Program-made: the position numbers and the translations under genes
Notes under the pieces: generated by a model
The model's database searches: none
The model's input: the letters and a program-made list of their open reading frames with translations, nothing else
What the model was told of the DNA's origin: nothing
Part shown: positions 1 through 35,478 of the stretch, in pieces
How the letters are laid out: each line of letters begins with the position of its first letter
Position numbering within the stretch: position 1 is the first letter of the stretch
Source of the DNA: a virus
Length of the DNA: 35,478 nt
Virus record (IMG/VR): IMGVR_UViG_3300009702_000011
Location: 1 to 35,478 of that record
Strand: one strand, 5' to 3'

Positions 1-123
1 GCGAACTGGACGTGGAACCATGCCAGATCATCAATACCGCAACGCCGATCTATCGTTTCTACCGTCGTTCTCGACGTTGGTAGGCCCGAAACCGCCGGAC
101 GATTTCGTGTCAAACGGTGCGAC
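1..123. repeat. Terminal direct repeat, copy 1 (assembly overlap of a circular or circularly permuted genome)
   Basis: Bases 1-123 (gcgaactggacgtggaaccatgcc...caaacggtgcgac) recur exactly at 35356-35478, the last 123 bases of the window. Confidence 0.95.
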
Positions 124-424
124 AGACGCTCCTGACATTGTGTGGGGGCACGACCTGCGGCCGGCCGCTCATTTTCACGATTTCTGGTATTCAGCGGGTT
201 GCTTCGAACTGCACCTGCCACGCGATGAATTCACGCGATATGAGGCAGACCAGCTATTTCGGACCAACCTGAAAAAGTGCGGTCTCGGGCGACTGCGATT
301 CGCGTATTACTACCGCGTGCGGTTGTGGGGTCATCTGTGCTTTTCGTACTCCCAGGGTTGTGATCCGAAGCGAACGTTTTGGTTCTGGCTCAATTTGCTG
401 GTCGGGAGGTACATCCGATGGTGA
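20..424 (+). CDS. DUF1353-like protein
   Basis: 134-aa ORF with the pattern AAHFHDFWY...TRYEADQLFRTNL...YYYRVRLWG, which I recognise as DUF1353-like. Its stop (422-424) overlaps the next ATG (418). Confidence 0.6.
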   Translation: MPDHQYRNADLSFLPSFSTLVGPKPPDDFVSNGATDAPDIVWGHDLRPAAHFHDFWYSAGCFELHLPRDEFTRYEADQLFRTNLKKCGLGRLRFAYYYRVRLWGHLCFSYSQGCDPKRTFWFWLNLLVGRYIRW

Positions 425-486
425 GGACCATACTGTTGTCACTGTTGCTGGTCGGTCTGCTCGCAGCACCATTGCACGGCCAGTGA
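418..486 (+). CDS. 22-codon signal-peptide-like mini-ORF (MVRTILLSLLLVGLLAAPLHGQ*), in frame with the downstream protease ORF
   Basis: ATG 418 is preceded by GGGAGG (405-410). The peptide has a basic N-terminus, a Leu-rich hydrophobic core and an A-x-L-H-G end, then TGA at 484-486. The same frame stays open into ORF 532..1905. Confidence 0.5.
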   Translation: MVRTILLSLLLVGLLAAPLHGQ

Positions 487-531
487 ACTGCTAGTGGCTG
501 CCCGAGTACCCAGGGCAGCACGGTTGCCGGG

Positions 532-1905
532 TTGCAGCCGTTGCCGTGGCTGAACCCATCGCCGAGCCAATCAATTGGCACCTCTCGCGATATTTCCCAA
601 TGGCCGGCGACCTGCCGGATCAGCGTCCGGGACCGTGATGGGGCAACGTCATATGGGTCTGGGGTATACGCGACTGATGGCATGCACGCTGGCATTATTA
701 CCGCTCACCACGTGCTTCGTGACCGCCGCAGCGACCAGGCAACGGTCTACTTTCCAGCGCTGGCCGTGTCGGTGGCGGCAACCGTAGCGCAACTTGACGC
801 CGGAAACGACGTCGCGGTATTGACACCCGAAGGCGATATCCCGGTGCCACCCTACGATATGGCACGCAGCTCGCCGCAGCCGGGCGAGCAGGTGACGATG
901 ACCGGCTTTGGTGGCGGTGACTTCTTGGCGTGGACCGGGACTGTCCGGAGCCTAGTTGATTATGGATATGGCGACGGCTATCTTCGGCAAAATGCATTGA
1001 CCATCACCACTAGATCGCCGCGCGAAGGCGACTCGGGGGGACCGGTGTGGGATACCAAGGGACGTGTATGCGGGATTGTGACAGCCGGTCGTCAGGATAG
1101 TGCTCTGATGGTACGGTGCTCATTGTTGCGGCGCGTATTGTGTGGCGTGAAACGTGTGATCCAGAGTCGCCCGGGGATCTTGATCCCGAAGATAAAACCG
1201 CAGCAAAGCCGGCAGCAGGTGACCGTGTCGCCAGCCGCACCGACGCCGGCCCCGCAAGTCCCCTCGCCCGTCGTGCCGCCGCCTGTCACGCCAATCACGC
1301 AGGCGGCCACGCCGTCAAATACTACGCCGGAGCCGACGGCAGGCCCGCGAGAGCACCAGTCGCCGTCGCACGGTGGTCTTGTCGCCGGTGCCGCCAGGGC
1401 GATCCCTACGCTAGGCATTGGCTGGTGGACGGCACTGGCCGGTATGGTTGGCATCGGTGGGCCGGTGGGGCTCGGCATCGGCGTTGCCGGTTGGTTGATC
1501 AGTAGACGACTTAAGCGGCAGCTGGTGAGCAGGCTGGATCGCCTCGGCACGCAGAACGCCGAACCGCAGGCGATCCAGACAGCAACGGCCGATACGGTCG
1601 GATCGAAGCAGGGGGCAAGCACGGCACACGTCGAGGATCGGGAACACTCAACCGACCAGGTGCGAGTTGAGCAGCGGATCGAGCGTGAGCCGCGATATGT
1701 GAAAGTAGTTGAGCAGGATCCGCTTGGCGAGGCATACAAGGAGGCGGTCAATCGGGAGATTGAGCTTCAGACCGCGCGAGGTAATCGCGACTGGCTCATC
1801 GTTGGTCCACGTATTCACGATCTCGCAAAACGTCTTGCGAGTCGGCGTGTACCGGCACATGAACAGCGATCCAAGAGCCGTTTTGGTCTTGGGTGGACAG
1901 ACTAG
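532..1905 (+). CDS. Trypsin-like (chymotrypsin-fold) serine protease with Pro-rich linker, TM segment and charged C-terminal domain; true start probably 418 (in-frame TGA at 484)
   Basis: Catalytic-triad contexts are ITAHHVL (His), GNDVAVL (Asp) and REGDSGGPVW (Ser). It has a PAPTPAPQVPSPVVPPPVTP linker and a hydrophobic GIGWWTALAGMVGIGGPVGLGIGVAGWLI segment. There is no SD or ATG at the 532 TTG. Confidence 0.8.
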   Translation: MQPLPWLNPSPSQSIGTSRDISQWPATCRISVRDRDGATSYGSGVYATDGMHAGIITAHHVLRDRRSDQATVYFPALAVSVAATVAQLDAGNDVAVLTPEGDIPVPPYDMARSSPQPGEQVTMTGFGGGDFLAWTGTVRSLVDYGYGDGYLRQNALTITTRSPREGDSGGPVWDTKGRVCGIVTAGRQDSALMVRCSLLRRVLCGVKRVIQSRPGILIPKIKPQQSRQQVTVSPAAPTPAPQVPSPVVPPPVTPITQAATPSNTTPEPTAGPREHQSPSHGGLVAGAARAIPTLGIGWWTALAGMVGIGGPVGLGIGVAGWLISRRLKRQLVSRLDRLGTQNAEPQAIQTATADTVGSKQGASTAHVEDREHSTDQVRVEQRIEREPRYVKVVEQDPLGEAYKEAVNREIELQTARGNRDWLIVGPRIHDLAKRLASRRVPAHEQRSKSRFGLGWTD

Positions 1906-1916
1906 GAGATAATCTC

Positions 1917-2777
1917 ATGCCGGAAAGACAGTTTGGGAGCGACAGGCCATTGCTATATGATGTGCCACCGTGGAATGATCTTGGATTTGCGGTACCGAAT
2001 TTTAGTAATCAGATTGGCTCGCTCAATCTGCCCATCTGGAGGCTTGCTGATGAGGTCGGCAAGGCGCAATTACGGATCATGACGCACATTGACGCTCAGC
2101 GCAACCAATATCCATCGATCAATACGATTCAGCGCATGGGAAAACTGATCAACCGCGTGAAAACCGTGTTGGCCAATCGCAAGAAGGGGTCGACCGTCCA
2201 ACGTCTGGAAGAGGGGCACGCCTCGGCGGATGTGAAGCCATGGCAATTGCACCCGGTACCGTTCTTCACAACGACGCTGGTCCAAAATAGTTGGCTCGGC
2301 GAGTACAACCGGCTCTGCATGATTGCATTGACGAACATGTACCAGCACAGCGACAATAATCTGGCCCTGACAATCACCGAAGAATTCGCCAGTGCAATCT
2401 GGGCGTACTTCAAGGAAATCGCGATGCTGTTAGGAACCGAGCTGCTCGGCCTAACAGCCGCGGCCGTGGAAGCACCCGAGTTCATGTTTTCCGAAGAATC
2501 GTATGGCGGCTATGCTACCATCGCTGATCGGATCATGTCGTTTGAGCCACTCGATACGCCAGGTCCGATCCAGAGCAAGGCCGACGAGCTGGATCTAGCG
2601 CCGCTGTTCGTCGGCATCCCGGCGACCCTCGCCCTCAGTTCACTCGCCGACTACCCGATTGGGCCGGGTGGCATCGGTGCTCAGGGTACGGCTATCCCGC
2701 CAAGAGCCGCGGCGGTCGGCGCAACCACGGGCGGAACGGCGGAGCCGGGCGGCCACATCGGCGAACCACAGATGTAA
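1917..2777 (+). CDS. Hypothetical protein
   Basis: ORF 1893..2777. ATG 1917 follows AGGAG (1904-1908). I recognised no motif. Confidence 0.6.
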   Translation: MPERQFGSDRPLLYDVPPWNDLGFAVPNFSNQIGSLNLPIWRLADEVGKAQLRIMTHIDAQRNQYPSINTIQRMGKLINRVKTVLANRKKGSTVQRLEEGHASADVKPWQLHPVPFFTTTLVQNSWLGEYNRLCMIALTNMYQHSDNNLALTITEEFASAIWAYFKEIAMLLGTELLGLTAAAVEAPEFMFSEESYGGYATIADRIMSFEPLDTPGPIQSKADELDLAPLFVGIPATLALSSLADYPIGPGGIGAQGTAIPPRAAAVGATTGGTAEPGGHIGEPQM

Positions 2778-2790
2778 GCAGGAGCGAACC

Positions 2791-3168
2791 GTGATCCACC
2801 GAACCGCCATGACCGTCGCGGTCCTGCTGCTGCTCGCGTTCGGCGCGCGAGGCGGTGAGCTGGCCGAGGCCCGCCGCCTCGCCCCGAAATACCATGCGAA
2901 GATCGAGGTCGTCCTGTCCGATGGTTCACGGGTCGACCTGCTGAGCGACGAGTACGCGATCGAAGTGGATTGGGCTCCAAAGTGGGCCGAGTCGATCGGT
3001 CAGTCGGTGCATTACGGGTTACTCACGGGTCGCAAGCCGGCAGTAATTTTATTGTTAAAAGATCCGGTCCACGAGTGGCCAGAACTCGTCAGGGCTGCAC
3101 GCGTGTGCGGGCATTTGGGAATCATGCTATTTGTCGAGCAGGTAAAAGGTCAGGAAGGTGGCAACTGA
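2791..3168 (+). CDS. Secreted small protein with possible PD-(D/E)XK-like motif
   Basis: GTG 2791 follows AGGAG (2780-2784). It has a signal-peptide-like MTVAVLLLLAFGA. The segment SDGSRVDLLSDEYAIEVDWAPKWAESIGQSVHY resembles a D...E-x-D/K nuclease-fold core. The function call is weak. Confidence 0.5.
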   Translation: MIHRTAMTVAVLLLLAFGARGGELAEARRLAPKYHAKIEVVLSDGSRVDLLSDEYAIEVDWAPKWAESIGQSVHYGLLTGRKPAVILLLKDPVHEWPELVRAARVCGHLGIMLFVEQVKGQEGGN

Positions 3169-3343
3169 TGCGGAACTAACGCATGACGAAATACTGGCGG
3201 TGCTCGCTTGGATAATGGACCGGTATTGTGGGACGGGTGTGGTAGAGATCGATGCAGCCGATATTGACAACAAAAAGGTACTGGAGATTCACAGGACGGC
3301 GCCTGGATTTTCTGTGATTCTTAAGGGTCAAAGTAAGGGGTAG
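3158..3343 (+). CDS. Hypothetical small protein
   Basis: 61-aa ORF with a GTG start overlapping the upstream stop. No motif and a poor RBS. Confidence 0.3.
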   Translation: MATDAELTHDEILAVLAWIMDRYCGTGVVEIDAADIDNKKVLEIHRTAPGFSVILKGQSKG

Positions 3344-3348
3344 CACGA

Positions 3349-3777
3349 ATGGAAGTAGATCGTCAGACAGAGATTCTGGAGCAGTTATTGAAGCACCAGA
3401 TTCGACAGGCAACTAATGGCAATAGCAACGGAACCAAGCTGTGGGGCCTAACGGTACGTGACTGGTCCACGTTAATCGGCACGGTGGGCGTACCGTCGGT
3501 GTTCCTTGGTGCGATCATCTACGTGTCCGGGTGGATTATCGCACCGCCGATGGTAACGAGCATAACGAATCTGCTTGACAAAACGGCGGTTGCCACGACT
3601 AGGATGGCCGATCAGTCTGAGCGGATCCAACATTCTCTTGCTGAGATCACTAGCATTGAGGAACAGAGCAAAGTATTCATGGCAGACGTGCACCGCGAGC
3701 ACGCGATGGTACAAAACGGCATCGACCAGAACGGCAAAAAATTAGACACGGTAATTGAGTGCGTAAAACAGAAATAG
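3349..3777 (+). CDS. Single-pass membrane protein with coiled-coil tail (holin/spanin-like candidate)
   Basis: 142-aa ORF with a hydrophobic stretch LIGTVGVPSVFLGAIIYVSGWIIAPPMV followed by a charged helical region. Confidence 0.55.
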   Translation: MEVDRQTEILEQLLKHQIRQATNGNSNGTKLWGLTVRDWSTLIGTVGVPSVFLGAIIYVSGWIIAPPMVTSITNLLDKTAVATTRMADQSERIQHSLAEITSIEEQSKVFMADVHREHAMVQNGIDQNGKKLDTVIECVKQK

Positions 3778-3807
3778 CACAACAATATCATCGCCGGAGG
3801 AGCAGAC

Positions 3808-4278
3808 GTGACACAGAAACTATTTGCTGAAATCACGACCGACCCGCTCGGCCGTGGATACACTGGCATGACGGACCAGCAGATTGCCGATAGCCTCAAT
3901 GCCGTGGATCGAACGCGGCTTAATGTGCTGTCTTCGGCGGAGCTATTGGCATGGTCCGGGGCCGGGGCCGACGATGCTAGTAGCGTGGCGAGTCGCTATG
4001 AACGGATCGAAACGGCTGCTAGCAGCCACGCGTCCGGGGCGGTGCGTGGTGCATGCAAAGCAGCGATCAGGCTGATTGACCGTGATGCGACCGAACTTGA
4101 CCTGTCATTGCCAGACAGAGCGACCATGGTTGCTGCCCTAGTTGCTGGTGGGGTACTAACGGCAGCCGAACAAACTGAACTAGTAGCAATGGCCACCGAG
4201 AATATCAGCCGAGCCACCGAGATCGGCATTGGTGTTGTGTACGCGGCTGATGTAACAGGAGCAAACACAAATGCCTAA
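3808..4278 (+). CDS. Hypothetical protein
   Basis: GTG 3808 follows GGAGG (3796-3800). 156-aa ORF. Confidence 0.6.
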   Translation: MTQKLFAEITTDPLGRGYTGMTDQQIADSLNAVDRTRLNVLSSAELLAWSGAGADDASSVASRYERIETAASSHASGAVRGACKAAIRLIDRDATELDLSLPDRATMVAALVAGGVLTAAEQTELVAMATENISRATEIGIGVVYAADVTGANTNA

Positions 4279-4699
4279 CGCAGTTAAATGGGCCACTGGT
4301 ACGAGTCGTACAACAGGCATTAGCTCCGCGAGTCTAGCGGCTGGAGCTAACCTCCTTGGGTCGGCGATTGATAACGCGACCAACAAAGATCGATGGATGA
4401 CATGCAAGCTGACGTGGACGTGCGGCACCGCGGCCACCGCCGACAAAGCAATCGAGTTGTACGTACTGTATGCAGTGGATGGCACCAACTACGAGGATGG
4501 TGACGCTACGCCGACCGATCCACACAAAGGCATGGCCGCAGTGTTCTTCGATGACGGCGGTACTGGAGCGCAGAAGCAAACGGTGGTGAGCGTTCCACTT
4601 ATGCCATTTAAGTTCAAGTTGTTGCTGAAATCCGAGTTAGATCAGACTGCGAGTAGTGTCACATTGTTGGCATACACGCACAACGAGGAAATTCAATAA
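4271..4699 (+). CDS. Hypothetical virion-associated protein
   Basis: 142-aa ORF. It overlaps the upstream stop, and its TAA shares a base with the next ATG (4699). Confidence 0.55.
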   Translation: MPNAVKWATGTSRTTGISSASLAAGANLLGSAIDNATNKDRWMTCKLTWTCGTAATADKAIELYVLYAVDGTNYEDGDATPTDPHKGMAAVFFDDGGTGAQKQTVVSVPLMPFKFKLLLKSELDQTASSVTLLAYTHNEEIQ

Positions 4700-5544
4700 T
4701 GGCGATATTAGCCAATGTGGATTTGCAGCGTCCATTGACAGACCATCCATTGTGGAATGGATTGCGTGGATTGTGGCTGCCAGTTGCAGAGACAGCAAGA
4801 GGTTCGACGCTATATGATCTGAGTCCACGTCCTCACCATGGCACAATGGTTGGCATGACATGGGAGGCTGTGGATGGTCGCCTTGGGCTGAATGGGACAT
4901 CGAATAGTACATACACTTCTATTGGTTCTATTGGACTGACACGATCAGCCGGTGAACCATATACAATGATCGGGGTTGCAAGAACTCGTGGTGCTAGCGG
5001 TACTCACCAAGTGATCATTGGTACTCGTAATGGTAGTAGTGCTGGTGATCTTGACAAATTATCTTTTTCGACATCATTGCTCGTAACATTTGAGTATGAT
5101 CCAACTGGTGGCGGTGCTATAGCGACTGGGACATATGCAAATACCGATCAATGGTACACTTTAATAGGCACCTATGATGGTAGTATTATTCGGCTGTATC
5201 AGGATGGCATAAATACTGGAAGTTCCGTGTCATCAACGGCGGCAATAACGGCTGATGATTATGCGATCGGTCGCCGTTCCGATGATGCTTCAGAGTATCT
5301 CAAAGGCACCTGTGCATTAGCAGCCGTCTACGACAGGGCATTTACTGCCGCTGAGGTGCGTACGTTTTACCAGCAATCCATCACCGGCTACCCAGATCTA
5401 ATCCGCCGCGTGCCAACTCGCCGAGTGTTTTATATGTCACCCGCTGGTGATGTCAATTACCCAGCCACGGTGTTGAACGCCACGGCTACCATCGAAGGCA
5501 CATCAGGTATCCAAGAGAATAGGACACTGGAGCTAACCTTATGA
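4699..5544 (+). CDS. LamG / concanavalin-A-like lectin domain protein (fibre or receptor-binding candidate)
   Basis: WYTLIGTYDGSIIRLYQDGINTGSS...YAIGRRSDD...LKGTCALAAVYDRAFTAAEV matches the LamG-domain pattern (W-h-h-h-G-T-Y-D-G-x-x-h-R-L-Y-x-D-G). Confidence 0.75.
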   Translation: MAILANVDLQRPLTDHPLWNGLRGLWLPVAETARGSTLYDLSPRPHHGTMVGMTWEAVDGRLGLNGTSNSTYTSIGSIGLTRSAGEPYTMIGVARTRGASGTHQVIIGTRNGSSAGDLDKLSFSTSLLVTFEYDPTGGGAIATGTYANTDQWYTLIGTYDGSIIRLYQDGINTGSSVSSTAAITADDYAIGRRSDDASEYLKGTCALAAVYDRAFTAAEVRTFYQQSITGYPDLIRRVPTRRVFYMSPAGDVNYPATVLNATATIEGTSGIQENRTLELTL

Positions 5545-5723
5545 GAGAAGAGACGCACAAAGAGCAGGCCAGCATGACCGTGATGGTCGATGGCAAGCCG
5601 CAGGTCGTGCCTGTCGAGCTAGAGGTTACAGATACGTATCACGATGATGGCCGCAAAGATGTGACCATCAAAGTGCCACGGCTTGATGCTGGTGCGGTAA
5701 TACCGAAAACCGAAGGAGAATGA
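5541..5723 (+). CDS. Hypothetical small protein
   Basis: 60-aa ORF with an ATGA overlap to the LamG gene stop. It ends in a double stop, TGA TAA. Confidence 0.5.
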   Translation: MREETHKEQASMTVMVDGKPQVVPVELEVTDTYHDDGRKDVTIKVPRLDAGAVIPKTEGE

Positions 5724-5726
5724 TAA

Positions 5727-6146
5727 ATGGCCGGATTATATAATCAATTCAAGACTGAGGTCATGAAGAAAACCATTGATCTCGTCAATGATACGATTAA
5801 AGTTGCGTTGCTTGACAATACTTACACATTTGCTGCAAGCGATTTAGGATGGGCAGCGGTGTCTGCCAAAGAAATATCTGGTACGGGATACGTGGCTGGT
5901 GGTGCTACGTTGGGGACCAAAACCGTGACTCAGGATGACACGGGCAATAAAGGTGTGTTCGATGCGGCAGATGTACAATGGACAGGTGCGACCTTCTCAG
6001 CGAGATTTGCTGAGATCTACGATTACAGCGTGGCGTCACCTGCTAAACCATTGATTGGTGCAATTGATTTTAGTACAGACAAGACGGTGACAGCAGGCAC
6101 ATTTACGATAACATGGGATTCGGCTGGTATTGTAACTATTAGTTAA
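5727..6146 (+). CDS. Hypothetical structural protein
   Basis: 139-aa ORF whose ATG directly follows the double stop. The beta-rich, Thr/Gly-rich composition is typical of virion proteins. Confidence 0.6.
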   Translation: MAGLYNQFKTEVMKKTIDLVNDTIKVALLDNTYTFAASDLGWAAVSAKEISGTGYVAGGATLGTKTVTQDDTGNKGVFDAADVQWTGATFSARFAEIYDYSVASPAKPLIGAIDFSTDKTVTAGTFTITWDSAGIVTIS

Positions 6147-6155
6147 ACAAGAATC

Positions 6156-6566
6156 ATGCCGATCATACTCGACATCACGGACGGCGTGGCACTCGGTGGT
6201 GCGTTATCAGCCACGGCAACGGTCGTGGCACCGGTAGTCAGTATCGATGCTACCGTGTCGCCCAATGTGTTGTCCGCCACATCGGCAATCATAGCTCCGA
6301 CAGTTAGTATTGACGCTACTGTATCACCGAGCGTGTTGGCAGCCACAGCGGCAATCGTCGCTCCGTCGATAAGTGTTGACTGCACGGTGTCACCAAGTGT
6401 TTTAGATGCAGTGGCTAGTATGCTAACACCTATTATTACTGGTGGCTTCATGGTGCCAAGTCCCGGCAACGTGGCGATCAGTGACACGGCACGATACGGA
6501 CTAGCGACCAATGACATCGTCCGCTACACGCTGACGCTCAGCGAGAATGGAGACCCCAATGGCTAA
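6156..6566 (+). CDS. Repeat-containing fibre-like protein
   Basis: 136-aa ORF containing three 22-aa tandem repeats. It has no SD and is in the same frame as 5727..6146, separated by a single TAA. Confidence 0.55.
   Translation: MPIILDITDGVALGGALSATATVVAPVVSIDATVSPNVLSATSAIIAPTVSIDATVSPSVLAATAAIVAPSISVDCTVSPSVLDAVASMLTPIITGGFMVPSPGNVAISDTARYGLATNDIVRYTLTLSENGDPNG
6207..6404 (+). repeat. 3 x 66-bp in-frame tandem repeat (22-aa unit SAT-x-x-[VI][VI]AP-x-[VI]S[IV]D[AC]TVSP-x-VL)
   Basis: The units are SATATVVAPVVSIDATVSPNVL, SATSAIIAPTVSIDATVSPSVL and AATAAIVAPSISVDCTVSPSVL at 6207-6272, 6273-6338 and 6339-6404. Confidence 0.85.
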
Positions 6567-6861
6567 CACTTACGACAAAGGCGATCTGGTACGTGTGACA
6601 GCCACGTGGACTGATCCCCTAAACTCAGATGCGGCCATCGATCCATCAACAGTCGCAATAGATGTGACCACACCGAGCGGCACGACAACGCCATACGTCT
6701 ATGGTACGGACGCCGAGGTCAAGCGAGATTCGATTGGTATATATTACATGGATTTGTCACTTACCGAGGAAGGTACATGGAAGTATAGATGGTACTCCAC
6801 TGGTGCAGCGCAGGCGGCCGAACAAGCCAAGATATTCGCCAAGGAAGTGATCACGGTCTAA
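6547..6861 (+). CDS. Small beta-rich (Ig-like?) virion protein
   Basis: 104-aa ORF, with an alternative ATG at 6559. Its TAA shares a base with the HNH ATG at 6861. Confidence 0.6.
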   Translation: METPMANTYDKGDLVRVTATWTDPLNSDAAIDPSTVAIDVTTPSGTTTPYVYGTDAEVKRDSIGIYYMDLSLTEEGTWKYRWYSTGAAQAAEQAKIFAKEVITV

Positions 6862-7175
6862 TGCCAACAGCAGCAGCAACACGGTGTGCAAGATGTGGCA
6901 AGGTGAGCAGTGGCCGATGTGACTGCACGGTTGATCAACGAGTGCATGATAAGCAACGAGGCAGCTCGGCTAAGCGTGGGTACGATCGTAGGTGGCAGCA
7001 GTTTAGAACGTGGTTCCTCGGTCAGCACCGCTGGTGCCATGACTGTGGCAAGGTGGCAACCGAGGTACATCACATCAAGATGCTGCGAGATTATCCCGAG
7101 CTGCGATTAGATAGCGACAACTGTATGGCACTGTGTCACGCGTGCCATTTGAAAAGGACAAAGCGTGGCGAATGA
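6861..7175 (+). CDS. HNH endonuclease (packaging-associated, adjacent to terminase)
   Basis: CARCG...CDC...WCHDCG...EVHHIKMLRD...NCMALCHACHLKRT gives zinc-finger Cys pairs plus an HNH core. It lies immediately upstream of cos/terS, as in HK97-like phages. Confidence 0.85.
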   Translation: MPTAAATRCARCGKVSSGRCDCTVDQRVHDKQRGSSAKRGYDRRWQQFRTWFLGQHRWCHDCGKVATEVHHIKMLRDYPELRLDSDNCMALCHACHLKRTKRGE

Positions 7176-7274
7176 TCAGACGGGGGGGTACGTTCAACAT
7201 TTTGAGGTCAAAAATGTAGACCAAACCCCCACCCGCATATATTTTTCTCCGCAACCAATCCGGTGGGGCCGGCA
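7176..7274. other. Candidate cos / packaging-recognition region
   Basis: This is a 99-bp non-coding gap between the HNH gene and terS. It holds a G7 run (7182-7188), an opposed ACCCCCACCC (7225-7234) and an AT-rich tract. Confidence 0.3.
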
Positions 7275-7736
7275 ATGCCAACAGGACGCAAACCAACACC
7301 GACGCGACTTAAACTGCTTCGCGGAGTTGACAAAGTACATCTAGAGCGGATCAATCGCAATGAGCCACAGCCAGACGAGACAACGCCAATCATGCCGAGC
7401 GGTCTTGACCCGATGGCGAAGCGACGATGGCGTGAGTTGAGCAAGATATTGCGGTCGATGCGAGTACTGACGATCGCGGACCGTCAGGCGTTGGCAACGT
7501 TGTGCCAGACGATTTCAGACATTCATAAGATGCGAAAGATACTAGCGAAAGATGGTCATGTCGTTGACACGGAACGTGGACCGATTCGCAACCCAGCGGC
7601 AATCGAGCTTCACAAACTCGAAGACATTCAACTGAAATTACTGGCCGAGTTCGGACTGACACCAAGTAGTCGCAGTCGCATTACGGTTGAACCCAAGAAA
7701 TCGTCAATCAAGCCGAGGGAGCGCAAGAAGGCGTGA
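7275..7736 (+). CDS. terS: Terminase small subunit (P27-family-like)
   Basis: MPTGRKPTPTRLKLLRG...EP.P......P..L...A...W is typical of P27-family small terminases. It sits directly upstream of terL with a GTGA overlap. Confidence 0.85.
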   Translation: MPTGRKPTPTRLKLLRGVDKVHLERINRNEPQPDETTPIMPSGLDPMAKRRWRELSKILRSMRVLTIADRQALATLCQTISDIHKMRKILAKDGHVVDTERGPIRNPAAIELHKLEDIQLKLLAEFGLTPSSRSRITVEPKKSSIKPRERKKA

Positions 7737-9346
7737 CGGATCGCATTACGAAACACTGGGTCTTAGACGCGTCCGACGAGCTGGCAGTGCGCAATGGCTG
7801 CCGGTTCGACGAGTCGCGAGCCCAGCATGTGATGCAGTTCTTCGAGCAGCAGTTAGTGCTTTATGAAGGCGATTGTGCCGGGCAACCTTTCAGATTGATG
7901 GACTGGCAGGCGTTGTTTTTGTCGCGGCTCTTCGGTTGGGTCCGATATAGCAAGCATTTTGGTCGCGAGGTACGTCGCTTCCGCAAGGCATCTCTGTGGG
8001 TGCCCAAAAAAAATGGCAAGTCACCGACTGGCGCCGGCATCGGACTGTATTTGCTCGTCGCAGACGGCGAACTTGGTCAGAAAGTGTTTTCAGCAGCACG
8101 GGACGGTCGACAGGCCGGGATCATGCACATGCACGCGCGGCAGATGGTGTTGCAATCGCCGGCACTGCGCGAATGTTGCACGATTAATAAATCGACCGGG
8201 CGCATAACCCACGAGCCAACGCGTTCGTGGTATGAGATCATGTCGGCTGACAATGTGCGGTCACAGGAAGGTTACAACGGCTCGGTGATCATTGACGAGA
8301 CGCACGTTGTCGATGATCGGTTGGCGAAAGTGCTTGAGTATGCTGGCGCGAGTCGCGCTGAGCCATTGCAGGTTGAATTGTCGACGGCCGGCGACACCCC
8401 CGAAGGTTACGGCAAGCGACAGTGGGATTACGGCCAGGCGGTTGCTGACGGTCGCATCAAAGACGATTCATTTCTGTACGTGGCTTACGCGGCGCCGCAG
8501 GATGCCAGTGACAAGGAGCTGGCCAAGAAGAAGACCTGGCGAGCGGCTAACCCGTCAATGGGCGTGACGGTCAACGAGGAGGAGTTCGCCGCATCGCTCA
8601 AGCGTGCTAAGCGGACGCCACACGACTGGGCGGTGTTCAAGAAGTACCGGTTCAACATTTGGCAAAACTCGGCGAATCCGTGGTTTAACCTCGATGACGA
8701 CTGGTGGCCCAGCCAAGACACCGAGACGGACATTAAAGGCTATGAGTGCGTTGCTGGCCTGGACCTTTCGCGGACTCGGGATATGTCGGCCTTGGTGCTA
8801 CTGATCCGTGTGGACGATCATCTACACCAGCGTGCATGGTTCTGGTTGCCGGAGCAACGGGCGCGCGAAATCGAAGAGGTTGGTATCGCGTCAATCAGCC
8901 AGTGGGAGAAAGATGGCTGGCTCGAGGTTACGCCGGGCAACGTGATCGATTACCAGTACATCGAGGATCGCGTTGCGAAGTTGGCTCAGGAGTATTACAT
9001 CACGCGGTTGGTGTTTGACCCGCGATTTGCCGAGGAACTGACCCAGCGGATCGAGATGAACTATGGTATTCAGCGAGTCGCGTTAGCGCAGTCGGCCGCG
9101 AAAATGACACCACCGATTGACGAATACGAGCGGCAAGTGTTGGCTCACACGATCCATCACGATGGCAACCCGGTGCTCGCCTGGCAGGCTGGCAATGTGA
9201 AGGTTCACACGTATCCAAGCGGTGTCAAGATGCTGGTGAAGCCGGACTTTGACCAAATGAAATCAATTGACGGCATCGTGGCGGCTGTAATCGCGATGAG
9301 CGAGGCAATGGCGGTCGACTCGGTTGGCAAACCTGCTATTTATTGA
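7733..9346 (+). CDS. terL: Terminase large subunit
   Basis: 537 aa. It carries a Walker-A-like VPKKNGKSPTGAG, an IIDETH Walker-B/DExH-like motif and a C-terminal nuclease region (GLDLS...D). The position is conserved. Confidence 0.95.
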   Translation: MTDRITKHWVLDASDELAVRNGCRFDESRAQHVMQFFEQQLVLYEGDCAGQPFRLMDWQALFLSRLFGWVRYSKHFGREVRRFRKASLWVPKKNGKSPTGAGIGLYLLVADGELGQKVFSAARDGRQAGIMHMHARQMVLQSPALRECCTINKSTGRITHEPTRSWYEIMSADNVRSQEGYNGSVIIDETHVVDDRLAKVLEYAGASRAEPLQVELSTAGDTPEGYGKRQWDYGQAVADGRIKDDSFLYVAYAAPQDASDKELAKKKTWRAANPSMGVTVNEEEFAASLKRAKRTPHDWAVFKKYRFNIWQNSANPWFNLDDDWWPSQDTETDIKGYECVAGLDLSRTRDMSALVLLIRVDDHLHQRAWFWLPEQRAREIEEVGIASISQWEKDGWLEVTPGNVIDYQYIEDRVAKLAQEYYITRLVFDPRFAEELTQRIEMNYGIQRVALAQSAAKMTPPIDEYERQVLAHTIHHDGNPVLAWQAGNVKVHTYPSGVKMLVKPDFDQMKSIDGIVAAVIAMSEAMAVDSVGKPAIY

Positions 9347-9354
9347 GGCACAAG

Positions 9355-10941
9355 ATGGGCTACATCACACAGTATTTTGCTATGCCAGATCCGCACGTGC
9401 CGGGCATATTTGACGCCACCGCTAATACGCCAAGTGACTGGATGTTCGAGGCATTTGGCCGGACGTCGACCGACTCGGGGATCAGCGTGACGGCCGACTC
9501 AGCATTGACATTAGCACCGTGGTTTCAGGGGATTTCGACGATCGCGGCATCGGTGGCGATGGTGCCATTGGACGTTTACGAGCGTGCGGCGGACGATAAT
9601 CGAATCAAACACCGCGATCATGCGGCCTATGAACTATTGAATCGCAGGGCCAATCGCGTTATGACCGCATTTACCGTGCGGGAGATTCTACAAGCTCATG
9701 CATTGAGTTGGGGTAACGGATATGCGGCAATTGTGTCGCGTGGTAGCAAGCCGGCGGAGTTGGTGCCGTTGATGCCGGATGTGACCGAGCCAGTGCGGAC
9801 GGCGGACGGTGGCGTTGCATATGAGACGACGTTACTCGACGGCACCAAAAAGGTGATTGCTGGCGATAACGTGCTGCACATTAAGGGGCTTGGTTATGAC
9901 GGCCTAAAAGGCTATAGCGTGTTTCGCTACGCACGTAACAGTCTCGGTCTTGGCATCGCTGCTGAGCGGTATGGAGCACGGCATTTCAAGAACAATGCCC
10001 AGCCAAATGTGGTGCTGAAATATCCGGCCAGGCTGAGCAAGGAGGATGCCGACCAACTGCTAGAGCAGTGGGAGCGGCGGCATAGTGGTGTCGCCAACGC
10101 GGCACGACCGGCGTTGGTGTCGGGCGGTCTGGACGTTGTACCGATGTCGATGAGCAACGAGGATAGCCAGTGGCTCCAAAGTCGTGAGTTTCAGCGGACT
10201 GAAGTTGCCAGTTGGTTGTGCATTCCGCCGATCAAACTCGGTATCAAAGCCAGTAGCTACAACAGCGTGGAGGCCGAGGAGCGTGCCTACGTGAGCCAGA
10301 CACTCATGCGGTGGTTTCGTCGCTGGGAGGCCGAAGGTGATGTTAAATTGCTATCAGGACGGCAGCAGCGTGCGTGGTGGTACATGGAGCACCAGTCGGG
10401 TGCGTTGATCCAGGGCGATTTTACCACTCAAGCGAACGTCGCGGTTAATCTGAAAAACGCCATGATTATTACCCGTAATGAGGCCCGCAAGAAGTTCAAT
10501 TTGAACGCCGTGGATGGTGGCGACGACTTCGAAAACTCCAACACCACCTCGGGCAGCGTGACGCCGACCAGTGACACGGCAGCGAATGCGGCCAATGACC
10601 TAATTCGCGACCGTGCCGAGCATTTGGTAAAGACCGAGTGCAATTCGGTGCGACGCCTTCAGGACGCAGCGGATCTCGACGGTGCATTGCGGTCGTTTTA
10701 CGACCAGTTTCAGATGCGGATGGCAAGTGCGTTGCGACCGTGCATTCGTATGTACCGTGCGTTGGGATGCGAGGCGGCAGATGCGGATGTCGTGGCTGAG
10801 TGGTATTGCCGGCTATCGCTCGATACGCTAAGCGACACAATCGCGTCAGTGGGCAGTGCTGGCATAGTCGATGAATGCAATCAATGGCCGGAGCGACGGC
10901 CGGCGGATCTACTAACAAGAATCACCGGGGGTGAGCTATGA
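9355..10941 (+). CDS. Portal protein (HK97 family)
   Basis: ~529 aa between terL and the prohead protease, with typical HK97-portal segments (WGNGYA, LKGYSV, SNEDSQWLQSREF). Confidence 0.9.
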   Translation: MGYITQYFAMPDPHVPGIFDATANTPSDWMFEAFGRTSTDSGISVTADSALTLAPWFQGISTIAASVAMVPLDVYERAADDNRIKHRDHAAYELLNRRANRVMTAFTVREILQAHALSWGNGYAAIVSRGSKPAELVPLMPDVTEPVRTADGGVAYETTLLDGTKKVIAGDNVLHIKGLGYDGLKGYSVFRYARNSLGLGIAAERYGARHFKNNAQPNVVLKYPARLSKEDADQLLEQWERRHSGVANAARPALVSGGLDVVPMSMSNEDSQWLQSREFQRTEVASWLCIPPIKLGIKASSYNSVEAEERAYVSQTLMRWFRRWEAEGDVKLLSGRQQRAWWYMEHQSGALIQGDFTTQANVAVNLKNAMIITRNEARKKFNLNAVDGGDDFENSNTTSGSVTPTSDTAANAANDLIRDRAEHLVKTECNSVRRLQDAADLDGALRSFYDQFQMRMASALRPCIRMYRALGCEAADADVVAEWYCRLSLDTLSDTIASVGSAGIVDECNQWPERRPADLLTRITGGEL

Positions 10942-11660
10942 ACGAATCAAGATTTGCGATGCTCTTGTCGATGGGCGTGCCGCGTCGCGCGGCGGAACAA
11001 GTTGCTGGCCAAAAAGGACATGCCGGTCGCATTGAATTTCGTGACGCCGGTGACAACGCGGCCGAACTGCTCATTTATGAGCAGATCGGTTACGACTGGT
11101 GGGCTGATGGAGGCATGACCGCCACGCGGTTTGCCGAGGAGCTGAAATCGATTGCCGGCGTGGATTCGCTGACAGTGCGGATCAACTCGCCAGGCGGTGA
11201 CGTCTGGGATGGCATGTCGATTTACAATCAGCTTGTCACATTTGGGCCGCAGGTCAATGTCATAGTGGACGGTATTGCGGCATCGATCGCATCCTTGGTG
11301 GCGATGGCCGGCGATCACGTGCAGGCATCCGAAGTGTCGCAACTGATGATTCACGACGCGTGGACCGGCTTATATGGCAACGAGCAGGAGCTACGCGACA
11401 TGGCGGACGTTCTGGCCAAGATCGACCAGCAGATTGCCGACACATTTGCTGCACGCAGCGGACGACCGGCTGCCGAGTTCCGGAATTTGATGAATAAAGA
11501 TACGTATTTGACGGCTGAAGAGGCCAAGACGCTTGGTATCGTGGACGAGGTCATAAACGCACGAAAAGCTGGTGAAAACGCCGCAAGCGACAGCGTAAAG
11601 ACGCGAATTAAGGCCCGTCAACGGCAAATTACGCTGTTGTCGGCGGCCAGCGGTATTTGA
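10938..11660 (+). CDS. ClpP-like (S14) prohead maturation protease
   Basis: INSPGGDVWDGMSIYNQL...VDGIAASIASLVAMAGD...MIHDAW matches the ClpP-family Ser/His contexts. It has an ATGA overlap with the portal stop. Confidence 0.9.
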   Translation: MNESRFAMLLSMGVPRRAAEQVAGQKGHAGRIEFRDAGDNAAELLIYEQIGYDWWADGGMTATRFAEELKSIAGVDSLTVRINSPGGDVWDGMSIYNQLVTFGPQVNVIVDGIAASIASLVAMAGDHVQASEVSQLMIHDAWTGLYGNEQELRDMADVLAKIDQQIADTFAARSGRPAAEFRNLMNKDTYLTAEEAKTLGIVDEVINARKAGENAASDSVKTRIKARQRQITLLSAASGI

Positions 11661-11749
11661 CAAGTAGGCCAAAATCAGTACAGTACGGAGTGGACAGAAA
11701 CACGGCAATAACCACGCACATGCCTGGAAATCGCTAAAGCGTTGCCCCT

Positions 11750-11813
11750 AAAACGCGGCGATGCAGTGTTGTTTGTAAGCAAAGCAAGCAAGACTGTGTC
11801 GCCGCGTTTTTTT
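11750..11813 (+). terminator. Long imperfect hairpin + T7 tract between protease and capsid genes (terminator-like)
   Basis: AAAACGCGGCGA (11750-11761) pairs with TCGCCGCGTTTT (11799-11810), with further pairing inside. It is followed by a T-run at 11807-11813. Confidence 0.4.
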
Positions 11814-11845
11814 CGTTGCGGCACGACGAAAAAAAGGAGCAGATA

Positions 11846-13201
11846 ATGCTAAAACGCATGAGTGCCAAAGAAATCCGCGAGTTGATTGCAGAGGGTATTG
11901 CTGAAAACAAAGCGATGCTGAAGATTGCAGCGGACGAGGACCGCGACCTGACGGACGAAGAGGAAAAGCAGTTCAACGCCACTGTGTCTGAAATCGGTCA
12001 CCAGACAGTCCGCGACGAGTCCGCAACCGGTCTGTATGCAGATCTCGAAGCCGCCGAGAAGTGGGAGACAACCGTCGCTCAGTTCGCCGGTCGTCAAACC
12101 AACCCACTGACGCCGCAAGCGTCCACGGCGCGAACCGTACCAGCCACACCGCGAGCGTATGGCAAGCTGCGCGCGTTTCAGGGTGAGAACGCGGATCGCG
12201 AGGCGTACGAGTGCGGCATGTGGCTCAAGGCCACGCTGCTGCACAATCAGGCGGCAATTGATTACTGCAACGATAACGGCATCGACATTCGCATGGCCCA
12301 GACTGAAGGCACCACGACTGCCGGTGGCTATACGGTGCCTGATCCATTGGCGGCGGCCGTCATCAATGTGCGTGAGCGGACCGGTGCCAGCCGTGCAGTC
12401 AGTCGCATCGTGCCGATGACGGCCGACACGTTGAATTTTCCGAAACGCACCAGCGGTCAGACTGTGTACTACCCTGGTGAGGCAACCGCGATTACCGCGA
12501 GCGATAAGGTTTACGGTCAGGTTGCGTTGAGCGTCGTCAAACGCGCCGTGATGACCAAAATCAGCAACGAGCTGATCGCGGATTCGTTGATCAATGTGGT
12601 TGACGACATCGCTGTCGATGGGGGCCATGCCCTAGCGTACCAAGAGGACAACGAGTTCATTAACGGCGATGGCACCGGCACCTATGGCAGCGAAACCGGC
12701 CTGATTTCCGCACTCGGAGCGGCCGGCAAGCACACGCTTAGTGTCGGTGAGACGGCGTGGAGCAATGTCGTATTGTCAGACTTCAACACACTGATGGGTA
12801 CAATGCCGGACAAGTTCTGGATGGACCCGGATATGTACTGGGTCATGCGGCGTGATTTCTTCGCTCAGGTCGTGCAAAAGCTGCTGTATGCGGCTGGTGG
12901 CAACACCGTCGACACAATTGCCGGTGGCAGCCGGCCATCATTGATGGGTTATCCGATCGTGTTTACCGACCGGATGCCTGCCGACGGGGCTGGCAAAGCG
13001 ACCTGCTTCTTTGGCAACTTCCGGGCGGGCGTCGTGATCGGTGATCGCCAGACCATCGAAATCGCGTCCAGCAGCGATTACGCATTTGACGAGGACGTGC
13101 TGACCGTGCGGTTGACGTCGCGTTACGACATCAACGTGCATGAGCCGGGCGACGGCTCGAATGCAGGTGCGGTCGTAGGGATGTTCACCTCGGCCACGTA
13201 A
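11846..13201 (+). CDS. Major capsid protein, HK97 fold, with N-terminal coiled-coil (delta/scaffold-like) domain
   Basis: ATG 11846 follows AAGGAG. The N-terminus is charged and helical, and the core is GGYTVPDPLAAAVI...MTKISNELIADS...FINGDGTG..., typical of the HK97 MCP family. Confidence 0.95.
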   Translation: MLKRMSAKEIRELIAEGIAENKAMLKIAADEDRDLTDEEEKQFNATVSEIGHQTVRDESATGLYADLEAAEKWETTVAQFAGRQTNPLTPQASTARTVPATPRAYGKLRAFQGENADREAYECGMWLKATLLHNQAAIDYCNDNGIDIRMAQTEGTTTAGGYTVPDPLAAAVINVRERTGASRAVSRIVPMTADTLNFPKRTSGQTVYYPGEATAITASDKVYGQVALSVVKRAVMTKISNELIADSLINVVDDIAVDGGHALAYQEDNEFINGDGTGTYGSETGLISALGAAGKHTLSVGETAWSNVVLSDFNTLMGTMPDKFWMDPDMYWVMRRDFFAQVVQKLLYAAGGNTVDTIAGGSRPSLMGYPIVFTDRMPADGAGKATCFFGNFRAGVVIGDRQTIEIASSSDYAFDEDVLTVRLTSRYDINVHEPGDGSNAGAVVGMFTSAT

Positions 13202-13268
13202 CTATTGGGGTTAGCGTAGGCTCCCGGCAGGGACGCTGGGAGCCACGCAATTTGAGAGCCGATAGACC

Positions 13269-13490
13269 ATGAAAATCCGATTCACTGAGAATTGGCGAAG
13301 CTACCGAGCCGGCGTGTCAGCGGACCTCGACACTGGGGTCGCGGAACTGCTCGTGCATCGTGGTTTTGCCGTGTTGTCGCGGAGGCCAAAAAATCGTGGT
13401 CCCATACAGCCGAAAGCGAACCAGCGAACCAGCAGTCGAACCGGTAACCGTCAGCGAGCTAAAAGACCATCTCGGTCTGACGGGAACTGA
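13269..13490 (+). CDS. Small hypothetical protein (extent uncertain)
   Basis: 73-aa ORF after the capsid gene. Its 3' third overlaps the connector gene by about 95 nt in another frame. Confidence 0.35.
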   Translation: MKIRFTENWRSYRAGVSADLDTGVAELLVHRGFAVLSRRPKNRGPIQPKANQRTSSRTGNRQRAKRPSRSDGN

Positions 13491-13962
13491 GCAAGACGTG
13501 CGGTTGTCGGCACTGATTGCCGCCGGCCGGCGTGCGGTCGAGCGTGACACCGGATTATCGTTAATCACGCAGACGTGGCAACTGGTGTGCGATGGGTCAT
13601 TCCCGGCGGACGGCATTGAGTTGCTGCACGGTCCGGTACAGTCTGTCAGTTCAGTGCAATACGTGGACGCTGATGGCAACACGAGCACGGTGGCAACTAG
13701 CGTTTATGACGTCGACACGGCCAGCAACCCTGGGGTGATCCGGCTTGCCTACGGCCAGACCTGGCCCACGGTTCGTGGTGATGATCGTGGTATTACGGTC
13801 ACTTATGTGACGGGGTACGGCGACACGATTGATGACGTGCCGCAGGAACTGCGTGAGGCGGTCAAGTTGGCGGCACAATTGCATTACGACTCTCCAGTGG
13901 CACAACTGGTCAATGCTTATGAACGCGTGGTAGCGGCGAATCGCGTGGGAGTCTACCCGTGA
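13396..13962 (+). CDS. Head-tail connector (gp6-like) protein
   Basis: VTVSELKDHLGLTGTEQDVRLSALIAAGRRAVERDTG is the typical gp6-like N-terminus. GTG 13396 follows GGAGG (13381-13385). Confidence 0.75.
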   Translation: MVPYSRKRTSEPAVEPVTVSELKDHLGLTGTEQDVRLSALIAAGRRAVERDTGLSLITQTWQLVCDGSFPADGIELLHGPVQSVSSVQYVDADGNTSTVATSVYDVDTASNPGVIRLAYGQTWPTVRGDDRGITVTYVTGYGDTIDDVPQELREAVKLAAQLHYDSPVAQLVNAYERVVAANRVGVYP

Positions 13963-14297
13963 TCGATAATTATCCCATCACGAGCCGGTCACTGCGGCAT
14001 GTATGCACGCTACAAGCGTTTACGCAATCGTCGACCGATGCCCGTGGGCAACCGGTTGGTAGTTGGGTAGATGGCGATACGATTTATGCACGCATCAATC
14101 CACTTGGTGGCCGTAACGCCGAATACGCCAATCAGCTCTATGCCGATGCGACCCATGAGATTCTGATTCGGTATCGATCGGATATTACGCGGTCGCATCG
14201 CTTGGTGCTCGGCAGCCGGACATTTACGATCGGCAGCGTACAAAATGTGAACGAGCTGAATCGGTGGTTGCGGCTGTTATGTAAAGAAGACGTGTGA
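13959..14297 (+). CDS. Head closure / head-tail adaptor protein
   Basis: 112 aa with a GTGA overlap. The pattern ...YARINPLGGRNAEYANQLYADATHEILIRYRSDIT...FTIGSV resembles SPP1 gp16-like head closure proteins. Confidence 0.7.
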   Translation: MIDNYPITSRSLRHVCTLQAFTQSSTDARGQPVGSWVDGDTIYARINPLGGRNAEYANQLYADATHEILIRYRSDITRSHRLVLGSRTFTIGSVQNVNELNRWLRLLCKEDV

Positions 14298-14794
14298 TGG
14301 TAGATGGCATTACTGTCGAGCTAGAAGGCGCCCAACAGGCGATGCGAAACATCCAGACGCTGGAACGCAAGATGGTGCGTCGGATTGTGTCGGCGGGCGT
14401 GCGAGCCGGCAATAAGGAGATTCGCACCGAAGCACGTATGGACGCACCGGTTCGCACCGGGCAACTGCGGCGGCAGATCAGGGCCAGCGTGAAGATGAAT
14501 CAGGCCACTGGCACGGTAACCGGCACAACGTATCAGAAATCGACCAAGAAAGAACGCCGCAAAGGCCAGCGTGCTCATGCGATCCATTTAGTGGTTGGTG
14601 GTACGAAGCCACACGATATACCGCATGCGACATTCCAGGGTCATTCGTACGCACTCGTGCATCATCCAGGGACGAAGCCGAACCCGTTCATGGAGCGTGC
14701 CGCACATCGAGTATTCGGTCGAGCCGTGTCGGCGTTTAATAAGGCGTTCAAGGCCAAATTGGATGCTGAAGTACACGCATTACCAAAGCGATAA
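14294..14794 (+). CDS. HK97 gp10-family tail component
   Basis: 166 aa in the syntenic position. VRTGQLRRQIRA... is typical of the gp10 family. Confidence 0.7.
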   Translation: MMVDGITVELEGAQQAMRNIQTLERKMVRRIVSAGVRAGNKEIRTEARMDAPVRTGQLRRQIRASVKMNQATGTVTGTTYQKSTKKERRKGQRAHAIHLVVGGTKPHDIPHATFQGHSYALVHHPGTKPNPFMERAAHRVFGRAVSAFNKAFKAKLDAEVHALPKR

Positions 14795-14798
14795 TTAG

Positions 14799-15212
14799 AT
14801 GGCATCAACAGGCGAAAACCTCCGCACTCTCACGCTGGCCGATACCACGGTAACCGGCTATGTCAGTACACGGATGTACCAGAATACGGTGCCGCAGGGT
14901 GCCACATTGCCATATATCTGGTACATGCGACGTGGTGTTGCCGGTAACGACGTGATCGGCGAGGTGGAGTCGGTGCCGATGCATGAATACTGGGACATCG
15001 AATGCGTCAGCGATTCGGTCGATACCGCGATCGATCTGGCTGACGCAGTGCGTGCGGCCCTGGATGGCCACAGTGGCGAATACGAATCAGGTGGTGATAC
15101 CGTCCAATGGATTGACGTGCGGGACCAGTCGGACGATTACATCGTGCGAAATGAGAGTGCTGACGAGGTACTGTCAGTCGCATCATTAGACGTAGAGGTG
15201 GTGAATCCATGA
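14799..15212 (+). CDS. Tail completion/terminator-like protein (DUF3168-like)
   Basis: 137 aa, called from synteny and an N-terminal pattern (L..L..D..V...V..R.Y......Q....PYI.Y). Confidence 0.55.
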   Translation: MASTGENLRTLTLADTTVTGYVSTRMYQNTVPQGATLPYIWYMRRGVAGNDVIGEVESVPMHEYWDIECVSDSVDTAIDLADAVRAALDGHSGEYESGGDTVQWIDVRDQSDDYIVRNESADEVLSVASLDVEVVNP

Positions 15213-15835
15213 GCGACGCAGGAAGAATAAACGGCGATCTTCGCATTACCGGGGATCTGATGGTTAATGGCAGCATGCCTGAAATTGATCGAACCACGCT
15301 GGCTCAGGACAGCAATGCCGAGTATGTCATTCCGCTTACGCAGGCACGCGTGTGGGATGCGATGGGAAGCAATTTGCCGAATACTTCGAGTGCTGACGAT
15401 CTGGCGATCGATGGCGGCACGTTCGGCACGGATTCGCCGAAGATCACGACCGGCGACGTCAAGGCGTCCACGGTCACCAGGCATGCACGACTGCTGGCCG
15501 AATTGCCGCCCGAGTACGTGGATGGCCAGAGCGTGACCGTGCGAGTGCACGCCGGCATGGAGACGACTGTTGCCGATACGTCGGCGACGGTGGATGTGGA
15601 GTGCTACAAGAGCGACAAAGAGACCGGCATTGGAAGCGACATCTGCACGACGGCAGCTCAATCGATCAATTCACTGACGTTCGCGGACATGGACTTCACG
15701 ATCACGCCGTCCGGTCTATCGTCCGGTGACGTGTTGGATATTCGCATTACCGTGGCGGTTACGGACGCGGCCACGGCAACGGCGGTGATGGCATCAATCG
15801 GTGCAATCGAATTGCTTCTCGACATTAAGGGCTAA
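15209..15835 (+). CDS. Hypothetical structural protein inserted between tail completion and major tail genes
   Basis: 208-aa ORF with an ATGA overlap to the upstream gene. No motif recognised. Confidence 0.55.
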   Translation: MSDAGRINGDLRITGDLMVNGSMPEIDRTTLAQDSNAEYVIPLTQARVWDAMGSNLPNTSSADDLAIDGGTFGTDSPKITTGDVKASTVTRHARLLAELPPEYVDGQSVTVRVHAGMETTVADTSATVDVECYKSDKETGIGSDICTTAAQSINSLTFADMDFTITPSGLSSGDVLDIRITVAVTDAATATAVMASIGAIELLLDIKG

Positions 15836-15839
15836 GAAC

Positions 15840-16271
15840 ATGGCAAAAAACAGGTACACCGGCAAATCCGGTCTGGTCAAGGTCAACGATAACGGCGACG
15901 GATCAACCTTCAATACGGTTGGTTTGTCGCGGAGCCTCACGCCACCGCCGGAGGTGAAGGCGAAAATAGACGTCACCGGCATGGAGGACACCGTCTTCCA
16001 AGAGAAAGCCGGCATCGAGCAATCGTCTGAGTTCGTGTTCACCGAGATTTGGGATTCGGCTGACACGACCGATTCAGCGATCGATACGCTCTATGGCAGT
16101 GAAGACGCGGTCAAATGGCAGGTGATTCTGAGCGACGGTACTAACACTTGGACGCAGGAGTTCAGCGGCTGGGTCTCCGGTATTACGCCGCAATCCGTGG
16201 ATGGCACGACAGCGGTAACGCGTCAGGTTACGGTAGCACGTACGACGGCAATTACCCATTCGGTGGCGTGA
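15840..16271 (+). CDS. Major tail protein
   Basis: 143 aa immediately upstream of the chaperone pair. The N-terminus GKSGLVKVNDNGDGSTFNTVGLSRSLTPP...IDVTGMEDT is typical of siphoviral major tail proteins. Confidence 0.7.
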   Translation: MAKNRYTGKSGLVKVNDNGDGSTFNTVGLSRSLTPPPEVKAKIDVTGMEDTVFQEKAGIEQSSEFVFTEIWDSADTTDSAIDTLYGSEDAVKWQVILSDGTNTWTQEFSGWVSGITPQSVDGTTAVTRQVTVARTTAITHSVA

Positions 16272-16585
16272 TGAGTTTAGCGGAAATCGCACGTAAACAG
16301 GAACAAATCGCCTATGAGCCCTGGGGCCGTGACGTTGTCATGGTTCCCATTTCGGCTCGCGATCTTTGCGACATGCATGCGTCGTTCGCGGAGCTGCAAG
16401 GCAAGGATTTGGACACCGCCGAAGCGCTGGAGTTTTATGCCGAGCTGCTGTCATTGAGCGTGATGGACCCGAAAGCCACCAAGGAAGAGTGGCTATCTGA
16501 CGTGACGCCGAAGGCGGTGATGGACCTTGGACAAGAAGCGTTGCGATTGAGTGGTTTGGTCTCCGAGGACGCTAAAAAAAACTAG
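16271..16585 (+). CDS. Tail assembly chaperone (gpG-like)
   Basis: 104 aa and acidic. It lies between the major tail and tape measure genes and ends in an A8 run before TAG. Confidence 0.75.
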   Translation: MSLAEIARKQEQIAYEPWGRDVVMVPISARDLCDMHASFAELQGKDLDTAEALEFYAELLSLSVMDPKATKEEWLSDVTPKAVMDLGQEALRLSGLVSEDAKKN

Positions 16586-16893
16586 ACAATCCGCTCTATC
16601 GGCTGGCGTTTCGATTGTGCTTGGTGACCGGTGAATTGCACCCGGATCGATTGTTAGAGAGGCTAACAGCGGCCGAGTTATTGAGCTGGTGGACCTATTA
16701 TCAGAATGAGCCATGGGGTGAAGAACGAGCCGATTTGCGAGAAATGGCGGTTATTGGCATGACCCATGGCAGTGACGAATTTCGGCTCCCGTGGCCCTAC
16801 GCGGAGCCGAAGCCGGACGCCGACGAACTGCTGGACGAATTCGAGCGACTGAAAGATATGGACCATGGCAACAGCGGCGAAAATCGACATTAA
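16271..16893 (+). CDS. Tail assembly chaperone GT-like fusion via -1 programmed frameshift at 16576-16582
   Basis: The -1 frame has a TAA at 16573-16575 and is open from 16576 to 16893. It overlaps the tape-measure start at 16865. Confidence 0.65.
16576..16582 (+). promoter_or_regulatory. Slippery heptamer A AAA AAC (-1 frameshift site)
   Basis: Zero-frame codons are GCT AAA AAA AAC TAG. The X XXY YYZ pattern sits at 16576-16582, directly before the stop. Confidence 0.65.
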
Positions 16894-18001
16894 GCTGGAC
16901 GCTCAGACAGCCGCACTGAAAAAGGGTCTCGCCGAGTCCCGGCAATCTATTGATCGCCTGGGTAAAGGCATGTCCGGCAATGTGGCAATGGGCATGGCCA
17001 AGTTTCAAGCTGGCTTGATCGCCGTACAAGCGGTTCTTGGAGCGGTCAGTGGAGCGATGCACGGTGTCGTCGAGGCCATGCGAGACATGGATCGCACGCA
17101 GAAAGTGGCGGATCGACTTGGCATTACCGCGGATGCGTTGAATGTGTTGGGATTTGCCGCCGAGCAATCCGGGGCCAGTCAGGATCAACTCAACACTGCG
17201 TTGACGCAGCTAAGCAATCGTGTGTCCGATGCTGCCCAGGGGATTGGCGATGGCAAGAAAGCACTTGATGACCTCGGGTTGTCAGCCGAGGCCATCAATA
17301 ATTTGACCGTCGATCAGCAGTTGTCAATCATCGCCGATGCCATGCAAGGAGTCGAGAATCACAGCGACAAGGTCCGCATCGCGATGGACCTATTCGGTCG
17401 CAGCGGCACCGAGTTACTCAACATGCTCGAAGGTGGCAGTGCTGGACTCAATGATTTCGCTGCACAGGCGGATGATCTCGGTTTGACACTCGGGGACAGC
17501 CGAGAGGAAGTGGAAGCGGCCAACGACGCGATCAATCGCATGAAACGAGCATGGGGGGCATTGGTCGATAAAATCGTCGTTGCAATCGCACCGGCGATCG
17601 AGTTGATTGCAACCGCGTTGGCCAAAGTCGTAGGTTGGTTTAATCAGCTCTTTGGCCTTGGTGGTGATGTCAAATTCGATTCACTGGCGAAGGCCGGTGA
17701 CAAAGTCAAGGCGTCCATGGAAGGCACGCATGAGGCGGTCAAGAAGACTGTCGAGAAAGTGCACGAAGCCACGAAAAAAACTGTTGATATGGCCCGTGAA
17801 CTCGGCAAAATCCAGCGCATGAAAACGTCCGGTGTGGGGGCCGTCACGCGTAGTTCAGCGGCCGGATTTTCTGCCGTTCAGCAAGGCATTCGTGACCGTG
17901 CGGACACAAAACGCTGGCGAGCTGCGATGCTCAAGAAGCAAGATGAGATTGTTGCGGCGGCCAAAGCCGGCCAAATAATCTTGGCGGAGGGGTCCATCTA
18001 A
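16865..18001 (+). CDS. Tape measure protein (short, 378 aa)
   Basis: Called from its position after G/GT and its Ala/Gly/Leu-rich helical composition. It contains a hydrophobic segment IVVAIAPAIELIATALAKVVGWF. Confidence 0.8.
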   Translation: MATAAKIDIKLDAQTAALKKGLAESRQSIDRLGKGMSGNVAMGMAKFQAGLIAVQAVLGAVSGAMHGVVEAMRDMDRTQKVADRLGITADALNVLGFAAEQSGASQDQLNTALTQLSNRVSDAAQGIGDGKKALDDLGLSAEAINNLTVDQQLSIIADAMQGVENHSDKVRIAMDLFGRSGTELLNMLEGGSAGLNDFAAQADDLGLTLGDSREEVEAANDAINRMKRAWGALVDKIVVAIAPAIELIATALAKVVGWFNQLFGLGGDVKFDSLAKAGDKVKASMEGTHEAVKKTVEKVHEATKKTVDMARELGKIQRMKTSGVGAVTRSSAAGFSAVQQGIRDRADTKRWRAAMLKKQDEIVAAAKAGQIILAEGSI

Positions 18002-19089
18002 TGGCGGTTATCAGAGTATGGGAATCGCAAGAGGCGGCCAGCGGTGGCGTCGACAAAATGGGCAACCGTCAATATGCGGCACCATATTTATGTCAGGTGG
18101 ATAGTGCTTATGATGGACCAGTAACGATTATGAATCACTTGTCGGCCAACGGACCATGGCCAGGTGACAGTTTCCGTTATGGCAACGAGACGGATTCCAC
18201 GGTCCTCTGCACTGGCATTTCATCGCCGAAACGAGTGTCCGAGAGTACTGATGTGTGGACGTTTGTAGCCACCTATTCGACGCCAGACCCGGCCGATGAC
18301 AAGCCGGACGACAATGGCGAACCAAGTGATACGCCGAATGACTGGCGTATGCATGTCAGCGTGAACACGTCACCGTTCAGCGTGCCGGTGCGGCAGGCGT
18401 GGAACGTAGATCCGATTCCCGTTCCCGGCAAGTTTTCATCATTTGTCCGGCCGGCATTTACCTACGGCCCAGTCGTAAATTCAGCCGGCGTCCCATACGA
18501 TCCGCCGCTAATGAAAGAGGACAACGAGATCATCTATCGGATCAAGGGATTTACCGAAACGCTCAAAGTTGCTGATCTGGATTGGCCAATCAACAACATC
18601 AATTCGGTGTCGCTTCGCTGGGTTACGCGACTCCAGAAATACTATGGCCTAAAGAATGACAAATTCGAAGCATTCACGCTGAAGTGTACGTCCGTGGCAG
18701 CGGACGTTGGTTGGTGGCGTGATCTGGTCTATTACACGATCGATTACGAGTTTCGTTATCGCCACCGAGCTGCCAATTTCGAGGATCCGGTCGATGGGTG
18801 GCTGGAGTATGTGCTGGATCGTGGTAATTCACGTCTCGCTGGAGCTGGCGACCCAGACGGCCGAGGCGGTACTGTGTCGGCTCTGGACCTCAAGGATGGA
18901 GTTGCACATGCGGCACCAATCCTTGATGTTGATGGCCGCCGTGTATCCGAGGCGATTCTATTAGACGGTGCCGGCCAACCAGCCACGGGCGATGATCTCA
19001 AGAATGGCGTATGGTTCGAGTGGAAGATCAATAGTGACGATGCCGATTTTACAAAATTGGCCATTCCGATATTTATGAGTGGCGTGTGA
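18001..19089 (+). CDS. Distal/minor tail protein
   Basis: 362-aa ORF directly after the tape measure gene, with stop/start overlap (TAATG). Confidence 0.5.
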   Translation: MAVIRVWESQEAASGGVDKMGNRQYAAPYLCQVDSAYDGPVTIMNHLSANGPWPGDSFRYGNETDSTVLCTGISSPKRVSESTDVWTFVATYSTPDPADDKPDDNGEPSDTPNDWRMHVSVNTSPFSVPVRQAWNVDPIPVPGKFSSFVRPAFTYGPVVNSAGVPYDPPLMKEDNEIIYRIKGFTETLKVADLDWPINNINSVSLRWVTRLQKYYGLKNDKFEAFTLKCTSVAADVGWWRDLVYYTIDYEFRYRHRAANFEDPVDGWLEYVLDRGNSRLAGAGDPDGRGGTVSALDLKDGVAHAAPILDVDGRRVSEAILLDGAGQPATGDDLKNGVWFEWKINSDDADFTKLAIPIFMSGV

Positions 19090-19466
19090 GTGCTATGAGA
19101 CGCGTTACTATTTTTGATACCAAGGCGCTAGCCAAGTTGAAGGCTGATCACAATCGGCTGGAGCATGAAGTACGTGACATGCGTGCGACGCTGCGGCGGT
19201 TCGTCGCTGGCATTGGCGACGCGGACTCCGGTGTCTATATCGCGGTTACCGGGGCCGGTGGTGTTCCCGCATTAGCTGGCGCCACGCCTGGTAGTGCCAC
19301 GGTGACGCTGAAGGGGATCGACAATACCGGCGCGCTAATATCCACGTCACGTACCGTCACGGCCTACAATTTGTCAGCGACAGCGGTTGGTGCGAACAAA
19401 TTCATCCAGATCAAACGCGAGTGGGTGACCGGCAAATACGTCGTGGACTTCGAAGATTGCACATAA
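19086..19466 (+). CDS. Hypothetical tail-associated protein
   Basis: 126 aa with a GTGA overlap. It has an N-terminal coiled-coil-like segment. Confidence 0.5.
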   Translation: MSAMRRVTIFDTKALAKLKADHNRLEHEVRDMRATLRRFVAGIGDADSGVYIAVTGAGGVPALAGATPGSATVTLKGIDNTGALISTSRTVTAYNLSATAVGANKFIQIKREWVTGKYVVDFEDCT

Positions 19467-19481
19467 CTTCGGAGGTGCCAC

Positions 19482-19934
19482 ATGGGCGGTGGGTTCAAAA
19501 AGAATAATCCAGGTTGCAACTGTTGCGGAGCTACGGCGTGCAGTTTTTGCACAAGCGGGACCACACCAGAAACAATCTCGGTTACCATCTCCGGTGTAAC
19601 CGACAGCTATTGCGATGCATGTTCGACACTCGATGGTACGTACGTGCTGACGAAGACCGCGGCGGACCCGTGTGTTTGGGACTATTCTACGCCGATATTT
19701 ACTCAGCAATGTGGAGTCTATAATCCACCGAGTTCGCGATCATGGTATCTGAAGATATTCGCGACATTGAGCGGTGGCTGGCAATTTGAAATTGGTTCGG
19801 TCGGTCTGGCGGATGCGATCTATACGTTATCGTTGGCGAGTCCGTTTGACTGTAGCGTGGCAAGGACGTTAAATCGTACGCAACAGGGCACGGCTTGCTC
19901 ATTTCCTTCCACTGTGACGATTACACCAGCATGA
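19482..19934 (+). CDS. Cys-rich 150-aa protein (11 Cys; N-terminal GCNCCG..ACSFC)
   Basis: ATG 19482 follows GGAGG (19471-19475). Its stop overlaps the next ATG (ATGA at 19931-19934). Confidence 0.65.
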   Translation: MGGGFKKNNPGCNCCGATACSFCTSGTTPETISVTISGVTDSYCDACSTLDGTYVLTKTAADPCVWDYSTPIFTQQCGVYNPPSSRSWYLKIFATLSGGWQFEIGSVGLADAIYTLSLASPFDCSVARTLNRTQQGTACSFPSTVTITPA

Positions 19935-20863
19935 GCGAGTGTACATTTGAAATCACCGGGCCAAATGAAAGAACGTGCACACGTTGTGGACGCATCATTC
20001 AGTCGCCGCATCCACCAGAGCGATGCCACGCGGTCTGTCCGGCTGGGACGCCAGATGAGAAGGCTGGTTTGCCACGAGGGTGGGCTGGGTCATGCACTAA
20101 GCAATGGTACACTACATCGCAGCTCGTTGCGGACACGCAGATGCTCTACCCACTCATCCCACAAGACATATCACGGGTGGTCGGCGTACCGCGTAGCGGG
20201 ATGATACCTGCGGCGATCTTGGCAACGCATCTCCATGTGCCACTTTATGGCATCCGTGACGGACAATTGGTGGCGATGGACGCGGGTGACCGAATGAACA
20301 ATACGTCAGAGCGGCAGGGCCGTACGCTGCTGGTTGAGGACTCCGTGGGGATCGGGCATCGGGTGCGAAAGCTGGCAAGTACGCTGCCAATTGATCAGTG
20401 GTGCAAGTTGGCCATCTACGTGCTACCACGAAGCAAGCACCTGGTCGACATCTATGCCAAAGAAGTACCCGCACCGCATTTGTTCGAGTGGAACTTTTTC
20501 AATGGGGTCTTTATGCGTTCTGCGGCATTGGATATGGATGGCATCATATGCCGTGACGTTACCGGAGAGCCGCAGTATGTGCCACGTAACGTACCGTGTG
20601 CAGCAATCATTACCGCACGACCCGAGAGTGCGAGAGCGGCGACTGTGGCGTGGCTCAATCGATATGGAGCGAGGTACGACAGGTTGATTATGTGGCCGGG
20701 CCAAACTGCGGACCGCAATCTGTACTCGCAGGCGGATTGGAAGGTTGAAATGATGCGGGACGTGTCGGCGGACATCTACGTGGAGTCGTGTCCGTATTTA
20801 TCGGGCGAGATGCGTAAACGCGGTATGAGGGTGTTGTGTCCGCAGGAAGGAATCCTCAGGTGA
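19931..20863 (+). CDS. Zn-ribbon-like N-terminus + phosphoribosyltransferase-like domain + HAD-like phosphatase domain fusion
   Basis: CTRCG...CHAVC at the N-terminus. VVGVPRSGMIPAAILA and TLLVEDSVGIGHRV resemble PRTase motifs (PRPP loop). ALDMDGIICRD and AIITARP resemble HAD motifs I and II. Confidence 0.65.
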   Translation: MSECTFEITGPNERTCTRCGRIIQSPHPPERCHAVCPAGTPDEKAGLPRGWAGSCTKQWYTTSQLVADTQMLYPLIPQDISRVVGVPRSGMIPAAILATHLHVPLYGIRDGQLVAMDAGDRMNNTSERQGRTLLVEDSVGIGHRVRKLASTLPIDQWCKLAIYVLPRSKHLVDIYAKEVPAPHLFEWNFFNGVFMRSAALDMDGIICRDVTGEPQYVPRNVPCAAIITARPESARAATVAWLNRYGARYDRLIMWPGQTADRNLYSQADWKVEMMRDVSADIYVESCPYLSGEMRKRGMRVLCPQEGILR

Positions 20864-21867
20864 GTAAGCACATTAGGTTCTGTCCGATACCATTCGATCA
20901 TCTCAATAAGGAATCACGTCGATATGCCACCTGTTGCCCAGGCTGGCTCGATGGCACCCGATTTGTTTACGAGCACAATGCCGACCCATGGCAGACATGG
21001 AACCATCCGACGCTAGTGGAGCTGCGACAGGCGGTGCTTGATCAGGATTGGCGGTTCTGTCAGAAGTGCCCAAACCGTTATCGGGTCCAGGACCGTGATG
21101 GACCTCGTGCCGACGACAAGGCCATTATGGAGAGGCCGCCGGTGACGGTTGGATTTGGGGATAACATGACGTGCAACTTGCGGTGTCCGAGCTGTCGGAC
21201 ACATATCGTGCGGGAGCAAACCACGCAAGGCCCGAGCGTCGCGGAGATATGCGATGGGTTTGACGGTCGGCTCCCAACAGTCGCACTCAACGTGAGCGGT
21301 GACCCGTTCGCGAATGCCGAACATCGGGCGTTCATGCAGTCAGAAGGGCCGGAGGATCTGATTATCTGGACTAATGGCGTGCTATTGCCACGGTACTGGG
21401 ACAGTATCCAGCGAAAAGTTACCGTCCTATTAACCTCGATCGATGCGGCAACGAAAGAGACATACGAATGGGTGCGGCAACCAGCGAAATGGCCGCAGCT
21501 CATGGCATGCCTGGCAAAGTGCCACGAGATTGTCGCCAGCAAGCAACTGGAGATTTGGCAGTGCAATTTCGTCGTGCAGGCTCGCAATTTTCGCGAGATG
21601 CCGGCTTTCGCCGAGATGTGCATCGAGTATGGGGCTACTGCGGTGCAGTACACGCCGATCGCACCATGGCAGCACATCACGCCGGAACAATGGCACGATC
21701 GCAATATTCAGAATCCGCATCACCCGGATTACTCGGAATATTTGGACGTGCTACAAGATCCGCTATTGCAATTGCCGGGAGTGGATGTCGGTTTGGTATC
21801 ACCACAATCAACACAATGGTTTGCAAACGCCGCACCGCAGCAAAATTATTTCAGCATACAGCCATGA
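20860..21867 (+). CDS. Radical SAM enzyme with N-terminal Cys-rich extension
   Basis: CNLRCPSC (CX3CX2C) at 21172-21195, a GDPF glycine-rich SAM motif, and N-terminal FCPIPF...CCPGW...FCQKCP. GTG 20860 overlaps the upstream TGA. Confidence 0.85.
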   Translation: MSKHIRFCPIPFDHLNKESRRYATCCPGWLDGTRFVYEHNADPWQTWNHPTLVELRQAVLDQDWRFCQKCPNRYRVQDRDGPRADDKAIMERPPVTVGFGDNMTCNLRCPSCRTHIVREQTTQGPSVAEICDGFDGRLPTVALNVSGDPFANAEHRAFMQSEGPEDLIIWTNGVLLPRYWDSIQRKVTVLLTSIDAATKETYEWVRQPAKWPQLMACLAKCHEIVASKQLEIWQCNFVVQARNFREMPAFAEMCIEYGATAVQYTPIAPWQHITPEQWHDRNIQNPHHPDYSEYLDVLQDPLLQLPGVDVGLVSPQSTQWFANAAPQQNYFSIQP

Positions 21868-22463
21868 TCATATTCCCGAGCCAGGGTCTGATCTTCATTC
21901 ACTCGCCGCGTACTGGTGGCACGAGTCTCAATTTTGCCATTCGGCAGATCGTGCCTGATGCGATAGTGCGGTCGCACGGGGTCGCAGAGCAGCATATGCG
22001 GGCAGCCACGGCCCGTGCTCATTATCCTGGACATGATCTGGTCACTATTACTCGCAACCCGTGGGACGTGTATGCGAGTATTTACCGTATGGCTCGCCGA
22101 GTCGCGCAGGATCGCGATACGAGTTTCTGGCAGCCACATGCGCTGGACAATGTGCTCGCATGGTCGCGACTGTCATTCTCGCAATTCTTATTGCAGACTG
22201 TCGGCCGAGACACATTTCGCCTGTCACATGCTGGGGGATTCACGGCCAGCTATGCCGACGCGTATACGACGATACTGCGATACGACGAGCATCCATTTCG
22301 GGTGCTGGGTGTGTTGCTTGGTGCAAAGGTCGAGGTAAAACGCGAGAACGCTGGTGTGACTGACGTCGAGATACCGTGGATGGCCTGGATGGTGGATCTG
22401 GTCGGCGAGCAGTGTCACATCGATGTCGAGCGATTCGGCTACCGGCCGCCGGACGTGCGGTAG
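21864..22463 (+). CDS. Sulfotransferase-family protein
   Basis: LIFIHSPRTGGTSL (5'-PSB-like) and LVTITRNPWDVYASIY (3'-PB-like) resemble the motifs of carbohydrate-type sulfotransferases. ATGA overlap at 21864-21867. The ORF-track start at 21468 is an out-of-gene extension. Confidence 0.75.
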   Translation: MIIFPSQGLIFIHSPRTGGTSLNFAIRQIVPDAIVRSHGVAEQHMRAATARAHYPGHDLVTITRNPWDVYASIYRMARRVAQDRDTSFWQPHALDNVLAWSRLSFSQFLLQTVGRDTFRLSHAGGFTASYADAYTTILRYDEHPFRVLGVLLGAKVEVKRENAGVTDVEIPWMAWMVDLVGEQCHIDVERFGYRPPDVR

Positions 22464-22675
22464 TTGTGGAGTTGCTGTACTGCGCGCTGCATATCGTTGG
22501 CAATTTCTTGGACGGATTGGCGAGCGCGATGCATTCGCACCTCGTAGGCGACCCACAGTCCGAGCGTTACCGATTGTAACGCGATGGCGATCACTACCCC
22601 AACAGCGAGCCAGTTGAGACGACCGCGGAGCGCTCTGACCTGCCTGGCGAGTCGTTGTATTGCGGGATCTGACAT
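22439..22675 (-). CDS. Small single-pass membrane protein (opposite strand; superinfection-exclusion/moron candidate)
   Basis: 78 aa with GGAGG 7 nt upstream of the ATG on the minus strand. The TM segment is WLAVGVVIAIALQSVTLGLWVAY. Its 3' end overlaps the sulfotransferase 3' end by 25 nt. Confidence 0.5.
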   Translation of the reverse strand: MSDPAIQRLARQVRALRGRLNWLAVGVVIAIALQSVTLGLWVAYEVRMHRARQSVQEIANDMQRAVQQLHNYRTSGGR

Positions 22676-22754
22676 AGTGTAATCCTCCCGGCAGCCAGTC
22701 TAGCAGGACGGTCGACGCCGTGCAAAAAAATCCCAAATTATTTCGATGTTCTAC

Positions 22755-22783
22755 TTGACATATTATCGCGGTGCCGATATACT
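22755..22783 (+). promoter_or_regulatory. Strong sigma70-type early promoter (TTGACA-17-TATACT)
   Basis: TTGACA at 22755-22760, a 17-bp spacer and TATACT at 22778-22783. It sits upstream of the first early gene. Confidence 0.6.
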
Positions 22784-22839
22784 ATGTGTAGTGATTGAGT
22801 TATGAGTTCAGTTCAGGGTTCCTTTGGCAAAGGAGATTG

Positions 22840-23346
22840 ATGATGGAAACGACGACAACGATCTATGTTTGCTCGAACGTCGAAACACTCAACGGGTATT
22901 TTCTGCGGACTGGTGCCAACCTCAGTGAATATGCCGAGGATATCGTCGATGCGGGAATCGCGGTCATTCGCGACGACCCGCGCGTCGACTACGTCACCTC
23001 GGCAGCGTATTGCGCGTGGCATGGCGGCACGCACGACAGCGCTGGCGTGGTAATTTGTGGCGACCGATACGGATTTGCAACGAGATTCGTCGCCACGCAC
23101 GAGCGAAATCCTGCTCCGTGGCTCTGTGATCTATGCGACCAGGTGTCCGATGCGATGATCGCGAAGGCACGAGAGCTGGGGGTCAAGCAGGCCAACGAGC
23201 TGGCCATGGGGGTAATCTACGACATCGAGAACGGAGACGAGCCAAACCCGTTCGTCGTGGACAACCTGACCATGGATGAGCTGGAACCGGAGATCGCGCG
23301 GCGACTCGATGAATCGCTGCGAGAACACGCCAATGCAGGACGCTGA
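22840..23346 (+). CDS. First early protein, unknown function (acidic C-terminus)
   Basis: ATG 22840 follows AAGGAGA. 168 aa. Confidence 0.6.
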   Translation: MMETTTTIYVCSNVETLNGYFLRTGANLSEYAEDIVDAGIAVIRDDPRVDYVTSAAYCAWHGGTHDSAGVVICGDRYGFATRFVATHERNPAPWLCDLCDQVSDAMIAKARELGVKQANELAMGVIYDIENGDEPNPFVVDNLTMDELEPEIARRLDESLREHANAGR

Positions 23347-23478
23347 AGCCGAGAGCAAAACAGAGAGCGAGTAAGCAACCAATCTTCCCCCAGCGGCCGT
23401 AACGCCGGCGCATCTGCTGGGGGTGGAATCGACCAAGCCGGTAAACCTCAAATGCCCCATGGTGGGCAGGAGTGGAAA

Positions 23479-23805
23479 ATGACGCGTTACAACATGTCGG
23501 ACGGGACGATTGTCGACACGAGCAAATCAAGCAAACAGTGGAAGGAGGAAACGGAGTGGGACGGAAACAACCATATCAGTTGTGCGACCGGTTGCCAGTG
23601 GGATCATGAGACGTTGTACCGGTCGCGGCGGGGCCGGTATTATGTTGTCCACGATTCGCAGTATCAATGTCGTCGCGAGTACGCCGAGTGGCTCAGCAAT
23701 GAGGAAGCCGTTCGTTGGCTCAGTGCCAACGGATATTTTGACGACGACAGCACGGAGGAGATCCCAGAAGAGCTGACGAAGTTGGTCGACGAGTTAACCG
23801 AGTAG
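23479..23805 (+). CDS. Conserved phage hypothetical protein
   Basis: MTRYNMSDGTIVDTSKSSKQWKEETEWDGNNHIS...TLYRSRRGRYYVVH is a pattern I recall from uncharacterised prophage proteins. ATG follows GGAG. Confidence 0.55.
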   Translation: MTRYNMSDGTIVDTSKSSKQWKEETEWDGNNHISCATGCQWDHETLYRSRRGRYYVVHDSQYQCRREYAEWLSNEEAVRWLSANGYFDDDSTEEIPEELTKLVDELTE

Positions 23806-23888
23806 TCACTCAATCGTCTGCCCCGTCCGGTTGCCAACCGCTCGGCCGTGAGGCGGCGGGGCAGACGCCCTTATTGGGAGCACGAGTA

Positions 23889-24074
23889 ATGAACTGGATA
23901 TCAGTCCGCGATCGGCTACCGGACGGTGTAACGACCGTCTTGATCTACGTTCCTGGTGACAATGAGCCTGTGTGGCTGGGATATTGCGAAGATGGACACT
24001 GGTACATGATCGAGGGTCGCGAGTGCCGGCCTAGCCACTGGGCCAAAATACCGGCGCCAGATCACACAGCGTAA
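23889..24074 (+). CDS. DUF551-like protein
   Basis: MNWISVRDRLPD....VLIY........LGY..DG.W... Confidence 0.6.
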   Translation: MNWISVRDRLPDGVTTVLIYVPGDNEPVWLGYCEDGHWYMIEGRECRPSHWAKIPAPDHTA

Positions 24075-24084
24075 GGAGCATGAA

Positions 24085-24282
24085 TTGAGTTCACATCTTA
24101 TCAGCGTCGCTGACGCCGCGTGTCGCCTCAACCTGCACCCATCACGGGTGCGGCTCCTGTGCAGCCAGGGGCGAATTCGAGCCACCCTGGTTGGCAAGAC
24201 GTGGGTAATCGCGGCCAAAGAGCTTGACCGGTTCTCGCAGTTGCCGCGGGAGCCGGGTAGACCACCGACAAAATCGCAATGA
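24085..24282 (+). CDS. Excisionase-family / MerR-like HTH DNA-binding protein
   Basis: LISVADAACRLNLHPSRVRLLCSQGRIRATLVGKTWVIAAKELDRF. TTG 24085 follows AAGGAG (24073-24078). It is convergent with the integrase gene. Confidence 0.7.
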   Translation: MSSHLISVADAACRLNLHPSRVRLLCSQGRIRATLVGKTWVIAAKELDRFSQLPREPGRPPTKSQ

Positions 24283-24290
24283 CAACCATC

Positions 24291-24316
24291 ACCGCAGCAC
24301 ACGCCGCGGTTTTTTT
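24291..24316 (+). terminator. Weak hairpin + T7 between convergent xis-like and integrase genes
   Basis: ACCGC (24291-24295) pairs with GCGGT (24306-24310), followed by a T-run at 24310-24316. Confidence 0.35.
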
Positions 24317-24329
24317 GTCGGCAGCCGAT

Positions 24330-25301
24330 CTACTTGTCGTCCTCGCTCGGCTCCGACAACCGGAATAACACATCGCATGGCTGCGTCGTCTTGACGATCC
24401 GCGGGTCCAGGTAGGATTCGGTCACCCGGCGGCTGGTGTGACCGAGCAGGGCCGTAGCATTGCCGCCAGCAGCCTCGTAGTGGCTGGCGACTGAGCGTCT
24501 CATGCGGTGGAATTTGCTGCGGCGATCGGTAGGCAGTCCCGCCTGCTTGAGGATTTTGGCGTACCGGGTCCATATGTACGCCCGAGAATATGGCCAGGGC
24601 CAAATCAGCCTGCGATCTGGCGTGCGGATCGACCGCAACAACTTGACGGCCTCGCGTGAGATTCGGTAGGTCATGTCCGCATGCTTTGCCTTCCGCAATT
24701 CGGCCGGAATCTTAACCCACCGGTCGATCAGGTCAACGCAATCCCACGTCAATTGCCACAGGGCACCAATCCGCTCCCCAGTGTCCCAGCAGACCAGGTG
24801 CAGGGACATCCACCACTGACCGGCGGGGATGCCTGCTATCGTCCCGCTCTGGGCAGCACAGGACGCGTAAAGACGATTGAGTTCGTGGCGTGTCCACGCC
24901 ATCGGTATCCGGACAGGCTCGTCCACACGCGGCGTGGTGGGCAGATGATGGACGACTCCCCGGCGGACCAGCCAGGTCCAGAGCGAGTGAATGCGGCCGC
25001 GACGTTCATTGACCGTTTTCGGCGCCAGGCCACGGTCGATCATTTCGTGCATCAGGGCCGCGATGTTGTCGTCCGTAAGATCGCCTATTACAGGTTCGCG
25101 ACCCAATACGGCGGCGAATTCATTCATCGCCAGACCGTATTGCAGACGTGTCTTCGGACTGCGGATCGTGACTGACAACCGGAAATAATCCTCTTCCATC
25201 ACCTTGCGGAGACTATTCGAGCAATGCATTGGTACGCAGATTATAATGGCGTAATAACGCCATCCGTGGTATCCACGTCTCCGACGGTCCACATGCTCCA
25301 T
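24330..25301 (-). CDS. int: Tyrosine recombinase / phage integrase
   Basis: TGERIGAL (Arg I), FHRMRRSVASH (H-x-x-R) and LLGHTSRRVTESYL (His...Tyr). The likely start is an internal Met at 25229 or 25199. Confidence 0.9.
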   Translation of the reverse strand: MEHVDRRRRGYHGWRYYAIIICVPMHCSNSLRKVMEEDYFRLSVTIRSPKTRLQYGLAMNEFAAVLGREPVIGDLTDDNIAALMHEMIDRGLAPKTVNERRGRIHSLWTWLVRRGVVHHLPTTPRVDEPVRIPMAWTRHELNRLYASCAAQSGTIAGIPAGQWWMSLHLVCWDTGERIGALWQLTWDCVDLIDRWVKIPAELRKAKHADMTYRISREAVKLLRSIRTPDRRLIWPWPYSRAYIWTRYAKILKQAGLPTDRRSKFHRMRRSVASHYEAAGGNATALLGHTSRRVTESYLDPRIVKTTQPCDVLFRLSEPSEDDK

Positions 25302-25437
25302 CTGCCCATGAGCGTGGTTTCACAACCATAGCTCACACATCCGGGATAGCAAATATTCTGTCGACTCCTCTCACCCGCACTGCAATCGTGGCAAGTGGCG
25401 GTAACCGCGAGGCCCGCGCTGCATCCATTATTGTCCG

Positions 25438-25465
25438 TTGACAAGCGATTAGCAACTGCTAAACT
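25438..25465 (+). promoter_or_regulatory. Promoter of the XRE repressor gene (TTGACA-16-TAAACT), operator embedded
   Basis: TTGACA at 25438-25443 and TAAACT at 25460-25465. The ATG at 25473 is only 7 nt downstream, which implies a leaderless or near-leaderless mRNA. Confidence 0.55.
25449..25462. promoter_or_regulatory. Operator O1, 14-bp palindrome TTAGCAACTGCTAA
   Basis: Perfect inverted repeat TTAGCA-nn-TGCTAA located inside the promoter spacer and -10. Confidence 0.6.
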
Positions 25466-25472
25466 GCGGGGT

Positions 25473-25709
25473 ATGAAAACAATGTCACGAATTCTGTACG
25501 ACGTCTTTTGCCAAAACGTCCGCGAAAAGATGGCACAACTCGGCATTAGTCAGAGCGAATTGGCTGATCGTCTCGGCGTCGAGCCGTCATATGTCTCACA
25601 GATTCTCAACGGTCACCGCAGGCCCGGCCTAGATAGCCTGGAGTCATTCGCTGCTGCATTGAAAACGGAACCTTCGGAATTAATCAGAAAGTTCGCAAAG
25701 ACCGCTTGA
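25473..25709 (+). CDS. XRE-family HTH transcriptional regulator (CI/Cro-like)
   Basis: LGISQSELADRLGVEPSYVSQILNGHRRP is a canonical XRE helix-turn-helix. 78 aa counted from ATG 25473. Confidence 0.85.
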   Translation: MKTMSRILYDVFCQNVREKMAQLGISQSELADRLGVEPSYVSQILNGHRRPGLDSLESFAAALKTEPSELIRKFAKTA

Positions 25710-25716
25710 CAGGATG

Positions 25717-25730
25717 TTAGCAGTTGCTAA
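25717..25730. promoter_or_regulatory. Operator O2, TTAGCAGTTGCTAA (exact reverse complement of O1) inside a second TTGACA-16-TAAACT promoter-like element (25706-25733)
   Basis: Same half-sites as O1. TTGACA at 25706-25711 and TAAACT at 25728-25733. Confidence 0.55.
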
Positions 25731-25733
25731 ACT

Positions 25734-25764
25734 GGTCGATGTCATTGGCATCGGCCTTTTTTTT
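25734..25764 (+). terminator. Intrinsic terminator after the XRE gene
   Basis: GGTCGATG (25734-25741) pairs with CATCGGCC (25749-25756), giving 8 bp with one G-U. The loop is 7 nt and a T8 run follows at 25757-25764. Confidence 0.6.
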
Positions 25765-25776
25765 GCGTCATGCCAA

Positions 25777-25790
25777 TTAGCAACTGCTAA
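25777..25790. promoter_or_regulatory. Operator O3, TTAGCAACTGCTAA (identical to O1)
   Basis: Third copy, 60 bp centre-to-centre from O2 and upstream of the ParB/methylase operon. Confidence 0.55.
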
Positions 25791-25860
25791 CACACCCTGA
25801 TCACGCCCGGCGCGTCACGGTCGATCCGTGCATGGAAGCACCGGGCACGGAGGTAGTAGC

Positions 25861-26157
25861 GTGGCTACATCTAATCGCGTTTCTGCACGCAAATACCATC
25901 CCGCCTCGATGATTTTCCCGATGATGGACGATGACGCGATCCAGCAGCTCGCGGATAACATCCGAGCGAATGGACTGCGCGTGCCGATCTTGCTCCACAA
26001 AGATGGCCGAATTATTGACGGACGCAATCGGCAGACTGCATGTGTTTTGGCTGGCGAAGAACCCCGATACGAAACATGCGACGAGACGGACGAGAAGAAG
26101 ATCATCGACTTGGTCTGGTCGTTGAATGAATCGCGGCGGCATTTGACGCCAGCATAA
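25861..26157 (+). CDS. ParB/Srx N-terminal-domain protein (N-terminal part of an interrupted ParB-methyltransferase)
   Basis: PILLHKDGRIIDGRNRQTACVLAG...ESRRHLTPA* is the ParB-like nuclease-domain pattern. GTG 25861 follows GGAGG (25848-25852). Confidence 0.8.
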   Translation: MATSNRVSARKYHPASMIFPMMDDDAIQQLADNIRANGLRVPILLHKDGRIIDGRNRQTACVLAGEEPRYETCDETDEKKIIDLVWSLNESRRHLTPA

Positions 26158-26178
26158 CGAAACGCGGCAGCCGTCAAG

Positions 26179-27264
26179 ATGACGGAAATGATCGAGTCAC
26201 TACAGAAAGACGCGGCGAAGCGAAAGCGTCAAGGGCAGAAATCTGGCGGTCGTGGAAAGAAGAAAACTTTAGCCTCATGTGATGCTAAAGTTTCCCCCAA
26301 GCAGCGCAAGACTGCAGCCAAAGTCGCCAATATCTCTAAAACATCGGTCGCCTCGATTGAGCGAACAAAGGCCGTCAAGGAAAACGCTCCCGACCTCTTC
26401 GATCAAATGGAACAAGGAAAGCTCAAGACTAACGCTGCCTACAACCAGATGCGGCAGCGACAGAAGGCCAAGGAGTTAGCCGACAAGGCCAAAGCCGCCA
26501 AGCAGATGATGACCGACGAGCCGACGTGGTTGCTCATTTGCAGCGAGGTATTGGATGGATTGCAATCGGTGCTCGATCACCATGCCCCGGCGCGGCTCAT
26601 ATTCGCCGATCCGCCATACAACATTGGAGTCGATTACGGCAGTGGCGTAAAAGCCGACAATCTCGACGATGCAACGTACATGAAGTGGGTTTCTCAGTGG
26701 CTCGCCAAATGCGAAGAAGTGCTTTCGGACGACGGTTCATTGTGGGTGATGATAGGCGATGAATACGCCGCTGAGTACGTCTGCGAGTTGAAGAAACTTG
26801 GTTTTTATATTCGATCATGGATCAAGTGGTACGAGACGTTTGGCGTCAACTGCGCGAACAACTTCAACCGCACGTCTCGGCATATTCTCTACTGTGTTCG
26901 CGACCCCAAGAAGTTCGTATTTAACGCATCGGCCGTGACCAGGCCATCTGACCGCCAGACGAAATACAACGACAAGCGAGCATGTGGTGGCGGCAAGGTC
27001 TGGGACAACGTGTGGCAAATCCCACGGTTAACTGGCACGTGCGAGGAGCGGATCCCGGGCGTGCCAACTCAGATTCCGGTCGAATTGGTGCGGGCAATTG
27101 TGGGTTGTGCGTCCGAGCCTGGTGATCTAGTGGTCGATCCATTCAACGGTTCGGGAACCACTGGTGTGGCCTGCATTGAACTTGATCGCCGTTACATCGG
27201 CATCGATCAATCAGAGGCGTTTATTGACATCGCGCACAAGAGACTCACGGTGGCATCGACATGA
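26179..27264 (+). CDS. DNA N6-adenine/N4-cytosine methyltransferase (beta class), same frame as the ParB ORF
   Basis: IFADPPYNIG (motif IV, DPPY) precedes VVDPFNGSGTTGVA (motif I). There is no SD before ATG 26179. Confidence 0.9.
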   Translation: MTEMIESLQKDAAKRKRQGQKSGGRGKKKTLASCDAKVSPKQRKTAAKVANISKTSVASIERTKAVKENAPDLFDQMEQGKLKTNAAYNQMRQRQKAKELADKAKAAKQMMTDEPTWLLICSEVLDGLQSVLDHHAPARLIFADPPYNIGVDYGSGVKADNLDDATYMKWVSQWLAKCEEVLSDDGSLWVMIGDEYAAEYVCELKKLGFYIRSWIKWYETFGVNCANNFNRTSRHILYCVRDPKKFVFNASAVTRPSDRQTKYNDKRACGGGKVWDNVWQIPRLTGTCEERIPGVPTQIPVELVRAIVGCASEPGDLVVDPFNGSGTTGVACIELDRRYIGIDQSEAFIDIAHKRLTVAST

Positions 27265-27695
27265 AGTTTGCGGAATTACGTCTTGAGCTGGCTATCAATC
27301 GCGCTGCATTCGCTGGCGATCCAATTACAGACAGCCAACGAACCAACCTGGCCGTCAATGTATTTGTCGCATGGGTACATTTGTTTGGCGATAGCTTTTT
27401 TCCGTTCACGATCGAGGAAGTGGTCCAAGCGTCAGTTCGGGTACGAAAACGTGGTAAAGGACGTGCCCATGCATGGCAGATCGCAGCGGCACACAACCAA
27501 TGGGAATGTTTTTGGAAGCACCGTAACAAGGGGCCGTGCAGCGACGAAGTCGAGGCTGGTCACGTCATCGCGAAAGCTCATGGTGGCGGCGACTTAACCA
27601 TAGCAAACGGGGTGATCGAATGTCGCGCGCACAACAACCAGCGGCGGGCGCGGACGGTCGAAGAGTACTTAGCCAGTGAGGACCGTACAGGGTGA
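27261..27695 (+). CDS. HNH nuclease-domain protein
   Basis: CFW...GPCSDEVEAGHVIAKAHGGGDLTIANGVIECRAHNNQRR. ATGA overlap with the methyltransferase stop. Confidence 0.75.
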   Translation: MKFAELRLELAINRAAFAGDPITDSQRTNLAVNVFVAWVHLFGDSFFPFTIEEVVQASVRVRKRGKGRAHAWQIAAAHNQWECFWKHRNKGPCSDEVEAGHVIAKAHGGGDLTIANGVIECRAHNNQRRARTVEEYLASEDRTG

Positions 27696-27892
27696 CCATT
27701 GCAACATCGGACAAAAAACGATGGGTACTGGTGCTGAGCAAATGCGGCGAGCATTACGTCTTCGCGTTTGATCCGGTCCATCGTGTGACAATACAGCGGC
27801 AGCTCGGTCGTTTCGCCGTCAATCCGGACTTGAGTTTCACATGGTACGACGCGTGGGCGGTCACGCGGATGATTCGCGAGCGGAGCCAATGA
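27692..27892 (+). CDS. Hypothetical small protein
   Basis: 66 aa with a GTGA overlap upstream and an ATGA overlap downstream. Confidence 0.5.
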   Translation: MTIATSDKKRWVLVLSKCGEHYVFAFDPVHRVTIQRQLGRFAVNPDLSFTWYDAWAVTRMIRERSQ

Positions 27893-28200
27893 CGAACATC
27901 AACTCACTGCCACCGGAACGCTATGGCGATCTGACCGATGAGGGCTGGGTAGCTTTTGGGCGTCACGTCGATTCACGCTACCAAAGAGGCATGATGGTTG
28001 ATGGTCGACCAATCACGAATATCGAGATGTGTGCACTCACTCGATTCTATGAGCATGAGCGGCAACAGCGTGTCAGGCGTGACGGCTGCTGTTGCGACGA
28101 GGGTCCGGAAAAGGACGGGCATTGCAGAAATGGGCCGGGACGATGTGCCCTGGTCACTAAAGCTGACCTAATAGCATGGAAGGACAAACATGGGATCTAA
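27889..28200 (+). CDS. Hypothetical protein
   Basis: 103 aa counted from ATG 27889. Confidence 0.55.
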   Translation: MTNINSLPPERYGDLTDEGWVAFGRHVDSRYQRGMMVDGRPITNIEMCALTRFYEHERQQRVRRDGCCCDEGPEKDGHCRNGPGRCALVTKADLIAWKDKHGI

Positions 28201-29095
28201 TGACATCACTAGGGCATTAGTGGCGATCGACAAGATCGCCGATGAAAGCAGCCTCGTGGCACTCGGTGACCTGCGTGGCACACAGCGTGCCGTCGCGCTG
28301 GCGCGAGGCATGAACGAATTGCGAAAGCTCATATCTGGCGACGTACTGGCGCAACTCACCGCACTAGCCGGGACCGACCTCGGTTACCGGACCGACATGG
28401 ACGCCAAAAACAAGAGCTACCCACCAGCGGTAATTCGAGATTGCCTCATTGAAGGGATGTTAAGGGGGGCAAACGTGGTGGGTAATGAGATCAATATCAT
28501 TGCCGGCAAATGCTATCTCACAAAGGCGTATTTCGAGCGAATGGTGCGCGGGTTAGTCAGTGAACTTCGGGTGGTCGAAGGCGTGCCGGAGCTGTCGAAA
28601 AGCGGCGTTGGCGCGCTGGTGCCGATGCGGGCGGCGTGGAAATACATGGGGCACGCCGACAGCATCGAGTGCACAAAGACGGACGAAGGCGACAATCGCA
28701 TTGCGGTGCGTGTGAACTCGGGCATGGGGGTGGACGCCATTCTGGGCAAGGCGTACCGCAAGCTATTCGCCCGGATCTATCGCCGCCTTACTGGTAGTGA
28801 TTGGATCGAGAGCGAAGAGTCACAGGATATGCCGGAGACGCCGCCAGCGATAACCATCGAGCCAAGTCCGCCAGTCAAGCAAAGCGAAACGCCCGAGGGT
28901 GTCTGGTTGACGATCGAGTCGACGCTCCAAGAGCGATCAATGATCAAGGAGGTGGACGAGTACCGCGAGCGTGCCGCACAACTGCTTATCAGCGTCGGTG
29001 CGGCGGACGACGACCTCGTCGAGCTGGATCGACTCTGCAATTTGCGAAAAGACGCGATACGTGCGAGTCGTGGCGGACGAGCTAACGTCGATTGA
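28190..29095 (+). CDS. Hypothetical early protein (possible single-strand-annealing/recombination protein, very tentative)
   Basis: 301 aa; ATG follows GGAAGGA. The segment VIRDCLIEGMLRGANVVGNEINIIAGKCYLTKAYFERMV is vaguely RecT/Red-beta-like. Confidence 0.6.
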   Translation: MGSNDITRALVAIDKIADESSLVALGDLRGTQRAVALARGMNELRKLISGDVLAQLTALAGTDLGYRTDMDAKNKSYPPAVIRDCLIEGMLRGANVVGNEINIIAGKCYLTKAYFERMVRGLVSELRVVEGVPELSKSGVGALVPMRAAWKYMGHADSIECTKTDEGDNRIAVRVNSGMGVDAILGKAYRKLFARIYRRLTGSDWIESEESQDMPETPPAITIEPSPPVKQSETPEGVWLTIESTLQERSMIKEVDEYRERAAQLLISVGAADDDLVELDRLCNLRKDAIRASRGGRANVD

Positions 29096-29159
29096 GCGTG
29101 CATACTTGATATGCCGCGTGCACGCGACGCGGACACTCAACGAAGCAGGGCGAGTGCCG

Positions 29160-29483
29160 ATGAGTGACGCACGAAGAACAGGAGCACCACGGATGACCGC
29201 ACGGACCGCCTCAAGTCAGCAACACTTCTTCGACGTCTGGGATCATGCCGAGCGAACACCGCCACCCACCGACTCGCATATTGTCGCGGCCGATGTGCCG
29301 AGACTCACCGGGCAGAACGCGGCGATACTCGCGCGGTTGCAACGTGGCCCGGCGACGAATCGAGAACTGGCGGAAATCAGTCTGAAATACACTTCACGGA
29401 CTTCGGATTTACGCGCCGCCGGATACCGAATTGCGTGCGTGCGGGGACCTGGCGGACTTAGCGTCTACACACTGGAGGACTGA
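29160..29483 (+). CDS. Winged-helix DNA-binding protein
   Basis: LARLQRGPATNRELAEISLKYTSRTSDLRAAGYRI is a wHTH pattern. The start is uncertain. Confidence 0.5.
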   Translation: MSDARRTGAPRMTARTASSQQHFFDVWDHAERTPPPTDSHIVAADVPRLTGQNAAILARLQRGPATNRELAEISLKYTSRTSDLRAAGYRIACVRGPGGLSVYTLED

Positions 29484-29485
29484 GC

Positions 29486-29755
29486 ATGCCGAACTTCGAA
29501 TACCCTGACCTTGATGCCGCGGTCAAACAGTCCATGGCCGAGCTGATCGAGCAAGCGGCCGCGTGCATTGGCATGCTCGCGATCATGCGCGGTGACTACG
29601 GCCAATGGTACTGCCGCGTCGGCGGACCAGGTGACCCAGTCATCACTGCCGACAGTTACGAGGCGATCGTGGATCTGCTTATGGACTATGGCGTACTGGG
29701 TGCGGTTGGTAGGCGGCGTAGCAAGATGGACCACGAGGGGCATTGCACGACGTGA
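29486..29755 (+). CDS. Hypothetical protein
   Basis: 89 aa; ATG follows GGAGGA (29474-29479). Confidence 0.55.
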   Translation: MPNFEYPDLDAAVKQSMAELIEQAAACIGMLAIMRGDYGQWYCRVGGPGDPVITADSYEAIVDLLMDYGVLGAVGRRRSKMDHEGHCTT

Positions 29756-29858
29756 CGAGTTAACGAAATATCCAGTGAAGGATCTTACAGGACGTAAGAT
29801 CCGATCAAGCGATGCGGCCAGACGTAGGACGCTGACGGCCGCATTCATGGAGGCAAGC

Positions 29859-30302
29859 ATGGCAAAGACGACTCAGCATGACGCGTCTGGAATGATTGAC
29901 GCTATCTGTAATGTGCACCCGGATCAGGCGGAGGCGATTGACGAATTGATCGTCGACCTTGCACGACAATTGGCGGTCGCCACAGCCGTACAGGCCGCGT
30001 TGGCTGGAAACAACGCACGTCCGGAACCGACGCCGCAGCCCACAACCGCGGCAACACGTCCTATCAAGCAACGTCCGGCACCAAGTCGCACCGGCCAGGC
30101 CAGGCCGACTGCCAAGGCGATCGAGGTCGCCAGGTGCATACTTGCCAACGGCGCACTGACGAAGGACGCGATCGCCGATCGTCTTGGATGGAAGCGTCAC
30201 GCGGTCGCGATGACGCTGGGCCGCAGTAAGCAGCATTTCACGCGACGTGAGGATGGCACCTACGTCGTTGGGCCGGGCCTATCCGCGGAAATTGAACAAT
30301 GA
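29859..30302 (+). CDS. Hypothetical protein with Pro-rich linker and C-terminal wHTH-like segment
   Basis: ATG 29859 follows GGAGG (29849-29853). The upstream part of ORF 29568..30302 overlaps 29486..29755. Confidence 0.5.
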   Translation: MAKTTQHDASGMIDAICNVHPDQAEAIDELIVDLARQLAVATAVQAALAGNNARPEPTPQPTTAATRPIKQRPAPSRTGQARPTAKAIEVARCILANGALTKDAIADRLGWKRHAVAMTLGRSKQHFTRREDGTYVVGPGLSAEIEQ

Positions 30303-30559
30303 CCGGCACGCAATGCAAGGAACCGGCCACCAAACGTCGCGAGAAACGAATGCCGCGAATCATCGAGCGCCGACTGATCGGGCCGATGACGTGCCGGGTT
30401 GGGCTGTGTGGTCGCGATGGCACGCACAGAGTGGCATGTCCTGGCGTGAGGTTTGATGCGGATGACGATTACGGCGAGCGGCCGGTATGGGTCTCGGTAT
30501 GGTACTGCCGCAAGCACGCGGGTAGATGCGTTGCATATGGATCGCCGTGGCGGAAGTAA
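30299..30559 (+). CDS. Hypothetical Cys-containing small protein
   Basis: 86 aa with an ATGA overlap at 30299-30302. Confidence 0.5.
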   Translation: MTGTQCKEPATKRREKRMPRIIERRLIGPMTCRVGLCGRDGTHRVACPGVRFDADDDYGERPVWVSVWYCRKHAGRCVAYGSPWRK

Positions 30560-30675
30560 AGGAATAGGAGTCGTAACCGGCGAGGGCCGCACGGAGCGGC
30601 CAGCATGATGCACGCCGGAACGGGTCGTAGCTCGGAGCTGCGGCCCGGACCGGTCTTACAACGGAGAATGACAGG

Positions 30676-30852
30676 ATGTTAGTACTGACACGACAGGCAA
30701 AACAGACGATTCGGATCGGCACGGACGTGGAGATCCAGGTTGTGCAGATCCATGGCACCCGAGTGCGGATCGGGATTATGGCGCCGCGCGAGGTAAGCGT
30801 GGCGCGTGGTGAGTTGAGGAACTTCGCGCAACAGGAAAGGAAGAACCAATGA
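30676..30852 (+). CDS. csrA: Carbon storage regulator CsrA/RsmA homologue (58 aa; missing from the ORF track because it is under 60 aa)
   Basis: My translation is MLVLTRQAKQTIRIGTDVEIQVVQIHGTRVRIGIMAPREVSVARGELRNFAQQERKNQ*. E. coli CsrA, as I recall it, is [48 protein letters not shown]. There is an ATGA overlap with the next gene at 30849-30852. Confidence 0.9.
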   Translation: MLVLTRQAKQTIRIGTDVEIQVVQIHGTRVRIGIMAPREVSVARGELRNFAQQERKNQ

Positions 30853-31382
30853 CAACTTATGAACGTGCCGGTCAGGACGTGCTGGATGTGGTCGCAACGA
30901 CCATGGAAACGTACCACGGCCATTTGCGGGACGCGGCACTCACTACGGACGTGCTACTGGCCTACGGGCCGAAAGACGCGGATGGCGACCTGGTCGGCCC
31001 GGCTATCAAGCGGCATGGCACGACGTGCGCCGCACAAGTGCGGATCATCAATCTGCGCGATCGCGTGGCGGGCCGTAGTGACGTGGAGATCATGCTCGAT
31101 GGCGATCGCATCGATGAATGGTCGGATGAGCAATTGGCCGCGATCATCGACCACGAGCTGACACACCTGGAACTCAAAGTGGCGGACGAAGGCGTCAAGC
31201 GTGATGACATCGAGCGGCCGTGTTTGCGGCTACGCGAGCATGATCACGAATTCGGCTGGTTCGACAGTGTGGCCCGTCGCCACGGTGAGCATGCCATCGA
31301 GGTCCAGCAGGCTCGGCAGTTACTTGAGCGGGACGAGCTGCGGCAGTTGTACTTGCCGGGATTAGACGTGGGGGCGGCGTGA
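30849..31382 (+). CDS. Putative phage metallopeptidase-like protein
   Basis: IIDHELTHLE (HExxH) plus downstream REHDHEFGWFDSVARRHG, a pattern I recall from the putative phage metallopeptidase family. Confidence 0.65.
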   Translation: MTTYERAGQDVLDVVATTMETYHGHLRDAALTTDVLLAYGPKDADGDLVGPAIKRHGTTCAAQVRIINLRDRVAGRSDVEIMLDGDRIDEWSDEQLAAIIDHELTHLELKVADEGVKRDDIERPCLRLREHDHEFGWFDSVARRHGEHAIEVQQARQLLERDELRQLYLPGLDVGAA

Positions 31383-31597
31383 TGGGCAAGCAACGCATTG
31401 TCAGCTGCCCAGGCTGCGGCCGCTCACAGCCCCGACAACGTGACGACACGATCTATTGGTGCGAGGTGTGCCAATGCCAGTTCGACGATGCACCGGACGA
31501 GGGCGGATCATATAGCAACTACGATCCATCATGGCGGCTGCAACGGGAGGAACGGCGCAATGAGCGACGGCGGCGACGTGCGTGGCGAACTGCTTGA
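31379..31597 (+). CDS. Zinc-ribbon protein with Arg-rich tail
   Basis: CPGCG...WCEVCQ (two CxxC pairs) and a C-terminal RRNERRRRRAWR. Confidence 0.6.
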   Translation: MMGKQRIVSCPGCGRSQPRQRDDTIYWCEVCQCQFDDAPDEGGSYSNYDPSWRLQREERRNERRRRRAWRTA

Positions 31598-31614
31598 TTC
31601 CAAGGGTGCTAGCG

Positions 31615-31785
31615 ATGGGTAGCCGATCGACGTACCGACCGTCTTGGCGTCGCTGGCCATACGGTTGCGCCTCAATCGAAGAGCGAATGGAGCAGCGTGA
31701 GACGTGGCCAGCAGTGCCCAAGATATTGATTGTGACACGGTTGAAACGGACACGAAAACGCAAGAGGAAAGGACGATCACGATGA
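31615..31785 (+). CDS. Possible small basic protein
   Basis: 56 aa from ATG 31615, ending in an ATGA overlap with the next gene (31782-31785). The KRTRKRKRKGRSR tail is basic and the RBS is weak. Confidence 0.35.
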   Translation: MGSRSTYRPSWRRWPYGCASIEERMEQRETWPAVPKILIVTRLKRTRKRKRKGRSR

Positions 31786-32036
31786 ATCATAAACAGAAGG
31801 TTATTGAGGCGATTAAGCGGCGGGTCAAACTGAATGATGATCTCAGGAACCGTCGCAAAACAATCAAGTCACTTGAGACCGCCAGCTTGAATGCGGATAT
31901 TGAGCTGGCCAGGCAGATAAAAAACGTGATGGGCGGGCGACCCGTGCTTTTCGATGGCTGGCAATACAGCATCGACGGCGACGGACATTTGCACGCGAGC
32001 GAATCGGAAGTTACGGTGCTCGACGATGCAAAGTGA
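31782..32036 (+). CDS. Hypothetical protein
   Basis: 84 aa; ATG 31782 follows AAGAGGAAAGGA. Confidence 0.55.
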   Translation: MNHKQKVIEAIKRRVKLNDDLRNRRKTIKSLETASLNADIELARQIKNVMGGRPVLFDGWQYSIDGDGHLHASESEVTVLDDAK

Positions 32037-32099
32037 CCGATGGTGTTGAGATTAAATGGTTTTATGTTGTGCGGACAGCGTGAGTGAGGTGGCATACTG

Positions 32100-32291
32100 A
32101 TGGAACGACCCGTCCAGTCATGTCCGCAACCGTGGGAATGGCCATCACCAGACCAACCCGGCACGTTCGAACAGCAATTTGAAATCTTGGATTTGTATCT
32201 GGCTGATCCGACCCGCAAGTACGATCCCGATGGGGCGTGGCGACTTGCGAGGGAGCTGGTGCTGCCGCACGCACGGAGGGAGCATCGATGA
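32100..32291 (+). CDS. Hypothetical small protein
   Basis: 63 aa with an ATGA overlap to the replication gene (32288-32291). Confidence 0.5.
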   Translation: MERPVQSCPQPWEWPSPDQPGTFEQQFEILDLYLADPTRKYDPDGAWRLARELVLPHARREHR

Positions 32292-33001
32292 CTGACGCTG
32301 GCTATGTGAAACTGTGGCGACAATCGATTGTGTCGCCGGTGTTTCAAGATGCGTTGGCATGGCAGGTGTTTTGCTGGCTGCTTCTCAGGGCGTCACACAA
32401 GGACCACAAAGCGTTACTGAAGGTAGGTCGTAATCCTGTGGTTGTGCATGTCAAACCGGGCCAAGTGGCAATCCGGACGCGGCTGGCGGCTCAGGATCTT
32501 CACATGTCAAACAATACGCTGCGGCGGAAGCTAACACTGCTTGCTGATCTGGATTGTATCGTCACTGACCCCACCCAAAAGTACACCATGGTGACGATTC
32601 TAAACTGGGAAAAGTACCAAATTGTCACCCCCTATGTCCCCCCGGACAATGTAGCACCCAGTGACACACCATCGAATACACCATCGAATACACCATCGAA
32701 TACACCATCGAATACACCATCGGCTACACACAACAAGAAGACCAAGAAGGGTAAAGAAGTAAGAGGGAGACGGCGTTTCACGCCACCCACCCCCACAGAG
32801 GTATCCGACTACGGAAAGACAATTGGCTTCGAACTCGACGGCGAACATTTCGTGGCCTACTACGAGACCCGCGGCTGGATGGCCGGTCGGCAAAAAATGA
32901 AAAGCTGGCGTGCGGCGGTGCGGACCTGGAAGATCCGAGCCAAACAGAATGGCAACGGTCAGGCTGAAACAGATTATCCGATTCTCGAAGGGCTGAACTG
33001 A
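32288..33001 (+). CDS. Replication initiator / helicase-loader-like protein (N-terminal wHTH, TPSN-repeat linker, conserved C-terminal module)
   Basis: The N-terminus GYVKLWRQ......F.......W..L.A resembles phage replication proteins. The C-terminus FTPPTPTEVSDYGKTIGFELDGEHFVAYYETRGWMAG..KMKSWRAAVRTW is also typical. It lies directly upstream of dnaB. Confidence 0.65.
   Translation: MTDAGYVKLWRQSIVSPVFQDALAWQVFCWLLLRASHKDHKALLKVGRNPVVVHVKPGQVAIRTRLAAQDLHMSNNTLRRKLTLLADLDCIVTDPTQKYTMVTILNWEKYQIVTPYVPPDNVAPSDTPSNTPSNTPSNTPSNTPSATHNKKTKKGKEVRGRRRFTPPTPTEVSDYGKTIGFELDGEHFVAYYETRGWMAGRQKMKSWRAAVRTWKIRAKQNGNGQAETDYPILEGLN
32666..32725 (+). repeat. 12-bp tandem repeat acaccatcgaat x4 plus one degenerate copy (encodes TPSN TPSN TPSN TPSN TPSA)
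   Basis: Exact copies at 32666, 32678, 32690 and 32702. A degenerate copy lies at 32714-32725. Confidence 0.9.
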
Positions 33002-34275
33002 TGGAAGCGACGGCAGATATTGAACGCGGTCTACTCGGTTCGCTCATTCTGGACCCGACAAACATTGACCAGCTTGCTGCGGATCTAAACGGCATCGATT
33101 TTGCGAATCCAGACTTCGGGCACTTCTTCGAGGCTCTGGCAATCGCTCGGGAGGCCGGCGTCCCGGTTGGCGATCCCAAGGTATTGGCGGCCGAGCTGCG
33201 GCACCAACACGTTCCCAAGACCGTCAGTACCGCGGCGTTCGTTGCAAGGTTGGCTATGGACGCCGTTGCCAGCAATGCGCCCCATTACGCGAAGCTGGTG
33301 CGTCGAGGGGCCGAACTGCGGCGCCTTGAGGCTCTTGGTCATGCGTTGATCGCCAAGACCACCGACGACGGCGCCGATCCCGAGGCGATCACGAAGTGGC
33401 TCGATGCTCAACAGAACGACATTGGGAGCGCGGGGTCCACCGAGGCACGCTTGATCGGCGAAGTGGCCGGCGAGTGGCTTATGGATCTTGCCAAGCCGGC
33501 CGAGAACCGACCGATCCTGATGACCGGCATCCAACGGCTGGACCAGACTGTTGGCGGCTGGATGGGTGGCGAACTGGTCACTGTTGCGGCGAGAACCGGC
33601 ATGGGTAAGACCGCCTTGGCAATGCAAGTTGCAGCTTACAACGCGAGCCGTGGCCGTGGCGTGCTATTCGTCTCCCTTGAAATGAAAGACCAGGAACTGG
33701 TTTCTCGGATCTTATGCGGCAACGCCGACGTGGATTCACGCCGTCTTCGCGCAAGCCAACCCGACGTGAGTGAACTATCACGACTTTGCAAGGCACAATC
33801 GGACATTGCCGACGATCCTCTGGTTGTGTGGAGTCCGCCGCGCGCCATGGTCGGACAAATCCGCGCCACGGCACGACGTGAGCACGCCAAGCGAAAGCTG
33901 CGATTGATTGTGGTCGATTATGTTCAATACGTCGAACCGACCGACAAGCGAGTCAACCGGTCCGAGCAAATCGGCGAGATCATGCGTTCACTGAAGGCGT
34001 TGGCGAAAGAGCTCGATATTGTGGTGTTGTCCTTGGCACAGTTAAATCGCGAAAGCGACAAGATGGACCGACCGCGACTATCACACCTGCGCGAGTCCGG
34101 CAGCATCGAGATGGACTCCGACGCGGTTCTATTTATCCATAAGAAGTCATCCGAAGCAACCGAGACTGAGTTGCTTGTGGCAAAACATAGGCATTATCGC
34201 ACCGGCAAGATCATGCTCGAATGGGACGGACAGCGCACCAGATTCAATGATCCGAATGAATTCCCCGGCTACTGA
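33001..34275 (+). CDS. dnaB: DnaB-family replicative DNA helicase
   Basis: ERGLLGSLILDP N-terminal domain, Walker A ARTGMGKTALAM, SLEM, Walker B LIVVDYVQY and LAKELDIVVLSLAQLNRE. Confidence 0.95.
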   Translation: MEATADIERGLLGSLILDPTNIDQLAADLNGIDFANPDFGHFFEALAIAREAGVPVGDPKVLAAELRHQHVPKTVSTAAFVARLAMDAVASNAPHYAKLVRRGAELRRLEALGHALIAKTTDDGADPEAITKWLDAQQNDIGSAGSTEARLIGEVAGEWLMDLAKPAENRPILMTGIQRLDQTVGGWMGGELVTVAARTGMGKTALAMQVAAYNASRGRGVLFVSLEMKDQELVSRILCGNADVDSRRLRASQPDVSELSRLCKAQSDIADDPLVVWSPPRAMVGQIRATARREHAKRKLRLIVVDYVQYVEPTDKRVNRSEQIGEIMRSLKALAKELDIVVLSLAQLNRESDKMDRPRLSHLRESGSIEMDSDAVLFIHKKSSEATETELLVAKHRHYRTGKIMLEWDGQRTRFNDPNEFPGY

Positions 34276-34288
34276 AGGAGCACACGTA

Positions 34289-34552
34289 ATGGACGCTGAA
34301 CGAGCCAAGCAGATCGCTAATGCCACGGAGTGCTCAGGTGATCCTAATGTCAGATGGATCACTGCGATGCATGCCGCCAAGGTTCTTGCCTGTAAATGCG
34401 ATGAGTTAGAGAGCAGGATAGAGCAGATGCAACACGACCATGCGGTCGAGATAGAGAAGTTGGAGAAGTACTATCTCCATGAACGCGAAATACAGGACCG
34501 CATTGCTGCCGAAATCTCTAAACGCCGATATTCACGATCAACTGGAGAGTAA
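34289..34552 (+). CDS. Hypothetical coiled-coil protein
   Basis: ATG 34289 follows GAAGGAG (34274-34280). Confidence 0.5.
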   Translation: MDAERAKQIANATECSGDPNVRWITAMHAAKVLACKCDELESRIEQMQHDHAVEIEKLEKYYLHEREIQDRIAAEISKRRYSRSTGE

Positions 34553-34556
34553 CTCC

Positions 34557-34805
34557 ATGCTCCGTTGCACACACTGCTACCAGCTACGACCAGACGACGA
34601 AAAACGATGTCAAAAATGTGGCACCGTGCAAGCCAGCTATGAACCATCCGCCGAGCAGATCGCTCAGGCGTGTCGCGAGATCCAACGGACGTGGAGCAAA
34701 CGCGTGGATGCCGCCCGGCGTGCCATCGCAAATCCGCCGGCGGAGGCGATCCGAGTGCGACGAGTACACGACGGACGACGACGTAAATGGGTGGAGGCCG
34801 ATTAG
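34557..34805 (+). CDS. Zinc-ribbon-like small protein
   Basis: MLRCTHCY...KRCQKCG. Confidence 0.5.
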   Translation: MLRCTHCYQLRPDDEKRCQKCGTVQASYEPSAEQIAQACREIQRTWSKRVDAARRAIANPPAEAIRVRRVHDGRRRKWVEAD

Positions 34806-35189
34806 ATGGCAGATGACGGATCGCTATTGTTCGCGGCGGAGTTGCCGTGGCCGCCTTCTCTGAATCACTACTGGCGGAGTGTTGTCATTCGACAGTCGCC
34901 ACGCGTCCTGATCAGTGCCGAGGGTCGCGTTTATCGTGACACTATCCGGACCATGTGTGCGAGCAATAACCCGCCGATACATGGACGATTGCACGTCAGA
35001 ATCGGGGTATGGATGCCGGATCGCCGGCGTCGTGACCTCGACAATTTGCTGAAATCTCTGCTCGATGCGATCACACACGCTGGCATCTGGGATGACGATT
35101 CGCAGGTTAAACACCTAGAAATACGCGAGTTTGGTCGTGAGCCGCCAGATGGTCGGATCTTCGTCGAGATCCGCCAGGCGACGGATTGA
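34806..35189 (+). CDS. rusA: RusA-family Holliday junction resolvase
   Basis: LPWPPSLNHYWR...RRRDLDNLLKSLLDAITHAGIWDDDSQV is the RusA signature. Confidence 0.85.
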   Translation: MADDGSLLFAAELPWPPSLNHYWRSVVIRQSPRVLISAEGRVYRDTIRTMCASNNPPIHGRLHVRIGVWMPDRRRRDLDNLLKSLLDAITHAGIWDDDSQVKHLEIREFGREPPDGRIFVEIRQATD

Positions 35190-35190
35190 C

Positions 35191-35219
35191 TTGCACTATC
35201 TCGCGATTGTCGCCATAAT
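35191..35219 (+). promoter_or_regulatory. Candidate promoter for the late/right-arm operon (TTGCAC-17-CATAAT)
   Basis: TTGCAC at 35191-35196 and CATAAT at 35214-35219. It lies in the 185-bp non-coding gap between rusA and the DUF1353-like gene. Confidence 0.3.
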
Positions 35220-35355
35220 CACCAGTGGTCCCGACGGCACGTTCGCGACGTGCCCACCGTCCTGTGGAGTGCTCATGCGGTTTCTGACCGTAGCTCCACC
35301 CGGTTCCCCAGGCTATGACCTGGATGTCGTTTGACCGACACACACATACACGTGT

Positions 35356-35478
35356 GCGAACTGGACGTGGAACCATGCCAGATCATCAATACCGCAACGC
35401 CGATCTATCGTTTCTACCGTCGTTCTCGACGTTGGTAGGCCCGAAACCGCCGGACGATTTCGTGTCAAACGGTGCGAC
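35356..35478. repeat. Terminal direct repeat, copy 2
   Basis: Identical to 1-123. It contains the start of the 20..424 ORF again. Confidence 0.95.

Follow-up and report, generated by a model that had tools for sequence, protein, structure and literature searches.

The window, the whole stretch of 35,478 nucleotides of viral DNA that was analysed, carries a reading frame at 418-1905 in which a signal peptide is separated from a serine protease by one in-frame UGA. Does this codon end the gene, or is it read through as a sense codon? An earlier note, made from the sequence alone, had proposed decoding of the UGA, with a pseudogene or a sequencing error as alternatives. Comparison with relatives indicates that the locus is likely a phage-encoded selenoprotein gene, in which the UGA would be read as selenocysteine (Sec) in a Sec/Cys pair.

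Layout of the interrupted gene

Direct reading bore out the arrangement described in the earlier note. A GGGAGG Shine-Dalgarno sequence at 404-409 on the plus strand lies 8 nt 5' of ATG 418, and the start codon (418-420) overlaps the stop codon of the preceding gene (TGA 422-424) as ATGGTGA. The first 22 codons from ATG 418 encode the predicted signal peptide MVRTILLSLLLVGLLAAPLHGQ and are followed by the in-frame TGA at 484-486. The same frame then runs into the protease, open for 472 codons from 487 to TAG 1903-1905. By inspection, the signal peptide consists of MVR, 15 hydrophobic residues and PLHG/Q. This layout is common to the homologues, whose signal peptides end in (G/A)Q or A-x-A immediately before the first Cys. 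Signal peptidase I is predicted to cleave after ..LHG or ..HGQ, the likely sites. The coordinates of the features are listed in Table 1.

Table 1. Features at and around the in-frame UGA, in window coordinates.
Feature	Position	Strand	Evidence
Translationally coupled upstream gene, 134 aa	20..424	+	ORF list; start of the protease gene overlaps its stop TGA 422-424
Predicted signal peptide of 22 codons, MVRTILLSLLLVGLLAAPLHGQ	418..483	+	Direct reading; equivalent ones in homologues
Nucleotide-level (synonymous-site) conservation island relative to L001	475..540	+	Spans the UGA/UGC codon and both hairpins
In-frame UGA, candidate selenocysteine codon, residue 23	484..486	+	Alignment to Cys forms; TGA in L049 and L050
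Hairpin 1, candidate bacterial SECIS, GCUGCCC/GGGCAGC, loop GAGUACCCA	497..519	+	Minimum-free-energy fold
TGC, second Cys of U-x4-C-P	499..501	+	Direct reading; between the UGA and TTG 532
Hairpin 2, 8 bp (one G-U pair), loop CGGGUU	520..541	+	Minimum-free-energy fold; adjoins hairpin 1
S1 (chymotrypsin-fold, S1C/MarP-like) serine protease domain	577..1167	+	Pfam Trypsin_2, AlphaFold2, Foldseek, PDB
Pro/Thr/Gln-rich linker, protease to membrane segment	1171..1413	+	Translation; unstructured in the model
Transmembrane segment GIGWWTALAGMVGIGGPVGLGIGVAGWLI, then basic SRRLKR	1414..1500	+	Translation
Predicted cytoplasmic C-terminal tail, about 134 aa, stop TAG 1903-1905	1501..1905	+	Translation

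The Shine-Dalgarno context GGGAGGTAC..ATGGT was kept in L002/L003 and L018/L019, and a variant, GGGAGATAT..ATGGT, was present in L017. The product of the upstream gene showed weak similarity to phospholipase A2 (Pfam Phospholip_A2_3, E = 0.06; DUF1353, E = 0.01; PDB PLA2 chains 7ygk and 8k1w, E ~0.007). The gene pair with its ATGGTGA overlap was also found in L002/L003, L017 and L051, and with a TAA stop (ATGGTAA) in L018/L019. In L050, the upstream gene encodes a class-3 lipase.

The protease and its predicted topology

Residues of the protease are numbered here from the first codon past the TGA (nt 487). The Pfam domain Trypsin_2 was assigned with 64.2 bits against a cut-off of 27.6 and begins at residue 57. 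The full His/Asp/Ser triad noted earlier was recovered as His75 (nt 709-711), Asp108 (808-810) and Ser183 (1033-1035). In an alignment of 63 sequences, His75 and Ser183 were invariant and Asp108 was at least 90% conserved. The AlphaFold2 model had a mean pLDDT of 86, with values above 90 over residues 31-227 and low confidence for the N-terminal U-x4-C segment and past residue 228. By score, triad and two-barrel chymotrypsin fold, the protein is an S1 serine protease of the Trypsin_2 family.

MarP (Rv3671c), DegS and DegP were the best matches in Foldseek, with a probability of 1.00, and the sequence matches in the PDB were 3k6y and 3k6z. These are membrane-tethered or periplasmic envelope proteases, as is predicted for the window product. 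Membership in the MarP family was rejected (NCBIfam NF033740, 47.9 bits against a cut-off of 250), as was membership in the HtrA-DegP family, where the DegP, DegS and HtrA models remained far under their cut-offs and no PDZ domain was matched. The transmembrane helices of MarP are N-terminal, and its activity is said to depend on a disulfide. The layout of the window protein is reversed, with the signal peptide first and the membrane anchor C-terminal to the domain. It further differs from MarP and HtrA proteases by the lack of a PDZ domain, by its N-terminal Cys/Sec motif and by being encoded on a phage.

The Pro-rich linker described earlier was confirmed. The transmembrane anchor lies after the linker but does not form the C-terminus, since about 134 residues follow it. 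The transmembrane segment was nearly identical in P0002, P0126, P0127 and L003, and the tail aligned with those of P0002 and L003. From the positive-inside rule, the protease domain would lie outside the membrane and the tail inside.

A conserved cysteine at the position of the UGA

The codon corresponding to 484-486 was TGC or TGT in L001, L002/L003, L006, L017, L018/L019 and L052, and Cys occupied the aligned position in the proteins P0126, P0127, P0128 and P0129. The mature N-terminus carries a conserved C-x4-C(P) motif, and the UGA takes the place of its first Cys, which is present in every Cys-form relative. The window reads HGQ-[TGA]-TASG-C-P, and L001 reads HGQ-C-TASG-C-P. Corresponding motifs were WGQ-C-TDGS-C in P0128 and ASD-C-ANGM-C-P in L003. 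Among the 151 top family representatives, 70 contained C-x4-C, 46 contained C-x4-C-P and 32 had [GAS]Q-C directly. In some family members, a complete thioredoxin domain stands at the position of U/C-x4-C. A selenoprotein family is expected to show Cys at the UGA-aligned position in at least two homologues, and in most of them, and this was the pattern observed.

The TGA itself recurred at the same site in two relatives, L049 (..PLWGQ-[TGA]-PTTAGDS-C-Q..) and L050 (..LPGGS-[TGA]-TGS-C-S..). Both have a signal peptide in frame before the TGA and an intact protease ORF after it, of 349 and 468 aa, respectively. The protease domains of the three TGA forms were only 27-35% identical in pairwise comparison, and the spacing from U to C differed, with x4 in the window, x7 in L049 and x3 in L050. 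A screen of 40 genome loci and about 30 IMG/VR loci gave no further TGA form, leaving a total of three sequences. The comparison with related genomes suggested in the earlier note thus gave a sense codon, Cys, in most relatives and a retained TGA in L049 and L050. By the rule used in the field, a new selenoprotein family is recognised when TGA occurs in two or more different sequences that have Cys homologues and SECIS-like structures (PMC1088965). The window, L049 and L050 share the TGA site.

A nonsense mutation in a dispensable gene, or a sequencing or assembly error, would require one C-to-A change from the TGC of a relative to TGA, and frame disruptions that resemble sequence errors do occur in L001 and L051. 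However, the sequence across the TGA was identical in L008, an independently made Logan assembly from run SRR6056608, so the codon is no assembly artefact. The same TGA recurs in two members of low identity with ORFs intact downstream, the window ORF stays open for its full length past the TGA, and the genome is a complete circle and not a decaying prophage. Mutation or error was consequently considered very improbable, and the pseudogene and sequencing error named as alternatives in the earlier note were rejected, since the TGA recurs together with hairpins in L049 and L050.

One gene or two cistrons

Signal peptide, C-x4-C motif and protease formed one ORF in L003, L002, L006, L017 (P0128), L018/L019 (P0126), P0127, P0129 and L052. 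Fusion of signal peptide and protease in one frame was found in eight homologue lineages, and two divergent members kept the TGA between them, which upholds the claim that both parts belong together across the UGA. These observations support a single gene, the product of which would need decoding of the UGA.

If the UGA were a true stop, the locus would encode a 22-residue hydrophobic peptide and a separately reinitiated protease without signal peptide. Gene callers annotate it in this way, with P0001 starting at ATG 679 and P0175 and P0182 likewise at internal starts, and a stop placed right behind the signal peptide, as seen in three lineages, could mark out a small membrane peptide. However, none of the internal starts, TTG 532, TTG 541 and ATG 679, has an upstream Shine-Dalgarno sequence. 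The earlier note had seen neither a Shine-Dalgarno sequence nor an ATG ahead of the catalytic domain. Both points hold, but the two TTG codons are possible starts in frame after the TGA. As the note had predicted for the first in-frame Met, a start at ATG 679 drops the first strands of the domain, which begins at residue 57 in Pfam and at residue 31 in the model.

The motif Cys precedes every possible start codon in all three TGA forms. In L049, no ATG, GTG or TTG was present from the TGA to the Met of QPMPWL, and its segment VAG(Q)LQP.PWL matched that of the window with four synonymous differences. The motif Cys and the VAG..LQP segment evolve as coding sequence although they lie upstream of all starts, which argues that the stretch after the TGA is translated. 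Furthermore, all Cys-form homologues are fused ORFs, and the positive charges after the transmembrane segment would imply an exported N-terminal domain and hence a signal peptide. Two separate cistrons are therefore an improbable explanation.

Genetic code, phage genome and likely host

The contig ends overlap by 123 nt and the contig closes on itself. The genome is that of a complete circular temperate siphovirus-like phage. Genome-wide reassignment of TAG or TGA occurs in phage genomes, and in-frame TGAs are the hallmark of genomes that use TGA as a sense codon. Reassignment by translation table 4 or 25 or by phage-specific recoding was hence a candidate explanation, which shares with the window gene an in-frame stop that needs sense decoding. 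Stop-codon usage refuted it. TGA was the commonest stop codon, ending 32 of 57 selected ORFs and 67 of 121 long stop-to-stop ORFs, and many TGA stops of the window sit in 4-nt ATGA or GTGA overlaps of start and stop codons. In L050, TGA ended 8 of 14 genes. Neither a second plausible gene interrupted by TGA was found in the window nor a tRNA gene, suppressor tRNA or sel gene in the phage genome. In contrast to recoded phages, the recoding would be site-specific and limited to a single codon of the 35-kb genome, and TGA otherwise terminates most genes. With the recurrence of the TGA and its hairpins in L049 and L050, which excludes a reassigned code as well, this explanation has a negligible probability.

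The closest genome-borne family members were almost all from Planctomycetota. The two named relatives of the terminase belonged to the planctomycete Anatilimnocola (53% identity) and to an Acidobacteriales MAG. As far as these similarities indicate, the host is probably a planctomycete. Complete gene sets for Sec insertion are present in several planctomycetes (PMC4807772). Together with the relatives from Planctomycetota, these gene sets make Sec machinery plausible in the likely host phylum.

Hairpins downstream of the UGA

The hairpin reported in the earlier note was confirmed by direct reading. Its perfect 7-bp arms, GCTGCCC (497-503) and GGGCAGC (513-519), enclose a 9-nt loop, and the stem begins 10 nt past the A of the TGA. 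Taken alone, hairpin 1 had a folding energy of -14.9 kcal/mol, a distance of 17 nt from UGA to loop and G as the first loop base. It satisfies every constraint of the canonical bacterial SECIS (bSECIS), which has a loop of 3-9 nt, a stem of 4-16 bp, G in loop positions 1-2, 16-37 nt from UGA to loop and an energy of at most -7.5 kcal/mol (PMC13188914). As a measure of chance, only 0.9% of the plus-strand positions of the window were followed, at a spacing of 16-37 nt, by an unbroken stem of 7 bp or more that closes a 3-9 nt loop with G in the first two loop positions. The local folding energy around the UGA was unexceptional (z = -1.3 to -1.6), and a search of the hairpin region against Rfam matched no family. 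The second hairpin at 520-541 is an addition to the single one described earlier. It comprised 6 bp in L001 and was absent from the sequence of L049.

Nucleotide identity to L001 was 84-89% within 475-540 and about 50% across the rest of the gene. Codons for the same amino acid were identical in 17 cases and synonymous in 2 within this segment, compared with 55 and 86 elsewhere (Fisher p = 3e-5). The stem of hairpin 1 was unchanged in L001, a Cys form, so the hairpin is not strictly tied to the TGA. The structure in L001 could be a remnant SECIS, of the kind described in Cys-form relatives (PMC1794560), or could serve another purpose. Among other Cys forms, L003, L018 and L006 lacked the hairpin, and L052 had only a 5-bp stem.

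In L049, a hairpin of 23 nt begins 9 nt past the UGA, in the same place as that of the window. Six of the seven pairs are kept, two of them by compensatory double changes (U-A to A-U and C-G to G-C), a partial covariation. With a loop of 11 nt, or of 4 nt without G, it matches the canonical bSECIS only in part, and G stands early in the loop only in the 11-nt form. The main hairpin of L050 is an imperfect one of 14 bp that begins inside the UGA, with a spacing of 12 nt, z = -1.7 to -2.3 and G as the second loop base. An alternative hairpin with a GUU loop lies 30 nt from the UGA (-6.2 kcal/mol). The hairpins of the window, L049 and L050 do not clearly share a homologous structure, and covariation statistics would need more than these three sequences.

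The main rival to the selenocysteine reading is programmed readthrough without Sec, stimulated by the hairpin, in which a near-cognate tRNA (Trp, Cys or Arg) would yield a low amount of exported protease. UGA is the leakiest bacterial stop codon, the three sequences that keep the TGA all have a stable hairpin shortly after it, and not all of these hairpins are canonical SECIS elements. However, the TGA coincides exactly with a strongly conserved residue, one Cys of a two-Cys motif, as expected for Sec, and this favours selenocysteine over generic readthrough. Generic insertion would mostly introduce Trp and destroy the motif, and most of the family members with 'GQ-W', which could pass for Trp equivalents, retain a full C-x4-C further on (P0201 and P0273). 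The agreement of the window hairpin with all bSECIS constraints also speaks against readthrough of this kind, which was considered unlikely.

Comparison with known selenoproteins

The window gene shares several traits with bacterial selenoprotein genes of the E. coli fdhF type, namely a UGA on a conserved Cys, a TGA in at least two divergent sequences (PMC1088965, PMC13188914) and a stable hairpin near the UGA, which starts 9-10 nt after it in the window and L049 and overlaps it in L050. The nearby second Cys resembles redox motifs of the UxxC type, and the remnant-like hairpin of the Cys form L001 resembles reported cases (PMC1794560). There are also differences. The window gene sits on a phage genome, the candidate Sec would occupy position 1-2 of the mature, exported protein and lie in no recognised redox fold, the spacing from U to C is 3-7 residues and not 2, and the three SECIS candidates do not clearly correspond to a single homologous structure. 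The lack of an established role, structural or redox, for Sec at the very N-terminus of an exported protease counts against the selenocysteine reading.

A survey in 2008 predicted Sec in two families of serine proteases, COG5640 and 'MucD' reads (PMC2398784). These GOS proteins are likewise computational predictions of secreted S1-type proteases with Sec in place of Cys. In COG5640, Sec lies within the catalytic domain (..SWGYGU..), whereas the candidate of the window precedes the domain. In the 'MucD' reads, Sec is part of a thioredoxin-like CxxU motif (..FRCEPU..), whereas U-x(3-7)-C of the window follows the signal peptide. Neither family was reported from phages, unlike the window gene. 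Membership in these families was rejected, as the Sec sites in the supplement sequences differ (PMC2398784).

Viral genes that rely on the Sec-insertion machinery of the host would not be without parallel. Molluscum contagiosum virus and fowlpox virus reportedly encode selenoprotein homologues of glutathione peroxidase, which are captured antioxidant enzymes of the host. The selenoproteins of eukaryotic viruses use eukaryotic-type SECIS elements, whereas the window belongs to a bacteriophage and encodes a protease with a bacterial-type SECIS candidate in the coding region.

Proposed expression and possible role

According to the preferred reading, selenocysteine insertion, the pre-protein would consist of a Sec-type signal peptide (1-22), a flexible U/C-x4-C-P segment, the S1C/MarP-like protease domain, the Pro-rich linker, one transmembrane helix and a cytoplasmic tail. 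Hairpin 497-519 would recruit SelB and Sec-tRNA(Sec) of the host as a bacterial SECIS, and UGA 484-486 would be decoded as selenocysteine. Termination at the UGA would yield the 22-residue signal peptide alone. Sec insertion would give the full pre-protein, followed by export and cleavage by signal peptidase, and the mature N-terminus would read Q-U-T-A-S-G-C... The mature protein would stay anchored in the membrane and expose its protease domain on the non-cytoplasmic side. The U...C pair is probably a module for selenylsulfide/thiol redox chemistry or metal binding. The existence of Sec variants and of variants fused to thioredoxin points to C-x4-C(P) in general as a probable redox module. 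For this motif, placed at the mature N-terminus in a large family of proteases associated mostly with planctomycetes, no prior description was found.

The protease locus occupies the place at which lysis genes are found in lambdoid phages. The phospholipase-like neighbour and this lysis-gene-like position are only suggestive of a role of the protease in lysis. The earlier note had raised the idea that the stop gates export of a potentially lytic protease. A phage selenoprotein in which the UGA forms a selenium- and SelB-dependent gate on an exported, membrane-tethered, envelope-degrading protease is a tentative and rather doubtful proposal. The protease would sit with the phospholipase-like partner, in the lambdoid lysis-gene position. 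Decoding would be inefficient, and the amount or timing of the enzyme would be coupled to the selenium status or translational state of the host.

In the literature searched, no previous account was found of a bacteriophage that encodes a selenoprotein. The words 'phage', 'protease' and 'peptidase' are all missing from the text of the BSepDB paper and from that of a review on the prokaryotic selenoproteome published in 2026. If the selenocysteine reading is correct, the window gene would be, as far as found, the first selenoprotein described for a bacteriophage. Bacterial viruses would then exploit site-specific recoding via SelB and tRNA(Sec) of the host, and phage gene expression would be tied to a trace element. 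The split or truncated calls of P0001, P0175 and P0182 suggest that such genes are systematically hidden in viral catalogues. We know of no experimental tests of SECIS rules in the likely host phylum. The 60-nt element at 484-545 is a compact candidate SECIS and may originate from this phylum.

Phage genome and genetic code

The window is a complete temperate phage genome. Its ends share an exact direct repeat, so the assembly is circular and the genome of 35,355 bp complete. Both terminase subunits (small and large) were recognised, along with the portal, a ClpP-like prohead protease and the major capsid protein. Further genes encoded a head-tail connector, tail proteins, tape measure, integrase, a Cro/CI-type regulator, a DNA methyltransferase, a DnaD-like loader, a DnaB-like helicase and RusA. 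No tRNA genes were found in the window. Rfam searches of the window at gathering and permissive thresholds gave no SECIS family and one chance match, aspS (E = 1.2). Window positions 1-3200 had no blastn match among 50,697 phage records, and none of the phage contigs related via the large terminase (L009-L016) carried the protease.

TGA was the commonest ordinary stop in the window, ending 32 of the 57 ORFs selected; many of these stops form ATGA or GTGA overlaps. A search across the window yielded no other convincing TGA-interrupted gene. On these grounds, an altered genetic code with TGA reassigned is excluded with near certainty. One further pair of same-frame ORFs is split by a single TGA. 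The second has no start codon before 23452, neither has a family match, and the TGA lies at no recognisable Cys position.

Features of the phage genome discussed in the text (window positions)
Feature	Position	Remarks
Direct repeat	1-123 = 35356-35478	exact, 123 nt
Gene coupled to the protease	20-424	comes after the RusA region, beyond the circular junction
Shine-Dalgarno-type GGGAGG	404-409	direct reading
Protease locus (+)	418-1905	
Start ATG	418	ATGGTGA overlap with the upstream stop; direct reading
In-frame TGA	484-486	follows signal-peptide-like MVRTILLSLLLVGLLAAPLHGQ; direct reading
Hairpin 1, candidate SECIS	497-519	arms GCTGCCC 497-503 and GGGCAGC 513-519
Hairpin 2	520-541	8 bp, loop CGGGUU
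Transmembrane segment	1414-1500	followed by a tail of ~134 residues
Stop TAG	1903-1905	direct reading
Laminin_G_3 protein	4699-5544	within the RusA-HNH/TerS region
HNH endonuclease and small terminase subunit	6789-7736	HNH gene directly upstream
Same-frame ORF pair	22795-23805	split by TGA 23344-23346
RusA to HNH/TerS region	34806-7736	over the circular junction

The protease gene

The start region, signal-peptide-like sequence and in-frame TGA described in the earlier note were all seen by direct reading. As it had also stated, the frame continues past the TGA into a protease. From the TGA to the TAG stop, 472 codons are open. The downstream ORF is a genuine S1 protease, scoring 64 bits against Pfam Trypsin_2 (cut-off 27.6). 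Numbered from the first codon 3' of the TGA, the catalytic triad is His75, Asp108 and Ser183, and these columns were invariant or nearly so in 63 relatives. The triad was complete as claimed; the proposed C-terminal membrane anchor is followed by the long tail and is not C-terminal. In the AlphaFold2 model, pLDDT exceeded 90 across the protease domain, and the N-terminal 30 residues were of low confidence and uninformative for the motif region. Top structural matches of the domain were MarP, DegS and DegP. It resembles MarP and HtrA, but its scores miss the membership thresholds of both families. A lipoprotein reading with ..TASG-C as lipobox was rejected, because the hydrophobic region stops ~9 residues short of this Cys and SPase I-type sites, A-x-A or (G/A)Q, are present in the homologues.

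As protein, the membrane segment, GIGWWTA.AG..G.GGPVGLGIGVAGWLISRRLK, hardly differed in relatives that share only 30-34% identity in the protease domain. Synonymous sites were free to vary there (15 identical codons versus 15 synonymous differences). Judged from these sequences, strong selection at the protein level appears to act on the helix, perhaps owing to a specific membrane partner. In a first genome scan, patterns specific to this segment had no matches.

Cysteine homologues and the N-terminal motif

The closest protein, P0002, is encoded on contig L001, where the upstream DNA reads ..CACGGCCAG-TGC-ACTGCTAGCGGCTGCCC.. with a Cys codon at the exact position of the window TGA. Other members encode signal peptide, C-x4-C and protease in one continuous ORF, and most of these fused ORFs begin in the same way, with GGGAGG and a start overlapping the stop of the preceding gene. 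An exhaustive HMMER search gave 197 cluster representatives at E <= 1e-30. Among the best 151, C-x4-C occurred near the N-terminus in 70 and C-x4-C-P in 46, and (G/A/S)Q-C directly followed the signal peptide in 32. From this conservation, the window UGA takes the place of the leading Cys in the two-cysteine motif with which the mature protein begins.

Motif variants in relatives with Cys at the site of the window UGA
Protein or locus	Motif
L003/L002	ASD-C-ANGM-C-P
P0126 (L018/L019)	ASD-C-INGM-C-P
P0127	SGS-C-VTGM-C-P
P0128 (L017)	WGQ-C-TDGS-C-N
P0129	SQ-C-GPGG-C-G
L006	QR-C-QGGS-C-QGGS-C-QGGS-C-P
L052	YGQ-C-PDGS-C-SGGT-C-P

The triplicated motif of L006, an IMG/VR relative, is encoded by three copies of the 15-nt tandem repeat TGCCAGGGCGGCTCC at 8433-8480. 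A thioredoxin domain (WCxPC) replaced the short motif in P0004, P0230 and P0274, and at loci L034, L038 and L044. Members with 'GQ-W' were mostly rejected as Trp equivalents of the UGA, as a full C-x4-C lies further along in those proteins. The exact DNA pattern of the N-terminal island had no match in IMG/VR. In two Cys forms the frame changes between signal-peptide part and protease, at 116-145 in L001, where there are three Ns, and at ~2770-2920 in L051, a contig named like a long-read assembly. Both changes are probably sequence errors.

Recurrence of the in-frame TGA

The contigs of five annotated family members without an N-terminus were looked up, and TGA occupies this site in two of them. 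The sequence is MTGRIVLLWALLIATPLWGQ-[TGA]-PTTAGDSCQPAVAGQLQPMPWLQ..protease in L049 (Logan ERR14788036) and MSKMLIAVFGVLLMPAVVLPGGS-[TGA]-TGSCSSADLPVW..protease in L050 (ENA ERZ27262694, a contig of 81 kb). Each has a single TGA, which shares its frame with a long intact protease ORF and with a signal peptide provided with a start and ribosome-binding site of its own. In L050, TGA is the stop of 8 of 14 genes. The other three were rejected as TGA forms: P0166 (L051) has the Cys codon and a frame shift, P0171 (L052/L053) has the Cys codon and had its start called wrongly, and P0164 (L054) lost its N-terminus at the contig end. A second genome scan and two further IMG/VR scans found many family members and no further TGA forms. 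P0175 and P0182, the proteins of L049 and L050, have collagen-like G-x-y repeats after the protease domain and no transmembrane anchor, as do P0128, P0166 and P0171. Their GDSGGP motif is changed to GMSGGP in P0175 and GQSGGP in P0182, with Ser kept.

The three TGA forms share only 27-35% identity in the protease domain. A rough tree grouped L049 and L050 in one clade that also included L001 and P0165, both Cys forms, with the window branching beside it. A merely inactivating stop is very improbable, since the TGA survived this divergence with the downstream ORF intact, and an assembly artefact is excluded by an independent Logan assembly (run SRR6056608) with the same TGA. Nonsense mutation or sequencing error, the alternatives named in the earlier note, are therefore effectively refuted. 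In the codon comparison that it proposed, relatives have a conserved TGA (L049 and L050) or a Cys codon (L001 and others).

In all three TGA forms, the motif Cys precedes the first possible start codon 3' of the TGA. L049 has no ATG, GTG or TTG from the TGA to the Met of QPMPWL, and it shares VAG(Q)LQP.PWL with the window, the codons showing four synonymous differences. The stretch 3' of the TGA thus evolves as coding sequence upstream of the starts; it is translated, and the UGA must be decoded. The idea of a decoded UGA joining signal peptide to protease was therefore right, as the fused ORFs and the recurring TGA indicate. The protease ORF had been described as having no Shine-Dalgarno sequence and no ATG ahead of the catalytic domain; ribosome-binding sites are indeed lacking, but in-frame TTG codons are present at 532 and 541. 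Two cistrons with internal reinitiation could use such starts. This arrangement is nevertheless very improbable, given the coding conservation 5' of every possible start and internal starts without ribosome-binding sites.

Hairpins downstream of the UGA

The arms of hairpin 1 pair perfectly around a 9-nt loop, with the stem 10 nt 3' of the TGA, as first noticed. The published bacterial SECIS (bSECIS) model specifies a 3-9 nt loop on an upper stem of 4-16 bp, G in loop positions 1-2, a UGA-loop distance of 16-37 nt and a folding energy <= -7.5 kcal/mol (PMC13188914). All four bSECIS constraints agree with hairpin 1, in which 7 bp enclose the 9-nt loop GAGUACCCA at a distance of 17 nt from the UGA and with an energy of -14.9 kcal/mol. 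An equally good downstream hairpin occurred at only 0.9% of window positions. The local folding z-score of the region was modest. Hairpin pairs were compared by hand from the sequences, as the MAFFT alignment put the hairpins out of register. The L049 hairpin, GCAGGC-GAUUCCUGUCA-GCCUGC, begins 9 nt 3' of the UGA and has the same total length as in the window, 23 nt. Compared without gaps, 6 of 7 pairs were retained, two of them by two-sided changes (U-A to A-U and C-G to G-C). Its loop does not fit the bSECIS model cleanly. L050 has an imperfect 14-bp hairpin that begins inside the UGA (loop AGCUCA, z = -1.7 to -2.3), or alternatively a weaker one with a GUU loop and 30-nt spacing.

No comparable hairpin was found in the Cys forms L003, L018 and L006. 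The Cys form L001 has a stem identical to hairpin 1, which fits a SECIS remnant or a pre-adapted SECIS such as PMC1794560 describes. Synonymous sites were conserved between window and L001 in the 66 nt (475-540) spanning the codon and both hairpins. Among codons for the same amino acid, 17 were identical and 2 different there, versus 55 and 86 elsewhere in the gene (p = 3e-5). This pattern fits constraint at the RNA level, and a recent recombination patch may also have produced the likeness. Hairpin 2, which abuts the SECIS candidate, is kept in L001 and, read by eye, not in L049.

Near-cognate readthrough stimulated by the hairpin accounts for both the conserved TGA and the hairpin. However, it leaves the placement of the TGA on a conserved Cys unexplained and is considered unlikely.

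Selenocysteine as the probable decoded residue

Decoding of the UGA as selenocysteine (Sec) is the most likely reading. The rule used in the field for a new selenoprotein family (PMC1088965) calls for homologues with Cys, a SECIS-like structure and TGA in two or more different sequences. All three were found, and under this rule the locus ranks as a new selenoprotein family, beyond a 'candidate' known from one sequence. Translation would begin at the ATG, coupled to the upstream gene. At the UGA, SelB with Sec-tRNA(Sec), bound to hairpin 1, would most likely insert selenocysteine; terminating ribosomes would release only the 22-residue signal peptide. The full-length pre-protein would be exported and cleaved near ..LHG/Q, leaving a flexible N-terminal Q-U-TASG-C-P, in agreement with the low pLDDT there. 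The peptide expected across the junction is Q-U-TASGCPSTQGSTVAGLQPLPW. The transmembrane helix would keep the protease domain outside the cytoplasm, and basic residues after the helix suggest a cytoplasmic tail. A redox or metal-binding function is probable for the U...C pair; other family members bear the complete thioredoxin domain at the same end. MarP, the nearest solved relative, is said to be disulfide-controlled.

The mechanism would be that of ordinary bacterial Sec insertion. A 2008 study of ocean metagenomes predicted serine proteases containing Sec, with the residue inside a COG5640 trypsin domain (..GYGU..) or in a thioredoxin-like CxxU motif (PMC2398784). They differ from the window candidate in Sec position, family and genomic setting. 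No report of a phage-encoded selenoprotein was found in the literature searched, and the terms 'phage' and 'protease'/'peptidase' are absent from the text of a 2026 review of prokaryotic selenoproteomes and of the BSepDB paper. The locus is a new candidate for a phage-borne selenoprotein family, in which an exported protease would carry Sec at its mature N-terminus.

Host and gene neighbourhood

Genome-borne relatives of the protease in the genome scan were overwhelmingly Planctomycetota (Pirellulales, Thermoguttaceae, Planctomycetaceae, Gemmata). One distant homologue came from a Pirellulales MAG, and named relatives of the large terminase include Anatilimnocola with 53% identity. Full gene sets for Sec insertion, and selenoproteins, are present in several planctomycetes (PMC4807772), which together with these relatives makes Sec machinery plausible in the host of the phage. 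A tRNA-like attP core, looked for near the integrase to identify the host, was not found.

The protease gene lies between the RusA and HNH/terminase genes, where lambdoid phages carry their lysis cassette. The coupled upstream gene was weakly phospholipase-A2-like (PDB 7ygk and 8k1w, E ~0.007; Pfam PLA2_3, E = 0.06), and the upstream neighbour of the protease in L050 (2057-2824) is a class-3 lipase with a GHSLGG motif. Pfam and PHROGs recognised no endolysin, holin or spanin anywhere in the window phage. The cassette position, the lipase- or phospholipase-like neighbour and the lack of a recognised endolysin or holin suggest a possible role of the protease in degrading the host envelope. The RusA to HNH/TerS region holds ~12 ORFs without assigned function, several with predicted membrane segments. 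The order of HNH gene and small terminase subunit recurs in L011 and L018, and such adjacency is typical of HNH-dependent cos packaging.

Follow-up and report, generated by a model that had tools for sequence, protein, structure and literature searches.

The locus at the end of the tail operon

The window, that is, the whole 35,478-nucleotide stretch of viral DNA analysed here, is a temperate tailed phage whose late (tail) operon has the genes at positions 19482-22463 as its distal end. Four plus-strand open reading frames (ORFs), g1 to g4, span this region and were read, together with their Shine-Dalgarno sites, directly from the sequence:

16865-18001, plus strand: tape measure protein gene (phrog_9483 match, E = 1e-45)
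18001-19089 and 19086-19466, plus strand: two distal-tail ORFs
19471-19475, plus strand: Shine-Dalgarno GGAGG, 6 nt ahead of the g1 ATG
19482-19934, plus strand: g1, 150 aa, 11 Cys with a CxxC...CxxC pair, all-beta
19931-20863, plus strand: g2, 310 aa, with a Cys-rich zinc-ribbon head, a type-I phosphoribosyltransferase (PRT) and a C-terminal HAD phosphatase
20844-20851, plus strand: Shine-Dalgarno-like AGGAAGGA, upstream of the g3 GTG start
20860-21867, plus strand: g3, 335-aa radical SAM enzyme
21864-22463, plus strand: g4, 199 aa, sulfotransferase-like by family and motif
22755-22783, plus strand: near-consensus promoter TTGACA-17-TATACT
24330-25301: integrase gene

As originally predicted, the module follows the tail operon: the tape measure gene and the two distal-tail ORFs run straight into g1, with a spacer of 15 nt after the preceding tail ORF (end 19466). 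The genes are real, and the predicted coordinates and 4-nt start/stop overlaps proved exact (ATGA 19931-19934 between g1 and g2, GTGA 20860-20863 between g2 and g3, ATGA 21864-21867 between g3 and g4). Public gene calls for the contig are shorter for g2 (220 aa) and g3 (191 aa); the longer starts are backed by conserved N-termini, 'M..C.F..C..CG' for g2 (P0007, P0015, P0022) and, among the relatives of g3 and g4, 'MS.HI.FCP.PF' and 'MII/YxP', respectively.

Overlaps of 4 nt also occur in the same late operon at 7733, 9343, 10938, 13959, 14294, 15209 and 19086; they are typical of the entire operon and are therefore nothing peculiar to g1-g4. What goes beyond chance is that identical junction overlaps and gene order are found in diverged relatives (L113, L138, L002, L141). 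A scan of the plus strand from 17811 to 22755 for promoter-like sites returned none, the module having no such site of its own and being chained to the tail genes. The near-consensus promoter at 22755-22783 marks the module boundary and opens the next gene block. The module is placed between the tail genes and the integrase.

Protein families and catalytic residues

The sequence motifs on which the original prediction relied are all present, and their residues coincide with family invariants. Domains and motifs of g2, g3 and g4 are located as follows:

20099-20500, plus strand: PRT domain of g2, about residues 57-190 (profile, fold, invariant residues)
20522-20863, plus strand: HAD domain of g2, residues 198-310 (invariant columns, phrog_415 and Pnkp1 matches)
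20881-21069, plus strand: N-terminal auxiliary Cys cluster of g3 (C8, C25, C26, C67, C70), invariant in 25 family members
21172-21195, plus strand: radical SAM CX3CX2C motif of g3 (C105, C109, C112), invariant
21900-21926, plus strand: PSB loop of g4, HSPRTGGTS
22053-22079, plus strand: 3'-PB motif of g4, RNPWDVYAS

For g2 (56 homologues; AF2 model with pLDDT 91), the proposed PRT and HAD domains were borne out by an XGPRT-like profile and fold and by invariant HAD motifs. The PRT profile matched XPRT/XGPRT among PDB sequences (E = 1e-11), and the top Foldseek matches were XGPRT structures 6kqc and 1a95 (E about 8e-8, target TM 0.6-0.7). In the PRT, the PPi loop reads VGVPRSGM (R88, S89, G90) and the PRPP motif LLVEDSVGIG (D137), and G119 and R121 are present as loop residues; the HAD domain has motifs I (D201-x-D203), II (T228), III (K271) and IV (E285-S286). 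Catalytic residues of both domains are intact and invariant across 36 relatives, and judged from these positions g2 looks catalytically complete. The HAD domain matches the polynucleotide kinase family phrog_415 (E = 4e-6) and, in PDB profile searches, Pnkp1 (4xrp; E = 6e-5, or 7e-3 with the HAD part alone). It has no helical cap, the 22-residue segment that separates motifs I and II being helix-free in the AF2 model; capless HADs usually act on large substrates.

These features bear on the proposal that the module makes a sulfated nucleoside-like compound serving as a signal, a toxin or a counter to host defence. XGPRT is the closest relative of the g2 PRT by both sequence and fold, and the g3 core most resembles enzymes whose substrates are nucleosides, nucleotides or sugars (BlsE, viperin-like enzymes, BtrN, MoaA). 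However, the third Asp of the XGPRT motif DDLVD and the Lys of FAKPAG, which have a role in purine contact, align with Gly140 and Leu162 of g2, and the position of Gly140 is variable within the family. The PRT-HAD family also has an invariant motif of its own, P-H-L-L-E-W-N, and its phosphatase is the capless one described above. A small-molecule product is thus disfavoured, and we consider it unlikely.

The kinship of the g2 HAD domain, whose best matches are polynucleotide kinase/phosphatases, would fit DNA hypermodification or a ComFC-like or polyvalent-protein-like PRTase working with a PNK-type phosphatase on DNA or RNA ends, although the resemblance is confined to generic HAD motifs. PRTases of phage and plasmid polyvalent proteins (Iyer et al., 2017, PMC5512222) have in common with g2 a phage-borne, type-I enzyme, a conserved Arg in the loop after strand 2 (ComFC-like in the published domains) and an enigmatic role; they occur as fusions with MuF and further domains of injected proteins, and an early action on nucleic acids or nucleotides has been suggested for them, whereas g2 is fused to a HAD domain and located after tail genes. 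NT5C and DNMK genes lie 4-5 kb downstream in one relative (L002). In the window, by contrast, polymerase, glycosylase/transglycosylase and nucleotide-kinase genes are absent in and beside the module, which sits within the tail operon, outside the replication block, and neighbouring genes in the family encode glycan enzymes. A nucleic-acid target, DNA modification included, is disfavoured and appears very improbable.

Profile matches to NF033640 and to PDB sequences, together with the invariant cysteines, confirmed g3 as a radical SAM enzyme with an N-terminal twitch-like cluster. With 308 homologues, g3 scores 47.7 bits (E = 1.2e-12) against the NCBIfam NF033640 model (N_Twi_rSAM), whose cut-off is 170 bits, and is therefore assigned to a diverged phage branch of that family. 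Among PDB sequences it matches BlsE, BtrN, viperin-like enzymes and anSME over their radical SAM cores, and cellular relatives at about 30% identity bear the Pfam SPASM domain PF13186. Like NF033640 members, BtrN, BlsE and anSME, g3 combines a CX3CX2C core, closest to the N_Twi_rSAM/SPASM-twitch subgroup, with an extra conserved N-terminal Cys cluster, which from its sequence is twitch-like. Unlike SPASM/twitch enzymes, it has no C-terminal SPASM domain, and domain and profile searches of g3 detected no peptide-recognition domain.

The assignment of g4 as a sulfotransferase likewise holds, as a prediction at family and motif level. P15, R16, H44, R64 and S72, the canonical PAPS-binding and catalytic residues, are invariant in its family, 12 of whose 15 members match the Gal-3-O-sulfotransferase family phrog_3347 (best E = 2e-12). 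By hhalign, the g4 family connects to cluster c17 (97%) and c17 to cluster c26 (95%), which passes Pfam Sulfotransfer_2. As in carbohydrate sulfotransferases (PF03567, phrog_3347), the PSB loop P-R-T-G-G-x-S and the catalytic His are invariant, as are the 3'-PB Arg and Ser, 8 residues apart. In contrast to these enzymes, g4 is very short, its own Pfam and PDB sequence matches fall below threshold, and the PSB-loop Lys is replaced by Arg.

The Cys-rich protein and the gene neighbourhoods

The g1 family comprises at least 203 representatives at 50% identity. Of the 11 cysteines of g1, 10 are at positions invariant or nearly so, with C20, C23, C47, C64, C124 and C139 strictly conserved; CxxC pairs are typical of metal sites. 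The AF2 model (pLDDT 85) contains ten strands; it found no fold match among PDB structures and a single match in BFVD (E = 3.6e-4). The g1 domain accompanies PRT-HAD in several architectures: besides standing alone, it forms the C-terminal part of 444-aa proteins, caps a protein of 1134 aa at either end and lies N-terminally in RHS-repeat proteins encoded downstream of PRT-HAD. It is also found without PRT-HAD (L124, L142), and many PRT-HAD loci are without it.

Since its domain ends fibre-like tail proteins elsewhere, g1 is better read as the last gene of the tail module, encoding a small Cys-rich tail protein, than as a peptide precursor, and it is a candidate acceptor or partner of g2. The suggestion that g3 installs thioether or other crosslinks in g1, as in RiPP maturation, drew on the Cys content of g1 and on the presence of peptide maturases and anSME among SPASM/twitch enzymes. 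It does not fit g1, a 150-aa beta domain that is modelled with confidence and shows CxxC pairs and no leader-core organization, nor a g3 devoid of a detected peptide-recognition domain. Moreover, the radical SAM gene accompanies the g1 domain in only about 5 of about 26 loci, and it occurs in at least 4 loci without that domain, as well as in sugar-nucleotide contexts. Crosslinking of g1 is accordingly highly unlikely.

Relatives of the PRT-HAD fusion were found in 191 stretches of viral contigs and in 28 genome loci, of which 21 belong to Planctomycetota. The cassette, which is uncharacterised, is present in well over a hundred phage sequences from the environment. PRT-HAD almost always lies straight after tail genes: a same-strand upstream neighbour is no more than 60 nt away in 63 of 72 non-redundant loci. 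Across these 72 loci, the gene immediately upstream encodes a g1-domain protein 21 times and belongs to cluster c3 16 times. Cluster c3 comes after a protein of about 1000 aa, labelled fibre-like (cluster 2) from size and repetitive sequence, with no PHROG match, and tape measure genes are a few genes farther upstream. The order tape measure, small tail ORFs, g1-domain protein, PRT-HAD is also that of L138 and the group-A loci. The slot after the tail genes is a common site of unrelated accessory genes in temperate phages, and part of this synteny may therefore be positional.

Downstream, the adjoining glycan-tailoring genes form a recurrent yet variable set. At least one gene adding a glycan-type substituent lies within 4 kb in 37 of 64 loci, the tally being 23 for sulfotransferase-like genes, 16 for Methyltransf_24, 8 for the radical SAM family of g3, 6 for cytidylyltransferases, 5 for polysaccharide pyruvyl transferase and 5 for a second PRT-HAD; GT1/GT2 genes are also found. 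The radical SAM family adjoins sugar-nucleotide genes even where PRT-HAD is missing (L140, L150-L155). The co-occurrence survey that the original prediction called for showed the families recurring together: the complete g1-g2-g3-g4 order reappears in L138/L139 and, with the g1 domain as the end of a longer protein, in L113, and the trio of PRT-HAD, radical SAM and sulfotransferase genes is present in diverged lineages (L113/L114, L138/L139, L036, L051, L054, L056).

An analogy had been drawn with Ter systems, whose PRTase and HAD pairs are predicted, from genomics only in the accounts given in PMC7824862 and PMC5512222 (Anantharaman et al., 2012), to yield nucleoside derivatives. As in g2, a type-I PRTase is there functionally linked to a HAD enzyme, a link that for g2 is likewise predicted from genomics; according to the same accounts, the two are separate genes in ter operons (TerB, TerC, TerD, TerF, TelA), whereas g2 is a fusion amid tail and glycan-tailoring genes. 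The analogy does not extend to the neighbourhood: no Ter-family gene was found among the annotated neighbours of PRT-HAD. These neighbours comprise glycosyltransferases, cytidylyltransferases and enzymes that transfer pyruvyl, methyl or sulfo groups, with no exporter or immunity gene among those examined. A small-molecule product would also leave unexplained the tight linkage to the 3' end of the tail genes across phage lineages.

The same neighbours match the enzyme set of polysaccharide loci, as expected if the cassette ribosylated and sulfated an envelope glycan on a cytoplasmic lipid-linked intermediate. Such a change would convert the lysogen, exclude superinfecting phages or, late in infection, mask the receptor. 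In P22-like phages, serotype-converting genes occupy the slot between tail genes and integrase, where the present module also lies, and Planctomycetota chromosomes hold copies. Furthermore, the known Ribf-transferases work in the cytoplasm, with O-antigens and capsules as their targets (PMC11127046, PMC11294581). Against this, membrane proteins, among them a flippase or GT-C, are missing from the module, whose genes are coupled to the tail genes by translational overlaps and lack a separate promoter-like site; nor would this reading account for the association with g1 at domain level. Contigs with PRT-HAD relatives range from 25 to 166 kb, which argues against a purely lysogeny-linked role. 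Modification of the host surface thus seems doubtful.

A proposed tail-linked ribosylation and sulfation

Collectively, the evidence favours decoration of a macromolecule, with the virion first and the host surface second. Tentatively, with a probability of about 0.45, we propose that g1-g4 form a cassette that depends on PRPP and serves to ribosylate and decorate a protein or glycan of the virion tail. The proposal that the module matures the Cys-rich protein or tail-tip proteins is in this way retained for its virion-decoration half; its RiPP-like half is abandoned, g1 being folded and the radical SAM gene often absent. The following scheme, including its donor and acceptor, the sequence of its steps and the reaction assigned to g3, is inferred. 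During virion assembly, g2, g3 and g4 would act in the cytoplasm. Ribose from PRPP would be attached to a tail protein or glycan, and the capless HAD domain of g2 would next remove the 5-phosphate, with ribosylation as the net outcome. The N-twitch enzyme g3 may then bring about a change in the sugar or its vicinity (an oxidation, epimerisation or dehydration, for instance), and g4 would transfer sulfate from PAPS. The likeliest acceptor would be the g1-domain tail protein or a glycan attached to such a protein. A counterpoint is that the g2 PRT most resembles purine PRTs, which act on free bases as acceptors; to our knowledge, every type-I PRT that has been studied well uses a small nitrogen nucleophile.

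A literature search for the g1-g4 combination found no described phage system, as had been anticipated. Precedents exist for its parts, since PRPP-dependent two-step ribofuranosylation of glycans is known (PMC11127046, PMC11294581). The cassette is best read as analogous to the bacterial dual-domain ribofuranosyltransferases (gPRT plus PRP; Kelly et al., 2022), but not as a member of that group. As these are summarised in PMC11127046 and PMC11294581, both are soluble cytoplasmic enzymes joining a PRPP-type phosphoribosyl transferase and a HAD phosphatase in one polypeptide, a pair that in the known enzymes gives two-step acceptor ribosylation; both adjoin glycan-tailoring genes and include tandem or polymerising versions. 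In the same summaries the domain order is the reverse of that of g2 (PRT N-terminal, HAD C-terminal), the PRP domains have an alpha-helical cap, unlike the capless, PNK-like HAD of g2, and the genes lie in O-antigen or capsule loci rather than in a phage tail operon. PDB profile searches with g2 returned no chain named ribofuranosyltransferase among the matches. The g2 PRT has a canonical type-I, XGPRT-like fold, whereas gPRT is reportedly a distinct fold.

Phage enzymes encoded after structural genes and glycosylating the virion are described for mycobacteriophages, as outlined in PMC12619734 (Freeman et al., 2023). In that outline, sugar-adding enzymes end the structural block and modify virion proteins in the cytoplasm, as proposed for g2-g4; they are Leloir glycosyltransferases acting on capsid and tail-tube C-termini. 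In the present cassette, in contrast, the core enzyme is a PRT-HAD fusion, the target is putative, and the neighbouring enzymes add sulfate, methyl and pyruvyl groups.

Organization of the four-gene module

The module is formed by four ORFs on the + strand, chained by four-nucleotide overlaps at their junctions (ATGA at 19931, GTGA at 20860 and ATGA at 21864, read from the sequence), exactly as proposed in the original prediction. The longer starts that a mechanical listing offers as alternatives (TTG 19895, GTG 20836 and ATG 21468) gained no support, since the starts first proposed give N-termini which align with those of relatives. The conserved N-termini of these relatives also indicate that the public gene calls on this contig, 220 aa for g2 (protein P0001) and 191 aa for g3 (P0210), are too short, so that the database copies lack the zinc-ribbon head of the former and the N-terminal Cys cluster of the latter. 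A GGAGG sequence precedes g1, whose start is separated by 15 nt from the preceding tail ORF, and AGGAAGGA can be read ahead of the GTG start of g3. The window is a complete 35,478-nt metagenomic contig from a tailed phage, with the following features.

Features of the window
7733-9346, terminase large subunit
16865-18001, tape measure
19482-19934, + strand, g1, Cys-rich protein
19931-20863, + strand, g2, phosphoribosyltransferase (PRT)-HAD phosphatase fusion
20860-21867, + strand, g3, radical SAM enzyme
21864-22463, + strand, g4, sulfotransferase-like protein
22755-22783, + strand, near-consensus promoter (TTGACA-17-TATACT) facing the next + strand block
24330-25301, minus strand, integrase
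Elsewhere in the window, portal, protease, major head, tail terminator and major tail genes
Right arm of the window, DNA methylase and DnaB helicase

Four-base overlaps are frequent throughout the late operon of the window and are therefore no special mark of the module. Its diverged relatives nevertheless keep identical overlaps at the same junctions. A promoter scan returned no sigma-70-like site on the + strand from 17811 to 22755, and the next block is opened by the promoter at 22755-22783, which makes the module the distal end of the tail operon. Convergent with g4, and overlapping its last 25 nt, is an ORF of 78 aa (22439-22675, minus strand) that includes a hydrophobic segment. Upstream of the terminase, a second virion-like gene group (4271-6861) includes a LamG/ConA-like protein (4699-5544), and a trypsin-like peptidase with a long Pro-rich, hydrophobic tail is encoded at 532-1905.

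Among 50,697 deposited phages, no match was obtained for the module by blastn or for g2 by tblastn, and hence no cultured-phage annotation is available for the module; the window has no close relative among deposited phages either. Scanning the window for Rfam families and tRNAs returned none. A literature search for the combination of PRT, sulfotransferase and radical SAM in phages likewise gave nothing, in line with the earlier statement that no phage system joining such activities had been described.

Domain assignments of the four proteins

The 310-aa g2 protein has a variable Cys-rich head followed by a type-I PRT domain and a HAD domain. Type-I PRTs (PF00156 superfamily) were recognized by a PRPP motif (a hydrophobic run, two acidic residues and S/T-x-G), a PPi loop and a Rossmann-like core, and motifs, profile and fold all place g2 among them. 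The PPi loop (R88-S89-G90) and D137, within the PRPP motif LLVEDSVGIG, are invariant in 36 relatives. The family profile matches XPRT/XGPRT among PDB sequences over the whole PRT domain (E = 1e-11), and XGPRT gives the top Foldseek matches of the predicted structure (pLDDT 91). The single g2 sequence is under the PF00156 cut-off (16.7 vs 26.3 bits), and several relatives have a precomputed PF00156 match. Assignment as a xanthine/6-oxopurine PRT was rejected, the NF006613 equivalog scoring 26.6 bits against a cut-off of 138. In the alignment, Gly140 and Leu162 of g2 take the places of the third Asp of the XGPRT DDLVD motif and the Lys of its FAKPAG motif, which we take to be purine-contacting residues; the Gly140 position is variable in the family. 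A family-specific invariant motif, P-H-L-L-E-W-N, marks the PRT-HAD junction.

In the HAD domain, D201, D203, T228, K271 and E285 (motifs I-IV) are invariant, which bears out the HAD-like tail read from the sequence. This domain of ~110 residues is modeled as a beta-alpha-beta core (pLDDT above 94) and lacks a helical insertion both between motifs I and II and between motifs II and III. Its only sequence neighbors are polynucleotide-kinase-type phosphatases (phrog_415 and Pnkp1), and a HAD-only profile matched Pnkp1 alone in the PDB (E = 7e-3). Nucleic-acid modification, considered earlier as DNA hypermodification, is poorly supported by a match of this level and appears most improbable. Judged from conserved residues, g2 combines two full catalytic sets, the first typical of enzymes that displace pyrophosphate from PRPP and the second typical of phosphate-monoester hydrolases.

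Tandem forms of this protein also occur. A near-identical ORF of ~660-710 aa with two complete PRT-HAD units is present in at least seven contigs of the Planctomycetaceae MAG bin-253 (loci L085-L089, L092 and L100), and separate tandem PRT-HAD genes are found in loci L023, L026, L033, L047, L069, L073, L081 and L096.

As anticipated, g3 (335 aa) is a radical SAM enzyme: its CX3CX2C motif (C105, C109 and C112) and SGDPF motif are invariant, and PDB profile matches to radical SAM cores reach E = 1e-9. The single sequence is under the Pfam cut-off (15.2 vs 29.5 bits); relatives carry PF04055. The N-terminal Cys cluster, correctly likened earlier to a twitch-type auxiliary-cluster motif, retains C8, C25, C26, C67 and C70 in all 25 sequences aligned and is a putative cluster-binding site of this type. 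Cellular relatives (~30% identity) carry the SPASM domain PF13186, and their genome surroundings are uninformative. The N-terminal twitch arrangement already has a family name, N_Twi_rSAM, for a family with no known function; this family (NF033640) is the best curated match of g3, below threshold at 47.7 bits against a cut-off of 170. Pfam and NCBIfam scans found no extra domain in g3, a viral-contig scan with g3 alone as query returned nothing, and a literature search for "N-terminal twitch" was equally blank. Assignment to viperin/pVip was rejected (NF038283, 16.3 vs 180 bits; PADLOC pVip, 25.7 bits, core only), and with it a viperin-like antiviral nucleotide synthesis, as g3 falls outside that family. 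This core-level match was the only one given by PADLOC in the module, the other three proteins having none.

In the 199-aa g4 protein, the residues by which PAPS-dependent sulfotransferases are defined can be read as a 5'-PSB loop (P-R-T-G-G-x-S), a His matching the catalytic one and a 3'-PB Arg and Ser, separated by 8 residues as is canonical for the sulfotransferase motif. An alignment of 15 sequences shows no variation at P15, R16, H44, R64 and S72, which agrees with the predicted sulfotransferase. The galactose-3-O-sulfotransferase family phrog_3347 is matched by 12 of these 15 family members (best E = 2e-12). The Pfam score of g4 is 11.4 vs 22 bits, its best PDB sequence profile match is SULT4A1 (E = 0.27), and a Pfam scan of all 15 members gave nothing significant. 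By hhalign, the g4 family is linked at 97% to a second neighbor cluster and this cluster at 95% to a third, which passes Sulfotransfer_2 (PF03567); the direct comparison of the g4 family with this last cluster gives 14%. A reciprocal scan with the g4 family retrieved 59 new viral loci, of which only three also have PRT-HAD, so that this sulfotransferase family extends far beyond the cassette.

The 150-aa g1 protein, with 11 Cys, belongs to an unnamed family for which clustering at 50% identity leaves at least 203 representatives. Most members have 140-180 aa, and some are domains within proteins of 300-650 aa. Ten Cys positions, including two CxxC pairs, are invariant or nearly so. AlphaFold predicts a ten-stranded all-beta domain (pLDDT 85), for which a structural comparison with the PDB retrieved nothing meaningful (designed beta-barrels, best E = 0.02); predicted viral structures provided one match, an unnamed 170-aa protein (E = 3.6e-4). 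A weak Pfam CBM13-like match was dismissed. The original prediction had also considered a RiPP-like maturation of the Cys-rich protein. A RiPP precursor is not what the model describes, g1 being a folded 150-aa domain, and the presence of the radical SAM enzyme does not follow that of the g1 domain from locus to locus; a RiPP-like crosslinking of g1 by the radical SAM enzyme is poorly supported and can be regarded as highly unlikely.

The g1 alignment is highly variable, and viral contigs were thus searched with a degenerate DNA pattern for the N-terminal motif. This pattern marks many unrelated tail-type proteins, which makes it weak as a reciprocal test. The motif, M..KKNNPGCxCC (window 19494-19526), stands at the start of many phage proteins, 140-890 aa long and unrelated in their C-terminal parts (loci L115-L135), several of them with LamG-like sequence, and judging by sequence its KKNNPGCxCC part resembles an attachment module common to the N-termini of tail or receptor-binding proteins. 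Downstream of its second CxxC, the family keeps L-[N/D]-x-T-[F/Y/H] (window 19611-19640, g1 residues 44-53; family alignments A3 and A4), which in many members is N-x-T sequon-like; its highly conserved Thr could have a structural role or be a modification site. A g1-like domain is also found at the N-terminus of RHS-repeat proteins on Planctomycetota MAG contigs (L095, 4721-8890; L097, 9473-10762), one or two genes downstream of PRT-HAD and adjoining a GT2-TPR protein.

Relatives and genomic neighborhoods

With the g2 family as anchor, an alignment-based scan identified 191 relatives in IMG/VR, on contigs between 6 and 166 kb long, and 28 genome loci, 21 of which are in Planctomycetota. Genome carriers include Thalassoglobus neptunius KOR42 (NZ_SIHI01000001.1, candidate prophage region at ~2.739-2.754 Mb), Pirellulaceae SH449 and Stieleria magnilauensis TBK1r (NZ_CP036432.1, candidate prophage regions at ~7.945-7.960 and ~7.990-8.005 Mb). 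The last has two PRT-HAD copies ~44 kb apart (L098 and L099), with the same match coordinates and score and each preceded by a tape-measure-type gene; the pair may be a duplicated or tandem prophage.

For neighbor clustering, 112 loci were reduced to 76 at 90% identity. Upstream, a same-strand gene ends ≤60 nt from the PRT-HAD ORF in 63 of 72 loci. The immediate upstream gene encodes a g1-domain protein in 21 loci of these 72 and, in 16, a 144-aa protein (cluster c3) which itself follows a ~1000-aa repetitive protein; tape measure genes are located some genes further upstream. Downstream, at least one recognizable tailoring gene is present within 4 kb in 37 of 64 loci, and GT1/GT2 glycosyltransferases are also near PRT-HAD in several loci.

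Genes downstream of PRT-HAD, in loci of 64
Sulfotransferase-like, 23
Methyltransf_24, 16
g3-type radical SAM, 8
Cytidylyltransferases, 6
Polysaccharide pyruvyl transferase, 5
Second PRT-HAD, 5

The full order (g1-domain protein, PRT-HAD, radical SAM enzyme and sulfotransferase) with overlapping junctions recurs in a 69-kb phage (L138/L139), where the cassette runs on into GT1, Methyltransf_24 and GT1, and the same order is found in the closest relative (L113/L114). The trio without regard to g1 (PRT-HAD, radical SAM and sulfotransferase) is also present in L036, L051, L054 and L056, and after the closest g1 homolog (59% identity) comes an ORF whose N-terminus is of the PRT-HAD type, the two genes overlapping by ATGA. 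Since both order and trio recur, the juxtaposition of these genes is not due to chance, the co-occurrence check proposed at the outset being answered by other phages. Some g1-family genes are found without PRT-HAD. Collectively, these data establish the four-gene module as a real, recurrent and uncharacterized phage cassette.

The proposed analogy with Ter neighborhoods found no support: no TerB, TerC, TerD, TerF or TelA family was found among the called neighbors of L001-L004 and L138-L140 or among the neighbor clusters and window ORFs that were scanned, and with no such partner gene seen there a Ter system was rejected. A ComFC-like role in DNA uptake was also rejected, its context being wrong.

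Proposed ribosylation and its target

Bacterial dual-domain ribofuranosyltransferases have been demonstrated to transfer ribose-5-phosphate from PRPP and then to remove the 5-phosphate (PMC11127046, PMC11294581). These enzymes have an N-terminal PRP domain (HAD) and a C-terminal gPRT domain (PMC11294581), and the PRP domain has an alpha-helical cap (PMC11127046). While g2 would follow the same logic, its order is reversed (zinc-ribbon, PRT, then HAD), its HAD is capless and its PRT has the canonical type-I fold. By contrast, gPRT is reportedly a distinct fold (Kelly et al. 2022); a dual-domain structure, reportedly of the Thermobacillus composti ortholog, has been deposited from the same study. 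PDB profile searches with g2 retrieved no chain named ribofuranosyltransferase and no sequence link to these enzymes, and membership of their family was rejected on domain order, PRT fold and HAD cap.

By analogy with this chemistry, we infer that ribosylation would be the simplest joint reaction of the two catalytic sets of g2: the PRT domain would use PRPP to add ribose-5-phosphate onto a nucleophile and the HAD domain would then remove the 5-phosphate, with net ribosylation as the outcome. The sulfo-, methyl- and pyruvyltransferases and the radical SAM enzyme would then tailor the decoration. Attachment of a ribose from PRPP to some acceptor, with subsequent tailoring, is the more secure part of this proposal, and the identity of that acceptor the less secure one.

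Regarding the acceptor, the XGPRT-like fold of the PRT domain and the nucleoside- or sugar-type radical SAM neighbors of g3 are what one would expect if the product were a free nucleoside-like metabolite; this reading, which leaves the linkage to tail genes and the set of neighbors unexplained, is considered unlikely. Three observations favor a macromolecular or glycan acceptor over a free base. First, the neighbors add sulfate, methyl, pyruvyl, CDP/CMP-activated groups and sugars, a repertoire of polysaccharide decoration, and their set changes between phages while PRT-HAD stays constant. Second, the HAD domain is capless, a feature associated in the HAD superfamily with large substrates, or with a cap supplied by another domain. 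Third, residues aligned with the two XGPRT purine-contacting residues are not conserved, and the family has its own P-H-L-L-E-W-N motif instead.

A virion tail protein would be the likeliest target, with the g1 domain, or a glycan on g1, as leading candidate, a proposal to which we assign slightly less than even odds. It is favored by the cytoplasmic location of PRPP, PAPS and SAM, by the lack of any membrane-protein family match in g1-g4 (Pfam, PHROGs and NCBIfam), by the chaining of these genes to those of the tail in phages whose sizes differ widely, and by the g1 domain, which accompanies PRT-HAD in several architectures, whichever of the two genes comes first. Modification of a host glycan would be compatible with the enzyme set, the integrase and the position of the module between tail genes and integrase. 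However, the module has no recognizable membrane components, and the operon structure and the presence in large phages do not fit, making this a rather doubtful explanation. A gtr-type serotype-conversion cassette was rejected, since the same three collections gave no match to a GtrA flippase, a GtrB synthase or a GT-C protein in g1-g4.

The tail-directed reading can be put in its fullest form as follows: in hundreds of environmental phages, especially those of Planctomycetota, a canonical type-I PRT fused to a capless HAD would ribosylate a tail-tip protein (candidate, the g1 domain) directly from PRPP, a glycosylation chemistry not recognized before, and a mix-and-match set of radical SAM enzymes and sulfo-, methyl- and pyruvyltransferases would diversify the product. 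This full scheme is tentative (probability of about 0.3).

Mycobacteriophage virions are glycosylated by phage-encoded enzymes (Freeman 2023, as summarized in PMC12619734); in contrast to the cassette, the enzymes in that summary are ordinary glycosyltransferases. Phage PRTase domains have been described earlier as enigmatic (PMC5512222), and their architectures differ from that of g2. With its predicted function, the cassette would belong with two known kinds of system, PRPP-dependent glycosylation and the decoration of virions or glycans by phages.

If correct, this proposal would bring to light a hitherto unknown post-translational modification of virions, as well as a second type of ribofuranosyltransferase that evolved independently of the first. 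Ribose addition from PRPP would then have two separate origins, a dedicated glycosyltransferase domain in bacterial pathways for O-antigen and capsule and an ordinary purine-salvage-type PRT in phages. Phages would thereby attach sulfated sugars, or sugars substituted in other ways, to the apparatus with which they recognize their hosts, with a bearing on host range, on evasion of immunity or defense and on the ecology of Planctomycetota, which specialize in sulfated polysaccharides. Three uncharacterized families, the g1 Cys-rich domain, the phage N-terminal-twitch radical SAM branch and the short phage sulfotransferase family, would also be placed in a functional context for the first time. 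The cassette itself is unexpected for specialists in phage structure and glycan biosynthesis. Were the product a free sulfated nucleoside instead, it would be a new phage-made metabolite. This cassette reading is directly testable, as related copies exist in sequenced or cultured Planctomycetota strains.

In other phages, an N-twitch radical SAM enzyme and a sulfotransferase adjoin sugar-nucleotide genes: in loci L150-L155 and L196 the neighbor is an HldE-like kinase, as judged by its N-terminal sequence, with no PRT-HAD within the 6-kb flanks. Locus L140 has Pfam-annotated PfkB, CTP_transf_like and Glyco_transf_9, and its PRT-HAD is 3.7 kb from the radical SAM gene. These arrangements suggest a wider family of phage sugar-tailoring cassettes.

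Follow-up and report, generated by a model that had tools for sequence, protein, structure and literature searches.

The window analysed here, a whole stretch of 35,478 nucleotides, carries at 30676-30852 on its plus strand an open reading frame (ORF) of 58 codons, the translation of which, MLVLTRQAKQTIRIGTDVEIQVVQIHGTRVRIGIMAPREVSVARGELRNFAQQERKNQ, begins MLVLTRQ. This gene, csrA, is preceded by a long leader and followed by a metallopeptidase gene, with the immediate locus arranged as follows.

30299-30559, plus strand: cysteine-rich gene of 86 aa, with its TAA stop directly 5' of the csrA leader
30360-30923, minus strand: antisense ORF of 187 aa, judged spurious, overlapping three called plus-strand genes
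30560-30675, plus strand: csrA 5' leader of 116 nt, structured and GGA-rich; a candidate CsrA-binding autoregulatory region
30676-30852, plus strand: csrA, encoding a 58-aa CsrA-family RNA-binding protein with matches in Pfam (PF02599), PHROG 9500 and the PDB
30849-31382, plus strand: zincin-like metallopeptidase (PF18894 PhageMetallopep) with a HELTH motif

The original prediction, made from the sequence alone, had described a 58-codon gene at these positions, joined through an ATGA overlap to a metallopeptidase-like gene and hidden beneath an antisense frame. The ORF and the ATGA shared by the csrA stop codon and the ATG of 30849-31382 are both as described, and the downstream frame matches PF18894 (2.7e-11, 44.1 bits against a cutoff of 23.7). 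The HExxH residues of this peptidase (H102, E103 and H106) do not vary among 34 homologues, and its AF2 model (pLDDT 88.5) resembles the minigluzincins selecase and jannalysin, though only weakly. The 187-aa antisense ORF also exists, but it is without a Pfam match and is left uncalled by public gene callers, whereas csrA is not hidden from them, as the 58-aa PF02599 gene is called on both the ENA and Logan copies of the contig. The 86-aa gene upstream of the leader had no family match in Pfam or PHROGs searches.

Judged from its sequence, 30676-30852 encodes a genuine CsrA-type RNA-binding regulator, as had been proposed. The profile search suggested at the outset, with PF02599, returned an E-value of 6.7e-20 and 71.3 bits (cutoff 27) across profile positions 1-49 of 53; PHROG 9500, 'CsrA-like regulator', matched at 1.3e-17, and solved CsrA, RsmA and RsmE structures at about 1e-10 (PDB CsrA 1y00, 2e-10). 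The estimate of half identity to enterobacterial CsrA over approximately 48 residues also held, with 24 of the first 48 residues identical to the Escherichia coli protein and the MLxLTR, VRIG and APxEVSV segments all present. Both NCBIfam equivalog cutoffs were narrowly missed (NF002469, 69.5 against 73; TIGR00202, 64.4 against 70.1), hence on sequence the protein is a member of the CsrA family rather than a certified equivalog. Residues L2, L4 and R6 of beta1, V40 and V42 of beta5, and R44 are retained, the last of these being essential for RNA binding by CsrA (PMC7366521). The exception is position 7, a Gln in this protein but Lys or Arg in all of the aligned relatives, and this substitution could weaken RNA binding. 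No conclusion is based upon the B. subtilis CsrA row of the alignment. In the AF2 monomer (pLDDT 76), strands span residues 11-14, 18-26 and 29-35, followed by a helix at 44-56, and the top 15 Foldseek matches in the PDB were all CsrA, RsmA or RsmE with a probability of 1.00. Although beta1 and beta5 are unformed in this model, that is expected for strands paired across a dimer, and the prediction is in keeping with a CsrA fold of beta1-beta5 plus a C-terminal helix.

The window is a complete genome of a temperate siphovirus-like phage. It encodes a large terminase, portal, major head protein, tape measure, DnaB and RusA, along with a Cro/C1-type HTH protein, a DNA methyltransferase and a DnaD-like loader; a tyrosine integrase is the only major minus-strand gene. 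An exact terminal repeat of 123 bp closes the assembly into a circle of about 35.4 kb. These genes, together with the repeat that closes the circle, substantiate the attribution of csrA to a phage. The gene is placed within a long plus-strand string of early and replication genes, away from the integrase, and is not a terminator-flanked moron. A scan of 29400-31700 for sigma-70 promoters and intrinsic terminators, a design that excludes planctomycete promoters, detected no promoter, nor any relevant terminator; with neither seen nearby, co-transcription of csrA with the early genes is the default inference. L011/L012 is the closest relative of full length; there, the counterpart of gene 29193-29483 directly adjoins the peptidase, and the approximately 1.4 kb at 29486-30848, including csrA and its leader, is a variable insert by comparison. 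The csrA block therefore sits in a variable, mosaic slot, and csrA is an accessory gene in the early/replication string. Membership of an anti-phage defence system found no support in PADLOC, which matched no defence component to csrA, the peptidase or the neighbouring g86 and g147.

The host of this phage is probably a member of the Planctomycetota, given the origin of the closest CsrA cluster and of most peptidase relatives. No near relatives of the phage emerged from IMG/VR, scanned with both CsrA and the peptidase, or from a 9.5-kb megablast against GenBank phages, and a word-indexed protein search with the csrA product returned only an identical protein, then the next at 66% identity. The closest CsrAs are cellular, with 60-66% identity over the first 47-48 residues, or 50-57% over the full multiple alignment, and the name of the nearest cluster is 'carbon storage regulator [Planctomycetota bacterium]'. 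Among genome assemblies, relatives of the peptidase come mostly from Planctomycetota metagenome-assembled genomes (MAGs), including a 2.89-Mb Planctomycetaceae contig.

The pairing of CsrA with the peptidase recurs elsewhere, at low frequency. A six-frame scan of about 100 peptidase loci with the CsrA HMM found CsrA in only four: a divergent relative, recovered from two samples (L009 and L010), in which CsrA, a linker and the peptidase are fused in frame; a Pirellulaceae MAG (L025), with a 71-aa CsrA some 1.2 kb 5' of the peptidase; and L023, with a degenerate CsrA copy near the peptidase, lacking Arg6 and Arg44. Of these, two planctomycete prophage-like loci have their CsrA on the same strand as the peptidase and 1-2 kb upstream. 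Exhaustive searching with the fusion as query found no other fusions among the best 150 of 1556 matches; a widespread fusion was hence rejected, since only L009 and L010 qualified among the matches listed, and the N-terminal extensions of P0152 and P0212 were not CsrA. The CsrAs of peptidase contexts share 36-43% identity with one another, less than the 50-57% between the phage CsrA and cellular CsrAs, which suggests independent acquisitions. By these sequence comparisons the association is recurrent but sporadic, and more than one origin is probable.

The leader of csrA is distinguished by its GGA content and its predicted fold, the elements of which are listed here.

30585-30601, plus strand: hairpin 1, a perfect 6-bp stem (GGCCGC/GCGGCC) with the loop ACGGA, nested in the helix 30577-30582/30613-30618
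30621-30647, plus strand: hairpin 2, a 12-bp stem with two G-U pairs and a CGG triloop
30661-30666, plus strand: csrA Shine-Dalgarno (SD) sequence ACGGAG, an A(N)GGA motif, with GGAG ending 9 nt 5' of the ATG
30671-30678, plus strand: start-codon GGA motif ACAGGAUG, overlapping the csrA ATG, with a predicted P(unpaired) of 0.92

Eight GGA trinucleotides had been counted in a 119-nt leader. The count is right for 30560-30678 (30561, 30567, 30593, 30617, 30634, 30647, 30663 and 30674), but the intergenic leader is 116 nt (30560-30675), and the eighth GGA extends into the csrA ATG. All plus-strand windows of 119 nt average 2.13 +/- 1.45 GGA, making the leader 3.8-fold enriched (z 4.0), and just 0.3% of the genome's windows contain at least eight. 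Dinucleotide shuffles of the leader itself average 4.3 GGA, such that an enrichment of a few-fold, as first claimed, holds against the genome, but is only 1.9-fold against local composition (P(>=8) = 0.012-0.013). Along the whole window, the plus strand is rich in G and A. Across six early-operon intergenic gaps, GGA density is 6.7 per 100 nt in the csrA leader and 1.5-3.8 in the others, with five accessible GGAs in the former and zero to two in each of the latter. In an unbiased scan of the whole genome, the csrA leader was the top non-coding segment, exceeded only by a coding cluster at 23449-23591. This cluster, the densest in the genome, was considered as a sponge RNA and rejected, as it belongs to a called gene of 108 aa, in which it encodes WKEETEWDGN.

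The leader, which had been described as structured, is also more so than expected by chance, with a minimum free energy (MFE) of -57.5 kcal/mol (z -3.6; P 0.0005 in 2000 shuffles). The predicted fold is a three-way junction followed by the 12-bp hairpin at 30621-30647. Hairpin 1, GGCCGC-ACGGA-GCGGCC, is present where it had been reported, and its loop GGA is predicted to be fully accessible (P(unpaired) 1.00); a perfect hairpin of at least 6 bp with GGA in its loop occurred in 1.4% of leader shuffles (P 0.014). In hairpin 2, GGA 30634 lies across the loop and closing pair, and GGA 30647 at the 3' base, with P(unpaired) of 0.73 and 0.67, respectively; no U-run follows the stem, and no terminator was called. 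For the GGA of the SD, pairing is predicted to predominate (P(unpaired) 0.37). That overlapping the start codon is found as described, ACAGGATG at 30671-30678, and includes CAGGAUG, the same sequence as the CsrB-type repeat. Overall, the mean P(unpaired) is at least 0.7 for five of the eight GGAs, compared to 1.3 +/- 1.0 such GGAs in shuffles (P 0.003), and none of the 2000 shuffles combined at least eight GGA with a GGA-loop hairpin. GGA-loop hairpins are not enriched across the genome as a whole, with six observed against 4.2+/-2.1 simulated.

Five of the sites are of the primary A(N)GGA or AGGA type (30560/61, 30567, 30593, 30663 and 30674), two of which, ACGGAG at the SD and ACAGGAUG at the start codon, occupy the -30 to +5 zone, with spacings between sites of 11-41 nt. 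The leader is accordingly selected by the published CSRA_TARGET rule (PMC4066749), with the SD ACGGAG counted as a primary site. A loosened form of this rule is passed by six of 57 other ORF starts in the genome (about 10%), among which the maximum number of primary sites is four, compared to five for csrA. One further leader was identified post hoc, and is weaker than that of csrA.

29756-29858, plus strand: second structured leader, 5' of gene 29859-30302; a possible additional CsrA target

This structured leader (z -3.57) contains a 9-bp hairpin (29780-29802) with the loop AGGAC, a second hairpin with GUAGGAC, and AUGGAGG at the SD; all four of its GGAs are primary-type, and CsrA may also act on this transcript.

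The enrichment is not a property of csrA leaders in general. Those of 13 other csrA loci, from seven GenBank phages, three planctomycete-phage contexts (L009, L025 and L023) and three cellular genomes, are not GGA-enriched (z -0.9 to 1.8), and therefore self-targeting is not family-wide, and a general rule of GGA-rich leaders on phage csrA can be ruled out. The GenBank phage leaders compared were only 0-107 nt, most other phage csrA genes being nearly leaderless. No homologous leader was found in relatives in IMG/VR, GenBank phages or the protein search, and the leader is identical in all three assemblies of the phage; hence comparison between genomes, whether as conservation or as covariation, lends the leader no support.

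Phage csrA genes are already known, meaning this locus adds an example and not a new kind. Any suggestion of novelty was overstated: the survey of phage csrA genes that had been proposed returned 81 GenBank phage records, all less than 48% identical to the protein described here, and PHROG 9500 is an established category to which the locus contributes a further case. A survey in 2020 had identified alleles in 30 of 2517 genomes, including Pseudomonas phages (RsmM-type) and Vibrio, Providencia and Bacillus phages (PMC7366521), and in 2025 the first functional test found that knockdown of PTXU04_00028 in an E. coli phage resulted in smaller plaques (PMC11879866). Like the catalogued phage CsrAs of PHROG 9500, this is a small csrA among the early or regulatory genes of a tailed phage. 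It differs from them in being nearer to cellular Planctomycetota CsrA, in its structured, GGA-rich leader of 116 nt, and in its coupling to a metallopeptidase.

The best-understood point of comparison is the self-repressed csrA leader of E. coli (Yakhnin et al. 2011, reviewed in PMC7652899). The proteins share 45% identity, including R44 and the motifs of beta1 and beta5, and in both cases the gene's own leader has several GGA sites, one over the SD, with translational self-repression predicted for the phage. The phage copy differs in its 58-aa length, its Gln7 and its carriage by a virus; the leader sequences are unrelated, the window yielded no Csr sRNA, and the host phylum probably uses other antagonists. 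The closest named relative is a chromosomal CsrA of Planctomycetota (P0007/P0133, MDE2509165.1), with 60% identity over 48 residues and a shared V-x-RGEL, although these cellular proteins extend further at the C-terminus, to 71 aa, whereas the phage copy ends at residue 58, and they are encoded beside 4HBT and NUDIX genes with leaders containing two GGA. A near homologue (P0003, 62%) belongs to a fliW-csrA-flagellin locus, the type of partner-switch known from B. subtilis and Campylobacter, and typical outside the Gammaproteobacteria (PMC7652899). The phage, by contrast, has neither a fliW nor a flagellin gene, and the extended C-terminus that binds FliW is absent or minimal; the FliW-linked P0003 does not have an Asn aligned to the critical Asn55 either, and C-terminal alignment between these lineages is unreliable, which limits any reading of FliW resistance from this residue. 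Plasmid-borne Rsm proteins, such as RsmQ, are CsrA paralogues carried by mobile elements. So too is CsrT of a Legionella integrative and conjugative element (ICE) (PMC7366521). Each represents an accessory CsrA on a mobile element that is thought to tune element or host expression, as in the phage, albeit with a different type of element, host and sequence clade.

The layout of sites in the leader mirrors that of E. coli csrA self-repression, which makes autoregulation plausible by analogy, and we consider the chances roughly even that the leader is an operator for negative translational autoregulation in the E. coli style. On this model, csrA would be expressed with the early lytic transcript, and the fold of its leader would expose A(N)GGA-type motifs in a hairpin loop (ACGGA) and at the start codon (ACAGGAUG). 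A CsrA dimer could then bridge the exposed loop site at 30593, or the sites of the 12-bp hairpin, with the SD and start-codon sites 11-41 nt away, thereby blocking ribosome entry on csrA; the ATGA overlap would pass this repression on, reducing translation of the downstream metallopeptidase. The identity of the gene, its phage context, the density of motifs and the predicted fold are shown here, whereas the binding of CsrA to its leader, the repression, its coupling to the peptidase, the early expression and the host phylum are what we infer. A bolder extension, which we regard as unlikely, is that in a group of Planctomycetota phages CsrA works as one module with the PhageMetallopep zincin, to which it is coupled here and fused in one relative, with translation in this phage gated by CsrA-leader binding. 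With its minimal C-terminus (58 aa, against 71 aa in the host-type protein), the phage CsrA might evade a protein antagonist of the host and so seize post-transcriptional control of host functions, such as flagellin or carbon flux, during infection, while the second leader (29756-29858) would bring further early genes into the circuit.

Several other explanations have to be weighed against autoregulation. That 30676-30852 is a chance ORF or a decaying, unexpressed pseudogene is scarcely credible: although the ORF is short, slightly under the NCBIfam equivalog cutoff and has Gln rather than Arg at position 7, its match to PF02599 is full-length and far over threshold, the family-invariant residues are intact, it combines an exact MLVLTR N-terminus with a good SD and a neat stop/start overlap with the next gene, and independent gene callers recognised it. 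A more serious competitor, and one with a real though lesser chance of being correct, is that csrA is genuine but the GGA richness and structure of the leader have nothing to do with CsrA; the segment might instead be a purine-rich mosaic junction, an RNase processing site, a transcript stabiliser, an attenuator or an internal promoter region, or have no role. The modest excess over local composition would be consistent with this, as would the G/A skew of the entire plus strand, the location of the genome's densest GGA cluster in plain coding sequence, the unexceptional number of GGA-loop hairpins genome-wide and the ordinary leaders of other csrA genes, and the gap may be a recombination seam of the variable insert. 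Yet the element is directly 5' of the sole gene whose product recognises GGA, its motifs fall on the SD and start codon in the preferred A(N)GGA context, and the directed tests each gave P 0.003-0.014, with no shuffle attaining the joint criterion.

Two further readings are both improbable. The leader might mainly be a decoy, titrating host CsrA or buffering that of the phage, as the original prediction had entertained in proposing a built-in sponge; five accessible GGAs within about 115 nt, and a chromosomal CsrA in the host lineage, would suit such a role. However, the known sponges are abundant sRNAs in their own right, in which far more GGAs are displayed in loops (PMC7652899), while this is an mRNA leader, contiguous with the csrA start codon and without a terminator, in which only one or two GGAs are in hairpin loops. 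Nor did Rfam provide a Csr/Rsm match, either on the whole window at the gathering score or on 30400-30900 at E<=10, and, lacking the features that define Csr/Rsm sRNAs, the leader makes a weak case for a sponge. CsrA could alternatively be mainly the partner of the metallopeptidase in a two-gene module, and not a free global regulator. One might imagine CsrA bringing the peptidase to RNAs or ribonucleoproteins, or acting as the peptidase's regulator or substrate. The ATGA coupling, the in-frame fusion found in two samples of a divergent relative, and the same-strand CsrAs upstream of the peptidase in the two prophage-like loci all favour such a partnership, which is nevertheless very doubtful, given that CsrA is nearby in only about four of some 100 peptidase loci, that the best 150 of 1556 matches added no fusions, that the divergence of peptidase-context CsrAs suggests independent acquisitions, and that the L009 fusion could represent a lost stop codon with internal GTG re-initiation.

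Neither a phage CsrA nor CsrA autoregulation would surprise a specialist. Rather, what distinguishes this locus is the combination of a probable Planctomycetota host, a leader unusually like a CsrA operator, and an association with a zincin peptidase that recurs elsewhere. CsrA genes are widespread in phages, yet their function is almost uncharted, with the first hint emerging only in 2025 (PMC11879866). The locus offers a compact, testable case in the Planctomycetota, a phylum in which both Csr regulation and phage biology have been little studied. If the leader is not autoregulatory, then the locus would be one more catalogued phage csrA; if it is, then this phage would have imported an E. 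coli-style self-limiting circuit along with the regulator itself.

The phage csrA gene lies in a mosaic insert spanning window 29486-30848 (g89, g147, the Cys-rich g86, the csrA leader and csrA itself), because in the closest full-length relative, represented by loci L011 and L012, the homologue of the 96-aa gene at 29193-29483 (L011/L012 2724-3026) directly adjoins the PhageMetallopep peptidase gene. This block contains a further structured region:

Window 29756-29858: second structured intergenic leader, 5' of the gene at 29859-30302

Its folding energy is low relative to shuffled sequences (MFE z = -3.57), and each of its four GGAs sits in the A(N)GGA/AGGA context preferred by CsrA-family proteins. 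One is presented by a perfect 9-bp hairpin, GGATCTTAC-AGGAC-GTAAGATCC (29780-29802), while another hairpin carries GUAGGAC, and the SD region reads AUGGAGG. Half of the plus-strand perfect GGA-loop hairpins (three of six) fall within 29782-30601; the genome-wide count of such hairpins showed no excess over expectation.

The genome-wide peak in GGA density lies elsewhere, at 23449-23591, and reaches 10 per 119 nt.

Window 23479-23805: 108-aa gene without a family match, containing the densest GGA cluster

Reading this cluster as an RNA sponge was rejected, given its position within the gene. GC-rich hairpins (about 23385-23425 and 23817-23865) flank the gene, with a DUF551 gene and the integrase just downstream. 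The gene resembles a moron-type accessory gene.

Two short open reading frames border the csrA-peptidase pair:

Window 30605-30682: 25-codon upstream ORF (MMHAGTGRSSELRPGPVLQRRMTGC), its TAG stop overlapping the csrA ATG (GGATGTTAG)
Window 31379-31597: uncalled 72-aa ORF overlapping the peptidase stop

The upstream ORF starts 8 nt 3' of the hairpin-loop GGAG. A precedent in which CsrA controls coupling via a short upstream ORF is reported for E. coli iraD, in a paper cited by PMC7652899; the ORF seen here may be a chance product of GC-rich sequence. The 72-aa ORF encodes two CxxC pairs in a zinc-ribbon-like arrangement, and its sole PADLOC match was a weak one to DrmB (5e-4). It occupies a 399-nt gap in which the gene caller had placed a doubtful 43-aa minus-strand gene.

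The contig is a complete, circularly closed genome of about 35.4 kb, as an exact 123-bp direct repeat is present at both termini (1-123 = 35356-35478). Variation was found at an internal repeat:

Window 32666-32722: 12-nt tandem repeat (ACACCATCGAAT), 4.8 copies, within the DnaD-like loader gene

This encodes the loader's TPSN repeats, and the same phage's ENA assembly is 24 nt shorter here; hence the copy number differs among samples.

CsrA and peptidase are arranged differently in other loci:

L009 889-1589 and L010 864-1562: ORF of a divergent relative, fusing CsrA, a linker and PhageMetallopep in frame
L023 861-1067: degenerate CsrA-like gene on a 2.89-Mb Planctomycetaceae MAG contig

The fusion is present in two JGI samples, and contains an internal GTG preceded by AAGGG, from which a separate peptidase could start. 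In L023, an integrase-like gene adjoins the CsrA-like gene, and a peptidase homologue lies about 2 kb downstream. The CsrA-like gene carries two substitutions (Arg6 to Leu and Arg44 to Cys), and is likely a prophage copy in which canonical RNA binding has been lost.
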